From Nitrosopumilus sp. (GTDB lineage: Archaea > Thermoproteota > Nitrososphaeria > Nitrososphaerales > Nitrosopumilaceae), in assembly GCA_965219345.1 (NCBI GenBank), contig OZ244732.1:896001-960000 (forward strand): a stretch of DNA of 64,000 bases, given 5' to 3'. Position 1 is the first letter of the stretch, and each line of letters starts with the position of its first letter. Below, in pieces: positions 1-64,000 of this stretch. The notes under the pieces are model-generated. The model was not told the DNA's origin, did no database searches, and saw only the letters and a list, made by a program, of their open reading frames with translations. A program made the position numbers and the translations under genes.

Positions 1-731
1 TGAGATTTCGCATAATATTGTAAATCTTTCATCGAAGGTATGTTGTTAATGACAAATTTCTTCTTACTCTGTCTTGACATTTCATTTAAAGTAGTAGATA
101 ATCCATCACTTGAGTCCATTGTGGATGAAAAATATTTTTTATTTTTAATTCCAAAACTGAGTTTTGGTTTTGGTTTTACTACTAATTTAATGGATTTTTT
201 AACGAAACTATCTTTTCCTTTTCTCTTACCAAGAAGCATATTCAATCCTGCAGAAGTATACCCAAATGGTCCAGTCACAAATATCAGATCCCCCTTTTTT
301 GATCCTTTTCTATCAACTATTTTGTCGGTTTTTCCAAAAATACAGACATTAAACACAATTTCTTTGCCTGCGTTTGTATCGCCTCCCAGAATTGAAATAT
401 CATACTCATCACATGCCTTTCTGAAACCTCCTGCAATCTCATCAATTTTTGAGCGTGAAATTGTCTTTGGCAGATTTACAGAAATAATTCCATATTGAGG
501 CTTGGTGCCTTTTGCAGCAAAATCACTAACACATGCAACAACACTTTTTCTTGCGGCATCCGCTAATTTCATTTTAGATGGAATGTCAGTACTTTCTACA
601 AGAGTATCTGTTTTTGCTACGATTTTGGTTTTGCCTAAATTGAAAATTTCCACATCTTCAGAAATAAATTTCTTGTTTCCTAATTTCCTCTGAAAAATTT
701 TGATTATTGAAGATTCATCTAACTTGGTCAT
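1..731 (-). CDS. thiL: thiamine-monophosphate kinase (3' end runs off the window)
   Basis: Manual translation from ATG at 731 gives MTKLDESSIIKIFQRKLG...KTDTLVESTDIP, followed by ACVSDFAAKG, GGDTN and GDLIFVTGPFG, which are typical ThiL motifs. Not in the ORF track because it is truncated. Confidence 0.9.
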   Translation of the reverse strand, partial: MTKLDESSIIKIFQRKLGNKKFISEDVEIFNLGKTKIVAKTDTLVESTDIPSKMKLADAARKSVVACVSDFAAKGTKPQYGIISVNLPKTISRSKIDEIAGGFRKACDEYDISILGGDTNAGKEIVFNVCIFGKTDKIVDRKGSKKGDLIFVTGPFGYTSAGLNMLLGKRKGKDSFVKKSIKLVVKPKPKLSFGIKNKKYFSSTMDSSDGLSTTLNEMSRQSKKKFVINNIPSMKDLQYYAKS

Positions 732-2013
732 AGCTTTGTTTCACTAGTTCTAATGTGTCTTTAATAATTTTTTTACACTTTTCTTCATTATTTGACTCTG
801 CTGAAACTCTTATGAGATCTTCAGTGTTTGATTTTCTAATCAAAACCCAACTGTCCTCATCAATAATTCCCTTAATTCCATCCAGTGTACTTATTTCTGA
901 ATACTCTTTTGAAAATTTAGAATCTACTTGTTCAATAACTCTGTCATGAAAATTTGAATCAACTTCAGCTTTTTCTCTTATTTGATAATAACTTTTCATA
1001 TAATTCAAAATTTCATCAAGTTTTGAGTTTACCAACATCGAAGAAATTAAACCACTGGTAAGAATTCCTTCTCTACAGTAATTGAATTCTGGTAAAATAA
1101 AACCTCCACTACTTCCTTCTCCTCCTGCTTGTGCATTGGTTTTTAACATAAGATCTATAACATTTGCTTCTCCCACTTTTGATCTTTGGACAGTACCTCC
1201 TTTCTCTGTGATGAATTTTTCAATCGAAATACTTGTGTCTATACTTAAAACAAATTTCTTGCATCCTAGTTCCAGAGTTTTTGCAACACCCAATCCTAGT
1301 GTAACATCTGGAATCTGCTTCTTTCCTTTTAAAACGACAACTAAACGATCTCCATCCAAGTCAAATGCAAATCCAATTTCTTTTTTATCGGATGCTAAAA
1401 TTAATTCAGATAATTCATCAGATGTTGGATCAGGACCTCTAGAGCATCCTGAAAGTCCTTCATTTATTACTTCAACCTTACATCCTATCTTTTTTAACAA
1501 ATCTGGTGCAAAACCTTTTGCGGCTCCTCCCCCAATGTCAACTACTATTTCTGGATGACTTTCGATATTTCCTATGATTTTTTCTGCATCATCAATATAT
1601 GATGATGATATATCCTGTTCAGTTCCGATTTTTGATTCTAAAATTTCTTGATGCTCAATAATTTGTGGTAATTCCCTTTCATTAACGCCTCTTCCCTCAA
1701 TAATGAATTTCATCCCATTCCAATTTATTGGATTGTGTGATGAAGAAATTACTAATCCAGCACCATACTTCCTTGCTTCTCTAAAAACCACAGGAGTTGG
1801 AACTGTTTCTAAATTAAATACATCAATTCCATTTTTCATTAATGCGGCAGTGGCAGTATCTTTCATCATGGAACCTGAAGGTCTAGTGTCTTTTCCAATC
1901 ACACATTTTTGTGACTTGATTAAAGATGAAAAATTATTACAAAAATGTAATACATCTTTTAGGTTAATATCTTCTCCAAATATCCCCCTGATTCCAGAAA
2001 TTGTTTTCTTCAA
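715..2013 (-). CDS. phosphomannomutase/phosphoglucomutase (alpha-D-phosphohexomutase family)
   Basis: SGIRG, DTRPSG, catalytic SSHNP, metal-binding FDLDGDR and GGEGS motifs. Confidence 0.92.
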   Translation of the reverse strand: MKKTISGIRGIFGEDINLKDVLHFCNNFSSLIKSQKCVIGKDTRPSGSMMKDTATAALMKNGIDVFNLETVPTPVVFREARKYGAGLVISSSHNPINWNGMKFIIEGRGVNERELPQIIEHQEILESKIGTEQDISSSYIDDAEKIIGNIESHPEIVVDIGGGAAKGFAPDLLKKIGCKVEVINEGLSGCSRGPDPTSDELSELILASDKKEIGFAFDLDGDRLVVVLKGKKQIPDVTLGLGVAKTLELGCKKFVLSIDTSISIEKFITEKGGTVQRSKVGEANVIDLMLKTNAQAGGEGSSGGFILPEFNYCREGILTSGLISSMLVNSKLDEILNYMKSYYQIREKAEVDSNFHDRVIEQVDSKFSKEYSEISTLDGIKGIIDEDSWVLIRKSNTEDLIRVSAESNNEEKCKKIIKDTLELVKQSYDQVR

Positions 2014-2066
2014 CTAGTCCAACTCGGAAAGACTTTTTATTAACTCTGATGGACTTATCCAAACGT

Positions 2067-2140
2067 GCCTTGGTAGCTCAGTCTGGTAGAGCGAACGCCT
2101 CGTAAGCGTTAGGTCGCGGGTTCGTACCCCGTCCGAGGCT
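2067..2140 (+). tRNA. tRNA-Thr(CGU)
   Basis: Cloverleaf GCCTTGG...CCGAGGC-T; anticodon arm AACGC-CTCGTAA-GCGTT; T-loop TTCGTAC. Confidence 0.95.
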
Positions 2141-2349
2141 TTATCTTGTAAAATTTTTAAAATTATCTAGAAAATTCTTAACTTATTCCACAAAGGTTTC
2201 AATGTCCATTTCTAACTCTTTTCCTAAACCTTCCCACCATTGTTTAGTCTGTTCTGTCATACTCCCCTCATACATAACGTACAATTCTCCTTTATAGATC
2301 TGTCGATTGAAAAACGCTTGATCACTTGATGATAAATTCTAAAATACCT

Positions 2350-2535
2350 CTAACTCTCTTTCTCTTCTTGCTTTCTTTTCCTTTTTCTATATATGAGAAT
2401 CATAAGAGTACCCCCTGCACAAATCCAAAATAACTCTGATGTCCCATTCCTAATGGTTGGTTCGAATACACCAACAAAACCCAATGTCATTATTGCTACA
2501 AGAACTAATCCCAACATTTCAAGCATTTTTGCCAT
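2350..2535 (-). CDS. small membrane protein
   Basis: Two hydrophobic segments and a basic C-terminal tail. Confidence 0.7.
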   Translation of the reverse strand: MAKMLEMLGLVLVAIMTLGFVGVFEPTIRNGTSELFWICAGGTLMILIYRKRKRKQEEKES

Positions 2536-2598
2536 GATTTTTCTATTATCACTTTGGTAAAATCAAAAAGATATATGGTTTTGTAAATCTTACATTTT

Positions 2599-2811
2599 GT
2601 GGACAAGTATCTTCTAGTAATCCTAGTCTTTATGATTGTAGGCATACCAATATCGTTTGTATCCCCAACTACGGGAGAAATTCGAGAACAACCATTGATT
2701 CTATTATTTTATGCTTCCATTGGTGGAATATCCGTCATTGTAATTTACAGCTCCTATACAGAAAGAAAAGAACGACAAAAAGCAAATGCTAAAAGAAGAT
2801 CTAAGAAGTAG
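2599..2811 (+). CDS. small membrane protein
   Basis: Two hydrophobic segments and a basic tail. Confidence 0.7.
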   Translation: MDKYLLVILVFMIVGIPISFVSPTTGEIREQPLILLFYASIGGISVIVIYSSYTERKERQKANAKRRSKK

Positions 2812-2814
2812 ATT

Positions 2815-3141
2815 TTAAAGCTCTAAACCAAATGATTCTGCAATACTGGAGAATTTTACATAAGAGTCCAAGTATTGTCTACCTTTTGTAGTAATTACAA
2901 AAGTATTCTTACCGTCAAACTCTATTCTGTTGATTAGACCCGCACCGGTCAAATTATCTAAGAATTTAGATAATCTTGAATGTGATAAATTGGCCTTTGT
3001 TAGAAGAGATGTTGTTTTGATTCCTTGTTGTCCAGATTGTTCAGTAACAGTCAGTAAATCTGCAACAATCTGCATACTAGTTCTATAGGAAACCATACGT
3101 AATTTAGTAAAAAACTCAGATATAAGGGTATTACCATTCAT
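2815..3141 (-). CDS. winged-helix transcriptional regulator (likely start at MVSYRT, ~3096)
   Basis: YRTSMQIVADLL...KTTSLLTKANLS...FVITTKG pattern of archaeal wHTH proteins. Confidence 0.85.
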   Translation of the reverse strand: MNGNTLISEFFTKLRMVSYRTSMQIVADLLTVTEQSGQQGIKTTSLLTKANLSHSRLSKFLDNLTGAGLINRIEFDGKNTFVITTKGRQYLDSYVKFSSIAESFGLEL

Positions 3142-3180
3142 TCAGATCAGATAAATTAGCTCTGTTCTGATTTTTCTGCA

Positions 3181-3765
3181 ATGGTTTCTCAATCAACTAT
3201 TCCGTGGTTTGATGACTTTATGGGCGTTGCTTATAGATACTATGACCTTAGAATGAATGTAATTCCTTTACTTACAGACAGAAAACAATCAGCATCTCTT
3301 TGGCATGATACTATTCATTGGTGGGTGGATCCATCAATTAAAATCCGATTTGTAGAAACTGGCGATAAGTACTGGTTTATCATGGGTTCAGATTCTCAAA
3401 AACCTACTTCTAACCTGTCCTTTTTTAAAGTGTTACAAAAATCTGAAAATTATGAACGATTCAAGAAAGGTCACGGAGGAGAAGCATATCTTCGATTAGG
3501 AGTATATGCAAAAAAATCACTTGGTGATGTCAAAAAGAACGCAAAGTGTAATTGTAGTCATGAAGCTAGAGATCATGATGAAGGAGATGATGATGTATGT
3601 CTGTACAACGACTGTGACTGCAAAAAATTTTCCAGTTTTCAAGTAAACTTACTGAAAAGAAAAAAAACGATTACTGATATTGCATTTTTAGAAGAAAAAG
3701 ACATTAAAGATGATCCTCTTACATGGAATTGTCTTAATGTAAATAAATATTCAAAATCAGAATGA
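3181..3765 (+). CDS. conserved hypothetical protein with a Cys/His metal-binding insert
   Basis: 194-aa ORF with host-like codon usage and a CNCSH...H...C...CDC motif. Confidence 0.7.
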   Translation: MVSQSTIPWFDDFMGVAYRYYDLRMNVIPLLTDRKQSASLWHDTIHWWVDPSIKIRFVETGDKYWFIMGSDSQKPTSNLSFFKVLQKSENYERFKKGHGGEAYLRLGVYAKKSLGDVKKNAKCNCSHEARDHDEGDDDVCLYNDCDCKKFSSFQVNLLKRKKTITDIAFLEEKDIKDDPLTWNCLNVNKYSKSE

Positions 3766-3767
3766 AA

Positions 3768-3992
3768 TTAATCTAAGTGTTTGTTTACTCTGACATGTTC
3801 TCCTGGATAGTGTTCACCAAGTTTTTTTGAATAGCATTTTCCACATATTGAACCTTTCATCCCCCATTCTTCCATAGGATTGTAACGAAGTTGGATTTTT
3901 TCACTACAAATTACACATTTATCTTTTGATCCCAAAGTGTTTTTCCTCTTTTTAATCGATATAAAAAACATTCTGGAATAAATCGTATTCAA
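3768..3992 (-). CDS. small zinc-ribbon protein
   Basis: CVIC...CGKC; the true start is probably downstream, near LGSKDKC. Confidence 0.65.
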   Translation of the reverse strand: MNTIYSRMFFISIKKRKNTLGSKDKCVICSEKIQLRYNPMEEWGMKGSICGKCYSKKLGEHYPGEHVRVNKHLD

Positions 3993-4020
3993 AAATTATG
4001 TTAAATATCACTTATTTGTA

Positions 4021-4100
4021 TTGGATTTAGGTAGGCAGTCTGACCAATGTAAACCTCCTGCAAGATTTTTACTTGGTTGGGCTTCTACCTTCGAATTTAA
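4021..4100 (+). ncRNA. candidate structured small RNA (long hairpin)
   Basis: Nested pairings AGGTAGG/TCTACCT, AGTCTGACCAA/TTGGTTGGGCT and GTAAA/TTTAC. G-U pairs form only on the + strand. TTAAATAT lies about 20 nt upstream. Confidence 0.4.
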
Positions 4101-5848
4101 AATAAACTATTTGTTAGTTTTTTCAATGCTAACACCTCATCTTCTTCATGTCTAATTTTCTTATCAATCACACGAAGCATTGTGTTATTCCATACATGTT
4201 GAGAGAAGAAATTATGTTTCGTGTTAGCCAACTCAATTTCATCATCTACTACAGTATCTTCAAGAAATTTAGTCACAACTACATCTGTTAGCTTCAAAAT
4301 TCTGGAATTAAGTTTGAAGCTACGAAAAATGGGTTCTAATTTTCTTACATCCAACTTGAAATCTTCATTTGATTCAAGAATTTTTTTATGGAGTATTCTA
4401 AAATAAACCGCTACAAAAAATAATGTTGCATATCTTTTTGTTTTGTGACCTCCTTGTTTTCCATACTTTAATGATTTTTTTGCAAATTCTTTGACAAGAT
4501 ATGGATATAATAAAATTCTGTAATCATCTTTTAAATTATCATTGAAGATGTCGTCATATTTACTTCCTCTTGGAAGAAATTGTGCTGGTGAGCTATATGC
4601 TTCAGTTGGCCTTTGTTCAATTCCTGCAACTAGCGATTGAATTGCATCTTTAGCAACAATGACTTTCTTATGGTTATCCGGAAGATAGCTATTGTATGTT
4701 GCATCTCCTTCATATTCACACTGTTTTGATTTTGTTTTTGTATCAAAAGAACCTGCCTGAATCTCATAAAAATAGCCACAATTTTTTAATTGTGACTTGA
4801 TAGATTTATGAAAATCCATTAATGAAACTAGATCTTTTCCTCTCACTGAATTCTGAGAATTTCTATATTTTGTAATGTTATTTTGTTCTTCTTCATCATC
4901 TGCTTTGATTATTGTAACTGTCATGGAGCCTTCCATGTTTTTTATTCTCTTTGAATGATCAAGAATAGAATTTGATGTTTGGGCGCCATTAACAATTTGT
5001 GGAGCATGAAGCTCAATCAAATTCTCTCCTAATTCAATGAAATCATTCACTACGATGGTAATTCCATTATTATAATAGAAAAATTTGTTTGGATTACTTT
5101 GTAACGTTTCACGCAATCCTTTGTTAACTGTAGTCTTGAATTGCATCCATTGTCTAATGTTTGATTCAAAAACATAATCTCTATTCTTACTTACAAACTC
5201 AGTAAGTTCCCGTAACTTCAAAATTCCTAGTATGGTATTCTCATGTTTGAGCATTCTTTCCAGTTTAATTGAGGATTTTTTGCCTGCTGCAGGTTTTTTA
5301 ATTCTGTCCCATAATTTTTGAATTATTTCTTTCCCATCTATAATCTCAACAAATTCATCATCATACTCTACTTTTTGATCTGTAACATAGCAACATTTTA
5401 TCTTAAGGTTTTTTTCTTTAATTTTTGTAACAAGTTGAGCTAGTTCAGGTCTCATTTTTGTAACGTCTTTTGCAAGTAATCGTTTTACGTCTTCTTTGAA
5501 TTTGGCAATTGCTTCCAGTGAATGTGATGTGCCATATTTTGATTGGAATAATCTGATTGTATTATCTGAAAAATCTACTGGAAGATAGGCATCAATTCCA
5601 AGATCGTTTGCTCCATCAATAATTGCATCTGCTGCATCATCTTCAGTGGCCTCAAAAACTCTTGTTAACACCCATTGAAGAAAGTTATTTCCTTTCTCAA
5701 CATCACTTTTAGCATTTTCAGCATATTCTTGAATGCTTCCATGAACATTTTCTGCAAATCCTTCTAGAGGAATACTAGAATTTTTCTGTACTAGTAGAGT
5801 ATGTAAACCTGGTATGTATTCTAATAACCCATTTTTGTTTTGAGGCAA
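4097..5848 (-). CDS. AIPR family protein
   Basis: DLGIDA...LFQSKY N-terminal domain; NIR, FFYYNNGITI, QIVNGAQT and NSQN motifs. Confidence 0.9.
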   Translation of the reverse strand: MPQNKNGLLEYIPGLHTLLVQKNSSIPLEGFAENVHGSIQEYAENAKSDVEKGNNFLQWVLTRVFEATEDDAADAIIDGANDLGIDAYLPVDFSDNTIRLFQSKYGTSHSLEAIAKFKEDVKRLLAKDVTKMRPELAQLVTKIKEKNLKIKCCYVTDQKVEYDDEFVEIIDGKEIIQKLWDRIKKPAAGKKSSIKLERMLKHENTILGILKLRELTEFVSKNRDYVFESNIRQWMQFKTTVNKGLRETLQSNPNKFFYYNNGITIVVNDFIELGENLIELHAPQIVNGAQTSNSILDHSKRIKNMEGSMTVTIIKADDEEEQNNITKYRNSQNSVRGKDLVSLMDFHKSIKSQLKNCGYFYEIQAGSFDTKTKSKQCEYEGDATYNSYLPDNHKKVIVAKDAIQSLVAGIEQRPTEAYSSPAQFLPRGSKYDDIFNDNLKDDYRILLYPYLVKEFAKKSLKYGKQGGHKTKRYATLFFVAVYFRILHKKILESNEDFKLDVRKLEPIFRSFKLNSRILKLTDVVVTKFLEDTVVDDEIELANTKHNFFSQHVWNNTMLRVIDKKIRHEEDEVLALKKLTNSLF

Positions 5849-6279
5849 TCTGTTTTACTGATATGTTATATATTTAGAGAACTTGGTAATTATGTAATAA
5901 CTGTCGATTTTAGCAGATCAGGTCAAGTAATCGAAGCCCTTTAGATCTTGATTAATCTGAAGACTGATCTTTATAAACCCAAGATCCATACAGCTACATC
6001 CAGAAAATAGAGAGATTATTTTTAATCCCATTAAGTTAAAATAAAAAAAATACATTATAAGTTTTAAGTCGAGTCGATATGGATTCTGGGCGTTTTAGTC
6101 TAGAAATTAGACATATTTTCAGAACCTAATAGTTACTTCAAAACTCATGTATCATATGTTATATATGCTAATTCAAAGTCTTATTTTGGATGCTTTATGC
6201 GTAAAATATTAAAAAATTACTCCAACCCTATCATAAATTCGCACAGATCCTTTTAATACGTTTAGAAAAAAAACTATTC

Positions 6280-6702
6280 ATGAACACGGAGGCAACTCTA
6301 AAGGGAAACGTATTACATGATGTTGCTTTCATGGGATTACGAACTGCCATTGGAGTGATTTTCATTGTTCACGGAACAGCAAAGTTTGATCCAGGTTTTG
6401 CAGGGTTTCTTAGCGGTCCTCTTGGATTTCCACCAGAGATGCAAATCCCAATTGCATTGGCAGAAACGATTCCAGGAATATTGTTAATTATTGGAGTTTT
6501 AACTAGAATTTCATCCTCATTATTATCTATAGTAATGTTAGGAGCTATATTTTACGTAAAAGGAGCTACAAATCTCACAGGAGAAAAAGCATTTGAGCTG
6601 GACTTGATACTTCTTGCTGCAAGTTTAGTAATTATTGTTGCAGGACCCGGAAGAATATCAATTTCACATCTAGTTAGGAAAATTCCCAGATTCCTACAGT
6701 GA
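6280..6702 (+). CDS. DoxX family membrane protein
   Basis: LR..IG..FIVHG..K, four transmembrane segments, GPGRIS motif. Confidence 0.9.
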   Translation: MNTEATLKGNVLHDVAFMGLRTAIGVIFIVHGTAKFDPGFAGFLSGPLGFPPEMQIPIALAETIPGILLIIGVLTRISSSLLSIVMLGAIFYVKGATNLTGEKAFELDLILLAASLVIIVAGPGRISISHLVRKIPRFLQ

Positions 6703-7250
6703 TTACTTTATTTAAGATGGTAAATTTGGGTTTCCTTTATTAAAATAATCACTTATTGTATAGATCTGTATTTCTAGGCGTGATAAAATCTACGAAAGCT
6801 ACACCCTTTTAATTTCCTTTTTGGAAAATTAATTTTTTGTATTTTATTTTTTCTAATCTCTAAGAAATAACCCTGTAGCTTTCGTAGCTTCTTCTAGGCA
6901 CAAATCCTCATCCTATCACACCATTTTACTACACCTCTGTAGCTGCTCACGCCTAAAAAAATTAACGAATTTCGTTTTTTTGTAGCTTCATGTAGCTGAT
7001 AGCGTAATACAATCTGTATGTGTTTGTGCCTAGTTTGGATTAGATTTGGATACTAGATACGATATTAATACTAAATTATGCCAAGCCTAAAAAAAGAAAA
7101 AATGAAAGTTATTCTATACATACTGCGTCAACAACAAAAAGCGATCTAAAATCTAATCTCTATCAAAATACATGATCGTCAACATTATGATAGCCATTCC
7201 CAGAAATAGGAATTACTTTAAGAAACACAAAAACAATACTGTTTGCTTCT

Positions 7251-7721
7251 TTGATTGCTGCGATGATTCTACTGTTTTCTGCAATGAGCTTTGCTCAAAC
7301 AGATACATCAGTAGATAATGAAACAAAAAATTATGTAAATAACAAGATCAACGAACCAAGTACAAAAAAGAATCAAACCACAACAAGTAGTTACGAATTA
7401 GAAAAACTCAAACTCGTAAGACAGTGGATTAATGCAAAGGAAAATGGTAATGATACAAGAACGCATGAACTAATGGAAAAAATAACACGAGATTTTCCAT
7501 CTGATGATGAATACACTAAAAGTGTAACAAATATGAGTTTAAACAACCCAACCACAAAAACAAATCCATTCGTACATTACATTGGTTCAACTGAAAAACA
7601 TTGGGATTGTCATAATGACTCTGATTTGTTAGGATACATATATAGTACAATTACCGGATACCATTCAGCAATTTACACTGTTACTAACATGCATTATCCA
7701 TATGAGGTTGGTTCTGGATAG
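7251..7721 (+). CDS. putative secreted protein, probably truncated
   Basis: Signal-peptide-like N-terminus (LLFSAMSFAQ); no recognisable domain. Confidence 0.45.
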   Translation: MIAAMILLFSAMSFAQTDTSVDNETKNYVNNKINEPSTKKNQTTTSSYELEKLKLVRQWINAKENGNDTRTHELMEKITRDFPSDDEYTKSVTNMSLNNPTTKTNPFVHYIGSTEKHWDCHNDSDLLGYIYSTITGYHSAIYTVTNMHYPYEVGSG

Positions 7722-7933
7722 AAATAACTGTTAAATTATTATTTAAACAGATTATTCTGTGCTTATTTATATGTGAACTAAAGTCTTAAATTATCATTTT
7801 GTAAAGTATTGGTGAAGGTTAAAACTAGCAAAAAACTTTGCTTCTTGTAACTCTTCCCGAGCTCCGAAAAATGAAGCCTTGTTTGACTCGAATGACAAGG
7901 CGGATTTTTATCTTAATTAATTATTGTAAACGT

Positions 7934-8018
7934 GATAAGATGGTATAGTTTGGTTAGTACGCCTCCCTTATGAGTAGGTCACATTCGAGTGGCGGGGGTT
8001 CAAATCCCTCTCTCGTCG
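7934..8018 (+). tRNA. atypical/degenerate tRNA-like gene, anticodon UAU, long variable arm
   Basis: GATAAGA TG GTAT-AGTTTGGTTA-GTAC G CCTCC-CTTATGA-GTAGG TCACATTCGAGTGGC GGGGG-TTCAAAT-CCCTC TCTCGTC G; one mismatch each in the acceptor and anticodon stems. Confidence 0.7.
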
Positions 8019-8095
8019 TTTTTATGATCCATTTTATGTTGATCATATTTTTAAAAAATTCTGAAGGATGGGATTTTATATGACTAACAAGGCCT

Positions 8096-8392
8096 ATGCA
8101 TTTGCACAAAACTTTTCAGATTATTTTAACAACAAGCAAACTACCTGAGAATGCACAACTAATATTCTTGCGATATTACAATTCATGTTCTGATATTGAC
8201 AATTTGTTTGGCATGTTCTTTGATGGGACAAAACGAATCCATACCGAAAACCGCAGACACGCTAAAAAGACAAATCAGATCCTAACTACAAAGGAGATGA
8301 AAAAAATCACGTCACGTGAGTTAATTACACTAGACAAGCCACTAGAATTTGTAACCTCCAATGAGGCAAGGCTGCGGGGTATTTTAATGTAA
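8096..8392 (+). CDS. hypothetical protein (mobile-element remnant region)
   Basis: ORF only. Confidence 0.4.
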   Translation: MHLHKTFQIILTTSKLPENAQLIFLRYYNSCSDIDNLFGMFFDGTKRIHTENRRHAKKTNQILTTKEMKKITSRELITLDKPLEFVTSNEARLRGILM

Positions 8393-8436
8393 ATACAAAA
8401 AAAGATTTTTTATTATAGGTATTTGAAACATTCTCA

Positions 8437-8538
8437 ATGGGTTATTATAAATCAAAATGTACAGTCCCTGGATGTGATTTTTTAGCATATACATTAAAAG
8501 AGATAAGGCAACATAAAAAAGAAGTTCATGCGTATTAA
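8437..8538 (+). CDS. 33-aa C2H2 zinc-finger microprotein
   Basis: Manual translation MGYYKSKCTVPGCDFLAYTLKEIRQHKKEVHAY, with C-x4-C-x12-H-x4-H spacing. Confidence 0.6.
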   Translation: MGYYKSKCTVPGCDFLAYTLKEIRQHKKEVHAY

Positions 8539-8726
8539 CGTCAAGGGAGGATCCAAATCAAGAGTATCTATGCAAGTTTACAATTGGGCAGGATTCTATA
8601 TTCGGAATTATCACAGATGAGGACAGAGGCTCTGGTTGGAGTGAATGGGATGTAGACGATGAGGATGATGGCTATGTTGAAGATGATGACTAGTATGATA
8701 TATGGTTAGATTCATAACATCAAAAC

Positions 8727-8819
8727 ATGGGCGAAATTGAAAAACTCGTATATGTTGGATTAGGCATTACATTTCTCACCGGACTATCCATAGGTTATGT
8801 TATAACAAAAATTATTTGA
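8727..8819 (+). CDS. 30-aa single-TM peptide
   Basis: MGEIEKLVYVGLGITFLTGLSIGYVITKII. Confidence 0.4.
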   Translation: MGEIEKLVYVGLGITFLTGLSIGYVITKII

Positions 8820-8955
8820 GACCTTTTCTTAAAACATCATTTAGTGTTTCTGAATAACTCACAGATCTCTGCTCTGAGTAAATTCTTTTTGCTTGAAGTG
8901 TGCGTAGTTTCTTGTCTATATCATCAGCCATCATTATTGTGATTCTTTTTGACAT
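8812..8955 (-). CDS. ribbon-helix-helix (CopG-like) DNA-binding protein
   Basis: Manual translation MSKRITIMMADDIDKKLRTLQAKRIYSEQRSVSYSETLNDVLRKGLK shows a beta-strand plus two-helix pattern. Confidence 0.7.
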   Translation of the reverse strand: MSKRITIMMADDIDKKLRTLQAKRIYSEQRSVSYSETLNDVLRKGLK

Positions 8956-9044
8956 ATTATTACTATAATACTGTATTATTTTAGTTGATCGTATATTTTA
9001 GGCATGAAAATTTAAACTGTGTAAACATTACAATATTTTGATGG

Positions 9045-9680
9045 GGTTCTGTGAAGTTATGGGGTGGTAAATATGGATCTTCTCTGAAATGAAAAAATAC
9101 GCAGAGAGTGGGATTCAAACTTTTTCCTGCAAGGTGAATATGTCTGACATGGTTTGTTTTCTTGTCAAATATTTTCCTGCTTAACTTCATGTGGGGGGGG
9201 GGAAGAGGTTTGCAAAAAATTACCCCTTCTTTGGTGATAATTTTGAAATACTACAGAAATACATAGATGACGAATCTATAGGCTTGATATATCTTGACCC
9301 TCCGTTTAATTCCAACAGAGACTATAACGTGCTGTTCAAGACCAAGGATGACAAAGACTCTTCTGCATAAATCAAGGCGTTTGATGATCCATGGACTTGG
9401 GGAGAGGAATCTGCATTAAAGAACCCACATCTGAAATGAAAAAAGAGGCCACATCAGGTGAAATGTTTGAGACACCTATTGGCACAAAGCATTCAAGAAT
9501 CCAGATATACACAATCAAGGATTACTTTGATGGTAAGATGCCCGATCTTCCACAGACAAGCAATATAATGCAAGTTCCAAAACCTGAGCAGAAAAAGAAG
9601 GCCGGAAGACAAACCACACTTTAGATAAATTTTGAATCTGGAGAAGATCCATATTTACCACCCCATAACTTCACAGAACC
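9045..9680. mobile_element. segment bounded by inverted IS6-family-like ends, with a transposase scrap and a methyltransferase remnant
   Basis: GGTTCTGTGAAGTTATGGGG(G)TGGTAAATATGGATCTTCTC at 9045 and its reverse complement ending at 9680. KKTNHVRHIHLAGK on the - strand matches the transposase remnant at 21.7 kb. Confidence 0.75.
9225..9624 (+). pseudogene. DNA N6/N4-methyltransferase remnant with a large internal deletion
   Basis: LFFGDNFEIL...LIYLDPPFNSNRDYNVLF (motif IV DPPF), an internal stop, then a C-terminal EPTSEMKKEA...RIQIYTIKDY segment typical of MTase-Mrr fusions. Confidence 0.75.
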
Positions 9681-9829
9681 GAATTAAGAATAATTAAAAT
9701 AATAGTTTCTGGAATAAATAGACATAATGACTATAGCAGATGTAAGTTCCAGAACCAAGTATTTAGAAACTTTAGAAGCTATAATTAATGAGAATCAAGA
9801 TTTGTTTAATGCATTACAGCTAGATCAAT

Positions 9830-10258
9830 TCAATTAATTTTCTCAATTCGTTCTCTAAGAAAATCTTCAACATCCGAAATTAGATCTGGCACATCATTTT
9901 CAAATTTATACATTAATTCTTCAAGCAGATCAAAAACATCTTTCTTTTGTTGTTTAGTATTAAATGGAAGATCATAATGCTCTAATCACAACATGAGAAT
10001 TGCAATATTCAAAGCTGTTCTTTTATTAGCATTTTTGAATGGTTGATTATATCCTAAACCAACTATCAAAATACTTATTTTTCTGATAATTCTTTCTCGT
10101 TTATCTTCAATCCTATCAACAATTTTGATATTAGAAATGATATCTCTCAATCTCTCGTGATCATCAAGACCAAATTCTTCATCAGACTGTTTACATATTT
10201 GTCTATTTGCTTCAATTACATGAGGTTCATCTAATTCACCATTAAAGAAATTAGACAT
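9830..10258 (-). pseudogene. Fic/Doc family protein with an in-frame stop at 9986-9988
   Basis: Degenerate Fic motif QPFKNANKRTA; the frame continues about 50 codons past the TGA to 9830. Confidence 0.7.
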
Positions 10259-10361
10259 GATTTTTTTATCAAATTATTGCTTTTAACTACGCTGGAAAGT
10301 TAGAGGTTGTTTTAGCTGGTTTCTGAGATTTTGAGGAAGTGTAAAGATAGGCTGGTGCTGG

Positions 10362-10565
10362 TCAGATCATCTTTAATTCTTTGAGAATTTTCTCTAGTTT
10401 AGGAAAAACATCACTAGGACAAGGATACTTTGGCTTGTTTCCAATCCTATTCCACGCTTTATGTTTTGTTGTTCCATGTTTTCTTTTGATATCTGCGATA
10501 TAACATGTCTTTACTGTTTTTCCGGTGCGTTCTTTGTAGAGTTTTTGGGCTTGGGCATAAGTCAT
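10362..10565 (-). CDS. small basic hypothetical protein
   Basis: TY..AQ..YKE..G..VK..YIADIKRKHG...CP pattern; resembles a small domain seen at the C-terminus of some RNA methyltransferases (recollection only). Confidence 0.55.
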   Translation of the reverse strand: MTYAQAQKLYKERTGKTVKTCYIADIKRKHGTTKHKAWNRIGNKPKYPCPSDVFPKLEKILKELKMI

Positions 10566-10704
10566 ATTTACGATTTATTTTATGTAGTTTTTAACTTATA
10601 ATGTTTTTCAGCATTATTTTCACCTTTAATTTTTAACATCCTTCACAAATAACTCAAGTTCTGATCGTCATATTTAATATTAAGAAATAATGTAAATTAT
10701 ACAT

Positions 10705-10938
10705 ATGCCTCAATTCGAGTTTCGGGTTCTTTGCAGTAGCCATAAAACATGTGGCACTGTCATGGAAGGAATGAAAAAAATGAAATATTCGGATGTTATG
10801 AAAAGAAGTAATTTGGTAACAAGTGACCATTCTGCAAAACTAACATTGAAAAATGAAAACGAAGCTTATGAAAAAGCACAACAACTTTTGGCAAAGTATC
10901 CTGAAAAAATACATGATGTGACTGTCATATCATCATAG
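10705..10938 (+). CDS. hypothetical protein
   Basis: ATG ORF of 77 aa with an upstream TTTAATA TATA-like box. Confidence 0.5.
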   Translation: MPQFEFRVLCSSHKTCGTVMEGMKKMKYSDVMKRSNLVTSDHSAKLTLKNENEAYEKAQQLLAKYPEKIHDVTVISS

Positions 10939-11136
10939 GTAAAAACAATGAGTAATAATCTTAGTGTTTACATTGTTGCTAGTAATGTATTAAAATTAAG
11001 AGTTAAATTAAAAAAATTTCAACATTCTAATCCATTTACAAGTGTCTTTATTTTAAATCACGATAGAGAAAGAAAGTATCATCCATGTTGTTAATATTAA
11101 ACAACCATATTCATCAAGCCCTCCTTTAACTCATCA

Positions 11137-11307
11137 GGTTCTGGTAAATTCTGGTGATCTGCACCATAAATCATTAGACATAGATCCTCTCCGAACCGCT
11201 CTTTGAAACCTTGGGATAACTAGTACTTGGTAATTTTCTCGAAATTATCTATCATAACCTTGCTGTTAAATTTTGGTGATCTTGATCACCGTTTTTTTAC
11301 CAGAACC
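11137..11307 (+). mobile_element. MITE copy 1 (~171 bp)
   Basis: Terminal inverted repeats GGTTCTGGTAAA...TTTACCAGAACC; similar copies at 18329, 22733 and 55377. Confidence 0.9.
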
Positions 11308-11394
11308 TTCCATAGATCAAATATTAAAAATGCAAATGATTCGTCCTGAACATTAAAAATAAAACCCACTATCTCATCCCCAAAATGGTGTTGA

Positions 11395-11676
11395 TTAAAT
11401 TTGGAAACCTGCATTGACAAGACGTTCCTCAATGGTATTTCTATAAAGATGATTCAGTGAATAAGTACGACCCTGTTTCTTTTTCTCAACTAGCCTATCA
11501 CTGACTAATTTTTTCAATTGTCTGTCTGTATTTTTGCCATTGTTTTTGACTACCATGCCCAGTCTTCTTCGCATTTTTTCATAGTTAGTATAGGCTTCAC
11601 CCCAGGCACCTTCTTGCCACAAATAAAATAAAATTGTATCTTGTATTTCAACATCAGTCATTGTGCTTTTAACCAA
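11395..11676 (-). CDS. hypothetical protein with a wHTH-like C-terminus
   Basis: QLKKLVSDRLVEKKKQGRTYSLN wing motif. Confidence 0.5.
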   Translation of the reverse strand: MVKSTMTDVEIQDTILFYLWQEGAWGEAYTNYEKMRRRLGMVVKNNGKNTDRQLKKLVSDRLVEKKKQGRTYSLNHLYRNTIEERLVNAGFQI

Positions 11677-11737
11677 TGGTACTCAAATGATACTATTCTT
11701 AGATAGTCTTTAAGTATCGTGGTTTTGGGAATATAGT

Positions 11738-12154
11738 GTGTCCAAAGCAGAATCGGGAATCATTGCACTTTATGGAGATTCACCACGTATGAGAATGATT
11801 GAATTTTTCATGCAATTCCCAAAAAATGAATTTACTGTGCCTGAATTAATTGAGGGAATTGGTATGAGTAAAACTACTGCGTTCAAAGAAGTTTACAAAC
11901 TAAAACACAATGATATGGTTAAACAGTCAGGAAACATTGGAAAATCCCCCACATACAAAATCAATCTAAACAGTCCAATAGTGTACTCTATGCAAAAATT
12001 AGTTAGTCACAGAAGTAAAAAAATTGCAGGCTCACAACCGCTGAGAACACACAGAGTCTTACTTAGACAACGCATAGAATCATTGTACAACAGAGAGTTA
12101 ATGTTGAAAAATGAACTCAAAATAGTACGTACCAGAATTAAAGATAGAACATAA
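11738..12154 (+). CDS. winged-helix DNA-binding protein
   Basis: GDSPRMRMIEFF...FTVPELIEGIGMSKTT...IGKSPTYKINLNSP. Confidence 0.75.
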   Translation: MSKAESGIIALYGDSPRMRMIEFFMQFPKNEFTVPELIEGIGMSKTTAFKEVYKLKHNDMVKQSGNIGKSPTYKINLNSPIVYSMQKLVSHRSKKIAGSQPLRTHRVLLRQRIESLYNRELMLKNELKIVRTRIKDRT

Positions 12155-12288
12155 ACACATGCACAAAGACAAAATACTCGAAATATATCATGATGAGATG
12201 CCTGAATTCCCACGAGAGTGGGAGAACCTTGGAATCATGATATGCGGACACCGAAATTATAATCTTGGTGACGAGCAATATGACAAAG

Positions 12289-12437
12289 GGTTCTGTGTAA
12301 TCTTCGGTACTTGAGAAATATGGATCTTCTAAGGATTCATTCAGTAGTCTTGTTTAGTGAGGCATTTTGTATGATCGTCTTCCATTTGTTCTTACCGTCC
12401 ACTTCAATTAGTGAGGCTTGAGCAGGGGTCTTGCCTT
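12289..12437 (-). mobile_element. IS6-family right end with transposase C-terminal remnant
   Basis: [29 protein letters not shown], nearly identical to 21.87-21.97 kb, followed by ...ACACAGAACC. Confidence 0.8.
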
Positions 12438-12573
12438 TCTTTAACTCAATTTTATTTTTGGATTCTGTTGCAACCCCAACACTATCGTATCCACGATATT
12501 CCATTCTTTTTAATCCCTTTACAATGATGGGCGCGGCAATCTTCTTTCCGTAGTAACCAATAATTGAACACAT
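12436..12573 (-). pseudogene. glmS: 5' fragment of glutamine-fructose-6-phosphate aminotransferase, fused in frame to an IS tail
   Basis: MCSIIGY...[16 protein letters not shown] is the GlmS N-terminus; AAGGAGG lies upstream; only about 46 codons remain. Confidence 0.85.
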
Positions 12574-12812
12574 AGCTATCCTCCTTGATATTTTGGGGTT
12601 ATTTACTGATAAGCCTATTTTTTTGATTCTTCTGTTGAAGAACCTTGCATGGGGACTGAGCTGCCGTACCGCGTCTTGGCCTGCAACTGCTGCCACAGGG
12701 CCCGTGTGATTCCTTGTGTTGTTTTGCTGATGATTTCTATGCAATCCTGTCAGCTGGAATTTTATATATATGAGCATTAACTACCATTTTTTGTGAGCAT
12801 CAACAGAATAAC

Positions 12813-12836
12813 GGGGGGGGGGGGGGTGTGTGTGTG
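12813..12836 (+). repeat. poly-G (14) plus (TG)n simple-sequence tract upstream of the giant surface protein
   Basis: GGGGGGGGGGGGGGTGTGTGTGTG between TTTATATATA (~12760) and the ATG at 12848. Confidence 0.85.
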
Positions 12837-15800
12837 AAAATAAAGAGATGGAGAGAATTTCCTTTGTTATTTTAATTTCCACGCTGATGTTGGCCTCTTT
12901 GTCCATTGTTCCGGCACATGCGGCGGAGCACCCGACAATCACCGCAGCTTCTGTAACCTTGGCTACCAGCATAGTCCTGACGTATGATGAGAATGTAAAC
13001 GTCACAACGATAGACGGCGCAGGATTCGCCCTCTCTGACGGGGGAACGGTGACGGCAAACTCTGATCCCGAAGGTTCGGACGACACCATAACCCTTACCG
13101 TCTCTGGCATCACAACATCCGATGCTCCAGTTATAACTTACATCGCTCCACCTGGCACCGTGGTTGACGCGGAATCAAACCCGGCAGCAGACCAGACCTT
13201 TGACCGCACAACCGATAACGCGCCGCCAACCGTGTCCTCCATTGCAACTGCCGGCACATTGGCAATTGATATCGTACTGTCCGAAGACGTCACAATAAAC
13301 GGTGCGGCACCAGGAGACTTTGCGCTGTCCGGCACCATATCCACAAATCCTACCGTGACTGGAATCACGGCCGCTGCCGACACGGTCACCCCTGCCCTCA
13401 GCAGTGTGCTTGATAGTAATGATGTCATCAACCTGGCATACGACAAAACCACGGGCAGCATAGATGACATTCCTGCTCCTCCTCCTCCGTCCTTTGTCGG
13501 CTCCTTCTCGGTAGACTCACAAAACATCGTCCCACAAGGCCTGGCCTTCTCTGCTGACGGATACAAGATGTTTGTAATGGATTCTATCTTTGATTTGGTT
13601 AACGAGTACGCGCTGCCAAAGCCATTTACTTTGCTTCCGCAGCCAAACTCGCTTGCCAGCTTTGATGCAAGGTCGGTCACAAACAACATTGCATCACCAC
13701 GCGGTGAAATTGATCCCTCGATAGATACCACCCCACCGGAAATCACCGCAGCTGCCGTGACCTCCCTTACCGAGATACTCCTGACATACAGCGAGAACAT
13801 AGACGTCACAACCACAGACGGCGAAGGATTCGCCCTCTCTGACGGAGGAACGGTGTCGGCAAACTCTGATCCCGCCAGTACGGACGACACCATAACCCTT
13901 ACCGTCTCTGGCATCACCACAGCATCCGATGCTCCAAACGTGATTTACACCGAGTCTGATGGCTCCGTGACAGATACCGCGTCAAACCCGGCCGAAGACC
14001 AGACCTTTACTGACACCACCCCGCTACCAGATACTATTCCACCAACAATCACCGCAGCTGCCGTGACCTCCCTTACCGAGATACTCCTGACATACAGCGA
14101 GAACATAGACGTCACAACCACAGACGGCGAAGGATTCGCCCTCTCTGACGGAGGAACGGTGTCGGCAAACTCTGATCCCGCCAGTACGGACGACACCATA
14201 ACCCTTACCGTCTCTGGCATCACCACAGCATCCGATGCTCCAAACGTGATTTACACCGAGTCTGATGGCTCCGTGACAGATACCGCGTCAAACCCGGCCG
14301 AAGACCAGACCTTTACTGACACCACCCCGCTACCAGATACTATTCCACCAACAATCACCGCAGCTGCCGTGACCTCCCTTACCGAGATACTCCTGACATA
14401 CAGCGAGAACATAGACGTCACAACCACAGACGGCGAAGGATTCGCCCTCTCTGACGGAGGAACGGTGTCGGCAAACTCTGATCCCGCCAGTACGGACGAC
14501 ACCATAACCCTTACCGTCTCTGGCATCACCACAGCATCCGATGCTCCAAACGTGATTTACACCGAGTCTGATGGCTCCGTGACAGATACCGCGTCAAACC
14601 CGGCCGAAGACCAGACCTTTACTGACACCACCCCGCTACCAGATACTATTCCACCAACAATCACCGCAGCTGCCGTGACCTCCCTTACCGAGATACTCCT
14701 GACATACAGCGAGAACATAGACGTCACAACCACAGACGGCGAAGGATTCGCCCTCTCTGACGGAGGAACGGTGTCGGCAAACTCTGATCCCGCCAGTACG
14801 GACGACACCATAACCCTTACCGTCTCTGGCATCACCACAGCATCCGATGCTCCAAACGTGATTTACACCGAGTCTGATGGCTCCGTGACAGATACCGCGT
14901 CAAACCCGGCCGAAGACCAGACCTTTACTGACACCACCCCGCTACCAGATACTATTCCACCAACAATCACCGCAGCTGCCGTGACCTCCCTTACCGAGAT
15001 ACTCCTGACATACAGCGAGAACATAGACGTCACAACCACAGACGGCGAAGGATTCGCCCTCTCTGACGGAGGAACGGTGTCGGCAAACTCTGATCCCGCC
15101 AGTACGGACGACACCATAACCCTTACCGTCTCTGGCATCACCACAGCATCCGATGCTCCAAACGTGATTTACACCGAGTCTGATGGCTCCGTGACAGATA
15201 CCGCGTCAAACCCGGCCGAAGACCAGACCTTTACTGACACCACCCCGCTACCAGATACTATTCCACCAACAATCACCGCAGCTGCCGTGACCTCCCTTAC
15301 CGAGATACTCCTGACATACAGCGAGAACATAGACGTCACAACCACAGACGGCGAAGGATTCGCCCTCTCTGACGGAGGAACGGTGTCGGCAAACTCTGAT
15401 CCCGCCAGTACGGACGACACCATAACCCTTACCGTCTCTGGCATCACCACAGCATCCGATGCTCCAAACGTGATTTACACCGAGTCTGATGGCTCCGTGA
15501 CAGATACCGCGTCAAACCCGGCCGAAGACCAGACCTTTACTGACACCACCCCGCTACCAGATACTATTCCACCAACAATCACCGCAGCTGCCGTGACCTC
15601 CCTTACCGAGATACTCCTGACATACAGCGAGAACATAGACGTCACAACCACAGACGGCGAAGGATTCGCCCTCTCTGACGGAGGAACGGTGTCGGCAAAC
15701 TCTGATCCCGCCAGTACGGACGACACCATAACCCTTACCGTCTCTGGCATCACCACAGCATCCGATGCTCCAAACGTGATTTACACCGAGTCTGATGGCT

Positions 15801-18235
15801 CCGTGACAGATACCGCGTCAAACCCGGCCGAAGACCAGACCTTTACTGACACCACCCCGCTACCAGATACTATTCCACCAACAATCACCGCAGCTGCCGT
15901 GACCTCCCTTACCGAGATACTCCTGACATACAGCGAGAACATAGACGTCACAACCACAGACGGCGAAGGATTCGCCCTCTCTGACGGAGGAACGGTGTCG
16001 GCAAACTCTGATCCCGCCAGTACGGACGACACCATAACCCTTACCGTCTCTGGCATCACCACAGCATCCGATGCTCCAAACGTGATTTACACCGAGTCTG
16101 ATGGCTCCGTGACAGATACCGCGTCAAACCCGGCCGAAGACCAGACCTTTACTGACACCACCCCGCTACCAGATACTATTCCACCAACAATCACCGCAGC
16201 TGCCGTGACCTCCCTTACCGAGATACTCCTGACATACAGCGAGAACATAGACGTCACAACCACAGACGGCGAAGGATTCGCCCTCTCTGACGGAGGAACG
16301 GTGTCGGCAAACTCTGATCCCGCCAGTACGGACGACACCATAACCCTTACCGTCTCTGGCATTACCGACACATCCGATACTCCAGCCATCACCTATACCG
16401 ATTCACTTGGCACCGTAGCAGATACCGCGTCAAACCCAGCAGCAAACCAGACCTTTACCGGTACAACCGATAACGCGCCGCCAACCGTATCCTCCATTGC
16501 AACTGCTGGCACATCAACAATTGATATCGTGCTGTCCGAAGACGTTACAATAAACGGTGCGGCACCCGAAGACTTTGTGCTGTCCGGCACCATATCCACG
16601 GACCCGGTCGTAACCGAAATCACCGCCATTGCCGCTGCCAACACGGTCACCCTTACCCTTAACGATACGCTTGATCATGATGATGTCATCCTCCTGGCAT
16701 ACACCAAAACCACGGGCAGCATAGATGACATTCCTGCCGCTTCTGCCTTCCCTGACGGCTCCTTCTCGGTAGGTTCACAGGACACAACCCCAAACGGCCT
16801 GGCCTTCTCTGCTAACGGAACCAGCATGTTTGTCATAGGCAGCGGTAACGATGCCGTACACCAGTACGCGCTACCCGCCCCATTTGACATATCCAATGTC
16901 ACCGGCACATCGGATGTCTCCCATGTCGCCCGTTTACTGGTAGGTTCACAGGACACAACCCCAAACGGCCTGGCCTTCTCTGCTAACGGAACCAGCATGT
17001 TTGTCATAGGCAGCGTTAACGTTGCCGTATACCAGTACGCGCTACCCTCCCCATTTGACATATCCAATGTCACCGGCGTATCCAATGTCACCCTTGCCAG
17101 CTCCTTCCTGGTAGGTTCACAGGACATGTTCCCGCGAGACGTGGCCTTCTCCAACGACGGACACAGGATGTTTGTAGTGGGTGAACAGAGTGATGCCGTA
17201 CACCAGTACGATCTGGCCGCCCCCTTTGACGTATCCACTGCCTCCTATGACGACATCTCCTTCTCAGTACTTTCACAAGACAACTCCCCGCGGGGCCTGG
17301 CCTTCTCCAATGACGGAACCAGCATGTTTGTCATAGGCAGCGTTAACGTTGCCGTATACCAGTACGCGCTACCCGCCCCATTTGACATATCCCATGTCAC
17401 CGGCATATCGGATGTCTCCTATGCCGGCTCCTTCCCGGTAGGTTCACAAGAGTCATCCCCGCGAGGACTGGCCTTCTCCAACGACGGTACCAGGATGTTT
17501 GTAGTGGGCTCTAACAGCGATGCCGTACACCGGTACGCGCTGTCCGAACAGTTCAACCTGCTTCCGCAACCAAACTCGCTTGCCAGCTTTGCGGCAATTT
17601 CTGTCACAAACAACATTGCACCGCCCGTTGTGGATGATACGGAGAAACCAGAACCTGAACCGGAAAGAAAGCCCGAAAAGAGCGGCAGAGGCGGTGGCGG
17701 CGGTGGCGGCCGTACCGGCGTCAGTCCTAGCGGAGAACCCCTGTCCAACATTGAGCTTTACGGCGTTTCATGGAACTGTGAGACGGGCCTAATCCGAATA
17801 ATAACCGGTGATGACTCGTCTACGCTGTCGGTATCCGTCAGAACCTCCATTGGTGGCCTGGCCGAGGCCAGCCTGTCCGATGAAAGAATACCCGGCAGCA
17901 AGGTATTCACATCCCACATGGGGCCTTCCGAGACATACCTTGGCATACTGCTGGTGGACATAGCGGGACGGGACAGCAACATTAGAAACGAAAGCATCAG
18001 CATAAAACAGTGCGTTGGCGAGAAGACATATGATGGTGATAATAATGGTGATATGTCAGATACGCCAAAAAAGTCCCAGTCCAGTAGTAGCAGCAGCAGC
18101 GCATCCAAAGGCGACATGGAATGCAAGCCGGGCTTTACGCTGGTCAAGAACCTGAGAGATGATCTTGCCTGCCTCCTTGACCGCTCGGTACAGCCATTGA
18201 TAGAGCGCGGCTGGGCGGAATCAATAGTCGGATAA
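12830..18235 (+). CDS. giant secreted/surface protein with Ig-like repeats and beta-propeller blades (likely start ATG 12848)
   Basis: Signal peptide ending PAHA; Thr/Asp-rich 102-aa repeats; P.GLAFS.DG..MFV blades; Gly/Ser linkers; visibly much higher GC than the flanks. Confidence 0.85.
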   Translation: MCENKEMERISFVILISTLMLASLSIVPAHAAEHPTITAASVTLATSIVLTYDENVNVTTIDGAGFALSDGGTVTANSDPEGSDDTITLTVSGITTSDAPVITYIAPPGTVVDAESNPAADQTFDRTTDNAPPTVSSIATAGTLAIDIVLSEDVTINGAAPGDFALSGTISTNPTVTGITAAADTVTPALSSVLDSNDVINLAYDKTTGSIDDIPAPPPPSFVGSFSVDSQNIVPQGLAFSADGYKMFVMDSIFDLVNEYALPKPFTLLPQPNSLASFDARSVTNNIASPRGEIDPSIDTTPPEITAAAVTSLTEILLTYSENIDVTTTDGEGFALSDGGTVSANSDPASTDDTITLTVSGITTASDAPNVIYTESDGSVTDTASNPAEDQTFTDTTPLPDTIPPTITAAAVTSLTEILLTYSENIDVTTTDGEGFALSDGGTVSANSDPASTDDTITLTVSGITTASDAPNVIYTESDGSVTDTASNPAEDQTFTDTTPLPDTIPPTITAAAVTSLTEILLTYSENIDVTTTDGEGFALSDGGTVSANSDPASTDDTITLTVSGITTASDAPNVIYTESDGSVTDTASNPAEDQTFTDTTPLPDTIPPTITAAAVTSLTEILLTYSENIDVTTTDGEGFALSDGGTVSANSDPASTDDTITLTVSGITTASDAPNVIYTESDGSVTDTASNPAEDQTFTDTTPLPDTIPPTITAAAVTSLTEILLTYSENIDVTTTDGEGFALSDGGTVSANSDPASTDDTITLTVSGITTASDAPNVIYTESDGSVTDTASNPAEDQTFTDTTPLPDTIPPTITAAAVTSLTEILLTYSENIDVTTTDGEGFALSDGGTVSANSDPASTDDTITLTVSGITTASDAPNVIYTESDGSVTDTASNPAEDQTFTDTTPLPDTIPPTITAAAVTSLTEILLTYSENIDVTTTDGEGFALSDGGTVSANSDPASTDDTITLTVSGITTASDAPNVIYTESDGSVTDTASNPAEDQTFTDTTPLPDTIPPTITAAAVTSLTEILLTYSENIDVTTTDGEGFALSDGGTVSANSDPASTDDTITLTVSGITTASDAPNVIYTESDGSVTDTASNPAEDQTFTDTTPLPDTIPPTITAAAVTSLTEILLTYSENIDVTTTDGEGFALSDGGTVSANSDPASTDDTITLTVSGITDTSDTPAITYTDSLGTVADTASNPAANQTFTGTTDNAPPTVSSIATAGTSTIDIVLSEDVTINGAAPEDFVLSGTISTDPVVTEITAIAAANTVTLTLNDTLDHDDVILLAYTKTTGSIDDIPAASAFPDGSFSVGSQDTTPNGLAFSANGTSMFVIGSGNDAVHQYALPAPFDISNVTGTSDVSHVARLLVGSQDTTPNGLAFSANGTSMFVIGSVNVAVYQYALPSPFDISNVTGVSNVTLASSFLVGSQDMFPRDVAFSNDGHRMFVVGEQSDAVHQYDLAAPFDVSTASYDDISFSVLSQDNSPRGLAFSNDGTSMFVIGSVNVAVYQYALPAPFDISHVTGISDVSYAGSFPVGSQESSPRGLAFSNDGTRMFVVGSNSDAVHRYALSEQFNLLPQPNSLASFAAISVTNNIAPPVVDDTEKPEPEPERKPEKSGRGGGGGGGRTGVSPSGEPLSNIELYGVSWNCETGLIRIITGDDSSTLSVSVRTSIGGLAEASLSDERIPGSKVFTSHMGPSETYLGILLVDIAGRDSNIRNESISIKQCVGEKTYDGDNNGDMSDTPKKSQSSSSSSSASKGDMECKPGFTLVKNLRDDLACLLDRSVQPLIERGWAESIVG
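13742..16360 (+). repeat. 306-bp tandem repeat, about 8.5 essentially identical units
   Basis: ACCGCAGCTGCCGTGACC recurs at 13745, 14051, 14357, 14663, 14969, 15275, 15581, 15887 and 16193. Confidence 0.95.
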
Positions 18236-18328
18236 CACGTGTGTACGGTAGTGAGACAAAGCCGCAATCGCGCTTGCCTGTATGGTTACGTCACGCATGA
18301 CCCTGTCTTTGGTCTAGTAGTCTCATCG

Positions 18329-18500
18329 GGTTCTGGTAAAAAACGGTGATCAAGATCACCAAAAATTAACAGCAGGGTTATGACAGATAATTTCAAGAAA
18401 ATTACCATGTACTAATTATCCTAGGATTTCAAAGAGCGATTCGGAGAGAAGATCTATGTCTGATGATTTATGGTGCAGATCACCAGAATTTACCAGAACC
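18329..18500 (-). mobile_element. MITE copy 2
   Basis: Same TIRs and body as 11137-11307, opposite orientation. Confidence 0.9.
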
Positions 18501-18569
18501 ATTCCGGATGTTCCAGAACCTTAGATCATCATATTTATATTATAAATGAAAAGAAGTCATATTAAATAA

Positions 18570-18980
18570 ATGAGAGACATACAAATAGTATTTACTGATA
18601 AGCTTAAAGACATACAAAAAAATCTCGAAAACGCAAATTATTCTGCATGTGATAGAATTTCTCATGATTTAGTAAATTTTGCATGGAATTTAGAATTAGA
18701 AGATGAAGTATTCATAAGTGAGATTTTAGAAGGTGTATTTAGTAATTTGGAGGAGATGTCTATTGGATATAAAATTCCAAAGGAAGTTAAAGAAAGAATA
18801 GATTTAGATATATCAGAGAGGATGAAATTATTGGCAGACACATACAATACAAAAGATCCACTCAAGCTATATGAAAGTCTCAAACAATTACGTTATGTTG
18901 CAACACTACATCAACTGAATGTACGGCAAAATTATGACACTTCGCCAAGACTTCCACAACATATATCTAAACGCGGATAA
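18570..18980 (+). CDS. hypothetical protein
   Basis: ATG ORF with TTTATAT upstream; co-directional with the next ORF. Confidence 0.6.
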   Translation: MRDIQIVFTDKLKDIQKNLENANYSACDRISHDLVNFAWNLELEDEVFISEILEGVFSNLEEMSIGYKIPKEVKERIDLDISERMKLLADTYNTKDPLKLYESLKQLRYVATLHQLNVRQNYDTSPRLPQHISKRG

Positions 18981-18983
18981 ACT

Positions 18984-19391
18984 ATGACAAAAGTATCTGT
19001 AGATAAACATGAAGCAGAGTACGAACAAAACATGCAAACATTAGAATATATAAAAAAAGAATTTCAAAATACCACATCTGCCAATTCAAATAATTTTGTT
19101 TATCTAGGTGGCGAGTTATGTGATTTATTAGAAAGAGTATTAAGAAATCAGGATAAGGTACAACATATGATAGAAAGTTATGGTTTGGATCAGATCCAAG
19201 AAAACAACAGTGAAGATAATTTTGACTTGGATAAAGAAAATGTAAAGAGAATAATATTAAAAGAAATCAGTGTTGGTCAGGTATTTTATCCGAGTGACAT
19301 AGCTAATGAATATAATTTAGATCTAAAAATGGTGATGGATGTAATGTCTGAATTAAAAGAAAATAAACAAATTATTGAAAAGTTAGGATAG
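18984..19391 (+). CDS. hypothetical protein with a C-terminal wHTH
   Basis: FYPSDIANEYNLDLKMVMDVMSELKE helix-turn-helix pattern. Confidence 0.65.
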   Translation: MTKVSVDKHEAEYEQNMQTLEYIKKEFQNTTSANSNNFVYLGGELCDLLERVLRNQDKVQHMIESYGLDQIQENNSEDNFDLDKENVKRIILKEISVGQVFYPSDIANEYNLDLKMVMDVMSELKENKQIIEKLG

Positions 19392-19625
19392 TATGTCAAT
19401 TCACTATAACACAAATGATTCCATACGAGGCGAACGTATTGCATGTCAGTTCAGAAAAAAGAACAGTGAAAAACTAATACGCATGACTGGAAACCATAGA
19501 GGAACCAGGATGATCATATCAGGGAACGCATATTGTGTAATCGAAGTCCAAATGATAAGAATTGATTGATAATGATATCCAAGTTTAGGTGATATGTTGC
19601 ATTCTGTGCCCAACTTGCGATTGTG

Positions 19626-20040
19626 TTATTCCAAATCTTTTTTCACCTCTTCGAATTCACCCTTTGAGATATCCCCCTGGCATACCTTGCCTTGAGAATT
19701 GTTATCGGGTTCTCATCAGCAGAAGACCTGGCTGGCATGTTCTTTTTGTCCTTGGCAACATTGATCTTCTCTCTGACACAGTCGTATATTTTTTCTGCCA
19801 TCTCCTTTTGGTACTGCTCCTAGCTGACGGGGCAGTCCATACAAGCTGACACAGTCGTATATTTTTTCTGCCATCTCCTTTGGTATGGCATCTATCACGC
19901 CTTCAGTCCCTGCCCCGTATCGTAGTCTTTCTGTCATACTTTGATATTTCAATCAGACCGGGAATCGCAAACACAAGCGATGAAGAGAACAGGCCCTTCT
20001 CCAGCCTCACGTTTGTGGTCTGTCGGTAATAGTATTCCTC
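19626..20040 (-). pseudogene. SHOCT-domain protein pseudogene
   Basis: Removing the 73-bp duplication/insert restores DAIPKEMAEKIYDCVREKIN...NPITILKARYARG; a further 1-nt shift gives DISKGEFEEVKKDLE, which matches SHOCT. Confidence 0.7.
19773..19881. repeat. 36-bp direct repeat flanking a 37-bp insert (single-spacer CRISPR-like scar)
   Basis: CTGACACAGTCGTATATTTTTTCTGCCATCTCCTTT at 19773-19808 and 19846-19881. Confidence 0.9.
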
Positions 20041-20044
20041 AATG

Positions 20045-20068
20045 GGTTCTGATAAATTCTGATGATCC
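20045..20068 (+). mobile_element. isolated IS6/MITE-type end
   Basis: GGTTCTGATAAATTCTGATGATCC versus the MITE end GGTTCTGGTAAATTCTGGTGATCT. Confidence 0.6.
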
Positions 20069-20336
20069 TCTTTTCCTCATTTCTCAAATATATTATGAGT
20101 CTAGTATAATATTAGATGTTGACAACTAATTTGATAAGATATTGGGTTGAGCACAAAGCCAATCTTTGATGATCATACGGATCTAAAGCGCAGCTAAGCA
20201 CATTCTGACTCGTCTGCATATAACTGGAATCCCTCACCTGTCAGATGGAAAAAAGCGTCAGACTCTGAGCTCTGACTCGTATCTTTATGCTCCTTTCAAG
20301 TTCTGTCTTCCTACCACATTTGTCTCACCTGATAAC

Positions 20337-20722
20337 GGTGAGACAGTATGAACAGAGGGCCGTCAATCCAGCTCGAGCAGATCCCCGAATTCATTGAGAT
20401 GCTAAAGTGGGTATGCGAGAGATATTCCAAAGGTAAAATCGGATCTAAGATGGCAAGGACTGGGCACGTTTGCAGATTTTATAGAAGAAGAAGAATAATA
20501 ATAATAATGATGATGATGATGCAAATCACTGCAAGCAATGATGCCGTGTATGACCCCCCGATAATCTCTGATGCCATGACAAGGCATCCTGCCAAGATAA
20601 TACATGACGCGTGGAAGCTCTTGGGAGTTGCACGGACTCTGTGCGCCTAAGAAAGCACAAAAAGACAATCAAAAAGATAGGCGGGAACCCGTAGGAATTC
20701 TTGACTCCTAACATTTTTTTAG
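20337..20722 (+). repeat. ~390-bp GC-rich segment, with an inverted copy at 23181-23619
   Basis: Long collinear reverse-complement match by eye; each copy precedes an antitoxin-like ORF. Confidence 0.9.
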
Positions 20723-20744
20723 TGGTACAACATACATGAGACAC

Positions 20745-20873
20745 ATGTCAGATACAAGGGAGGTAGATGATCTTACTCCTGAGGAGATCAAAGATATTGA
20801 TGAATTCTATCAATCAAAAGACAGAAAAACATCATCAATTGAGGAATTTCTTGAAGAATTGCATAACTCTTGA
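20745..20873 (+). CDS. putative antitoxin (42 aa, acidic)
   Basis: MSDTREVDDLTPEEIKDIDEFYQSKDRKTSSIEEFLEELHNS; its stop overlaps the toxin start. Confidence 0.7.
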   Translation: MSDTREVDDLTPEEIKDIDEFYQSKDRKTSSIEEFLEELHNS

Positions 20874-21139
20874 CTGGATGGATTCCAGATAGACGTCCCA
20901 TATTTTCCAAACAATTTGGTAGATTAGATTCCAAAATACAAAAAAGAGTTGAAGAAGCCGTATTGGAACTACTCACTACTGAAAATCCTGCACGCCTTGG
21001 AAAATACAAGCAGGGCAAGAGAGTGTTTGCATACGATATAGGCAGAAAGTACAGGATAATCTACAATGTCAACTGGAGTGACAACACGATTGAATTTCTC
21101 AGGGTATGTGATCACAAGTCAGTCTACGGCAAAGACTAA
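20870..21139 (+). CDS. RelE/ParE family toxin
   Basis: FSKQFGRLDSKIQKRVEEAV...IGRKYRIIY...LRVCDHKSVY. Confidence 0.85.
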   Translation: MTGWIPDRRPIFSKQFGRLDSKIQKRVEEAVLELLTTENPARLGKYKQGKRVFAYDIGRKYRIIYNVNWSDNTIEFLRVCDHKSVYGKD

Positions 21140-21504
21140 AACATTTTTTCCTGACCGAACCGATGGCCCAAACCCGTTTTATCTTCAGCGCAAGCCAAAG
21201 GTCAATCCTGCAGACATGTGGCGGGGGCAAAGCAAGAAAAAAACAATTCTGGAGAATATTTTTCAGAAAATACAGCAGGCAGACTCTCTGCAAGCTGCAA
21301 CAAAAAACCAATCAACACGGAGGTTGAAGCATGGAAGACAGCAACATACCTAAATTAGAAAAGACAGATAACATACCTTTTGATGAGAAGATAATCCATC
21401 ATAGGTATACAAACAACAGCTCTTTACGTGGCTTTTAGAGAGTATGACCCAAATACTGAAACGTACTTTGGATATGCAAACCTGAATTCGGACATTGATG
21501 CCCC

Positions 21505-22018
21505 AATGGATGATGATACCCGTTATTGGCTGGCTTCTGATGTTGCAGACAACAAGTTCCAGCACGTGCCGATAACCTGTTGAGATTAACCAAGCTACAA
21601 GCTGGCAAGAATCCTAGAAATTTCATTACTGATGGACTTCCAGCTTACATGAAATCATCAAAGAGAGTGTGTTTGGAAGAAAGACAAACCATGTCAGACA
21701 TATCCACTTGGCAGGAAAAAGAGACAGGGATAATAACAATAAAATGGAAAGACTGAACGGTGAAATAAGAGATCGTGAAAAGGTATTCAGAGGTCTCAAA
21801 AAGATGGATACTGGAATACTTGATGGAATGAGAGTCTGCTATAATTTCACAAAAAAACATGGAGCTCTAAAAGGCAAGACACCAGCATAGGCTTCATTAA
21901 TTGAGGCGGATGGTAGGAACAAATGGAAGACAATAATTCAAAATGTCTCACTAAACAAGGATTCTGAATAGGTATGAAATTTCAGGGAAAATCCATATCA
22001 CGAAGACTACACAGAACC
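21505..22018 (+). mobile_element. IS6-family (IS240-like DDE) transposase pseudogene with right end
   Basis: TRYWLAS, FITDGLPAY, NNNKMERLNGEIRDREK, YNF..KH..LKGKTPA; contains frameshift and stop; ends ...ACACAGAACC. Confidence 0.85.
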
Positions 22019-22732
22019 TACAGAAAAAAACCCTAAATAATTATATTGTGTAGTAAAAAGTAAAGTCTCATGACAATAGATTATACGAAACTAACAGCAA
22101 AAGAATTAGTCGAAAAAATCAAAAGTGGAGAAATCGGTTCTTGTGTGTATAGTACGATGGAAGAATTTTATGAAGGACTGAGACAGCATGCGCCTAATTC
22201 TAGTTGACGGCTTTTGGCTACAATTTTTTACATTTGATCCAAACAATGGTGATCGAGATTTAATCACTACAGCTCTTTCAAATATGCAAAGTTTAGCTGC
22301 CACTTGCATTGTTAGAAGTTAAAAATGATTATTCATATATTCAATTCCCAATTAAAAACAATAAATATTGCAATTCGTTTTAGATGCTGATTCTGTTATC
22401 GCTATGATTTATGATGGTAATAAAGCATCATTTGAAGAAAACCCCGCTAATCATTAGTTATTCATTTTACAAAAGATTCAGGGAGTTATTTAATTTTAAA
22501 TGATAAAAAGTAGTCTGAAGCAGTGACTTTGAATCCAAGACCCCTGAAACAAAAGAAATCAGAGCTTGAAAGGAACATAAGAAGATACAAGTCAGATCTT
22601 AGAGTCTGACGCTTTTTTTCTAACTGACAGACGATATCTTTTTCCAGGCATTAAGATAGTGTTTATTCTTTGATTTAAATCTCCAAACTCATTCTAATCT
22701 GTTAAGATCTTATAATGACTCTTCCAACAATA

Positions 22733-22904
22733 GGTTCTGGTAAAAAACGGTGATCAGGATCACCAGAATTTAACAGCATGGTTATGACAGATAATTTCAA
22801 GAAAATTACCCGGTACTGGTTATCCCAGGATTTCAAAGAGCGATTCGGAGAGAAGATCCATGTCTGATGATTTATGGTGCAGATCACCAGAATTTACCAG
22901 AACC
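22733..22904 (-). mobile_element. MITE copy 3
   Basis: Same TIRs and body as the other copies. Confidence 0.9.
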
Positions 22905-22910
22905 TTCCAG

Positions 22911-23159
22911 CTAGTCATCTTTCTTCAGATCTTCTAATAGATCCTCAACATCGGAGAACACCTTTCCGGCTGGCTCGTTTTGCGCATCGATGATACCAAG
23001 TACTTCTTCAGGAATCAAATCATCTTCATGCAAGTCTTTTAGGTATTGCTCGAAGCTTTTAGATTTTGAGATTTCATCTTTCTCAAAATCTTCCCTGATT
23101 ATCTCCAGCTTGTCTTCTGGAAGATGGTCAAAGTGGTTTACGGTCCTGGTTTCAGACAT
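22911..23159 (-). CDS. orphan antitoxin-like acidic protein
   Basis: Starts MSETR like the 20745 ORF and ends FSDVEDLLEDLK; same upstream repeat; MITE immediately downstream. Confidence 0.6.
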   Translation of the reverse strand: MSETRTVNHFDHLPEDKLEIIREDFEKDEISKSKSFEQYLKDLHEDDLIPEEVLGIIDAQNEPAGKVFSDVEDLLEDLKKDD

Positions 23160-23180
23160 GTCTTTTTTATTTTCTGCATC

Positions 23181-23619
23181 CTAAAAAATGTTAGGAGTCA
23201 AGAATTCCTACGGGTTCCCGCCTTGTCTTTTTGATTGTCTTTTTGTGTCTTCTTAGGCGCACAGAGTCCTGTGCAATTCCTAGGATCTTCCACGCGTCAT
23301 GTATTACCTTGGCAGGATGCCTTGCCATGGCATCAGAGATTATCGAGTCATTAATTATTTTTAGTTAGTTTTTGATTTTTCAAGCAGGATGCCTTGCCAT
23401 GGCATCAGAGATTATCGAGGGGGTCATACTACGGCATCATTGCTTGCAGTGATTTGCATCATTATTCTTCTTCTATAAAATCTGCAAACGTGCCCAGTCC
23501 TTGCCATCTTGGACTCGATTTTACCTTTGGAATATCTCTCGTATATCCCTTTAGCATCTCAATGAATTCGGGAATCTGCTCGAGCTGGATTGACGGTCCT
23601 CTGTTCATACTGTCTCACC
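23181..23619 (-). repeat. inverted copy of the 20337-20722 segment
   Basis: Reverse-complement match carrying an extra 72 bp (duplication plus insert). Confidence 0.9.
23312..23419. repeat. 36-bp direct repeat flanking a 36-bp insert (single-spacer CRISPR-like scar)
   Basis: GCAGGATGCCTTGCCATGGCATCAGAGATTATCGAG at 23312-23347 and 23384-23419; absent from the paralogous copy at ~20557-20592. Confidence 0.92.
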
Positions 23620-24337
23620 AACCATTAACGGCATTTACATTAAAGCCGTAATTTTGGTTATATTTGCCGTCAATAATATCGGCATTTACTATATCGTATT
23701 TCTGTCCGTCTTTGTTTATTGTCATGTTTAGTTTTCCGTAATTCAGATCATCATCTATAATATGCACATTATAGCCAATATTATTATTAATTCTATAATC
23801 TAAAATTGTAATTAATGGTTCATAATTACTATCAAAGTCTTTAGACTCAAAATTATGTAATGTGCCATTAATAATTCTAAGAGTGTCATTAAAAGCCGTT
23901 ATCTTAGTATTTTTAGGTAAGGTATTCTTAATTCTATCATTTACAATTAATTTAAAATCAAAAATATCTTTTTGTTTTACATCTTTGATTTTTATTTTTG
24001 GTAAAATTGTATCAAAGTCATTTAGAGTTATAGTATTATTTGTTGGATTCAGATAAGTCCAATTATAAGATAATTTTCTTTTTTCAGGGTCATAAGAGCC
24101 AATGCCGTTTAGTAGCAATTCGGCAAATTTACCATTAATAAAATTATGATAAATTATTTGATCTAAATTAACAAAGGCATGGGGTTTATGATTCGTTGAA
24201 CCACTTTTAAGATATTTAACAAAAAAAGAATCCTCTAAATTATCATTAATGGTTTTTTTATCAAAGTTTTTTTCTGCATTAATTGTTATTTTGTATTCTC
24301 CTAAAACGGAATTACTAGGGATAAAATATTTTGTCAA
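23615..24337 (-). pseudogene. internal fragment of a very AT-rich surface protein (PKD/Ig-like)
   Basis: LNGIGSYDPE...SYNWT...FKLIVND PKD-like pattern; truncated by the repeat at 23619. Confidence 0.55.
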
Positions 24338-24421
24338 AAAATATACGAATTACATACTGTTAATTATTTTACACACAGAATTTGGAATAAATTTAATACT
24401 CTGGATTAACATAGTTGCGCT

Positions 24422-24640
24422 GTGAGTACGACAGTCCAGAAAAAAACATGCACAGTAGCCATAACTCCGGATAAAATCGATGGCGGTTTTGTGGGAGAAT
24501 GTGCTGAATTAAGTGCTTTCTCACAAGGTGAGACATATGGTGAGATTATGGAAAACATGAAGGAAGCTATGGAACTTGCAGCTGAGGAAAGTGGCAAAAC
24601 AAATGATTTTAACATACTAGTTATTCAAAAAACACAATGA
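24422..24640 (+). CDS. hicB: HicB family antitoxin
   Basis: GGFVGECAELSAFSQGETYGEIMENMKEAMEL. Confidence 0.85.
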   Translation: MSTTVQKKTCTVAITPDKIDGGFVGECAELSAFSQGETYGEIMENMKEAMELAAEESGKTNDFNILVIQKTQ

Positions 24641-24730
24641 CAAAAGTTCCACGTGTTTCTGGAAATACAATGATAAACTATTTGATCAAAAAGAATTTTT
24701 TCATAGCTAGTAGAAAAGGCGGTCATGCTG
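24637..24730 (+). pseudogene. hicA: HicA toxin N-terminal fragment
   Basis: MTKVPRVSGNTMINYLIKKNFFIASRKGGH, then an abrupt switch to GC-rich IS sequence. Confidence 0.75.
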
Positions 24731-24749
24731 CCCTTGGCAATCAGAGGGT

Positions 24750-25030
24750 TCACTAGCGTATTCTGTCTGACACATCAGCTGCTGCTGATGGACTCTGACG
24801 GGTATGACGCCAAGTGGGTGCACGGGGTACCAGCGCCAGAGCTGCAATCCACGTCAGGAGGCAGGAGCCGGGATTCCGGACCCGCGGCAGGCACAGGAAG
24901 CAGATGAGGAGGGAGTTCGAGTTGGGGTCTGCGCTGGAGGAGTACGGGCAGAGGAACAAGACGGAGAGACCGTGTTCTCCGTGATCAAGAGGATGTTCGG
25001 ATCAGACATCAGGTCGCATAGCGGGCAGCA
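24750..25030 (+). mobile_element. IS5/IS4-superfamily transposase remnant
   Basis: GC-rich; D..GYD, GRHRKQM, YGQRNKTETVFSVIKRMFG (Y-x2-R-x3-E-x6-K signature). Confidence 0.8.
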
Positions 25031-25581
25031 TCTTTTGAAGTTGCTTCAGCTGGCGTCTCTACTGCTTCAGGTTCAGATTTTGTCTTCTCTAGCATTTCTG
25101 GAATCTTAGATTCAGGTGAAAAATGTACACTGCCTTCTTCTCCTACTGTAACTGTGTATGATGGAATGTCTATTTTTCTTTCCCCGATCATTATGTGTCC
25201 ATGAATTACTGCTTGCCTTGCTTGATATGGTGTTTTGAATCCAAGCTTCTTTGAAACAATAGTTTGTAATCTACGTGAAAGTAAATCATTCACATTTAGA
25301 TTAAGTACATCATCTAATGTTGCATCACTACTTACTAATCCAATTCTAGCAAGTGATTTCATTAAGATTGGTTCTTTTTCCTCCCTAACTTCTTGTCTTA
25401 ATGCAAGTAATGATCTTGCTTGATGTCTTACACGTGATAATTCTGTATGTGCTTTCCATAATTCTCTTTTAGTTCTTAATCCAAATGTACCGAGAGTTTT
25501 TAGCTCTTCCATCTTTAGTTCATAATTAAGAGGTCTCTTTGGTTTTCTCCAAACTCTACGTGGATATTTTGGATCTCCCAT
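25009..25581 (-). CDS. rps4: 30S ribosomal protein S4
   Basis: MGDPKYPRR..., [17 protein letters not shown]. Confidence 0.97.
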
Positions 25582-25590
25582 TCAAAACAC

Positions 25591-26199
25591 CTATTTAGTT
25601 TTCTCCGCTGGAGCTTCCTTCTTTCCTGTTGCTGGAACTTCCTTCTTTTCTGCATCTGCTGGAGCTGCTGTTTCTGCTGTAGTTGTATCTGTTGCATCTG
25701 CTGCTGGAGCTCCTGGATCTCCCTTCTTTGCTGGAGCTGCCAGTCCACCTTTAGCAACACCAACTGCTCCACCTTTTCTACCTGAGGTTCTGGTTCTCTG
25801 TCCTCTAACTTTTAAACCGCTTAGATGACGGTAACCTCTCCAACTTGCAGTTATTCTTTCTCTTTCAATGTCATTTCTTAATGTAAATGGAATATCTGAT
25901 GTTAACAAATGCAAATCTGCTCCGGTTTCAATATCCTTATTTCTATTAAGAAACCATGTTGGGAAATTTCCTCCAATTGGATCTAAAATTAATTTTTCAA
26001 TTGCTTCTATATTAGCATCAGAAAGATTACCAATATTGGAATTTGTGTTAATTTTTAGAGTATCAAGAATTGCAGTGGCAAAGTTATATCCAATACCTTT
26101 GATCTGAGTTAACCCTACAATCGATTTTCTCTCTCCTGGGATATCGTTACCCACAATCCTTACAATATGTCTATATTCTTGACTACTCAAGTATTCCAA
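25591..26199 (-). CDS. rps13: 30S ribosomal protein S13
   Basis: [30 protein letters not shown]. Confidence 0.97.
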
Positions 26200-26316
26200 A
26201 ATTCAAAGAAACCCCGATAAAAACCATGCTAGGCGTCAAATACTGTAATTTTTTAAATGTTCATTTCTGATGATTTTTGACCCTAGTCATAATCACAATG
26301 ACTTTTTCAATTCAGA

Positions 26317-26469
26317 TTATCTAAAGTCCTCATCCTTTGTCCAGTCATTGCCTTGTGCATTCCACAGGTTACATTTACAGCATTTTTTGACTCCTCGTTG
26401 GGCATCAATCTCTATACAAAAACAGTGTTCCCCTTTCCCAGTTGGATCTTCACTGCATAGTTTTTGCAT
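26317..26469 (-). CDS. 50-aa cysteine-rich microprotein
   Basis: Manual translation MQKLCSEDPTGKGEHCFCIEIDAQRGVKKCCKCNLWNAQGNDWTKDEDFR. Confidence 0.55.
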   Translation of the reverse strand: MQKLCSEDPTGKGEHCFCIEIDAQRGVKKCCKCNLWNAQGNDWTKDEDFR

Positions 26470-26557
26470 GATTCTGTGAGTGTCTTTTTCCTAATTATCT
26501 TATTGGGCACGATCTATTTGAAAAGTTATAAATTTCCAAATTTTCTATTTTAGGGAG

Positions 26558-26869
26558 ATGGATAAAACATTTGATCGAGAGAAAGTTGTAGATTGTATGT
26601 TTGATCCCGTAACATCTTCAATATTGGCAGAACTAGAAGATGGTGCAAAAGAATGTTCATTTTTAGCCCAACAAGTTTCCATATCTGAATCTGAGGTTCT
26701 TGAAAGACTGTCTTATTTGACAGAGCATGAATTCATTTCCAAAAACTCTGATGATGGAAAATGTTTACTTATTGCTAATTTTGACAAACTTAGTATCATT
26801 GTTGAAAATAATGAGAATTTTGATGATGCCATGAATAGTATTGCAAAAATGGATAGTTATCTAAACTGA
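26558..26869 (+). CDS. hypothetical protein, wHTH-like
   Basis: DPVTSSILAELEDG...SESEVLERLSYL. Confidence 0.7.
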   Translation: MDKTFDREKVVDCMFDPVTSSILAELEDGAKECSFLAQQVSISESEVLERLSYLTEHEFISKNSDDGKCLLIANFDKLSIIVENNENFDDAMNSIAKMDSYLN

Positions 26870-27364
26870 TCTTACTCTATTTTTAACCCCGTATATTCCT
26901 GCTGCTACTAACCCAACCATTCCAATAACAAGTATATACACTGAAACAAAACCAAGTGATTTCTTACCCGCATCTGGAAGTGGTCCTATAGCTGCAAACA
27001 TTTGGGTTTCTTCATCACTAGTACTTTCAATGATTAGTTTGTAAGTTCCAGTCTCTAAAACATCAAATCCTTTTTCAATAGTTTCTTCATTAATTGTCTG
27101 AGAAATAATTTCACTTCCAGATGGATCCAATACCTTTGCAAAAAATGTATTGTCTTTAAATTCCATTATTTGGACTGCAAAAACTCCTATTGATGTATCT
27201 TGTAAAACAAAATCTCCAGAAATTACAAGTGTTTGTTCTGAACTTACTTTCCCACTTCCTTGACTAACTCCTTCTAGAATAATTTGATTTCCTAAAACTA
27301 ACAAAATTAATCCTATCACAATTAATGCCACTGAACAGATGAGCATTATTCCTAGTTTTTGCAC
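26861..27364 (-). CDS. membrane protein with N- and C-terminal TM helices
   Basis: Hydrophobic termini. Confidence 0.75.
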   Translation of the reverse strand: MQKLGIMLICSVALIVIGLILLVLGNQIILEGVSQGSGKVSSEQTLVISGDFVLQDTSIGVFAVQIMEFKDNTFFAKVLDPSGSEIISQTINEETIEKGFDVLETGTYKLIIESTSDEETQMFAAIGPLPDAGKKSLGFVSVYILVIGMVGLVAAGIYGVKNRVRSV

Positions 27365-27430
27365 AAATTATGACTGATTTTCTTTAGTTTAAACGTAATT
27401 TTTTTAAAATCTGCAAATATTTGGTATACA

Positions 27431-27470
27431 AAGTTAGATCATGCTAAAAAAGTTAGCTTAGGGTAAATTT
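27431..27470. promoter_or_regulatory. possible DtxR/MntR-type metal-regulator sites
   Basis: Two adjacent imperfect palindromes, TTAGATCATGCTAA and TTAGCTTAGGGTAA, upstream of a multicopper oxidase-ZIP operon. Confidence 0.35.
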
Positions 27471-27486
27471 AAATTACAATTGAGAA

Positions 27487-28584
27487 GTGTGCAAAATATC
27501 TCTAATGAAAAAATATCGTTCCAGAATTATGATCGTATCAATATCTGTGATCATAGCGATGTCTACACTTTACTTTACATTTACAGAAGATATTAGTGCC
27601 CAGCTAAAAGAGATTGCCTTTGTTACACATACTGGTGGTGTTATAAAGACAACAGGCGAGATAATTGATCCTGTATACACCGCATCGATAGATCCTGAAC
27701 ACACCACATCTACTGTAGAATTTGATCCAATGGAATATCTGCGAGAATTTAACTATGGAAAAATTTCACAGTTACCTGACGGTACAACTCTAAGAGAATT
27801 TACGATAATTGCCGAGGACGATAAAATTATGGAAGTTTCACCAGGTGTGTTCTTTAACGTATGGACCTTCAATGGTACTGTTCCAGGTCCAACCATAAGA
27901 GCTACTGAAGGTGATCTTGTCCGTATAAATTTCATCAATAACGGTTCAAAATCACATACAATGCACTTTCATGGAATCCATCCAGCAGAGATGGATGGTG
28001 TATTTGAAGTAGTTGGATCTGGAGGTGGATTTACTTATGAATTTGAAGCAGGTCCTGTTGGCGTTCATCCATATCACTGTCATGTGATGCCACTTGAAGA
28101 ACATATTGTACGTGGCCTGTATGGAGTTTACATAGTTGATCCAAAAGAAGGCAGACCCGCAGCAGATGAAATGGTTATGGTCCTAAATGGCTTGGATACT
28201 GATTTTGATACCGAAAATAATTTCTATGCTGCAAACACAATTCCATTTTACTACCAGAACAACCCAATCCAAATTAACACAAACGAATTAATCAGAATTT
28301 ATGTATTGAACATGGTTGAATTTGATCTAATTAACAACCTTCACTTGCATGGTAATCTATACAATTACTATCCAACGGGAACGGATATTGTTCCGTCATT
28401 TTACACAGATATGATAACTTTATCCCAAACTGAGCGTGGAATTATGGAATTTGAATACACATATCCTGGAAAGTATCTGTTCCATGCTCATAAGGTAGAA
28501 TTTTCAGAAAAAGGCTGGGTTGGAATATTCCAGGTTAATGACAATCAACAAGATCAAAGAGAGTCAGTAGAATATGGAAATTAG
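27487..28584 (+). CDS. two-domain multicopper oxidase
   Basis: FNGTVPGPTIR, HTMHFHG, YHCH...H, LHLHG and FHAH copper ligands. Confidence 0.93.
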   Translation: MCKISLMKKYRSRIMIVSISVIIAMSTLYFTFTEDISAQLKEIAFVTHTGGVIKTTGEIIDPVYTASIDPEHTTSTVEFDPMEYLREFNYGKISQLPDGTTLREFTIIAEDDKIMEVSPGVFFNVWTFNGTVPGPTIRATEGDLVRINFINNGSKSHTMHFHGIHPAEMDGVFEVVGSGGGFTYEFEAGPVGVHPYHCHVMPLEEHIVRGLYGVYIVDPKEGRPAADEMVMVLNGLDTDFDTENNFYAANTIPFYYQNNPIQINTNELIRIYVLNMVEFDLINNLHLHGNLYNYYPTGTDIVPSFYTDMITLSQTERGIMEFEYTYPGKYLFHAHKVEFSEKGWVGIFQVNDNQQDQRESVEYGN

Positions 28585-29767
28585 TGGAACACCATCAAAA
28601 GGCAAGCTGATTACAAGTGGAATAATTCCATTTGCATTTCTCGTACTTTTGATAGCATACATTTTTGGTCCAGGTTCTGATATTTTAGATTTGGGTGTAC
28701 CATTACCTGAGATAACTATGGAAAAAGTTGATTTTGTAGATTCTGAGATACTTGTAACCGTAAGAAACACTGGACCAATTCCTGTAGAGGTTGTTATGGC
28801 CGACATTAATGACAGAATTCAGCCCGCAGCAGTTGAACCTGATAGATTCTTGGAACGATATGAAACTGCTTTGGTTAGAATACCATTTGCATGGAATGAA
28901 GCAGAACCCTACATAATTGGATTAACAATTGAGGATGGAACCAGATTTGAAAAAGAAATTGAAGCAGCTGCTCCTGCATTGGAACCGAGCCTTGAACTTG
29001 TTGGATTTTTTACATTAATTGGAACTTATGTTGGAATCATACCTGTAATGATTGGGTTACTTTGGCTTCCATTTATCAAAAGAATTAGTAAAAACAAATA
29101 TCATTTCTTTTTAGCACTTACTGCAGGACTGTTACTGTTCTTAGGCATTGATTCTATTGAAGAGGCACTAGATGTCTCTGAAGAAAATCTTGCAGGCAGT
29201 TTCAATGGTGCATTGCTAGTAGCTACAGCTGTAGTCTTGTCATTTCTTGCTCTGTACTATGCTGGTGAAAAATTAGTAAAAAGAGCCGAATCCTCTAGAA
29301 TCACAAAACCTGTGGCTATAGCACTAATGATTTCCATTGGAATTGGACTGCATAATTTTGGAGAAGGACTTGCAATTGGCGCAGCAGTTGGTTTAGGTTC
29401 TATTGCATTTAGTACATTTTTGATAGTTGGATTTGCATTGCACAATACCACTGAGGGTATTGCCATTGCAGCGCCAATGTCTAGGGGAAAAGGATTGGTA
29501 GGAAAAGCATTGATAGGAAAACTTGCAGCACTGGGATTAATTGCCGGCGCTCCTGCAATTTTTGGTGCATGGATAGGCGGATTTGTTTACTCCCCATTTA
29601 CTTCAGTGATTTTTCTTGCAATTGGTGCAGGTGCAATATTCCAAGTAATAATTACCATATTGAGATGGATACGAGAAGAAGGCGACAAAAATCTCTCAAG
29701 TGCCTCAGTAGCTTCTGGATTTGCTATAGGAATGCTGATTATGTATCTAACTAGTATTTTGGTTTAG
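28574..29767 (+). CDS. ZIP family divalent metal transporter
   Basis: GIGLHNFGEGLAIG and LHNTTEG motifs. Confidence 0.93.
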   Translation: MEISGTPSKGKLITSGIIPFAFLVLLIAYIFGPGSDILDLGVPLPEITMEKVDFVDSEILVTVRNTGPIPVEVVMADINDRIQPAAVEPDRFLERYETALVRIPFAWNEAEPYIIGLTIEDGTRFEKEIEAAAPALEPSLELVGFFTLIGTYVGIIPVMIGLLWLPFIKRISKNKYHFFLALTAGLLLFLGIDSIEEALDVSEENLAGSFNGALLVATAVVLSFLALYYAGEKLVKRAESSRITKPVAIALMISIGIGLHNFGEGLAIGAAVGLGSIAFSTFLIVGFALHNTTEGIAIAAPMSRGKGLVGKALIGKLAALGLIAGAPAIFGAWIGGFVYSPFTSVIFLAIGAGAIFQVIITILRWIREEGDKNLSSASVASGFAIGMLIMYLTSILV

Positions 29768-31116
29768 TCTGGTTCTGGATGGATTGTTATTACCGCATTT
29801 TTAATTTGTGTTCTAATGACATGCTCTATCTTTGATGTTAAATCATGAACTTTTTCAATTGACAATTCCTTATCAAATGAACAATCAATATCTATCTTGA
29901 GAATATTCTCAAAACTCAAAGATACTATACGGCCAATTTTTTTAATTTCTGAATATTTCTCTAAAACTGCCCTAATTTCTTCTTCCACGATCTTGTCTTC
30001 TAAATTAAAATTCTCAGGTACTGTCAGAAATGGCTCTAAATGGATAGTGGCGTGCTCAATTTCTGGGATATTTTCTTGAATTTTCTGCTCAACAATTTCA
30101 GAAATTTCATGGGCTGATAATAGATTGATGTCTTTGTCAACCATTACGTGTAAATCAGAATAGGTCTTTCCTCTGCTTTTGTGCGTGCTGACATTATGTA
30201 CTTCTTTTACACCATCAACACTTTTTGCAATATCCAATATTTTTGCATCCAGTGGAACATCTTTCCAATTTGGTTCAAAATGGATTGTGATTGCAGCATT
30301 TGAAATTTTGTTTTTTATGTTTCTCTCGACATTATTGCTAATTTCATGTGCCTTATCAAAACTAGTATCTCCTCTTAACGAGATTGTTATATCTGCAAAA
30401 AATGTATCACCTGATCTTCTCATTAGTATTGGATCAGCATCAATAACTCCTTCTGTTGAAGTTGCAATCTCTTTAACATTTTTTACAAGTTCTGGTGAGA
30501 TAATATCTGTTAAATCAAGAGCAGTTCTGTAGATTAATTTTACACTAAGTACTGCTAACAACCCTCCTAAAATCAGCGCCGCAACAAAATCTCCGTAATG
30601 GAATCCGTATGAAATCACAATTATTCCAACAATTGCAACTAAAGTAGAGCCAAGATCCATAAATGCATGATAAAAATCTGCTTTGAGAGTTGCACCTCCA
30701 ATTTTTTTAATGGATTTTCTCAACAGAACTATTCTAAAAATGTCAATTCCTATTGTGTATAACCCGCCAATTATTGCAAATAATCCTGGTAGAATGCTTG
30801 GTGGGGGACTTTGCAACCTATTGATAGATTCGTAAATAAAAAAACATGCAATCAGAAAAATTGCTATTCCTCCAATCAATCCTCCCAATGATTCAATTTT
30901 TCCATGTCCATAGGTATGTTCTGCATCAGGAGGTTTGATTGCCAATCTTGCCGCCAAAAGTAAAACAAGAGTAACAACACTATCTAGCAATGCATGAATG
31001 CTATCTGTAATTAGAGCAAGACTGTTTGAGACTAAACCAAAAATTAGCTCTACTAGAAATGCTGAAAAAATAGCTAGAAATGAAATCTGTAAAACTTTGG
31101 TTCTTTGAACAAACAT
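29764..31116 (-). CDS. cation diffusion facilitator family transporter
   Basis: SLALITDSIHALLD, HTYGHGKIE, HAFMD, and repeated C-terminal dimerisation domains. Confidence 0.93.
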   Translation of the reverse strand: MFVQRTKVLQISFLAIFSAFLVELIFGLVSNSLALITDSIHALLDSVVTLVLLLAARLAIKPPDAEHTYGHGKIESLGGLIGGIAIFLIACFFIYESINRLQSPPPSILPGLFAIIGGLYTIGIDIFRIVLLRKSIKKIGGATLKADFYHAFMDLGSTLVAIVGIIVISYGFHYGDFVAALILGGLLAVLSVKLIYRTALDLTDIISPELVKNVKEIATSTEGVIDADPILMRRSGDTFFADITISLRGDTSFDKAHEISNNVERNIKNKISNAAITIHFEPNWKDVPLDAKILDIAKSVDGVKEVHNVSTHKSRGKTYSDLHVMVDKDINLLSAHEISEIVEQKIQENIPEIEHATIHLEPFLTVPENFNLEDKIVEEEIRAVLEKYSEIKKIGRIVSLSFENILKIDIDCSFDKELSIEKVHDLTSKIEHVIRTQIKNAVITIHPEPD

Positions 31117-31208
31117 TTTCCTTATTTTTTGATATTTTTTATCGTGTATTACAAGTTTCTAAGAAGAAATGCTACTACAATGTTATCTGTGATTAGTCGA
31201 TATTTTGA

Positions 31209-31348
31209 GATGTTGGATAACAAATACTTGTATTTACTGGCAATTTTCTCAATAATTTTAGTAATTCCTGTCATAAATGCTGAGGCACCAAGCAATCCTA
31301 ACTTGTATGTCTCAGCAGAAAATTCTCAATTTAACAACTATTTTTCAG
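31209..31348 (+). pseudogene. 5' fragment of a thaumarchaeal secreted protein gene
   Basis: Signal peptide followed by NPNLYVSAENSQFNNYFS, cut at the island boundary. Confidence 0.55.
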
Positions 31349-31526
31349 ATACAAAGTATTGGAATCTTTTTACATATACTTGCTATATTAGGTAAAATTT
31401 CATTTAGGATAACATTCCTATATCGAGGAATTAACACGTGAGCAGTATCTTGCAAACATAGAGAATCAAAGAACCAGAAAATCCAATCTAACTTCGCTGA
31501 ACCAGTTTGATGAATTCTGCATAGAT

Positions 31527-33134
31527 TTGTTTGAAAAGAATGGTGACCAAGTAACTCTAGATGCAAGAGATCATATCAAAGAAACTTTAGATGATTCTAA
31601 TCTGTATAGATTGTTGCAGGGTTTTGTCAACTGGTTGAATGAAGATCATCTAGAGTTGTTAATCAAATCAAGAAATCATACAAGACCAATGACAAAAAGA
31701 CACCCCATCACCATCAAAAATTATCTTAGCGGGGTCAAACAATACATCGAAGAATTTGGAAACATCGATATCATAGACAGAAAATATCACAAGAGAGTAA
31801 AAATTCCAAAGAAACCAAAAGAGGAACTAGAGCCATTTAGAAAAGAAGAGATCAGAGATTTAATTGATCATTCTAGTTTTGATAGAAAAGTACTCTACAT
31901 GACACTAAAAGATTCAGGCATGAGGATTGGAGAGGCAGTGCAAATTCGGAAATGCCATATAGATGTGATTAAAGATCCTGTAGAAATTCACATTCCTGCA
32001 AACATTACAAAAACAAAGACATCTAGAACAACATTTGTTACACGAGAAACAGTTCCATTACTTCGAAAAAGGTTAGAGGGAATTCAAGAAAAAGAACTTG
32101 TTTTTGGTAAAAATGAAAATCCAAAGAAAGCAGTTGTAAATGAAATGATGATGTTCAAGTGGTTTAGAGAAAAACTTGGTATGAATGAAAGATATGAGAG
32201 TAATAATCGTCACAAAAAAAATCTTCATTCACTTAGAGCATTTACATCAACACAGATTGCAGAAGCTCATGGTGAGGAATTTGCTCATGGTTTTATTGGT
32301 CATTCAAAATATCTCGGCCAATATATCAGAAGAAAAGAGAAAATTCCTGAAATGTACACGAGAACAGAAAATGAACTCATGATTTACGAACAATCAATAG
32401 TAATAGAGAGTAATGAATCAGAAGTAGAATTATTGAAAAAACAAGTACAGAAATTAATCCAAGAAACAATTTTTCAAAAAGAGCAACTTGAGACAAGAAA
32501 TAGATTTCTTGAATCAAAATTATCTAGTAAGTATGAATCCGTTCTCTTATGTTTTGCAACTTCACGTCTAGTTGGAAAAGCCAAGTTGTATGAAATTCTT
32601 GGACAAGATTTGAAGGAGTTACCAAAACTTTCTAGAAATGTCATCCAATCTTTAGGCAATATTGAAATTATACCTACTGACTTGACCATGGAGACAAAAT
32701 ATCTTTCGGATAAAACTAGTTTAAGATCACCTAGATTTAATTTCAATTTGGGAAACAAGTTTGGGGCAAAAAAATGTGCATTTTGTGAGATAGATATTCC
32801 TGAAACTATAGCGGGAGCGCACATATGGCCTGTTTCAGACATAAAACAAAAACCCAACTTGTCAGATGTGGAAAAGTTAGCTTGTGCAACTGATGGGGAA
32901 AATGGTATTTGGCTTTGCCATACTCATCATAAATTGTTTGACGTAAACTACATTAGAATTAGTGAAAATAAAGAATTAAAATATCTGTCAACTTTAGATG
33001 AAAAAATAATAAAATCAATTAAAAAAAACACTCCGATTACCAAAATACCAAAAGAAATAGTTACTGGAAAGTTTCTAAAATATTTGAAAGAACGGAATAA
33101 AATTATCCCAGAGATAAATTATGTATCTTTATAA
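31527..33134 (+). CDS. tyrosine recombinase/integrase fused to a C-terminal HNH endonuclease domain
   Basis: SGMRIGEA, TKTK, HSLRAF, GH...Y catalytic set; C-terminal CAFC...AHIWP...NGIWLCHTHHKLFD. Confidence 0.88.
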   Translation: MFEKNGDQVTLDARDHIKETLDDSNLYRLLQGFVNWLNEDHLELLIKSRNHTRPMTKRHPITIKNYLSGVKQYIEEFGNIDIIDRKYHKRVKIPKKPKEELEPFRKEEIRDLIDHSSFDRKVLYMTLKDSGMRIGEAVQIRKCHIDVIKDPVEIHIPANITKTKTSRTTFVTRETVPLLRKRLEGIQEKELVFGKNENPKKAVVNEMMMFKWFREKLGMNERYESNNRHKKNLHSLRAFTSTQIAEAHGEEFAHGFIGHSKYLGQYIRRKEKIPEMYTRTENELMIYEQSIVIESNESEVELLKKQVQKLIQETIFQKEQLETRNRFLESKLSSKYESVLLCFATSRLVGKAKLYEILGQDLKELPKLSRNVIQSLGNIEIIPTDLTMETKYLSDKTSLRSPRFNFNLGNKFGAKKCAFCEIDIPETIAGAHIWPVSDIKQKPNLSDVEKLACATDGENGIWLCHTHHKLFDVNYIRISENKELKYLSTLDEKIIKSIKKNTPITKIPKEIVTGKFLKYLKERNKIIPEINYVSL

Positions 33135-33321
33135 AGAACTCAAAACGCCTCAAAAGCCCCGGCAGTTGACACGAATAAAATTTCTAGTCAAGCTCCGTCA
33201 AGTTGACAGAACCAGATATCAAATTGGCTTAAAATATTGTTCAGTATGTGAAATATGGTTGAAAATATCTAGCTATACATGTCCATGTTGTAAGAATACT
33301 GTCAGAACAAGGCCAAGGTGA
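33121..33321 (+). CDS. small zinc-finger protein
   Basis: RYQIGLKYCSVC...CPCC..VRTRPR. Confidence 0.7.
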   Translation: MYLYKELKTPQKPRQLTRIKFLVKLRQVDRTRYQIGLKYCSVCEIWLKISSYTCPCCKNTVRTRPR

Positions 33322-33356
33322 ACTTGTTATATTAATTAAAAAAATACACAATCAAT

Positions 33357-33467
33357 ATGTCTGAAAGATTAGTAGAAATTCCAATTACAAAGGAATTAAG
33401 AGATAAGATAAGGACGTACAAAAAAGAACTGACATACAATGAATTTTTGAATAAGTTGATATGTTGA
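33357..33467 (+). CDS. small RHH-like protein
   Basis: MSERLVEIPITKELRDKIRTYKKELTYNEFLNKLIC. Confidence 0.5.
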   Translation: MSERLVEIPITKELRDKIRTYKKELTYNEFLNKLIC

Positions 33468-33578
33468 TATGACATAGACATCCAACACTGTCCTTACTTT
33501 GAAAAAGTAGGGTTACTCCCATGTGGGATGTGGAGAACCCGGTCCAACTATTAGAATAGACATATTGCTACTCAAATC

Positions 33579-34337
33579 TTGTGTGCAATTTTATATATAA
33601 ATGGACAGATCTGTCCAAAGTATAAATACTCTGCACACATTATTAATCATATGAATAAACAAGAAACTATTACAATACTCAATAAAGCAAAGCAAGCAAT
33701 TGCGTTTGCTCAGGAATTGCCACCTAGTCCTATCTATGATCTTAAAAATTTAGAAAAAACTGTGCAGGTATCACCCAGGACTATTAAAAGAAGAATAAAT
33801 GAATTAGTGGTGTTAGGATTAGCAGATTACAATCGTGGGAAATTTATGATAAAAAGAGAAGTTATTTCACAACCATACATTGTATTACAACACATAATTC
33901 CTTCACTCATAGCACTCAAAAAAGCTAGAAGATTTGGAAGACATTACAAATCAACAGACATTAGTTTTATGAAAAAACATCTACCAAAGGGATCCATGAT
34001 AACACTTGATCACAAAGCCCATGAATTAACAAAGTTTCAAAGTCCACGTGACTTGTACGTATATGTTGATGATGTAGAAGAGGTTTCTGAACTTTTGAAA
34101 AATCATGGATTCAGAGAGGGAAAGAGAGGGAATGTCATACTTCTTCCAAAGATTGGTTCTTTTGAAAATCAAACCGAAAGAGTTTTTCGAGATTGTGTAG
34201 CACATGGTGGACGAAGTTTTTTGGATGCAGCTGCAATTATGTTAACATATAAAGATGTGATCAAAACAAGAGCAAGATTTACCGGAGACACCATACTAAA
34301 AGTTCAAGAGGGTTTACCAGATGAACCCACTCATTAA
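33579..34337 (+). CDS. wHTH protein, putative type IV (AbiEi-like) antitoxin
   Basis: VSPRTIKRRINELVVLG helix-turn-helix plus DLYVYV..NVILL; overlaps a nucleotidyltransferase gene. Confidence 0.55.
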   Translation: MCAILYINGQICPKYKYSAHIINHMNKQETITILNKAKQAIAFAQELPPSPIYDLKNLEKTVQVSPRTIKRRINELVVLGLADYNRGKFMIKREVISQPYIVLQHIIPSLIALKKARRFGRHYKSTDISFMKKHLPKGSMITLDHKAHELTKFQSPRDLYVYVDDVEEVSELLKNHGFREGKRGNVILLPKIGSFENQTERVFRDCVAHGGRSFLDAAAIMLTYKDVIKTRARFTGDTILKVQEGLPDEPTH

Positions 34338-34830
34338 AGAAGATGTGCATATTACTCAAGATTTTGGGGCAGCTACATTTGTTGGTGCTATAGCTATCAT
34401 GCTACATACAAATGAACAACATCAATCTCAGGATTTAGATTTTGTTGTTGCAGAACAAATTTCTAATGATGAATATTTGGAAAAAGGGTATAAAATTGAC
34501 TTACAAAAAGACAAAAAAATAAGCCCAAGAGGCTTTAAAATTGATGTGTATGATAAGCATGATTTTAATGAGATGTCACTTGAATACATTATAGAAACCG
34601 CAGCAGTGATTCCAGTAGATAAAAAAGGGACAACAGTCAATGCCATCTCTTTGGAAGGATTGATTGTTTCAAAGTATAGAGCAGGGCGTGATCAAGACAT
34701 TGAAGACCTCCAAAGATTGGCCATTCGTTGTAATTCAAAGATTAATTGGAATGAAATCGCAAAACTTGCTAAAAATGATGTAGAGTATTCCAACATAGAG
34801 CAAGCAATTCAGTTTTATGCATCTCAATAA
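34321..34830 (+). CDS. nucleotidyltransferase-fold protein (AbiEii/DUF6036-like)
   Basis: VGAIAI..H...SQDLDF, LIVSKYRAGRDQDIEDL. Confidence 0.75.
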   Translation: MNPLIKEDVHITQDFGAATFVGAIAIMLHTNEQHQSQDLDFVVAEQISNDEYLEKGYKIDLQKDKKISPRGFKIDVYDKHDFNEMSLEYIIETAAVIPVDKKGTTVNAISLEGLIVSKYRAGRDQDIEDLQRLAIRCNSKINWNEIAKLAKNDVEYSNIEQAIQFYASQ

Positions 34831-34893
34831 TCAAGTCCAGTTTTGAACCATCTTGGAAATAATGAGTCTCAAGTGTAGAGAATTACTACCAAC

Positions 34894-35689
34894 TTATCCC
34901 AATACTCTCCAATACATCATAATTGATGCCAGGTAAACAAATGCAAGATAATTCTCTGAACGCCTTTCATATCTGATTCTGGTTCCGTGAAATCCATTTT
35001 TCAACTGCGCAAAGAATCTCTCTGCAACAGATCTTGTCTTGCTGTAATTGTTGTAACTATTATTTTGTAAAATAAATTTGGAATTACCTTTGTAGGGAAT
35101 GTAACACGTAATGTTGCTGTTTCTCGGATAATTCCCGATGTATTTTGCACCATATCCCCTGTCTGCATAAACTGAAACAATCTGATTCGTCATGGAATTA
35201 TCTGTAAAATCTGAAATTGATTCTGTGACATCCACAAATTTTGCACTATCATGTTCATTTGCGGGACTAATTACAGTTGATATTGGTAAACCGTTTTGTT
35301 CCACTGCAACATGAATCTTTGTGCCTGTAATCCTTTTGAACCCGTCATATCCAGTCACATCCCCACCCTTTTTTGGCAGAAACTGATGGGGAGTCAGCTG
35401 ATATTTTTTGTAGATTGAGTCTGTTTGATTTATGAGCGGTTCTGATTGCACATGACAGAGCCTTTTTCCAAATTCCTTTTTGTTGCCAAGAGTTTAATCT
35501 TCTATTTGCCGTTGGTCTAAAACCATATTTTTTTGGCATTTCGCTCCATCTACATCCAGTTATTGCAACAAACAAAATTCCACTGATAATTTTTCTGTCA
35601 TTACTTCTTGGACGGCCCGTATGGGATGGTTTTGGAACATGTTGTTTCATCATATCCAATTGCTTGTTAGTTAGTTCTTGAAATTGCAT
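34894..35689 (-). mobile_element. IS5-family element, transposase split over two ORFs (35345-35689 and 34894-35451)
   Basis: TGRPR...ISGILF..TGCRW..MP..YG in ORF A; GTKIH, ADRGY, R..AERFF..K, IRYER in ORF B; slippery AAAAAAGGGG at the overlap. Confidence 0.9.
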
Positions 35690-35774
35690 AAAATAGAACC
35701 AATTTTATTTCAAATGGATCTAATTGATCCTTAAAAATTCACTAAATGATCAGTTTTGGGACAAGTTACTAATT

Positions 35775-35945
35775 GAAGGAGGTCTCATTATCATTCCTAT
35801 TACAGAACGTAGTTCAGTCCAAGAACAACAAATTCCTTATTGGATCAGAAATAATGCCAAATGGTGGGCTGATGATCTCATTTCTGATGAGGACTTTATT
35901 CAATCAATCCAATACTTAGTCGAAAAAGGTATAATTCTAATATAA
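35775..35945 (+). pseudogene. 3' fragment of a thaumarchaeal secreted protein gene
   Basis: IPYWIRNNAKWWADDLISDEDFIQSIQYLVEKGII, a common Nitrosopumilus C-terminal motif. Confidence 0.7.
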
Positions 35946-35999
35946 TCTGGTCAATTTTTGTTTCATTGAATATATAAATAGTCTCAACTCAGATTCAAA

Positions 36000-37055
36000 A
36001 TGAAAATGAGGTTTATAGGGTTCCTAGCATTTGCGTTGTTATCCATCTCTATTCTATCTTATGGTGTAAATGGTTCTGTCTTTGCAGATAGTCATAACAT
36101 TCCTCCATTATCTGTATCAACTGAATTGCTAACATATGCAAATGGTGGAGAAGTTGTAGTTTCTGGAAGTATAAAAAATTATGATTCTACATCTACAGCT
36201 GACCTTACTTTTCTTGTTAAATCCCCTAATGGTAATATGGTCTATATTGGGCAACTAACTCCAAGTTCTGATGGTTCGTTTGAACATACTTTCACTGCTG
36301 GTGGTCCTCAATGGACATCAAGCGGCGATTATATTATTAAATTTCATTTTGGTGCCATGACAGGTGAAACTACACTTATTTACACTGGTGGAGAAGCACC
36401 AGCATCCACAATAACTTGTGGTTCTAATGAAACTCTAATAGACGGAGTATGTGTTGAAAACGAACCAGAAGAAGTAACTTGTGGTTCTAATGAAACTCTA
36501 ATAAACGGAGTATGTGTTGAAAACGAACCAGAAGAAGTAACTTGTGGTTCTAATGAAACTCTAATAAACGGAGTATGTGTTGAAAACGAACCAGATCTTA
36601 CGTGTGGGGCTGGAACTGAATTAGTAAATGGAATTTGCCAAGTAATTAAAACTGATGAACCTGAAGCAAAAGGTGGAGGTTGTTTAATTGCAACAGCTGC
36701 ATATGGAACTGAATTAGCACCACAAGTACAATTCCTCAGAGAAATTAGAGATAATACCGTAATGAGTACTGAATCTGGTGCAGCATTCATGACTGGATTT
36801 AACCAATTGTATTATTCATTCTCACCAACAATTGCTGACATGGAAAGAGAAAACCCAATGTTCCAAGAAGTAGTGAGAGCCTTTATCACTCCAATGGTAT
36901 CAACACTATCAATTATGACATTGGCTGAAGATGGTTCAGAAGTTGAAGTTCTGGGACTCGGAATTTCTGTAATTGTACTTAACTTGGGAATGTATATTGC
37001 AGCACCAGCATTAATTGGATTCAAAATTCATAACCATTTCAAATCTAGAAAATAA
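36000..37055 (+). CDS. CFI-box-CTERM domain surface protein
   Basis: Signal peptide, GGGCLIATAAYGTELAPQVQFLREIRD, C-terminal TM helix. Confidence 0.9.
   Translation: MKMRFIGFLAFALLSISILSYGVNGSVFADSHNIPPLSVSTELLTYANGGEVVVSGSIKNYDSTSTADLTFLVKSPNGNMVYIGQLTPSSDGSFEHTFTAGGPQWTSSGDYIIKFHFGAMTGETTLIYTGGEAPASTITCGSNETLIDGVCVENEPEEVTCGSNETLINGVCVENEPEEVTCGSNETLINGVCVENEPDLTCGAGTELVNGICQVIKTDEPEAKGGGCLIATAAYGTELAPQVQFLREIRDNTVMSTESGAAFMTGFNQLYYSFSPTIADMERENPMFQEVVRAFITPMVSTLSIMTLAEDGSEVEVLGLGISVIVLNLGMYIAAPALIGFKIHNHFKSRK
36413..36594 (+). repeat. 60-bp coding tandem repeat (about 3 copies plus a diverged fourth)
   Basis: TCGSNETLI(D/N)GVCVENEPEEV repeated. Confidence 0.9.
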
Positions 37056-37110
37056 TTCTATCTAATTTCATTTTAGTAGGTTATTATACTGAGACACATC
37101 ACGTAACCTT

Positions 37111-37434
37111 ATGCATATTGAATACGAAGAATTTGATGCAATTGAAGATATCTTCATGTATATGGCGTCTGCAGCTCCTCCAATGAAAAATACAATGCCA
37201 ATTAATTCTTACAAAGGATATGTAATGTCATTTATTCCACTCAGTCCAACAACCGGTGAGTCTTATCTGATGATTTATGCCAAGGGTTCACTTGAACCGG
37301 GAATCTATGAATTTGATGTTGCATTAAATTCTTACAAAAAAGTTGAAAGTATTGAAAGAGCAGACAAAGTTTACTTTATCTCTCTAACACCAAAAAGAAA
37401 TACTATAGCAGACACTGCTATTGAAAACCTATAA
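37111..37434 (+). CDS. conserved hypothetical protein
   Basis: ATG ORF with host-like composition. Confidence 0.7.
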   Translation: MHIEYEEFDAIEDIFMYMASAAPPMKNTMPINSYKGYVMSFIPLSPTTGESYLMIYAKGSLEPGIYEFDVALNSYKKVESIERADKVYFISLTPKRNTIADTAIENL

Positions 37435-39009
37435 TTTCTTTGTTTGAATCTTAGGTGCAGATACCGACAAACTTCTTGCATATTTGTCCATGATCTCATC
37501 TGGAGTTCTTCCATTAAAGAGATCTTTACACAATCCTCTAAGATACCTCATAATTGCCCAAGTCCCTGCTTTGAGAATTCCGTACATGAAGATCTTCATT
37601 GGTGGACCATAAGTTTTGTTTCTGAGAATAATTGGAATAATGTCATTAATTACACGTAGATTATTTTCCCAACATTTCCAAAACAGAGTAAATTGTGCCT
37701 CATTCAAGTTTCCAAAATGCATTGAATTCTTTTCACTAAAGTCCTGATAAAGTAATGGTGCTATTAATCCTCTAAAGTTCATCTGTCTAAAGTCTCTAAT
37801 CATATCAATTGTATACTGATTGTCCTCTGGAGTTTCGTCAGGCCAACCAATGATAATAGTTGCAGCTGGGAACCAGTGGTTTTCATTTAGAATCTTTGCA
37901 CCCTCTCTTACAACACTTCCCCATTCTTCAGGAGAAAATGGTTTTGTTTTAACGCCGAGATGTTTCTTTACCAATGCTGGTGCTACTGTTTCAATTCCCA
38001 AATTTGTTGCAAGCCATCTTCCTGTTTCATCTTGTTTATTGATATGTGAAATTTGTTGCATTAATGTAGGATCTGCTGCAACTGCTGAGAATGTCATATG
38101 TGTAGTTCCAATAAAGTTTGCCCCTAATCCTTTGAGTCCCTTCCACAAGTCAGTGATAACGTCTCTGTTTGGAATAAAGTCTCTATTATCACATCCATAA
38201 AGTAACATTTCATCTGAATGCAACCAAATTGAATCAAATCCATAATCTAAGTTAATTTTTGCTTCATGTTGTAATCTGTCTAATGGAAGATCTTTCTTTG
38301 ATCTTTTATTTACGTCACAAAAGTCACATCCTCTTCCACAACCTCTCATTGCCTCAATCAAGGAATTGATTGTAGGACCTTCAATAACTGGAATGTTTTC
38401 AAGGTTTCTAACAAAACAATGCATCAGTTCTGGTGCATCCCCTTTCTCTAAATCTTGGAACAAGTCTATTGCTAACTCATCGGCTTCACCAACCACCACT
38501 GTATCTATTCCATGAATCTTCATTCTGTCTGATTTAGCTAATTCCCATGCGCCGTTACCTCCAACTACAACTTTAAAATCATATTTCTTTTTGAGTTGAA
38601 TAATACTGGCACACATTTTTTTGAATTTCATTGCAACATAAGATAATTTTTCTGGTGACATTGTTGTTGTAACTGGAGCCATTCCTAGTGGATCCATTAC
38701 ATTAATTCCTACAACTTTGGTATCTGGCCCAATTGATTTGTGTAGCATTTCAGGATGTGCAAGAAATACATCTTCTCTTTTGTATCCTCCTTGAAGTAAT
38801 GAACTCTCTACTCTTCTTAATCCAACTTGAGCAACTTTAACTTCACCTGTTATTTTGTCTGTTTCAACTGAAGGACAGAACACTTTGTCAAAAACCCATT
38901 CAGGGAGAACCTCATATGGTCCACATGCTATAAATCCATACAGAAAATTTCCTCTATAATTTGTCATTAAGCTACGATCAGCAGTAAGTACAACACGTTT
39001 GCCAGCCAA
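37429..39009 (-). CDS. B12-binding radical SAM protein, resembling GDGT ring synthase (Grs) family
   Basis: MRGCGRGCDFC (CxxxCxxC); N-terminal VLTADRSLM...GLRRVE..L...DPLG pattern recalled from Grs-like proteins. Confidence 0.8.
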   Translation of the reverse strand: MAGKRVVLTADRSLMTNYRGNFLYGFIACGPYEVLPEWVFDKVFCPSVETDKITGEVKVAQVGLRRVESSLLQGGYKREDVFLAHPEMLHKSIGPDTKVVGINVMDPLGMAPVTTTMSPEKLSYVAMKFKKMCASIIQLKKKYDFKVVVGGNGAWELAKSDRMKIHGIDTVVVGEADELAIDLFQDLEKGDAPELMHCFVRNLENIPVIEGPTINSLIEAMRGCGRGCDFCDVNKRSKKDLPLDRLQHEAKINLDYGFDSIWLHSDEMLLYGCDNRDFIPNRDVITDLWKGLKGLGANFIGTTHMTFSAVAADPTLMQQISHINKQDETGRWLATNLGIETVAPALVKKHLGVKTKPFSPEEWGSVVREGAKILNENHWFPAATIIIGWPDETPEDNQYTIDMIRDFRQMNFRGLIAPLLYQDFSEKNSMHFGNLNEAQFTLFWKCWENNLRVINDIIPIILRNKTYGPPMKIFMYGILKAGTWAIMRYLRGLCKDLFNGRTPDEIMDKYARSLSVSAPKIQTKKL

Positions 39010-39096
39010 TTATAAAACTTCGTTTAAGTATGTTATATATCATTTACGAGGATGACTTGGCTGATTCGTCTGTAAATTTTAATTAGAATTGTTTTT

Positions 39097-39870
39097 TCAT
39101 TTTTTTCTGATAGCTCTGTTTGCAATATTTGCTGCAATTCCACCTGCTGCAATTCCATTATCTATATTCACTACCGATAATCCTAATGAACAGCTTTGAA
39201 GCATTGATGCAAGGGCTGCTATGCCTTTTTCTCCGTATCCATATCCTACAGATGTTGGAATTCCTATTATTGGGATATCAACCATGGTAGAAACAAGTGT
39301 GGCTAAAGCACCTTCCATTCCTGCAGCCACTATAATACAATCCACATCTTCTTCTATCATTTTTTTTAAAATTGGGAAAATTCTATGAATGCCTGCAACC
39401 CCTACATCATAACTTGTAATGCATTTACAGTTCATTGACTCACACATTAATCTAGATTCTTCTGCTACTCCAATATCTGATGTACCAGCAGTAAGTATAC
39501 CTACTTTCCCCCCATGAAATTTTATAGGTTTTTTAAATAACAATAATGTTGATGATTTTTTTCCAGTCTTTATTTTGACTTTTAGTGTCTTTGCAAATGC
39601 CTGAATTTTTGGATAGTCTTTTTTCTTAATCCTTGAGATCATTACCGAGTTAGCTTTTTCTAGAATTTTCTTAATAATTTTTTTGATTTCATCTAGTTCT
39701 TTTGTTTCTGCAAAAATTATTTCTGGAATTCCTCTTCTTTTTCTCCTATTGATGTCAATTTTGGCAAATCCCTCTACTTCTTCAATAGAATATAATGAAA
39801 GAAGCTTTTTTGCATTATTAACTGAAATTTTACCTTCTTTCAATGATTCCAAAATCTCATGAATTTCCAA
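39097..39870 (-). CDS. larB: nickel-pincer cofactor biosynthesis protein LarB
   Basis: AGTSD, DVGVAGIHR, AGMEGAL, PTSVGYG, VVNIDNG. Confidence 0.95.
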   Translation of the reverse strand: MEIHEILESLKEGKISVNNAKKLLSLYSIEEVEGFAKIDINRRKRRGIPEIIFAETKELDEIKKIIKKILEKANSVMISRIKKKDYPKIQAFAKTLKVKIKTGKKSSTLLLFKKPIKFHGGKVGILTAGTSDIGVAEESRLMCESMNCKCITSYDVGVAGIHRIFPILKKMIEEDVDCIIVAAGMEGALATLVSTMVDIPIIGIPTSVGYGYGEKGIAALASMLQSCSLGLSVVNIDNGIAAGGIAANIANRAIRKK

Positions 39871-39903
39871 TGATGATTTTTCTTTGTTTGGATAAAAAAA
39901 GGC

Positions 39904-40818
39904 TTAGATCTCAATACCTGAAATGGCACCTTTTACACTCTCTACTCCTTTTTCAAATACTTGTTTTTCCTCATCATTAAGGTCTAATTCTATAATTTTT
40001 TCTACTCCATTCTTCCCAATAACTGCCGGAACTCCTATTGTAACGTCTGAATGACCGTATTCTCCATCAAGATATGTTGCAACTGGCATGACTTGTTTTC
40101 TATCTCTAGCAACTGATTCAACAATTGCAGAAATTGCATTTCCTGGAGCGTGTACTGTTGCGCCTTTTAATTCAATGACTTTGGCTGCAACTTGTTTTGT
40201 GTTTTGAACTAATTCATCTAATTTTTCTTTTGGAAGAAAAGATGATAATGGGATTCCTGAAACCGATGAAAATCTTGGTAATGGTAACATATTTTCTCCA
40301 TGTTCACCAATTACTAATGCTCTGATAGAATCACGAGAATGTCCTGTCGCTTCATGAATAAATTGTTTGAATCTTGACAAGTCAAGCATTCCCCCCATTC
40401 CAAATATTCTACCCCTGTCAAATCCTGAGACTTTGTATGTGACATATGCCATTGGATCAAGTGGATTTGTTACTGGAATTATCATAGAGTTATCAGCATG
40501 TTTTTTGATATTACCAACAACACTATTCACTACAGAAGCATTAATTTTTAAAAGATCCATTCTAGTCATTCCTGGTTTTCTTCCAGAACCTGCAACAACT
40601 ACAACAATGTTTGAACCTTTCATATCTGCATAATCATTAGAACCTTTTACCTCTACATCAATTCCTTGTTCTGATAACATGTGATTGATATCCATTGCTT
40701 CTCCTTGTGGAAGCCCTTCAACAACATCTAATAACAAAATTTGATCATCTAATAGCTTTAATGCAGAGAATAATGCTGCATCACCACCTACTTTACCTGA
40801 GCCAATTATAGTAATCAT
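39904..40818 (-). CDS. mdh: malate dehydrogenase (LDH-like)
   Basis: [25 protein letters not shown]. Confidence 0.95.
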
Positions 40819-40908
40819 GAAAAATATTGATGATTTTCAATAATTAAATCTAATGAAATTTGTTTACTATTAGACGAATTTATAAGCATTTTTGATAATT
40901 TTTAATCA

Positions 40909-42135
40909 ATGGTTATTGTAATTGATCCACAGGTAGCTGGAATATCAGGAGATATGCTTCTTTGCTCTTTGGTAGATCTAGGTGCTGACAAAAATAAGAT
41001 AATTGATGGAGTCAAACAATCAGAAAAATTTTTTCCAAATTCATCCATTAAAAAAATCGATTTTCAAAAAATTACTAAACACGGTATTCAATCTATTCAC
41101 TTAATTTTAGAAATCGAAGAAAATATTCACGAAAGAAAAGGTTCAGAAATCAAAAAGGCAATTACTGATTCGATCCAAGCTATTGAACTTTCAGAAAAAG
41201 CAAAAATATTTTCAAAATCTTGTATTGATACTCTTATTTCTTCCGAATCTATAATCCATGGAATTCCTGAAGACTCTGTTCATTTTCATGAGGCGTCTAG
41301 TATAGATACTCTTGTAGATGTTGTTGGCACTGCAATTGCTTTGGAAGATTTAGGATTATTTGATGAAAAAATTCTTTGTTTGCCTATCTCAGTTGGCGGA
41401 GGCAATGTAACTTTTTCACATGGGACCATGTCGAATCCGGCCAGTGCAATACTTGAGATTTTTAAAAATTCAAATTTAACAATTAAAGGAAATACTGCAA
41501 ATAAAGAACTCACCACTCCCACAGGTGCTTGCATTCTAGTAAATTTGACAAATAATGCTGTGGAATATTATCCTTCCATGAAAATTAATTCAATTGGTTA
41601 TGGTGCTGGACAAAAAGATTCTGAAACTTTTTCAAATGTTTTAAAAATTGTTAGAGGCTCTGAAAATAATTTTGATATTGATTCAGTTAAGATTCTTGAA
41701 ACAAATGTGGATGATGTTTCAGGAGAAATTCTGGGAAATCTAATTGAAAAAATCATGGAAAAAGGTGCGAAAGATGCTTCAATTTATCACGGAATTACCA
41801 AGAAAGGAAGACCTACAAATCTTGTATCTGTAATTTGTAGTGACGAAAATGTTGATACAATAGTTGATACCTTGGTACTTGAAACTGGTACTTTGGGAAT
41901 TCGAATTTCTGAGTCTAATCGATTCACTGTTCCTAGAACAATTCATACTGTTTCTCTAACCCTAAATGGGAAATCTTTTCAAATAAATTACAAAAAATCC
42001 TTCTTTAAAGGGAAAACTGATTTTAAAATAGAATTTGATGACCTTAAGAATGTCTCTAACACAATTAAGAAATCAATTAAAGCAACCGAGTCATTACTAA
42101 GAAAAGAGATTGAAAAACTAGAGGATTTACAATGA
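40909..42135 (+). CDS. larC: nickel-pincer cofactor biosynthesis protein LarC
   Basis: GISGDM, VHFHE, ELTTPTGA, GYGAG, ETNVDD, ETGTLGIR. Confidence 0.95.
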   Translation: MVIVIDPQVAGISGDMLLCSLVDLGADKNKIIDGVKQSEKFFPNSSIKKIDFQKITKHGIQSIHLILEIEENIHERKGSEIKKAITDSIQAIELSEKAKIFSKSCIDTLISSESIIHGIPEDSVHFHEASSIDTLVDVVGTAIALEDLGLFDEKILCLPISVGGGNVTFSHGTMSNPASAILEIFKNSNLTIKGNTANKELTTPTGACILVNLTNNAVEYYPSMKINSIGYGAGQKDSETFSNVLKIVRGSENNFDIDSVKILETNVDDVSGEILGNLIEKIMEKGAKDASIYHGITKKGRPTNLVSVICSDENVDTIVDTLVLETGTLGIRISESNRFTVPRTIHTVSLTLNGKSFQINYKKSFFKGKTDFKIEFDDLKNVSNTIKKSIKATESLLRKEIEKLEDLQ

Positions 42136-42929
42136 CCAAGCTGGATGAATTAATTAATTGGTTTGAATCTAAAAACAAAGTAATAGTTGCACTTTCCGGT
42201 GGTGTTGATAGTGCACTTGTTGCTTATGCTGCCTTTCAAAAATTAGGAAATTCTGCAATTGCAGTTACTGCTGATTACAAAACTCTATCTGAGGAAGAAC
42301 TTCATTCTTCTAAACAAATATGCAGAGAGATAGGAATAAGACAACTTTTTTTGAACTATAATGAACTTGAAAATGAAGAATTTATCAAAAATGATTCAAA
42401 TCGCTGTTTTCATTGTAGAATGGAATTAGGAGATCATTTGATTGTATTGGCCAAAGAGCATAATGTTCGAGTAATAGTTGATGGAACCAATCTTGATGAT
42501 TTAGGTGAGTATAGGCCTGGGATTGAAGCTTTAAAACAACATGAAATCAGGAGCCCACTTGTAGAGACCAACTTTTCAAAATCAGAAGTTAGAGAATCTG
42601 CTAAATCTGTAGGACTATCTGTTTGTGACAAACCATCAAACTCTTGTTTGGCTTCCAGAATACCTTGGGGACAAAGAGTCACAGCGGAGAAATTAACTAG
42701 GATAGAATTTGGAGAAACAATTGTTAAGCAACTTACAAATGTAAAACAAGTTAGAGTTAGAGATCTTAACGGTAGTGCAAAAATTGAAGTTGACAAGGTT
42801 ATGATATCATTATTTGATGATGCTATTTTGAAAAAAATTACTAAAAAGTTGAAGATGATTGGATTTTCTGCAGTTGAAATTGATCGGGATGGATATAAAC
42901 CAGGAAAAATTAATGTGATTGTGGATTGA
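42132..42929 (+). CDS. larE: sulfur transferase LarE
   Basis: SGGVDS PP-loop, RCFHC, DGTNLDD..YRPG, CLASRIP. Confidence 0.95.
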   Translation: MTKLDELINWFESKNKVIVALSGGVDSALVAYAAFQKLGNSAIAVTADYKTLSEEELHSSKQICREIGIRQLFLNYNELENEEFIKNDSNRCFHCRMELGDHLIVLAKEHNVRVIVDGTNLDDLGEYRPGIEALKQHEIRSPLVETNFSKSEVRESAKSVGLSVCDKPSNSCLASRIPWGQRVTAEKLTRIEFGETIVKQLTNVKQVRVRDLNGSAKIEVDKVMISLFDDAILKKITKKLKMIGFSAVEIDRDGYKPGKINVIVD

Positions 42930-44095
42930 TTTATCTAGATAATGCAGCATCAACCCAAATTCATGAAGATGTTTTGAATTCAATGCTACCATACCTCAAA
43001 GAACAATATGGAAATCCATCATCTCTACATCGTTCTGGTAGATTAGCTCACAAGGCAATTGAAAAAGCTAGAAAACAGATTGCATCTCTAATTAATGCAG
43101 AACCTTCTGAAATTTTACTCACGTCAGGTGGTACTGAATCAAACAATACTGCATTAAGAGGAATTGCTATGAAAAATCCCTCCGGACAAATCATCACGTC
43201 TTCTATTGAACATGATGCAATTTTAGAACCATGTGAAAAATTGGCCCAAAATGGATTTTATATTGATTATCTTCCAGTAAATCGGCATGGTATGATAGAA
43301 TTCTCAGATCTAAAAAACCTTATTTCTGAAAAAACCAGTCTTGTCTCCATAATGTTTGGAAATAATGAAGTTGGCACTATCCAACCAATCTCTGAAATTT
43401 CTAAAATATGCAAAGAGCACAAAGTTCCTTTTCACACTGATGCCATACAAGCAGTTGGGAAAATTCCAATTGATGTCAAAGAATTAGGTATAGATTTACT
43501 GTCTATTTCCTCTCATAAACTCTATGGCCCTAAGGGAATAGGTGCATTATACATCAAAAATGATATCGATATTGTTCCTGTAATTTTAGGTGGAGGTCAA
43601 GAACATGGATTGCGTTCTGGAACAGAAAATGTTGCAAGCATTGCTGGATTTGGAAAGGCATGTGAAATTGCAAAAAATAATTTAAATGAAAATATCTCAC
43701 AAATGAAAAAACTACGGGACACTCTAGTTGAAAAAGTATTAAATGAAATTCCTGAAGTGATTTTGAATGGTCACTCTCAATCTAGATTGCCAAACAATGC
43801 TCATTTTACATTTCTTGGTGTTAATGGTGAGGATCTAATAATCAAACTTGATGAAAATGAAATTGCGGCATCCACAGGTTCTGCATGTTCTGTGAATACA
43901 CAAAAAGCCTCACATGTTTTACAAGCAATGGGATTTTCACATGAACAAATCACTGGTTCCTTGCGATTGACAATTGGAATTTTCAATAATCAAAAAGAAA
44001 TTGAACAAACAGTTAGTGTTCTCAAAAAAGCAGTCAAAGAACTTCGTTCAGTTTCTCCATACAAAGAAAAATATTCATTTGTTTCTAAAAGTTAA
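42926..44095 (+). CDS. iscS: cysteine desulfurase (IscS/NifS type)
   Basis: YLDNAAST, TSGGTES, SSHKLYGPKG, STGSAC. Confidence 0.92.
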   Translation: MIYLDNAASTQIHEDVLNSMLPYLKEQYGNPSSLHRSGRLAHKAIEKARKQIASLINAEPSEILLTSGGTESNNTALRGIAMKNPSGQIITSSIEHDAILEPCEKLAQNGFYIDYLPVNRHGMIEFSDLKNLISEKTSLVSIMFGNNEVGTIQPISEISKICKEHKVPFHTDAIQAVGKIPIDVKELGIDLLSISSHKLYGPKGIGALYIKNDIDIVPVILGGGQEHGLRSGTENVASIAGFGKACEIAKNNLNENISQMKKLRDTLVEKVLNEIPEVILNGHSQSRLPNNAHFTFLGVNGEDLIIKLDENEIAASTGSACSVNTQKASHVLQAMGFSHEQITGSLRLTIGIFNNQKEIEQTVSVLKKAVKELRSVSPYKEKYSFVSKS

Positions 44096-44895
44096 ATTTT
44101 AATTTGGAATTTATTTCTGGATGCCAGAATTATTGTTATGATACCTACAATCAGAATCATCATTGCAATAGTGCCAAATTCGGGAACTATGTAAGTTCCA
44201 ATAATTTCAATATCTGAATCTCCTTCTTCAAAATTAATTGTTATTACTCTGGAATCTGAATTTACTACTGACTCTTGATATGCAACTTCGATTCCGTCAA
44301 TGAGAATTATGAAAGTATCATCTTTACCATTTTGTTTTTCAGCACCTATGAATTCTCTAGGTAAATCTAACGAAATGGTTCCCTCATTTGTTGACTCTAT
44401 TTGTACTATTATTGCAAAAGTTTCAGGATCCACAGTCATGTCTTTAATGGTACCTCCTTTGACGGTATACTCTACATCAAATGTTCCCTGATTTCCTGCA
44501 TTAATTTCAAAAATGGTTGTGGTTTCAACTGACTCTGATTTTGGTGTATAATTAAATTCAGCTTCTGCAGTATTTCCTTCTCCATATGAAACCCTAATTA
44601 AATAATCACCAGAATTTTTCCATAATGGGCCTTCTGCAATTACTGTGTGTGAATAACTCCCATCTTGTGCTACTGTAATTTGTGCAATTTCTACTAGATT
44701 TTCTTCCAGAAAGAGCTGAAATGTAACAGGCGTACTTCCTATAACAATGGATATATTTCCTGAAACTACAATTATGTCTCCTTCAACATAGATATTATTG
44801 TCTGTTTGAACATCAATTAGAGATTCTTGTGCAAAAACTGTTCCAGTAGAAATAATTAGTAAAGCTACTATGCTATAAAATATTCTGATTTCCAC
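44092..44895 (-). CDS. PEFG-CTERM sorting domain protein
   Basis: Signal peptide; VPEFGTIA plus TM helix and basic tail. Confidence 0.9.
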   Translation of the reverse strand: MEIRIFYSIVALLIISTGTVFAQESLIDVQTDNNIYVEGDIIVVSGNISIVIGSTPVTFQLFLEENLVEIAQITVAQDGSYSHTVIAEGPLWKNSGDYLIRVSYGEGNTAEAEFNYTPKSESVETTTIFEINAGNQGTFDVEYTVKGGTIKDMTVDPETFAIIVQIESTNEGTISLDLPREFIGAEKQNGKDDTFIILIDGIEVAYQESVVNSDSRVITINFEEGDSDIEIIGTYIVPEFGTIAMMILIVGIITIILASRNKFQIKI

Positions 44896-44964
44896 AAGTT
44901 TTCAAATACATGTTTGTATATTTCCTTTACTATCAAAAACAAAAAAATAAAAAAAGTTGTGATT

Positions 44965-45819
44965 TTAGTATCTTGGTATGATGCTAAGTCTTGATTTTGC
45001 AGAAATTGCAATTATTGAGATAATTGCTACTGCTAGAATCATGGCTGCAATTGTACCAAATTCTGGAATCACAAATGTACCAACAATTTCAATTTGCTCA
45101 GTGCCTGCTGGGAACATTACTGTTACTTTATTTGCAACAATTTCAACATCATCCCATTCTTCTCCATCAACCAGTACCATGAAGATACCTTTTTGGACTG
45201 TTTTAGATGGGGTTACAGTTAATGTCCCATCATCTTCAGAATTGATGCTAATGACAATTGAATTATCATTAGTATTGAGCATTGCACCAGTTACCATTCC
45301 ATCTGAAATACTGTATGGTATACATTGACCGCTAGCAGATATATCATTAACACCACATTGTTTGGGCGTTGGTTGTGATTTCTGTGGAATTCCACCAATT
45401 AATTCAACTTTTACTTTGTTACTTTTTTCAGCACTGCCATAGTTTACTTTAATGATATAGGTACCATCATATTTCCACAGCGCACCTGCTGTGTTTAAAG
45501 TAGTCTCAAAACTACCATCTTCTGCTACAGTGAGTTGATCAATTGTAACAATGGAGTTTAGTGGATTCACAACGGTAACTGTAATTGGAAATCCCGATAC
45601 ATGTGCTACTTGACCTTTTACCATAATCATGTCATTATGTCCATAAGCAGTTTCATCTGTCCAAACAGATACTGGTAGATCTTCTAGCAGCATCTCATGT
45701 GCTAGTGTTTTAGCATCTTCAGGATACATAGTGTGTCCATCTGCATATGCTGATGACATGGTTAAAGTAGCGACTGTAGTCAAAATGGCTAGTATCGCAA
45801 ACGACGTACGGCTGTTCAT
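44965..45819 (-). CDS. PEFG-CTERM sorting domain protein
   Basis: IPEFGTIAAMILAVAIISIIAISAKSRL. Confidence 0.9.
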   Translation of the reverse strand: MNSRTSFAILAILTTVATLTMSSAYADGHTMYPEDAKTLAHEMLLEDLPVSVWTDETAYGHNDMIMVKGQVAHVSGFPITVTVVNPLNSIVTIDQLTVAEDGSFETTLNTAGALWKYDGTYIIKVNYGSAEKSNKVKVELIGGIPQKSQPTPKQCGVNDISASGQCIPYSISDGMVTGAMLNTNDNSIVISINSEDDGTLTVTPSKTVQKGIFMVLVDGEEWDDVEIVANKVTVMFPAGTEQIEIVGTFVIPEFGTIAAMILAVAIISIIAISAKSRLSIIPRY

Positions 45820-45881
45820 CTTGTTGCGATTTACACCTGTCTCTATTTATGTATATTTAAAAAGAGAAAAAAGTTGTGATT

Positions 45882-46739
45882 TTAGTATCTTGGTATGATG
45901 CTAAGTCTTGATTTTGCAGAAATTGCAATTATTGAGATAATTGCTACTGCTAGAATCATGGCTGCAATTGTACCAAATTCTGGTATTACAGTACCATCTA
46001 TGACCTCTACTGTAACAGAAGCATTATATCTGTTATTGTCATTTTGGTATGCAGTTATAGTGTAGTCACCATCTTGTTTCCATAATGGCCCACCTGTGGT
46101 AAACACAGAAGTGAATTCTCCATTAGTATTTGGTACTACTTGATCAATAGATACTACATTTCCATTTGGTGAAGTCACAGTCAATGTAATAGCTTCATTC
46201 GTTCTGTCAGTAGATCCTGTAATCTCAATCGTTGTGGATCCTTCAACAGCATCTGCAGAAATTGTAAGTCCTGCATCTCTAGTATCCGTTGATGTGGTTG
46301 TTAGAATACCTCCTGTCTCTAAATTAGATTCAGTTACAGAAGTTTCTGCGGTCATTCCGCCGTTTACTTCAACAAGTATTGTTAAAGTATACAATGAATT
46401 TGCAACTACAGCTTGCATTGCTTTAATTTCATATACTCCATCTGCGGACCATCCTGAACCAACTTTGATTTCAGTTGAAAAGTCACCATTAACGTCTGGT
46501 GATATTTGATCGATAGCTACTATATTTCCATTTGGTGCAGTTACAGTCAATGTTACATCTGTAACATCTGAAGCTGTTGTTCCTGTAACCATAATAGTGT
46601 CAGAACCTTCATCCGCCATAGCTGTCAGGGACATTCCTAGACTTTGAGCAAAAACGTCTTGCTGAACTGAGGCCATTGATATTAATGACAGCGCCATAAT
46701 GGCTATTGCCATTGATGTTGTAGAACGTTTAAAATTCAT
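45882..46739 (-). CDS. PEFG-CTERM sorting domain protein with an internally duplicated domain
   Basis: Two TLTVT.PNGN.V.IDQ units; PEFG tail. Confidence 0.9.
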   Translation of the reverse strand: MNFKRSTTSMAIAIMALSLISMASVQQDVFAQSLGMSLTAMADEGSDTIMVTGTTASDVTDVTLTVTAPNGNIVAIDQISPDVNGDFSTEIKVGSGWSADGVYEIKAMQAVVANSLYTLTILVEVNGGMTAETSVTESNLETGGILTTTSTDTRDAGLTISADAVEGSTTIEITGSTDRTNEAITLTVTSPNGNVVSIDQVVPNTNGEFTSVFTTGGPLWKQDGDYTITAYQNDNNRYNASVTVEVIDGTVIPEFGTIAAMILAVAIISIIAISAKSRLSIIPRY

Positions 46740-46801
46740 CCTAATTCAATCCAGCTATCTTTGGTATTTATGTATATTTAAAAAGAGAAAAAAGATGAAA
46801 T

Positions 46802-47713
46802 TTAGTATTTTGGTATGATGCTAAGTCTTGATTTTGCAGAAATTGCAATTATTGAGATAATTGCTACTGCTAGAATCATGGCTGCAATTGTACCAAATTC
46901 TGGTATTACAAATGTACCGATTATTTCGATTTGTTCAGCACCTGCAGAGAATTCTATGGTAAGTGTTCTATCTGTTGATGAGGCAATTTCATCAAAGTCT
47001 ACCTCTTCGCCGTCAACTAAGACAAAGAAATCGTCATCTTCACCATTGAATGTTGCATCCAACACAGATCTAGGTATTGTGATAGTCAGTGAGCCATCGT
47101 CTGTAGCATCAATAGAAATGATCAGTGAATTCGCATCCACATCAGTCATGATACTTATGAGTTTTCCACCTGTAATCTCATATCCTATCAAATCAACAGA
47201 ACCTTGGACTGAAACTGTAGTATCAGTAACTATGGATTCTTCCATCACGGTTCCTCCGTCCATAGTTCCATCCATAGATCCGTCCATTAAACCGCCAAAT
47301 TCAAATGATGTTTCTGCTGATCGATTTGCATTTCCATATTGAGCTGTTATTATGTACGAGCCCTCTACTTTCATTAATGCTCCTCCAGCAGTAATTTCAG
47401 TGCTGAACTTCTTATCCGCACCAACATCAACTTGTGCTATTGATACCAAGTTCCCATTAGGAGCTTTAACAATAATACTTACTGGAACACCATACAGATC
47501 TTGAACTTCTCCTGTTACTAGAATCGTTTCACCCTCTGAATAGGATGCTTTGTCTGTAGTAACAACAATCGAGTTTTGTATTTGTCCAAATACTGGCGTC
47601 ATACCAATACTTACAATCAAAATTGCAGATAAGGCAAACACCGATAGATGAGTTTTCATCAATTTTACGCCTAAATTTACACTATTTAATGTTGTGAAAA
47701 AATTTATTGACAA
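46802..47713 (-). CDS. PEFG-CTERM sorting domain protein (likely start at MKTHL, ~47659)
   Basis: Signal peptide; PEFG tail. Confidence 0.9.
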   Translation of the reverse strand: MSINFFTTLNSVNLGVKLMKTHLSVFALSAILIVSIGMTPVFGQIQNSIVVTTDKASYSEGETILVTGEVQDLYGVPVSIIVKAPNGNLVSIAQVDVGADKKFSTEITAGGALMKVEGSYIITAQYGNANRSAETSFEFGGLMDGSMDGTMDGGTVMEESIVTDTTVSVQGSVDLIGYEITGGKLISIMTDVDANSLIISIDATDDGSLTITIPRSVLDATFNGEDDDFFVLVDGEEVDFDEIASSTDRTLTIEFSAGAEQIEIIGTFVIPEFGTIAAMILAVAIISIIAISAKSRLSIIPKY

Positions 47714-47830
47714 AAAAGACTCTTTATGCCGAATTTCAGACTAGATATATATTAACCCGAACGTGAATTTTTGACAGTTTGTGTGTATTCTTTATTGTTA
47801 CATTTAATGTTCTTTGTGGAGGTGTTGTAG

Positions 47831-48082
47831 ATGGCAACTAAGAAAAATCAGGTTTTAGTCCCTGATCATATCTATGTGCCAAAACATGAAATTATTACCA
47901 AACAGGAAGCTGAAAAAGTTATAAAAAAATACAATTGTAAACCAACTGAATTACCTTTAATCTTTGTAAATGATCCTGCAATTTTGGGACTTGGTGTAAA
48001 ACCTGGTGATATGATTAAGATTACTAGGAAAAGTCCAACTGCTGGTGAGAGTCTCTATTACAGATATGTGGTGGAAGTATAG
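47831..48082 (+). CDS. rpoH: RNA polymerase subunit H (Rpo5)
   Basis: HIYVPKHEI...DPA...GDMIKITRKSPTAG..YYR. Confidence 0.98.
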   Translation: MATKKNQVLVPDHIYVPKHEIITKQEAEKVIKKYNCKPTELPLIFVNDPAILGLGVKPGDMIKITRKSPTAGESLYYRYVVEV

Positions 48083-51000
48083 ATGGTACATCCTTCTACA
48101 AAACGCTGGCCAGTAATTCAAGATATCTTAAAACGTGAAGGCATTGCACGTCAACATCTTAATTCTTTTGATGAATTTTTAGAACGAGGCCTTCAAAGTA
48201 TTATCAACGAAGTTAGCCAAATCGACATTGAAAACGCTGAATACCCTTACAAAATTCAACTAGGTAAAGTCAAACTGCAACAACCAAGAATGATGGAACT
48301 TGATGGTTCTATTACTCATATCACACCAGCTGAAGCAAGACTGAGAAATGTTTCATATTCTGCACCCGTAATGATGGAAGCTAGTGTTGTAGAAGATGGC
48401 AAAATTTTGGAATCTAGATTTGTTCATATTGGAGATGTTCCGGTTATGGCAAAATCAAACGCATGTATCTTACATAATTTCTCCACTCAAAAATTAGTTG
48501 AACACGGAGAAGATCCAAATGATCCAGGTGGTTATTTTATCATCAATGGTTCTGAGAGAGTCATTGTAGGATTAGAAGATCTTTCTTACAACAAAATTAT
48601 TGTTGATAGAGAAACTGTAGGTGGAAACATTGTTTTCAAGGCTAAAGTCTATTCATCAATTGTTGGTTATCGTGCAAAATTAGAACTTGTCATGAAAAAC
48701 GATGGATTAATTGTTGCTAGAATTCCTGGCTCCCCAGTTGATATCCCAGTTGTTACATTGATGCGAGCACTTGGATTAGAATCTGATAGAGAAATTGCTG
48801 CAGTAGTTTCATTGGTAGACGAAATTCAAGATGAATTGGAAGGTTCATTTGAAAAAGCAGGTGATGTTCCAACATCAAAAGATGCAATTGTTTACATCAG
48901 TAAAAGAATTGCACCTGGAATGTTAGAAGAATTCCAGATAAAACGTGCAGAGACTTTACTGGATTGGGGACTGTTACCACACTTGGGCAAACATCCTGAA
49001 AATAGAAAAGAAAAAGCCCAATTCCTAGGTGAAGCAGCTTGTAAACTATTAGAATTAAAACTTGGATGGATTTCTCCTGATGACAAAGACCACTATGGAA
49101 ACAAAGTCATAAAGTTTGCAGGACAAATGTTGGCAGACCTGTTTAGAACTGCGTTTAGAAATCTTGTTAGAGACATGAAATATCAATTAGAAAGATCAGG
49201 TCAAAAACGTGGAATTAATGCAGTTGCTGCAGCAATTCGTCCAGGAATAATTACTGATAAACTAAACAACGCTATTGCAACTGGAAATTGGGGAAGAGGA
49301 CGTGTTGGCGTTACCCAACTACTTGATAGAACCAATTACCTTTCAACAATTAGTCACCTTAGAAGAATTCAATCACCTCTAAGTAGAACTCAACCTAACT
49401 TTCAGGCTAGAGACTTGCATGCAACTCACTTTGGAAGAATCTGTCCAAGTGAAACCCCAGAAGGCTCGAATTGTGGTTTAGTGAAAAACTTGGCACTATC
49501 TGGAATTATTTCAGTTAATGTTCCCTCTGAAGAAATTGTAGAAAAACTCTATGAACTTGGAACAGTACATTTCTTTGATGCCAAAGAAGACTTGAAAAAA
49601 GATGGAACCAGAATATTTGTTGATGGTCGTCTAATTGGATATTATAAAGATGGTGAAGAACTATCCGAATCACTTAGAGATCTTCGAAGAAACTCAAAAA
49701 TTCATCCTCACGTAGGAATCTCATTTCATAAATCTGACGTTGATGTAGCCACAAGAAGACTTTATGTTAATTGTAATGCAGGACGTGTCTTACGACCGTT
49801 AATCATTATCAAAGATAACAAATCATTGCTAACACAAGAATTATTGGATAAAATTTCAAAGAAATTACTTTCTTGGACTGATCTTTTGAGAATGGGAGTC
49901 TTGGAAATGATTGATGCAAATGAAGAAGAAAACTGTTATGTTACTTTAGATGAAAAAGATACAAAAAAACACACTCACCTTGAAGTATTCCCACCAGCAA
50001 TTCTTGGTGCGGGTGCTTCAATCATTCCATACCCTGAACATAATCAGTCTCCAAGAAATACATATGAATCTGCAATGGCAAAACAAAGTTTAGGATTCTC
50101 TACACCAATGATGAATACAAGTACCTATGTTAGACAACACTTTATGCTATATCCACAAACCCCAATTGTTAACACTAAAGCAATGAAGCTTTTAGGATTA
50201 GAAGAGAGACCAGCTGGTCAGAATTGTGTTGTTGCAGTATTGCCATTTGATGGTTATAATATTGAAGATGCCATTGTACTTAGTAAAGCATCGGTTGATA
50301 GAGGCTTAGGAAGATCTTTCTTCTTTAGAATCTATGATGCTGAAGCAAAACAATACCCAGGTGGAATGCGTGATAACTTTGAGATTCCAAATGCTGAAGA
50401 TAACATTAGAGGTTACAAGGGAGAACGCGCATACAGACTGCTAGAAGAAGATGGAGTTGTTGCATCAGAGGCTCCAATCAAAGGAGGGGATATTTTGATT
50501 GGCAAAACTAGCCCACCACGATTTATGGAGGAATACCGAGAGTTTGAATCAATTGGTCCATACAGACGAGATACCTCTATTGGTGTAAGACCCTCTGAAA
50601 CAGGAGTTGTAGATACTATTGTTATGACACAATCAAACGAAGGTGGAAAAATGTACAAGATTAGAGCAAGAGACATGAGAATTCCTGAGATTGGTGATAA
50701 GTTTGCATCAAGACACGGACAAAAAGGTGTACTTGGAATTCTAGCTAAAGCAGAAGATTTACCATATACTGCAAATGGAATGTCCCCTGATGTTTTGATT
50801 AATCCTCATGCATTCCCCTCAAGAATGACAGTTGGAATGATGATGGAATCAATTTGTGGAAAAGCTGCAGCATTACGCGGAAAGCGATTTGATGGCTCTG
50901 CATTTGTAGGGGAAAAAATGGATGACGTTAAACCAATAATGGATGCACATGGTTTCAAATATTCTGGTAAAGAAATTATGTATGACGGAAGAACTGGAAA

Positions 51001-51430
51001 ATCATTCCCAGTTGAAGTCTTTATTGGGGTTGTATATTACCAAAAACTTCATCACATGGTTGCAGATAAAATCCACGCTAGAGCACGTGGACAAGTTCAG
51101 ATGTTAACCAAACAACCAACAGAAGGAAGAGCAAGAGGTGGTGGATTGAGATTTGGTGAAATGGAAAGAGACTGTTTGATTGCTTATGGTGCTTCAATGA
51201 TCCTAAAAGATAGATTGCTTGATGAGTCTGACAAATCTGATATCTTTGTCTGTGAAAGATGTGGTTTGGTAGCTTATCATGATGTTAAACAAAGAAAATA
51301 TGTTTGTAGAGTTTGTGGCGATAAAGCCAAAGTATCATCTGTATCAGTAGCATATGCGTTCAAATTACTCTTACAAGAAATGCAGAGTCTTAATGTTGCA
51401 CCACGATTACTAATCAAGGAGAAGGTCTAA
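48083..51430 (+). CDS. rpoB: RNA polymerase subunit B (Rpo2)
   Basis: GYFIINGSERV, GDKFASRHGQKG, GGLRFGEMERD. Confidence 0.99.
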   Translation: MVHPSTKRWPVIQDILKREGIARQHLNSFDEFLERGLQSIINEVSQIDIENAEYPYKIQLGKVKLQQPRMMELDGSITHITPAEARLRNVSYSAPVMMEASVVEDGKILESRFVHIGDVPVMAKSNACILHNFSTQKLVEHGEDPNDPGGYFIINGSERVIVGLEDLSYNKIIVDRETVGGNIVFKAKVYSSIVGYRAKLELVMKNDGLIVARIPGSPVDIPVVTLMRALGLESDREIAAVVSLVDEIQDELEGSFEKAGDVPTSKDAIVYISKRIAPGMLEEFQIKRAETLLDWGLLPHLGKHPENRKEKAQFLGEAACKLLELKLGWISPDDKDHYGNKVIKFAGQMLADLFRTAFRNLVRDMKYQLERSGQKRGINAVAAAIRPGIITDKLNNAIATGNWGRGRVGVTQLLDRTNYLSTISHLRRIQSPLSRTQPNFQARDLHATHFGRICPSETPEGSNCGLVKNLALSGIISVNVPSEEIVEKLYELGTVHFFDAKEDLKKDGTRIFVDGRLIGYYKDGEELSESLRDLRRNSKIHPHVGISFHKSDVDVATRRLYVNCNAGRVLRPLIIIKDNKSLLTQELLDKISKKLLSWTDLLRMGVLEMIDANEEENCYVTLDEKDTKKHTHLEVFPPAILGAGASIIPYPEHNQSPRNTYESAMAKQSLGFSTPMMNTSTYVRQHFMLYPQTPIVNTKAMKLLGLEERPAGQNCVVAVLPFDGYNIEDAIVLSKASVDRGLGRSFFFRIYDAEAKQYPGGMRDNFEIPNAEDNIRGYKGERAYRLLEEDGVVASEAPIKGGDILIGKTSPPRFMEEYREFESIGPYRRDTSIGVRPSETGVVDTIVMTQSNEGGKMYKIRARDMRIPEIGDKFASRHGQKGVLGILAKAEDLPYTANGMSPDVLINPHAFPSRMTVGMMMESICGKAAALRGKRFDGSAFVGEKMDDVKPIMDAHGFKYSGKEIMYDGRTGKSFPVEVFIGVVYYQKLHHMVADKIHARARGQVQMLTKQPTEGRARGGGLRFGEMERDCLIAYGASMILKDRLLDESDKSDIFVCERCGLVAYHDVKQRKYVCRVCGDKAKVSSVSVAYAFKLLLQEMQSLNVAPRLLIKEKV

Positions 51431-54400
51431 TGTCTATTCAAGCAATAAAATCAATTGATGGAATTCGATTTTCAGTATGGTCTCCAACTGAAATTAGAAA
51501 ATATTCTGTTGCTGAAATTACTGCTCCTGAAACATATGATGAAGATGGAATGGCTGTTCAAGGAGGTCTTATGGATGGTAGACTTGGTACTCTTGAGCCT
51601 GGACAAAAATGTCTAACATGTGGAAACACAGCTGCAAGATGTCCTGGGCATTTTGGACATCTTGAGCTTGCTGAACCTGTCTTACATATTGCATTCATTG
51701 ATAACATCTACAAACTACTACAATCAACATGTCGTTCTTGTGCAAGACTTAAAGTTCCTCAAGAAGATTTAGATGCATTCAAAAAAATTAAAATCAAAAA
51801 ATCTTCTTACACTGTAATTTCTCAAAAACGTATTCCAGAACAAATTATAGAGAAAGCAAAAAAAGCAAAAGAGTGCCCTCATTGTGGAAAAACACAATAC
51901 GAGTTAATCTTCACCAAGCCAACCATCTTTGTTGAGAAAACTGAAATTGGTGAGCATAGATTACTTCCAATTACCATTAGAGAAAGATTTTCACAAATAC
52001 TTGATGAAGATTTAGAACTATTATCATATGATCCTGTTACTGCTAGACCAGAATGGTTTATTCTTCAAGCATTTCCTGTTCCGCCAGTAACTGTCAGACC
52101 ATCAATTATTCTTGAAACAGGAATAAGATCAGAAGATGATTTAACCCACAAAATGGTTGATATCATCAGAGTTAATCAAAGACTAAAAGAAAGTAAAGAT
52201 GCAGGAACTCCTCCACTTATTGTTCAAGACTTGGTTGACTTGTTACAATATCACACTACAACATATTTTGATAATGAGGTTTCTGGAATTCCACAAGCAC
52301 ACCATCGTTCTGGACGTCCTCTCAAAACATTAACTCAACGACTGAAAGGAAAAGAAGGAAGATTCAGAGGTTCATTATCTGGAAAGAGAGTTGACTTTTC
52401 AAGCAGAACTGTAATCTCCCCAGATCCTAACTTGGATTTATCTGAAGTTGGAGTTCCAACTGCAGTTGCCATGAAACTAACGATTCCTGAAATTGTTACA
52501 GAATGGAATATTGAAAGAATGAAAAAACTTGTGATTAATGGACCTGAAACTTTTCCAGGCGTAAATTATATCGTTAGACCTGATGGTGTAAAGATTAGAT
52601 TAGATTTTGTAGAAGATCGTTCTACAATTGCTGAAACACTTGAGATTGGGTATCTAATTGAAAGACATCTTTCAGATGGTGATATTGTGATGTTTAACCG
52701 GCAACCATCACTCCATCAAATGTCTATTATGGCTCATTATGTTAAAGTACTTCCAGGTAAGACTTTCAGACTACATCCTTCTGTATGTCCTCCATACAAC
52801 GCAGACTTTGATGGTGATGAGATGAATCTTCACGTTCCTCAAAGTGAAGAAGCAAGAGCAGAAGCAATTCTTTTGATGAGAGTTCAAGATCAATTAATCT
52901 CTCCAAGATATGGTGGTCCAATTATTGGAGCATTAAGAGACTTTGTTACTGGCGCATATCTCCTTACTAAAGATGACACAACTTTAACCGTCCAAGAATT
53001 TTCAAACCTTGCAATGCTTGGTGGTTATACTGATACACTTCCAAAACCTGCTACCAAAACAAAAGATGGACCAGCATACACTGGAAAACAATTATTCTCA
53101 TTATTCCTTCCAAAAGACTTCAACTATGTTATCACATCAAAATGGTCAAAGGGAACGCAAGGTGCATCAAAAGATGTTGTAATTAAAAATGGTGAACTAA
53201 TCAGTGGTGTTATTGATAAAGCTTCTATTGGTGCAGAAGAACCAGAAAGTGTGTTACACAGAATTGCAAAAGACTATGGCAATCAAGTTGGAAAAGACTT
53301 TCTCAACTCTATTCTAATTATGGTTAAACAATTCATCACATCTTATGGTTTTAGTTATGGTTATGGTGATCTTGAAGTTCCAGAAAAAGATGTTCAGAAA
53401 ATTCTAGATGATATTGGATCAACTTATGATATTGTCTCTGACCTGACTCATCAATATGAGAAAGGAACTCTCAAACTCACACGAGGTATGAAACCAGAAG
53501 AGGCCTTGGAAGCCTATATTGTCAACGAATTAGGTAAAGCAAGAGACAAAGCAGGATCTACTGCAGACCAATCTCTTGATGAGACTAATTCCGGAAGAAT
53601 TATGGCAACAACTGGTGCCAGAGGTTCATCACTAAACATCGGTCAGATGGCAGGTGCCTTGGGCCAGCAATCAAGAAGAGGAAACAGACTCCATGATGGT
53701 TATCATAATCGAGCCTTGACACATTTCCAAGAACATGACGCTAATCCTGATGCACATGGATTTGTGAAATCCAATTATAGAACAGGTCTCTCTACGTTAG
53801 AATTCTTTTTCCATGCAATGGGAGGTCGTGAGGGACTTGTAGACACTGCAGTTAGAACACAACAAAGTGGTTACATGCAACGCAGATTAATTAATGCTTT
53901 AGAACACATTAGATTAGAATATGATGGAACTGTAAGAGATCCACACGGTCACATTGTTCAATTCCTTTATGGTGAAGATGGAATAGATGTAGCAAAAAGT
54001 GATCATGGTGAAGCATTTAACGCTAGTAGATTAGTTGAATCTCAAACCATTATTGATTCTGGAAAGAAAGCCACAAAAGATGAAATTGACACTCTTGCTA
54101 AGAAATACACAAAAACATTCAATCCAAGATTAACTTCACTTGTAACTGATGCCTTACATGACTCTAACCTAAGTAAAGAAGGTGCAGAAATTGTGTGTAA
54201 GAAAGGACTTTCACTTTATAATAAAGCTAAAGTGGAACCTGGACAAGCAGTGGGAATTATTACTGCTCAATCAATTGGTGAACCTGGTACTCAGATGACT
54301 TTGAGAACCTTCCACTTTGCAGGAATTAAAGAAAGAAATGTCACATTGGGTCTTCCAAGACTAATTGAATTAGTTGATGCAAGAAAGAAACCCGTTACCC

Positions 54401-55221
54401 CAACTATGGATATCTACCTTGATAAAGAAATAAAGAAATCACGAGAAAAGGCAATTGAGGTTGCAAGAAATGTATTACAAACTAAAGTAAGTGCATTAAT
54501 TGCTGATACTGAAACTGATTATTCTACTGAAATCAAATTAATTTTGAGCGAAAAGAGACTTGGAGAGAGAGGATGTTCCATTGCAGAGGTGGAAACATCA
54601 CTTTCATCAAATAAAAAATTTAAGATGGAAACAACTGGAGAATTAATTACCCTAAAATTAGTTGAAGAATCTGATACTGCAACAGTAATTGCAATTAGAA
54701 ATAAAATTCTTAATACCACAGTTAAAGGAGTCCCAGATATTGAACGTGTCACATTAGTTCAAAAAGATGATGAATGGGTAATCCAAACAACTGGCTCTAA
54801 CATTGCAAAAGTACTTGAAGTCAAAGGTATTGACAAACAGAATGTTAGAACAAACAATGTCTTTGAAATTGCAGGAACTTTGGGTATTGAAGCTGCAAGA
54901 AATTCATTAATTAACGAACTAAATCATACTTTAGAGGATCAAGGATTGGAGGTTGATAATAGATACATTATGTTGGTCTCTGACTTGATGTGTTCAAGAG
55001 GATATATGCAACAAATTGGCAGACATGGAATTGCTGGTACCAAAGATAGTGTTCTTGCAAGAGCTGCATTTGAAATTACAGTGCCAACAATTGCACATGC
55101 TGCACTTGCTGGAGATGTAGAACAACTCAAAGGAATTACTGAAAACGTAATTGTTGGAAGCAATATTCCAATTGGAAGTGGCACTGTTGATTTATACATG
55201 CAAGTCTCCAAAAAGAAGTAG
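51430..55221 (+). CDS. rpoA: RNA polymerase subunit A (Rpo1, A'/A'' unsplit)
   Basis: NADFDGDEMN and TQMTLRTFH in one 1263-aa ORF. Confidence 0.99.
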   Translation: MSIQAIKSIDGIRFSVWSPTEIRKYSVAEITAPETYDEDGMAVQGGLMDGRLGTLEPGQKCLTCGNTAARCPGHFGHLELAEPVLHIAFIDNIYKLLQSTCRSCARLKVPQEDLDAFKKIKIKKSSYTVISQKRIPEQIIEKAKKAKECPHCGKTQYELIFTKPTIFVEKTEIGEHRLLPITIRERFSQILDEDLELLSYDPVTARPEWFILQAFPVPPVTVRPSIILETGIRSEDDLTHKMVDIIRVNQRLKESKDAGTPPLIVQDLVDLLQYHTTTYFDNEVSGIPQAHHRSGRPLKTLTQRLKGKEGRFRGSLSGKRVDFSSRTVISPDPNLDLSEVGVPTAVAMKLTIPEIVTEWNIERMKKLVINGPETFPGVNYIVRPDGVKIRLDFVEDRSTIAETLEIGYLIERHLSDGDIVMFNRQPSLHQMSIMAHYVKVLPGKTFRLHPSVCPPYNADFDGDEMNLHVPQSEEARAEAILLMRVQDQLISPRYGGPIIGALRDFVTGAYLLTKDDTTLTVQEFSNLAMLGGYTDTLPKPATKTKDGPAYTGKQLFSLFLPKDFNYVITSKWSKGTQGASKDVVIKNGELISGVIDKASIGAEEPESVLHRIAKDYGNQVGKDFLNSILIMVKQFITSYGFSYGYGDLEVPEKDVQKILDDIGSTYDIVSDLTHQYEKGTLKLTRGMKPEEALEAYIVNELGKARDKAGSTADQSLDETNSGRIMATTGARGSSLNIGQMAGALGQQSRRGNRLHDGYHNRALTHFQEHDANPDAHGFVKSNYRTGLSTLEFFFHAMGGREGLVDTAVRTQQSGYMQRRLINALEHIRLEYDGTVRDPHGHIVQFLYGEDGIDVAKSDHGEAFNASRLVESQTIIDSGKKATKDEIDTLAKKYTKTFNPRLTSLVTDALHDSNLSKEGAEIVCKKGLSLYNKAKVEPGQAVGIITAQSIGEPGTQMTLRTFHFAGIKERNVTLGLPRLIELVDARKKPVTPTMDIYLDKEIKKSREKAIEVARNVLQTKVSALIADTETDYSTEIKLILSEKRLGERGCSIAEVETSLSSNKKFKMETTGELITLKLVEESDTATVIAIRNKILNTTVKGVPDIERVTLVQKDDEWVIQTTGSNIAKVLEVKGIDKQNVRTNNVFEIAGTLGIEAARNSLINELNHTLEDQGLEVDNRYIMLVSDLMCSRGYMQQIGRHGIAGTKDSVLARAAFEITVPTIAHAALAGDVEQLKGITENVIVGSNIPIGSGTVDLYMQVSKKK

Positions 55222-55264
55222 CCTATAACCACTTTTTTAAGCAAGTTTTTCCCTGAAACCTCCT

Positions 55265-55376
55265 ATGTTCAAGGCAAATCCACAGATCCAGAAAAAAGTC
55301 ATTGAGATTCTAAAAGATCCTGATACGAAAGAGTGGATAGACACTATTAGATCTGATAGTGCAAGAAGAAACTATC
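55265..55376 (+). pseudogene. ORF start cut by a MITE, possibly an integrase N-terminus
   Basis: MFKANPQIQKKVIEILKDPDTKEWIDTIRSDSARRNY; the W...S..R..Y pattern recalls integrase N-terminal domains. Confidence 0.4.
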
Positions 55377-55546
55377 GGTTCTGGTAAATTCTGGTGATCT
55401 GCACCATAAATCATCAGACATAGTTCTTCTCCGAATCGCTCTTTGAAATCCTCGGATAACTAGTACTTGATAATTTTCTCGAAATTATCTATCATAACCA
55501 TGCTGTTAAATTCTGGTGATCTTGATCACCATTTTTTACCAGAACT
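55377..55546 (+). mobile_element. MITE copy 4
   Basis: Same body; right end CCAGAACT. Confidence 0.9.
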
Positions 55547-55658
55547 GGTTTGATCTATTCTTGTAATTTGATCTTGTTTTTCAACAATTTGTTTTCCACG
55601 TGTTTGTCTTTGATTTATACGATAGACACCTCAAAAATTATAAAGTAGTAAAAACAAA

Positions 55659-55747
55659 CGGTGAGTGTGGGAATTGAACCCACGATGTCCTTCTCAGAGA
55701 CAATCGCCTCATCAAGGCGACATCTTACCATACTAGATAAACTCACC
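55659..55747 (-). tRNA. atypical tRNA gene, anticodon GAU, long variable arm, G73
   Basis: GGTGAGT TT ATCT-AGTATGGTA-AGAT G TCGCC-TTGATGA-GGCGA TTGTCTCTGAGAAGGACATC GTGGG-TTCAATT-CCCAC ACTCACC G; all four main stems fully Watson-Crick; TATAAATA about 25-32 nt upstream. Confidence 0.88.
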
Positions 55748-55749
55748 AT

Positions 55750-56019
55750 GTGTTATTATTAACACTAGGGTTATTTATAGATTTAGTTAACAATATGGTT
55801 AACAATAAATTTATAATGACATGGATATTATTTCATACTATGACAAGATGGAAGAAAGATAAAACAGAGTTTAGCGTTTCAATAAACACACTTTCAAATA
55901 GAAATGGTTCAACATCTCAAGTTTGTACAATTCCAAAACCAATAATAGAATTTTTGGGAGAACCTGAAAATCTAAAGTTTGTTATTCGTGGTAAGGGAAT
56001 TGTTGTAACATCAAACTAA
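55750..56019 (+). CDS. AbrB/SpoVT-like small DNA-binding protein (likely start at MTRWKKD, 55840)
   Basis: EFSVSI...CTIPKPIIEFLG...LKFVI. Confidence 0.65.
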   Translation: MLLLTLGLFIDLVNNMVNNKFIMTWILFHTMTRWKKDKTEFSVSINTLSNRNGSTSQVCTIPKPIIEFLGEPENLKFVIRGKGIVVTSN

Positions 56020-56050
56020 CAAGATTGAATAAAAACAAAGAAAAAGAATA

Positions 56051-56240
56051 TTATGTAAACTGTTGAGATTCTTTTTTCATATAGTTTGAAACGAGTTTTT
56101 TACCATTTTCATTTATGAAATATTTTTTACAAAACCCATTTTCTGCTTTGACTTTCTCAGATCTTAAAAGACCTACTTTTTCCAGTTTACTCAATCGGGA
56201 AATTACTGCTCCTTTATCTGCGTTTAGTTTGGTTATCGGT
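56051..56240 (-). pseudogene. C-terminal half of a wHTH regulator
   Basis: KLNADKGAVISRLSKLEKVGLLRSEK...KYFINENGKKLV. Confidence 0.6.
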
Positions 56241-57059
56241 ATTACCCCTGATGCTATTTTCCAGTGTGACGATGACAAACAAGGAATCGCATGTGAAATT
56301 AAAACATCTCTTCCAGCATCTGAGAAATATTTACTCAATGATATGAAAAATCTAATTGAGAAATATTCTGATATTAAAAAAGGTTGGAAAACAAAAAATG
56401 GAACCATTAAAGATCATTCTATTTTATTATTATTACATAGAACTGATTCTAAAAAATTTAATTCCCTTTTATCTAAATGGATTGACGCTAAAGATATTGT
56501 AACTGATAAAAATATCTGTATTGCAGACTGGCAATCAATTCGTCCGTTTAAAGTAGGTTCCAAAGATACTACTTTACTTAGCCATCGTTCTGGAACTACT
56601 GGTTGTGATTATTTTGATAAAAAATTAACAGATGATATTGAATTAGATACTGATGCACTTTTTTTGGGATATGAAACAAGAAAATTTGTAAAATCTGCTC
56701 CCCCTAATCTCTATATTATGACTATGCTATATCAGGACATATTTCCAACATTTGCCAACAATGAAGATGAATTTACTGTTACTGTTAAACAACTGATGAA
56801 AATCTTGACGGATTATTATGCAAGTTGGTCTGGTTTAGAGGGAGAACAAACTCAAATTAGAACAAGATGGGTAGTTTGGGCTATGGATAAGTTTACGGAA
56901 ATAAAAATTGCCGAAAAAATACCTGAAAAATCCTACGCATACCGTGTTAAATGGTCTAAAAATTTGCCTAAAGATATTAAAGAATATCTCTTGGTCAAAT
57001 TATGTGGCAAAGAAGAAGATGCTATAGTTGATCCCAAACAAACTAAATTAAACACCTGA
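56115..57059 (+). CDS. PD-(D/E)XK nuclease-like protein, probably 5'-truncated
   Basis: ITPDAIFQ...IACEIKTS; the first ~40 codons are antisense to the wHTH fragment. Confidence 0.55.
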   Translation: MKYFLQNPFSALTFSDLKRPTFSSLLNREITAPLSAFSLVIGITPDAIFQCDDDKQGIACEIKTSLPASEKYLLNDMKNLIEKYSDIKKGWKTKNGTIKDHSILLLLHRTDSKKFNSLLSKWIDAKDIVTDKNICIADWQSIRPFKVGSKDTTLLSHRSGTTGCDYFDKKLTDDIELDTDALFLGYETRKFVKSAPPNLYIMTMLYQDIFPTFANNEDEFTVTVKQLMKILTDYYASWSGLEGEQTQIRTRWVVWAMDKFTEIKIAEKIPEKSYAYRVKWSKNLPKDIKEYLLVKLCGKEEDAIVDPKQTKLNT

Positions 57060-57163
57060 TTTTTTACTTAATTTTATTTTTCAAAAACTACCAAAATATT
57101 GAAAATCGTTCATGTAAACTGTTTATTTTAAATGGTTAAATTCTAGAGCAGAAAACTTACTTC

Positions 57164-57649
57164 ATGGATTTTGAACTAATCGAAAAAATTCTTAAAAATG
57201 CATTAAAGAAATTGAAAGAATTTGATTTCAAATTATTAGAAGTTAATGTAAATGAAAGAACGATTTCTCATAAACTGGCAGAATATCTTCAGCAAAACAT
57301 TCACGATTTATCTGTTGATTGTGAATACAATAGACGTCAGGGATCAATAAAGAAATCAAATATTCCATGTGATGATACTGACAGAGAGGATTCAGATGCT
57401 AAGGCCATTCTTCCAGATATTGTTATTCATAAGAGAAATACTAATGATGAGAATCTTCTAATCATAGAAATAAAAAAATCCACCAATAACCAAAGCCATG
57501 ATTCTGATATATCTAAAATTAAGGCATTAACTAATGAACCATATAATTACAAATTTGGTTTATTTTTAGAAATTAATGTTGCTGAAGGAAGTGATTCTTT
57601 AAAGTGGTTCAAGGAAGGCAAATTATTCAAACAAGTAGACTTGAATTAA
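57164..57649 (+). CDS. PD-(D/E)XK nuclease-fold protein
   Basis: NERTISHKLAEYL, VDCEYNR, LPDIVIH...IIEIKK. Confidence 0.7.
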   Translation: MDFELIEKILKNALKKLKEFDFKLLEVNVNERTISHKLAEYLQQNIHDLSVDCEYNRRQGSIKKSNIPCDDTDREDSDAKAILPDIVIHKRNTNDENLLIIEIKKSTNNQSHDSDISKIKALTNEPYNYKFGLFLEINVAEGSDSLKWFKEGKLFKQVDLN

Positions 57650-57707
57650 GTATTTGAATAGATATTATGCAGAAGAAATTCTAAGAATTACTTTTAAAGG
57701 ACTTTGA

Positions 57708-58130
57708 TTGAAGGAAACTACGTTTTTTTACCAAAAAATTCCTATTACTCCAAAAAAGAAATCTGGATTATTATCCAAAGATGTTTTGAATCAAAAAATT
57801 AAACCTCAGCCAAATCTTAAGGATGCAAAAAAATTGCTAGATATGAAAATCAAAAAATCAAATGTTGTGTTTTTAATCGATGAAAATATTCTAGGAATTG
57901 ATCGATATCTCTCATCTTTTGAAATAAAATACAGAAAAGTAGGTGATATTAACTGCCCTCCCAGAGGTTCAGATGATCCTACTGTGGCAAAATTCGCTCA
58001 GAAACATAATCTTGTGGTTGTGACAAATGATGAAACTCCAAAAACAATGTGAACCATTAGATGTCCCTTGTATTGTTCCAACTCTTAGTGATTTGGCAAA
58101 AAAAGTAAGAGCATATTCAAATTCACGCTA
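57708..58130 (+). pseudogene. PIN-like (DUF5615/Mut7-C-type) protein, frameshifted near the 3' end
   Basis: FLIDENI...SDD..VAKFAQKHNLVVVTND; a shifted frame continues LQKQCEPLDVPCIV. Confidence 0.6.
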
Positions 58131-58309
58131 ATCACCTTTCAAAACCCCATTTGAAAATGTCTAAATATGGTTGAATAAGTTCAAAATTGAACAATAATTG
58201 CTTAATTTTTTACATATTACATCCTACAAATCTACAAAAACTGACAACTTGTACATGCAAGTAAGTAAGAAAAAATGAGGAACAAAAATTAAACTACAAG
58301 TGAATAATT

Positions 58310-58540
58310 ATGTCTTATGAAATCTCAACATTAATGAATAACACTAAAAACAAAGTTGTTACACTTAGACTGCGAAACAACAAAACTATTCAAGGCATAC
58401 TCAAAGAATTTGATATTCATATGAATTTGACCTTGGAAGATGCAGAAGATGTATCTGTTGAAAAAACTGAAAAAATTGGAACTGTTTTGGTACGTGGCGA
58501 TAATATTTTAGCAGTATCAATGCCTAAAGAAGAATCTTAG
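58310..58540 (+). CDS. Lsm/SmAP RNA-binding protein
   Basis: GILKEFDIHMNLTLEDA and VRGDNI Sm motifs. Confidence 0.93.
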   Translation: MSYEISTLMNNTKNKVVTLRLRNNKTIQGILKEFDIHMNLTLEDAEDVSVEKTEKIGTVLVRGDNILAVSMPKEES

Positions 58541-58571
58541 AAATTCATTCATCAAACATTAAATTCAATCT

Positions 58572-59768
58572 TTGACAAATTTTATCATGTATCTGCTTTT
58601 TGTATTTTTTCCATTGATTCTTTTTCCTGCATTTGGAGAATCAATACCTGATTATAATGATCCATATGCTCCAATTTTTACTGATAAGACTACATACACT
58701 TGGACTGACAAAATAAAAATTACAATAATAGCACCAAGTTGGAATACTGGCAAATACCTAATTGACTCAATTGGAGGTAGTGAAGATCATCCAATTAAAA
58801 TTTCTACAAGGGAAAATTCTCTAGAACCATATCGATTTACTGAAACAGACGTCAATTCAGGAATTTTCACAGCTGAGGTTATTCTTACAGGCTTTTCACA
58901 TGATGCTGATGGCGATGGAGATGTTGATACAACGCCTAGAACCATTGGTAATGGACCCACTAATGGATTTTTGGAAGTTGACAGGAATTCATCCATTACA
59001 ATCTCATTTGAATTTGCAGATGGTGTGGTATTAACTGAGTCTGTTCCTGTAAGTTGGAATCTTGGAACAATTCAATTTTCCAAAGAGACTTTTTTTTCAG
59101 ATGATTCTGTAATAATACGTGTCATTGATCTTGATATGAATCTAAATCCTGAAGCGCTTGATCATATTCCTATACAACTTTTTTCAGACTCTGATATTGC
59201 AGGAATTGAGGTTAATGCTATAGAGACATCTAAAAGTTCTGGTTTATTTATTGCCACAGTCTCTTTGTCTCAAACTTTGCCTTCTAGTGGAAATAGACTT
59301 TATTCTTCACTTGGAGATGAAATTTTTGCTAAATATGATGACCATACATTGCCAAAACCATATTCTACGTTAGATAATTTAGAAATTATAACTACTGCTA
59401 GAACTGATTCACCAATTCCTCCAATTGAAAGACTAGATAATTCTCGAATTGTTTTGTCTGATAGTCTTGGCAATCAATTAGAGTCATTTTTACCAAATAA
59501 TCAAATACAGATAGTTGGAACTATAATAAATGATCATAACTTTAAGCAGAAATTTGTTTATCTATTTCAAGTAAAAAATATCACTGATTCTGTAGAATCA
59601 ATTTCATGGATTCAAGGTGAACTATCTCCTAAACAAAGTCTAGATGTTTCTCAATCTTGGATCCCTAAAAAATCTGGAATATATCAAATTGAAACATTTG
59701 TTTGGAGTTCTCTAAATGATCCAATAGCATTAGCTCCAGAAATGTCAACTTCGATCGTAGTTGAATGA
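58572..59768 (+). CDS. secreted hypothetical protein
   Basis: Signal peptide, ETDVNSGIFT repeats, C-terminal Ig-like SWIP..G.Y motif. Confidence 0.8.
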   Translation: MTNFIMYLLFVFFPLILFPAFGESIPDYNDPYAPIFTDKTTYTWTDKIKITIIAPSWNTGKYLIDSIGGSEDHPIKISTRENSLEPYRFTETDVNSGIFTAEVILTGFSHDADGDGDVDTTPRTIGNGPTNGFLEVDRNSSITISFEFADGVVLTESVPVSWNLGTIQFSKETFFSDDSVIIRVIDLDMNLNPEALDHIPIQLFSDSDIAGIEVNAIETSKSSGLFIATVSLSQTLPSSGNRLYSSLGDEIFAKYDDHTLPKPYSTLDNLEIITTARTDSPIPPIERLDNSRIVLSDSLGNQLESFLPNNQIQIVGTIINDHNFKQKFVYLFQVKNITDSVESISWIQGELSPKQSLDVSQSWIPKKSGIYQIETFVWSSLNDPIALAPEMSTSIVVE

Positions 59769-59820
59769 AAAAGTATGATTGCTACGTTACCATTAAATAG
59801 AAAATTACGTTTTTCCCCGT

Positions 59821-61182
59821 GTGTTAGGACGCTTTATGGGAATAATGCTGGTGTTGATCGCATTATCTTCTTTAATTCTTACTGAAGTTTTTGCTGATTC
59901 CTACGTTGAGGATTTTGTTGAGCCTGAAATTACCTTACTTTATACTGACAAAAAACATTACACTGACAAAGACCTGATCAAAATTACTGGTCTTGTTTCC
60001 GCACTAGATTCTCCTACAGTGTTAATCGGAGTTTATGATCCCTCTGGAATGCCTGCAGGATTTTATATTGTCCCAATTGATTCTGATTTAGAATTTTCAA
60101 CAAGTTTTCCTGTAAAAGCTGGAGTCAATTTTAGAACAGATGGAACTTATTCAATAAAAGCACATTATGTAGAAACAGAAGCAACATCTTTTTTTGATTA
60201 CAATGAAATTTTACAACCAACCATTGAGAAACCTGTAGAAACCATTGAGAAACCTGTAGAAACCATTGAGAAACCTGTAGAAACCATTGAGAAACCTGTA
60301 GAAACCATTGAGAAACCTGTAGAAACCATTGAGAAACCTGTAGAAACCATTGAGAAACCTGTAGAAACCATTGAGAAACCTGTAGAAACCATTGAGAAAC
60401 CTGTAGAAACCATTGAGAAACCTGTAGAAACCATTGAGAAACCTGTAGAAACCATTGAAGAAAAAATTATTTCTGATGTTACGAACATTTCAATCGATGT
60501 GCAAATAATTAAAGAAGAATCTAATGATAATTACGAATCTGTTGATAAAAATTCTATAATTAGTAACACAAAAAAAATTACACCAACAACTGAACTCAAA
60601 AAACATGATAATCTAACTGTAGAAGACATAGAATTAGGAAAACTACTAAATCAAATTAATCTAAAATGTGATTCAAGTACTTTTACTGATACAATTTCAT
60701 ATTATGATGGAATGGGTCCTGCGTTGTATCGTTTATGTAAATTTGATAGTTCTTTGAATTTTTTTAATGACTCTTTGATCAATAATCCCAATGATGTGGA
60801 AATTCTTGTAAACAAAGGTTCTACCTTAGGTAAATTGGGATATTTTTCAGAGGCAATAGTATACTATGATCAAGCAATCAATGTTGATCCTGATTTCCTA
60901 CCTGCTAAAAATAACAAGGCTAATGCCCTTGCAAATCTAGGAAATTTTGATGAGGCCATTTCATTGTATACTGAAATTCTAGAGGAAAACTCCGATTATA
61001 TCACTGCCAGAAATAATCTTGAAATTGCATTATCAGAAACTGAAAATGTTGTTAATCAACAACCCACTATATCTGAAAAAACTATTTCATTTGAATCTAA
61101 AAAACAAAAACCAACTAACTTTTTTGAAGAACTAAGTCATGTATTTTCTTCTTTAGGTTCTCTATTTGATTTTCTAAACTAA
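59821..61182 (+). CDS. secreted TPR protein
   Basis: NKG..L..LG...EAI..YD.A TPR motifs; low-complexity linker. Confidence 0.88.
   Translation: MLGRFMGIMLVLIALSSLILTEVFADSYVEDFVEPEITLLYTDKKHYTDKDLIKITGLVSALDSPTVLIGVYDPSGMPAGFYIVPIDSDLEFSTSFPVKAGVNFRTDGTYSIKAHYVETEATSFFDYNEILQPTIEKPVETIEKPVETIEKPVETIEKPVETIEKPVETIEKPVETIEKPVETIEKPVETIEKPVETIEKPVETIEKPVETIEEKIISDVTNISIDVQIIKEESNDNYESVDKNSIISNTKKITPTTELKKHDNLTVEDIELGKLLNQINLKCDSSTFTDTISYYDGMGPALYRLCKFDSSLNFFNDSLINNPNDVEILVNKGSTLGKLGYFSEAIVYYDQAINVDPDFLPAKNNKANALANLGNFDEAISLYTEILEENSDYITARNNLEIALSETENVVNQQPTISEKTISFESKKQKPTNFFEELSHVFSSLGSLFDFLN
60220..60450 (+). repeat. 21-bp coding tandem repeat, 11 perfect copies (TIEKPVE)
   Basis: ACCATTGAGAAACCTGTAGAA x11. 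Confidence 0.95.
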
Positions 61183-61260
61183 GTTTTTACGCTTTTAACT
61201 GTGCTTAATTTTTCAATAAACCTATAAAGCCCGACAAGACGATCGTCAATAGGTAAACAC

Positions 61261-61584
61261 ATGAGTAAGATACTTGAAAAATCATTGAAAGATGCCCTCA
61301 AAGAGGATAAGTTAACGATGGGCGCTAAACAAGTTTTAAACTCTGTAAAAAATTCCAAGCTAGTTGTATTGTCTCAATCAGTTGAAAAAGAAATGTTTGA
61401 GAAAATTGAATCAGATGCAAAAAAAGAAAAAGTACCGTTAGTGAACTTCCAAGGAACATCAGTCGCATTGGGTAGATTATGTGGCTTACAATTTAGAATT
61501 TCAACAATTTCATTTACATCAATAACTGATGGTAACATCAAGTCAATTCTAAAAGATACAGAAGCTGAGGAAAAAAATGAATAG
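61261..61584 (+). CDS. rpl30e: 50S ribosomal protein L30e
   Basis: L7Ae/L30e pattern GAKQV...LGRLCG..F; located before nusA. Confidence 0.9.
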   Translation: MSKILEKSLKDALKEDKLTMGAKQVLNSVKNSKLVVLSQSVEKEMFEKIESDAKKEKVPLVNFQGTSVALGRLCGLQFRISTISFTSITDGNIKSILKDTEAEEKNE

Positions 61585-61650
61585 TTGTATTTCATTTTAT
61601 GAAAGTTTAAATGAGACATTTCTGTTCGGTGATAATTAGGAATTTTTTTT

Positions 61651-62115
61651 ATGACACAAGCAATTAAAATCTCAACTGAACAGATGCGTATGATATCTCT
61701 TTTCCAAAATGTTACAGGCGCAACTGCACGTGATTGTATTGAAGATGAAAAACAAGATAGAGTAATTTTTGTAGTCAATTCTGATAAAATGGGTTTAGCA
61801 ATTGGCAAAGGCGGTGTTCATATCAAATCATTACACAATATTCTCAAAAGGAATGTTGAACTAGTCGAATTTGATGAAGATCCAGCAAAATTTTTGACTA
61901 ATTTACTTAATTCAAAACTAGTTTCTGAAGTAAAAATAAATACACGACCAGATGGGTCAAAACAGGCAATTGTTATGGTAGACCCCAGAAAGAAAGGAAT
62001 TGTTGTTGGAAGAGAAGGTAGGAATGCTGAGAAAGCAAGGCTACTTGCAAAACGATATTTTAACATTACAAACGTACTGATTAACAGTCCAGAACGGACA
62101 ACATTGGAGATGTAA
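61651..62115 (+). CDS. nusA: archaeal NusA
   Basis: KH motifs GLAIGKGG and VVGREGRN. Confidence 0.95.
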   Translation: MTQAIKISTEQMRMISLFQNVTGATARDCIEDEKQDRVIFVVNSDKMGLAIGKGGVHIKSLHNILKRNVELVEFDEDPAKFLTNLLNSKLVSEVKINTRPDGSKQAIVMVDPRKKGIVVGREGRNAEKARLLAKRYFNITNVLINSPERTTLEM

Positions 62116-62118
62116 TAT

Positions 62119-62556
62119 ATGAGAAAATCACCTCTTGGATTATTTGCTGGTAGAGTTTTGACCGCTAAGAAAAAGAAACAGAGATGGGCAATATCCACTT
62201 ACAAAAGAAGAAAACTTGGCATTGATAAAAAATCTGATCCTCTTGGAGGTGCACCTCAAGCAAGAGGCATTGTTTTAGAAAAAGTAGGTATTGCAGCAAA
62301 ACAACCAAACTCTGCTATAAGAAAATGTGTTAGAGTTCAATTAATTAAAAATGGTAAGACAGTTACAGCATTTTTGCCACGAGATGGTGCAATGAACTTC
62401 ATTGATGAACACGATGAGGTACACATTCAAGGCATGGGTGCAACACAAGGTGGTGCGATGGGAGATATTCCTGGCGTTAGATTCAAAGTTTTCAAAGTTA
62501 ATGATACATCACTTCACGAGTTAGTAATTGGCAAGAAAGAGAAACCAAGGAGATAG
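62119..62556 (+). CDS. rps12: 30S ribosomal protein S12
   Basis: [25 protein letters not shown]. Confidence 0.98.
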
Positions 62557-62558
62557 AA

Positions 62559-63158
62559 ATGGCACAAACAAAGAACTTGTTATTATTTAGAAAATGGAAT
62601 TTGTCAGATATTGAGGTAAAAGATCCTGGATTAAAGACTGCAATCTCATTGAGAAAACAAATTTTACCATATACATTTGGTCGTTCTGCACTAAAGAGAT
62701 TCAACAAAGCTGAGGTTAATCTTGTTGAACGATTAATCAACAAGACAATGCACTTTGGAAAGAAATATGCAAAGAACACAGGAAGAATGACTGGAAAAAA
62801 GACCAAAGTTCTCAATACTGTAAAGACTGCATTTGAAATTATTTCCCTAAAGACTGGACAAAACCCAGTTGAAGTTTTAGTTAGGGCAGTAGAGTTTTCT
62901 GCTCCAAACGAAGACACTACTAGAATTGTTTACGGTGGAACTGTATATCACGTATCAGTTGATGTTGCTCCAATTAGAAGAGTTGACTTGGCTCTAAAAT
63001 TCATCTCAGATGCAATTAAAGAGGCAACATTTTCCAATCCAAAACCAATTGAGGAACACATGGCTGAGCAACTAATCCTTGCAGCTAATAATGACCCAAA
63101 TGCTCCTTCTGTAAAGAAGAAGAATGAGTTAGAACGTATAGCGCAAGCATCAAGATAG
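62559..63158 (+). CDS. rps7: 30S ribosomal protein S7
   Basis: NPVEVLVRAV, VDVAPIRRVDLAL, KKNELERIA. Confidence 0.98.
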   Translation: MAQTKNLLLFRKWNLSDIEVKDPGLKTAISLRKQILPYTFGRSALKRFNKAEVNLVERLINKTMHFGKKYAKNTGRMTGKKTKVLNTVKTAFEIISLKTGQNPVEVLVRAVEFSAPNEDTTRIVYGGTVYHVSVDVAPIRRVDLALKFISDAIKEATFSNPKPIEEHMAEQLILAANNDPNAPSVKKKNELERIAQASR

Positions 63159-63171
63159 AAAATTTTTACAG

Positions 63172-63260
63172 TAGCCCGAGGAAGATTCGAACTCCCGTCT
63201 CCGCCTATCCACTCTTTGAGATCCAGAGGGCAGAATCCTTGACCGCTAGACTATCGGGCT
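63172..63260 (-). tRNA. tRNA-Gln(CUG) with a 16-nt intron at 37/38 (~63207-63222)
   Basis: AGCCCGA...CTGCC-CTCTGG[ATCTCAAAGAGTGGAT]A-GGCGG...TTCGAAT...TCGGGCT-A. Confidence 0.92.
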
Positions 63261-63349
63261 ACCAAAACAAATTCTGGTGTTTTAGAATATAATCATTTAC
63301 TGAAATTCTAACTACATTAATAAAATCTGTAAAATGTGTTATAACTTGA

Positions 63350-64000
63350 TTGTCACAAAAAGAAATTGAAGAATCATTAAATTTGTTAGAAAAAGATTGG
63401 GATATTGATCCAATATTAAGAGAATTTACATTAGGTAAAGTTACTGATGTCTCTGATTATCCCATAAAAGTTAAAGATGTAATCTTTCATGTACCATTTC
63501 TTAATTCTCAAAAGAAATACATCTTATGGAAATGCTATTGGCCTGACTGTCACAACTGCTGTGATAGACAAGGAAGGCTTCCGTTAACTTCGGATGATTT
63601 GATTACTATTGGAAAGGGTTTGAAATATCAAAAAACTTCGGATTTTATTAAAAATGAAACTCTTACTGTAACTTATCAAGAACCAGGACCATCAGGACAG
63701 ATGACAACAATGACTACAATTAATCTAAAAAGAAAGAAAGATGAGACTGAAGCTGATGATGGAACACACATCTCATGTAGATTTTTAGATGAAGAGGGAG
63801 GTTGTGGCATGCATCCTGATAGACCTGGAGTATGCTATCTCTATCCATTTAGTACTTGGCTTGAAAATGAGAAAGGAACTCCCCGTGTACATGCAACTTT
63901 TCAGTTTACTGGTGATTGTCCAGGATTTTATCTTGCAGATAGTTTAGATCCTATGAAGGAAGAATTCAAAGAATATTCAAAAATTATTTATGATTACAAT
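63350..64000 (+). CDS. YkgJ-family cysteine-cluster protein (runs off the window)
   Basis: Manual translation shows C..PDCHNCC, CRFL...C.MH..RP..C..YPF. Confidence 0.85.
   Translation, partial: MSQKEIEESLNLLEKDWDIDPILREFTLGKVTDVSDYPIKVKDVIFHVPFLNSQKKYILWKCYWPDCHNCCDRQGRLPLTSDDLITIGKGLKYQKTSDFIKNETLTVTYQEPGPSGQMTTMTTINLKRKKDETEADDGTHISCRFLDEEGGCGMHPDRPGVCYLYPFSTWLENEKGTPRVHATFQFTGDCPGFYLADSLDPMKEEFKEYSKIIYDYN

Follow-up and report, generated by a model that had tools for sequence, protein, structure and literature searches.

The locus studied here raises the question of what kind of event places a few dozen nucleotides inside a gene and duplicates 36 bp of the target in doing so. The window, i.e. 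the whole stretch of 64,000 nucleotides that was analysed (C1:896001-960000), is part of a 1.87 Mb chromosome with a G+C content of 36%, accompanied by a 41.6-kb contig. Archaeal ribosomal proteins and archaeal amoA identify the organism as an ammonia-oxidising archaeon. Two identical 36-mers (100%) are found at window positions 19773-19808 and 19846-19881, 73 nt apart from start to start, and the 37 nt between them (19809-19845) constitute the insert. An earlier note on this DNA had described the region 19773..19881 as a 36-bp duplication plus a 37-bp insertion, which the identity of the two 36-mers confirms, and had taken it for a case of spacer acquisition at the wrong target, the work of an integrase with a fixed measuring length. 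That interpretation agrees with the 36-nt repeat of the resident CRISPR array, the spacer-like length of the inserts, the empty site in a relative and the many similar scars in the genome. With a probability of roughly 0.92 we conclude that the scars arose by off-target ('neo-CRISPR') spacer integration, carried out by the organism's own type I-G adaptation complex of a Cas4/Cas1 fusion and Cas2. This conclusion draws on observations of the scar geometry and of the donor of the insert, on sites that have remained empty, on the resident CRISPR system, on the excess of scars across the genome, on the target motif and on two further genomes in which the pattern recurs.

The limits of the focal insertion can be placed almost exactly. 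The earlier note had also mentioned a parse with a 40-bp repeat and a 32-bp insert. We reject it, since the donor locus described below supplied all of the 37-mer, the TGGTA at its start included. An ambiguity of one base remains at the boundary, as the next base of the donor is C, which is also the first base of the repeat. The hairpin previously pointed out in the insert is present, but is simply coding sequence of the donor. Excision of 73 bp was said to restore the reading frame, and locally it does so, with ...KIYDCV joining REKINVAK... on the minus strand. The minus-strand ORFs 19716..19952 and 19643..19801 both hold ...MAEKIYDCV, which is the translated repeat.

Both junctions of the insertion are spanned by contigs from other sequencing runs, namely X1, X4 and X7. 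In X1 and X4 separate contig pieces span positions 19779-19838/19846 and 19817-19875, and in X7 one contig piece spans 19773-19875 without any difference. No contig of X1, X4, X5 or X7 bridges the event as an empty allele, X5 having no coverage here and contigs being prone to drop rare variants. The X4 contigs over window positions 19742-20178 exhibit the same insertion together with several base changes and a 2-nt deletion at 19940. They share the scar and differ in bases, and thus represent a slightly diverged strain in which the pseudogene is still gaining indels.

The source of the insert was found on the same chromosome. All 37 nucleotides match C1:1636412-1636448 (37/37), which is separated from the insertion by about 720 kb. 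The donor site lies 3.1 kb upstream of cas4/cas1 and belongs to an ORF of 311 aa that runs without interruption and encodes a leucine carboxyl methyltransferase (LCM-like) domain. Since the donor is intact, the insertion was a copy-and-paste event. The 37-mer occurs once in the window, and on the chromosome at the insertion and this one donor locus only; the search of viral_contigs gave 0 exact matches, where exact matching is a weak test. The earlier note had named a multicopy mini-element and a local template switch as outcomes that would speak against its interpretation. Neither was found, as the insert has a single donor and this donor is remote.

The same note had also considered that homologues might already carry the repeat. 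Of 40 relatives searched, one (G014) has a homologous locus, with 67-72% identity to the window and overlapping BLAST pieces. In the alignment the 36-mer region is present once in G014, and the insert and the second copy of the window face a gap of 74 columns, showing that the repeat is single in the homologue. A similar situation is seen for two scars that interrupt an ABC-transporter operon here but not in relatives, whose BLAST pieces overlap by 35-37 nt (52 of 60 relatives gave some match, and the overlap was checked by eye in G119 and G021).

The gene interrupted by the focal insertion is a bPH-like/SHOCT-like remnant on the minus strand (19626..20010), delimited by three-frame translation, the alignment with G014 and sub-threshold Pfam hits. 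It had been called a SHOCT-protein gene in the earlier note, a name that has to be regarded as tentative. Pfam searches with fragments of the broken gene gave nothing at E 0.01, and at E 10 SHOCT (PF09851) was hit with 13.1 and 12.9 bits in two different frames of the window, below the gathering score of 27. The G014 homologue gave equally sub-threshold hits to SHOCT (14.3 bits, E 0.036) and bPH_3 (E 0.068). Apart from the 73-nt event, the lesions of the remnant comprise a 1-nt deletion in a G run near 19673-19677, which splits the SHOCT-like motif over two frames, a 2-nt indel near 19900 and a degraded N-terminal part, and the G014 orthologue is likewise broken. In view of these other lesions the insertion may not be the event that inactivated the focal gene, and it is at scars elsewhere that genes are clearly disrupted. 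Genes split by other scars encode an ABC permease, an adjacent ABC ATPase, a UDP-glucose/GDP-mannose dehydrogenase, an IS1595 transposase, a 666-aa fn3/Big_9 protein and an FMN reductase; for the permease, Pfam profile positions 1-74 are found on one side of the scar and 71-174 on the other. One 75-nt event lies in frame within a giant ORF.

A second off-target integration is found in the window at 23312..23419. The 36-bp duplication (23312-23347 and 23384-23419) surrounds a 36-nt insert (23348-23383) that is identical to C1:575144-575179 (36/36). Its paralogous empty site is located in the window as well, at 20554..20592 on the minus strand, where the other arm of an inverted repeat holds one copy of the 36-mer and no insert. 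The two arms (20249-20743 and 22555-23619) are long and 85-97% complementary, and inside the inverted repeat are fragments of an integrase-core (rve_3) gene (21669-21890) and a gene for a ParE-like toxin (20870-21139). The focal insertion thus has a mobile, decaying island as its surroundings. Tandem repeats are present at several places in the window: 306 nt in 8.9 copies with 99% identity at 13741-16458 and 171 nt in 4.7 copies at 16758-17541, both of which probably encode repeated surface-protein domains, and furthermore 21 nt in 11.6 copies at 60219-60463 and 63 nt in 2.9 copies at 36412-36595, the latter two both 99% identical.

The genome contains a single CRISPR array (C1:1641728-1653821) with 164 repeats, each of exactly 36 nt and with one mismatch in total. 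Its 163 spacers measure 35 nt (8 spacers), 36 nt (37), 37 nt (35), 38 nt (34), 39 nt (23), 40 nt (13) or more (13), so that 150 of 163 fall between 35 and 40 nt. The array belongs to a complete type I-G locus, with the Cas4/Cas1 fusion and Cas2 directly upstream, and Csb2, Csb1/Cas7g, Cas8g/Csx17 and Cas3g downstream. The fusion protein matches the whole of the Cas4g/Cas1g profile (NF049935) with 754 bits (cut-off 560), and Cas2 was assigned with 36.9 bits (cut-off 24.5). The only full-length Cas1 of the genome resides in this fusion. Apart from it, the only sequence with a Cas1 signal codes for a fragment of 83 aa (C1:1123019-1123234), located well away from the CRISPR locus. The fragment matches the C-terminal part of Cas1 (71.5 bits) and may be what is left of either a second adaptation module or a casposon. 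No protospacer for the array spacers, from which the PAM of the system could be read, was found in 200 genomes of the family, where the search returned related arrays and one solitary repeat only. The latter (L024, G017:C1:1535361-1535404) stands alone and differs from the CRISPR repeat by 1 mismatch; its genome is from the same genus, and the array search found no array in that genome.

Similar scars proved to be common in the genome, as the earlier note had suggested should be checked. Isolated perfect direct repeats of 30-40 nt were counted on the chromosome, and 20 of them have spacings of 69-77 nt. The remaining 161 spacings in the range 31-200 together hold 13. When isolated repeats of at least 24 nt at spacings of 69-77 are considered (n=24), the lengths are 24 (1), 28 (3), 33 (2), 35 (2), 36 (9), 37 (4) and 38 nt (3), with a peak at 36. 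Allowing up to 2 mismatches, removing one tandem repeat and counting a paralogous pair once, we obtained 27 clean scars with repeat lengths of 35-38 nt and start-to-start distances of 70-76 nt, 17 of which have perfect repeats. The insert length, taken as the spacing minus 36, is 34-40 nt with a median of 37, to be compared with an array median of 38 (Mann-Whitney p 0.08). None of the 27 scars has a third repeat copy or has grown beyond one spacer, and all 27 inserts differ from each other. A functional CRISPR array is not an adequate description of the focal locus, which has two copies of an unrelated 36-mer inside a gene, and a transposon or MITE fails as well, as the insert is found only at the donor and the focal site and no two of the inserts are alike. 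The scars are clustered (6 gaps below 5 kb among 27, permutation p 0.005), a pattern in which hot spots and insertion-tolerant regions are not distinguishable. The paralogous pair consists of C1:37490 and C1:243305, where the same scar with an identical 36-nt insert is present in both copies of a paralogous region, one copy having 2 mismatches between its repeats; the integration is therefore older than a segmental duplication or a gene conversion.

Full-length chromosomal copies were found for 7 of the 27 inserts, six at 100% and one at 34/35. An eighth insert shows a partial match to a repeated domain family. One scar insert (C1:333438) partially matches a repeated sequence family present at many chromosomal places. 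The chromosome search returned no source for 20 of the 27 inserts, and the 26-nt cores of three other inserts without donor gave 0 exact matches in viral_contigs, a weak test since only exact matches are counted. On the other hand, for the 163 array spacers no match of more than 21 nt was found beyond the array itself. Self-derived spacers in the scars and none in the array are what would be expected if such a spacer kills the cell from within an expressed array but does no harm in a scar that is silent. The donors show no consistent PAM on their flanks, with TTN on one flank in 3 of 7 donors in this genome and in 2 of 9 in G081 (see below). Three of the seven donors lie within C1:523-575 kb, and one scar (C1:1638625) falls at the 3' end of a gene for a nucleoside deoxyribosyltransferase and is 0.9 kb upstream of cas4/1. 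The scar near cas4/1, the focal donor 3.1 kb upstream of it and the donor group at C1:523-575 kb may mark hot spots of self-acquisition.

The target sites share a weak sequence preference. For this comparison the 13 scars with repeats of exactly 36 nt were used, with each end read on its own strand, so that 26 half-sites were obtained and no orientation had to be chosen. G occupies position +4 in 18 of the 26 (chi-square p 3e-10), T occupies +1 in only 1 and +2 in 15, A occupies +7 in 16, and -2 is C or G in 19. A search in both orientations gave 12.1 bits of information, whereas 40 random sets gave 8.0 +/- 0.43 (maximum 9.3). In the focal event, +4 is A on the top strand and G on the bottom strand. 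It had been noted earlier that the duplicated sequences end in AG. This is true of both events in the window, but does not extend to a general rule, as 5 of 26 half-sites start with CT on their own strand; the common feature of the targets is G at +4, not a terminal AG. Scored with the motif matrix, the spacer-side half-site of the array ranks among the best 1.6% of random sites, and the leader-side one only among the best 8-18%. These values led us to reject the idea that the targets are look-alikes of the CRISPR repeat, whose ends have T instead of G at +4 and differ from the off-target half-site.

Two further genomes exhibit the same kind of scar. G081, from a different genus and with a G+C content of 63%, has Cas1 and an array of about 134 units with a closely related 36-nt repeat. 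Its isolated repeats of 30-40 nt number 17 at spacings of 70-74, against 5 elsewhere, and 25 clean scars were identified, so that the density is 25 per 1.9 Mb, compared with 27 per 1.9 Mb in this genome. Chromosomal donors of at least 97% identity were found for 8 of the inserts, and only one insert derives from a multicopy sequence. In the half-sites of G081, +4 is G in 8/12 and +7 is A in 7/12. The apparent duplications there are 37-39 nt more often than chance extension of 36 nt would give, the expectation being a rough estimate. G014 has the same CRISPR repeat as this genome and 7 scars in the 398.3 kb sampled. A second CRISPR region in that genome (G014:C1:1749997-1761756) contains 30-nt repeats with a period of 65-66 beside longer ones, and the sample of approx. 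398 kb contained no isolated scar of the 30-nt geometry. This points to promiscuity of the I-G-type module alone. All three scarred genomes (this genome, G014 and G081) have 36-nt repeats, i.e. one repeat length was sampled. Genome G018, which gave no Cas1 match, showed no such repeat in 398.1 kb, compared with 1-8 per equal window in this genome; it is an imperfect control, as it has kept an orphan mini-array (L149, G018:C1:252734-253135), which comprises about 6 units and has a related repeat.

From these data the following course of events, in a presumed order, can be proposed for the focal locus. The Cas4/1-Cas2 complex, as the putative catalyst, would capture a 37-nt fragment of its own chromosome from the methyltransferase-like gene 3.1 kb upstream of cas4/1. 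The fragment would then be directed to a non-CRISPR site instead of the leader-proximal repeat, and two strand-transfer attacks would take place on opposite strands, 36 bp apart, a spacing that would correspond to the ruler distance by which the 36-nt repeat is duplicated in the array. Filling of the two single-stranded gaps would finally duplicate the 36-bp target on either side of the insert. Judged from the sites used, the choice of target seems to depend on a weak half-site with two-fold symmetry, present at either end of the duplicated segment, in which +1 is not T, +2 is T, +4 is G and +6/+7 are A. The new 'repeats' bear no relation to that of the CRISPR array and are leaderless, and probably no crRNA is processed from them, which would explain why self-derived spacers survive in the scars and not in the array.

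Other explanations of the scars have to be weighed against this scheme. An unknown integrase or transposon without relation to CRISPR, which makes 36-bp target-site duplications and carries a short cargo, would be in line with the fact that such duplications are a general mark of transposition, and also with the single repeat length shared by the three scarred genomes. It is nevertheless very unlikely, since the inserts are unique and 7 of 27 were copied from ordinary chromosomal genes, the one multicopy case being confined to G081. Furthermore, the insert lengths match the array spacers and the duplication equals the repeat length, and in the 398 kb sampled of G014, which has an array of 30-nt repeats as well, the scars come only from the 36-nt system.

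Template switching at microhomologies during replication, in which the target would be copied, synthesis would jump to the donor and back, and the target would be copied again, finds some basis at the focal site. The downstream flank of the donor (CAGACA) resembles the start of the repeat (CTGACA; 5/6) and the start of the insert (TGGTA) resembles the right flank (GGTAT). Over 30 junctions the identity between donor flank and target is marginally raised (2.0 vs 1.63 of 6, p 0.046). However, the similarity between insert ends and flanks is not enriched (1.96 vs 2.0 in this genome, 2.1 vs 2.28 in G081), and we have therefore dropped microhomology as a general feature. Moreover, such a process would yield variable lengths and not 36 and 34-40 nt at 27 sites, and would have to reach a donor some 720 kb off; we consider it even less probable than an unknown integrase. 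Least probable of all is an artefact of assembly or sequencing. Misassembly can produce short duplications, but the contigs of X1, X4 and X7, which derive from two studies, cover both junctions and none joins across, and the same geometry recurs in three separately assembled genomes. Off-target integration by the type I-G complex therefore remains our preferred explanation.

Neo-CRISPR off-target integration by Cas1-Cas2 of the E. coli type I-E system was reportedly described by Nivala, Shipman and Church in 2018 (said to be in Nat Microbiol 3:310). According to a paper that cites this work, off-target integration in E. coli can spawn new arrays, with 'circumstantial evidence' for two other species (10.1101/148544), and the new repeat-spacer-repeat units were made with over-produced Cas1-Cas2 (10.1101/148544, PMC7054753). 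As far as these sources go, the scars described here resemble the E. coli products in having a spacer-sized insert, a repeat-length duplication and a site outside the array. They differ in that they arose naturally, in an archaeon with a type I-G system, with 36-bp duplications, many self-derived inserts and a single spacer each.

In vitro, Cas1-Cas2 alone integrates at non-CRISPR sites that share features of the repeat, as reported for P. furiosus (PMC6698737, PMC13748974) and T. profunda (PMC13769266), and histones or HU are reported to suppress such off-target integration (PMC6698737, PMC13748974, PMC13769266). Those assays employed plasmids or oligonucleotides, whereas the products found here are fixed in chromosomes, and the half-site of the scars, with its G at +4, is not the one found at the ends of the resident repeat. 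For S. thermophilus, ectopic spacer acquisition is reported inside arrays, at genuine CRISPR repeats (PMC7999890); integration away from the leader-proximal repeat is common to both cases, but the sites hit in this genome lie in genes and have unrelated sequences. Self-targeting spacers in arrays, derived from the host chromosome and expressed, are treated in a review (PMC6990116). They have the same host source as the self-derived spacers described here, which in contrast are all located outside the array. A literature search, which covered mostly material other than subscription journals, returned no report of natural genome-wide scars at such density.

Off-target integration has usually been seen as a side reaction of the laboratory or the test tube, and its natural cost has mostly been argued on theoretical grounds. 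The mechanism is known from laboratory work; its natural scale, the self-derived spacers and the replication of the target motif in a second genome are notable. The three wild genomes provide a dated, sequence-resolved record of it, comprising split genes for an ABC transporter, a sugar dehydrogenase and a surface protein as well as self spacers, and the target motif replicates between genomes of 36% and 63% G+C. For annotation this implies a simple rule, namely that a repeat-length duplication round a spacer-length insert is a CRISPR scar and not a mini-array or a transposon. The fidelity of adaptation in vivo, recognition by the integrase in the absence of a leader, and the frequency with which self-DNA is sampled during naive acquisition all become testable from sequence alone.

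If adaptation is indeed of low fidelity in the wild, the half-site with G at +4 and A at +6/+7 would represent the intrinsic preference of the integrase in vivo, when it is guided by neither leader nor host factors, and the scars would record a sampling of self-DNA that is unfiltered by autoimmunity and invisible in the array. Roughly one in seven retained integrations lies outside the array, with 27 against 163 in this genome and approx. 25 against approx. 134 in G081. The odds appear to us to be even that type I-G adaptation in this group of ammonia-oxidising archaea is of such low fidelity, and that CRISPR adaptation is a recurrent source of insertional mutation and of pseudogenes in their genomes.
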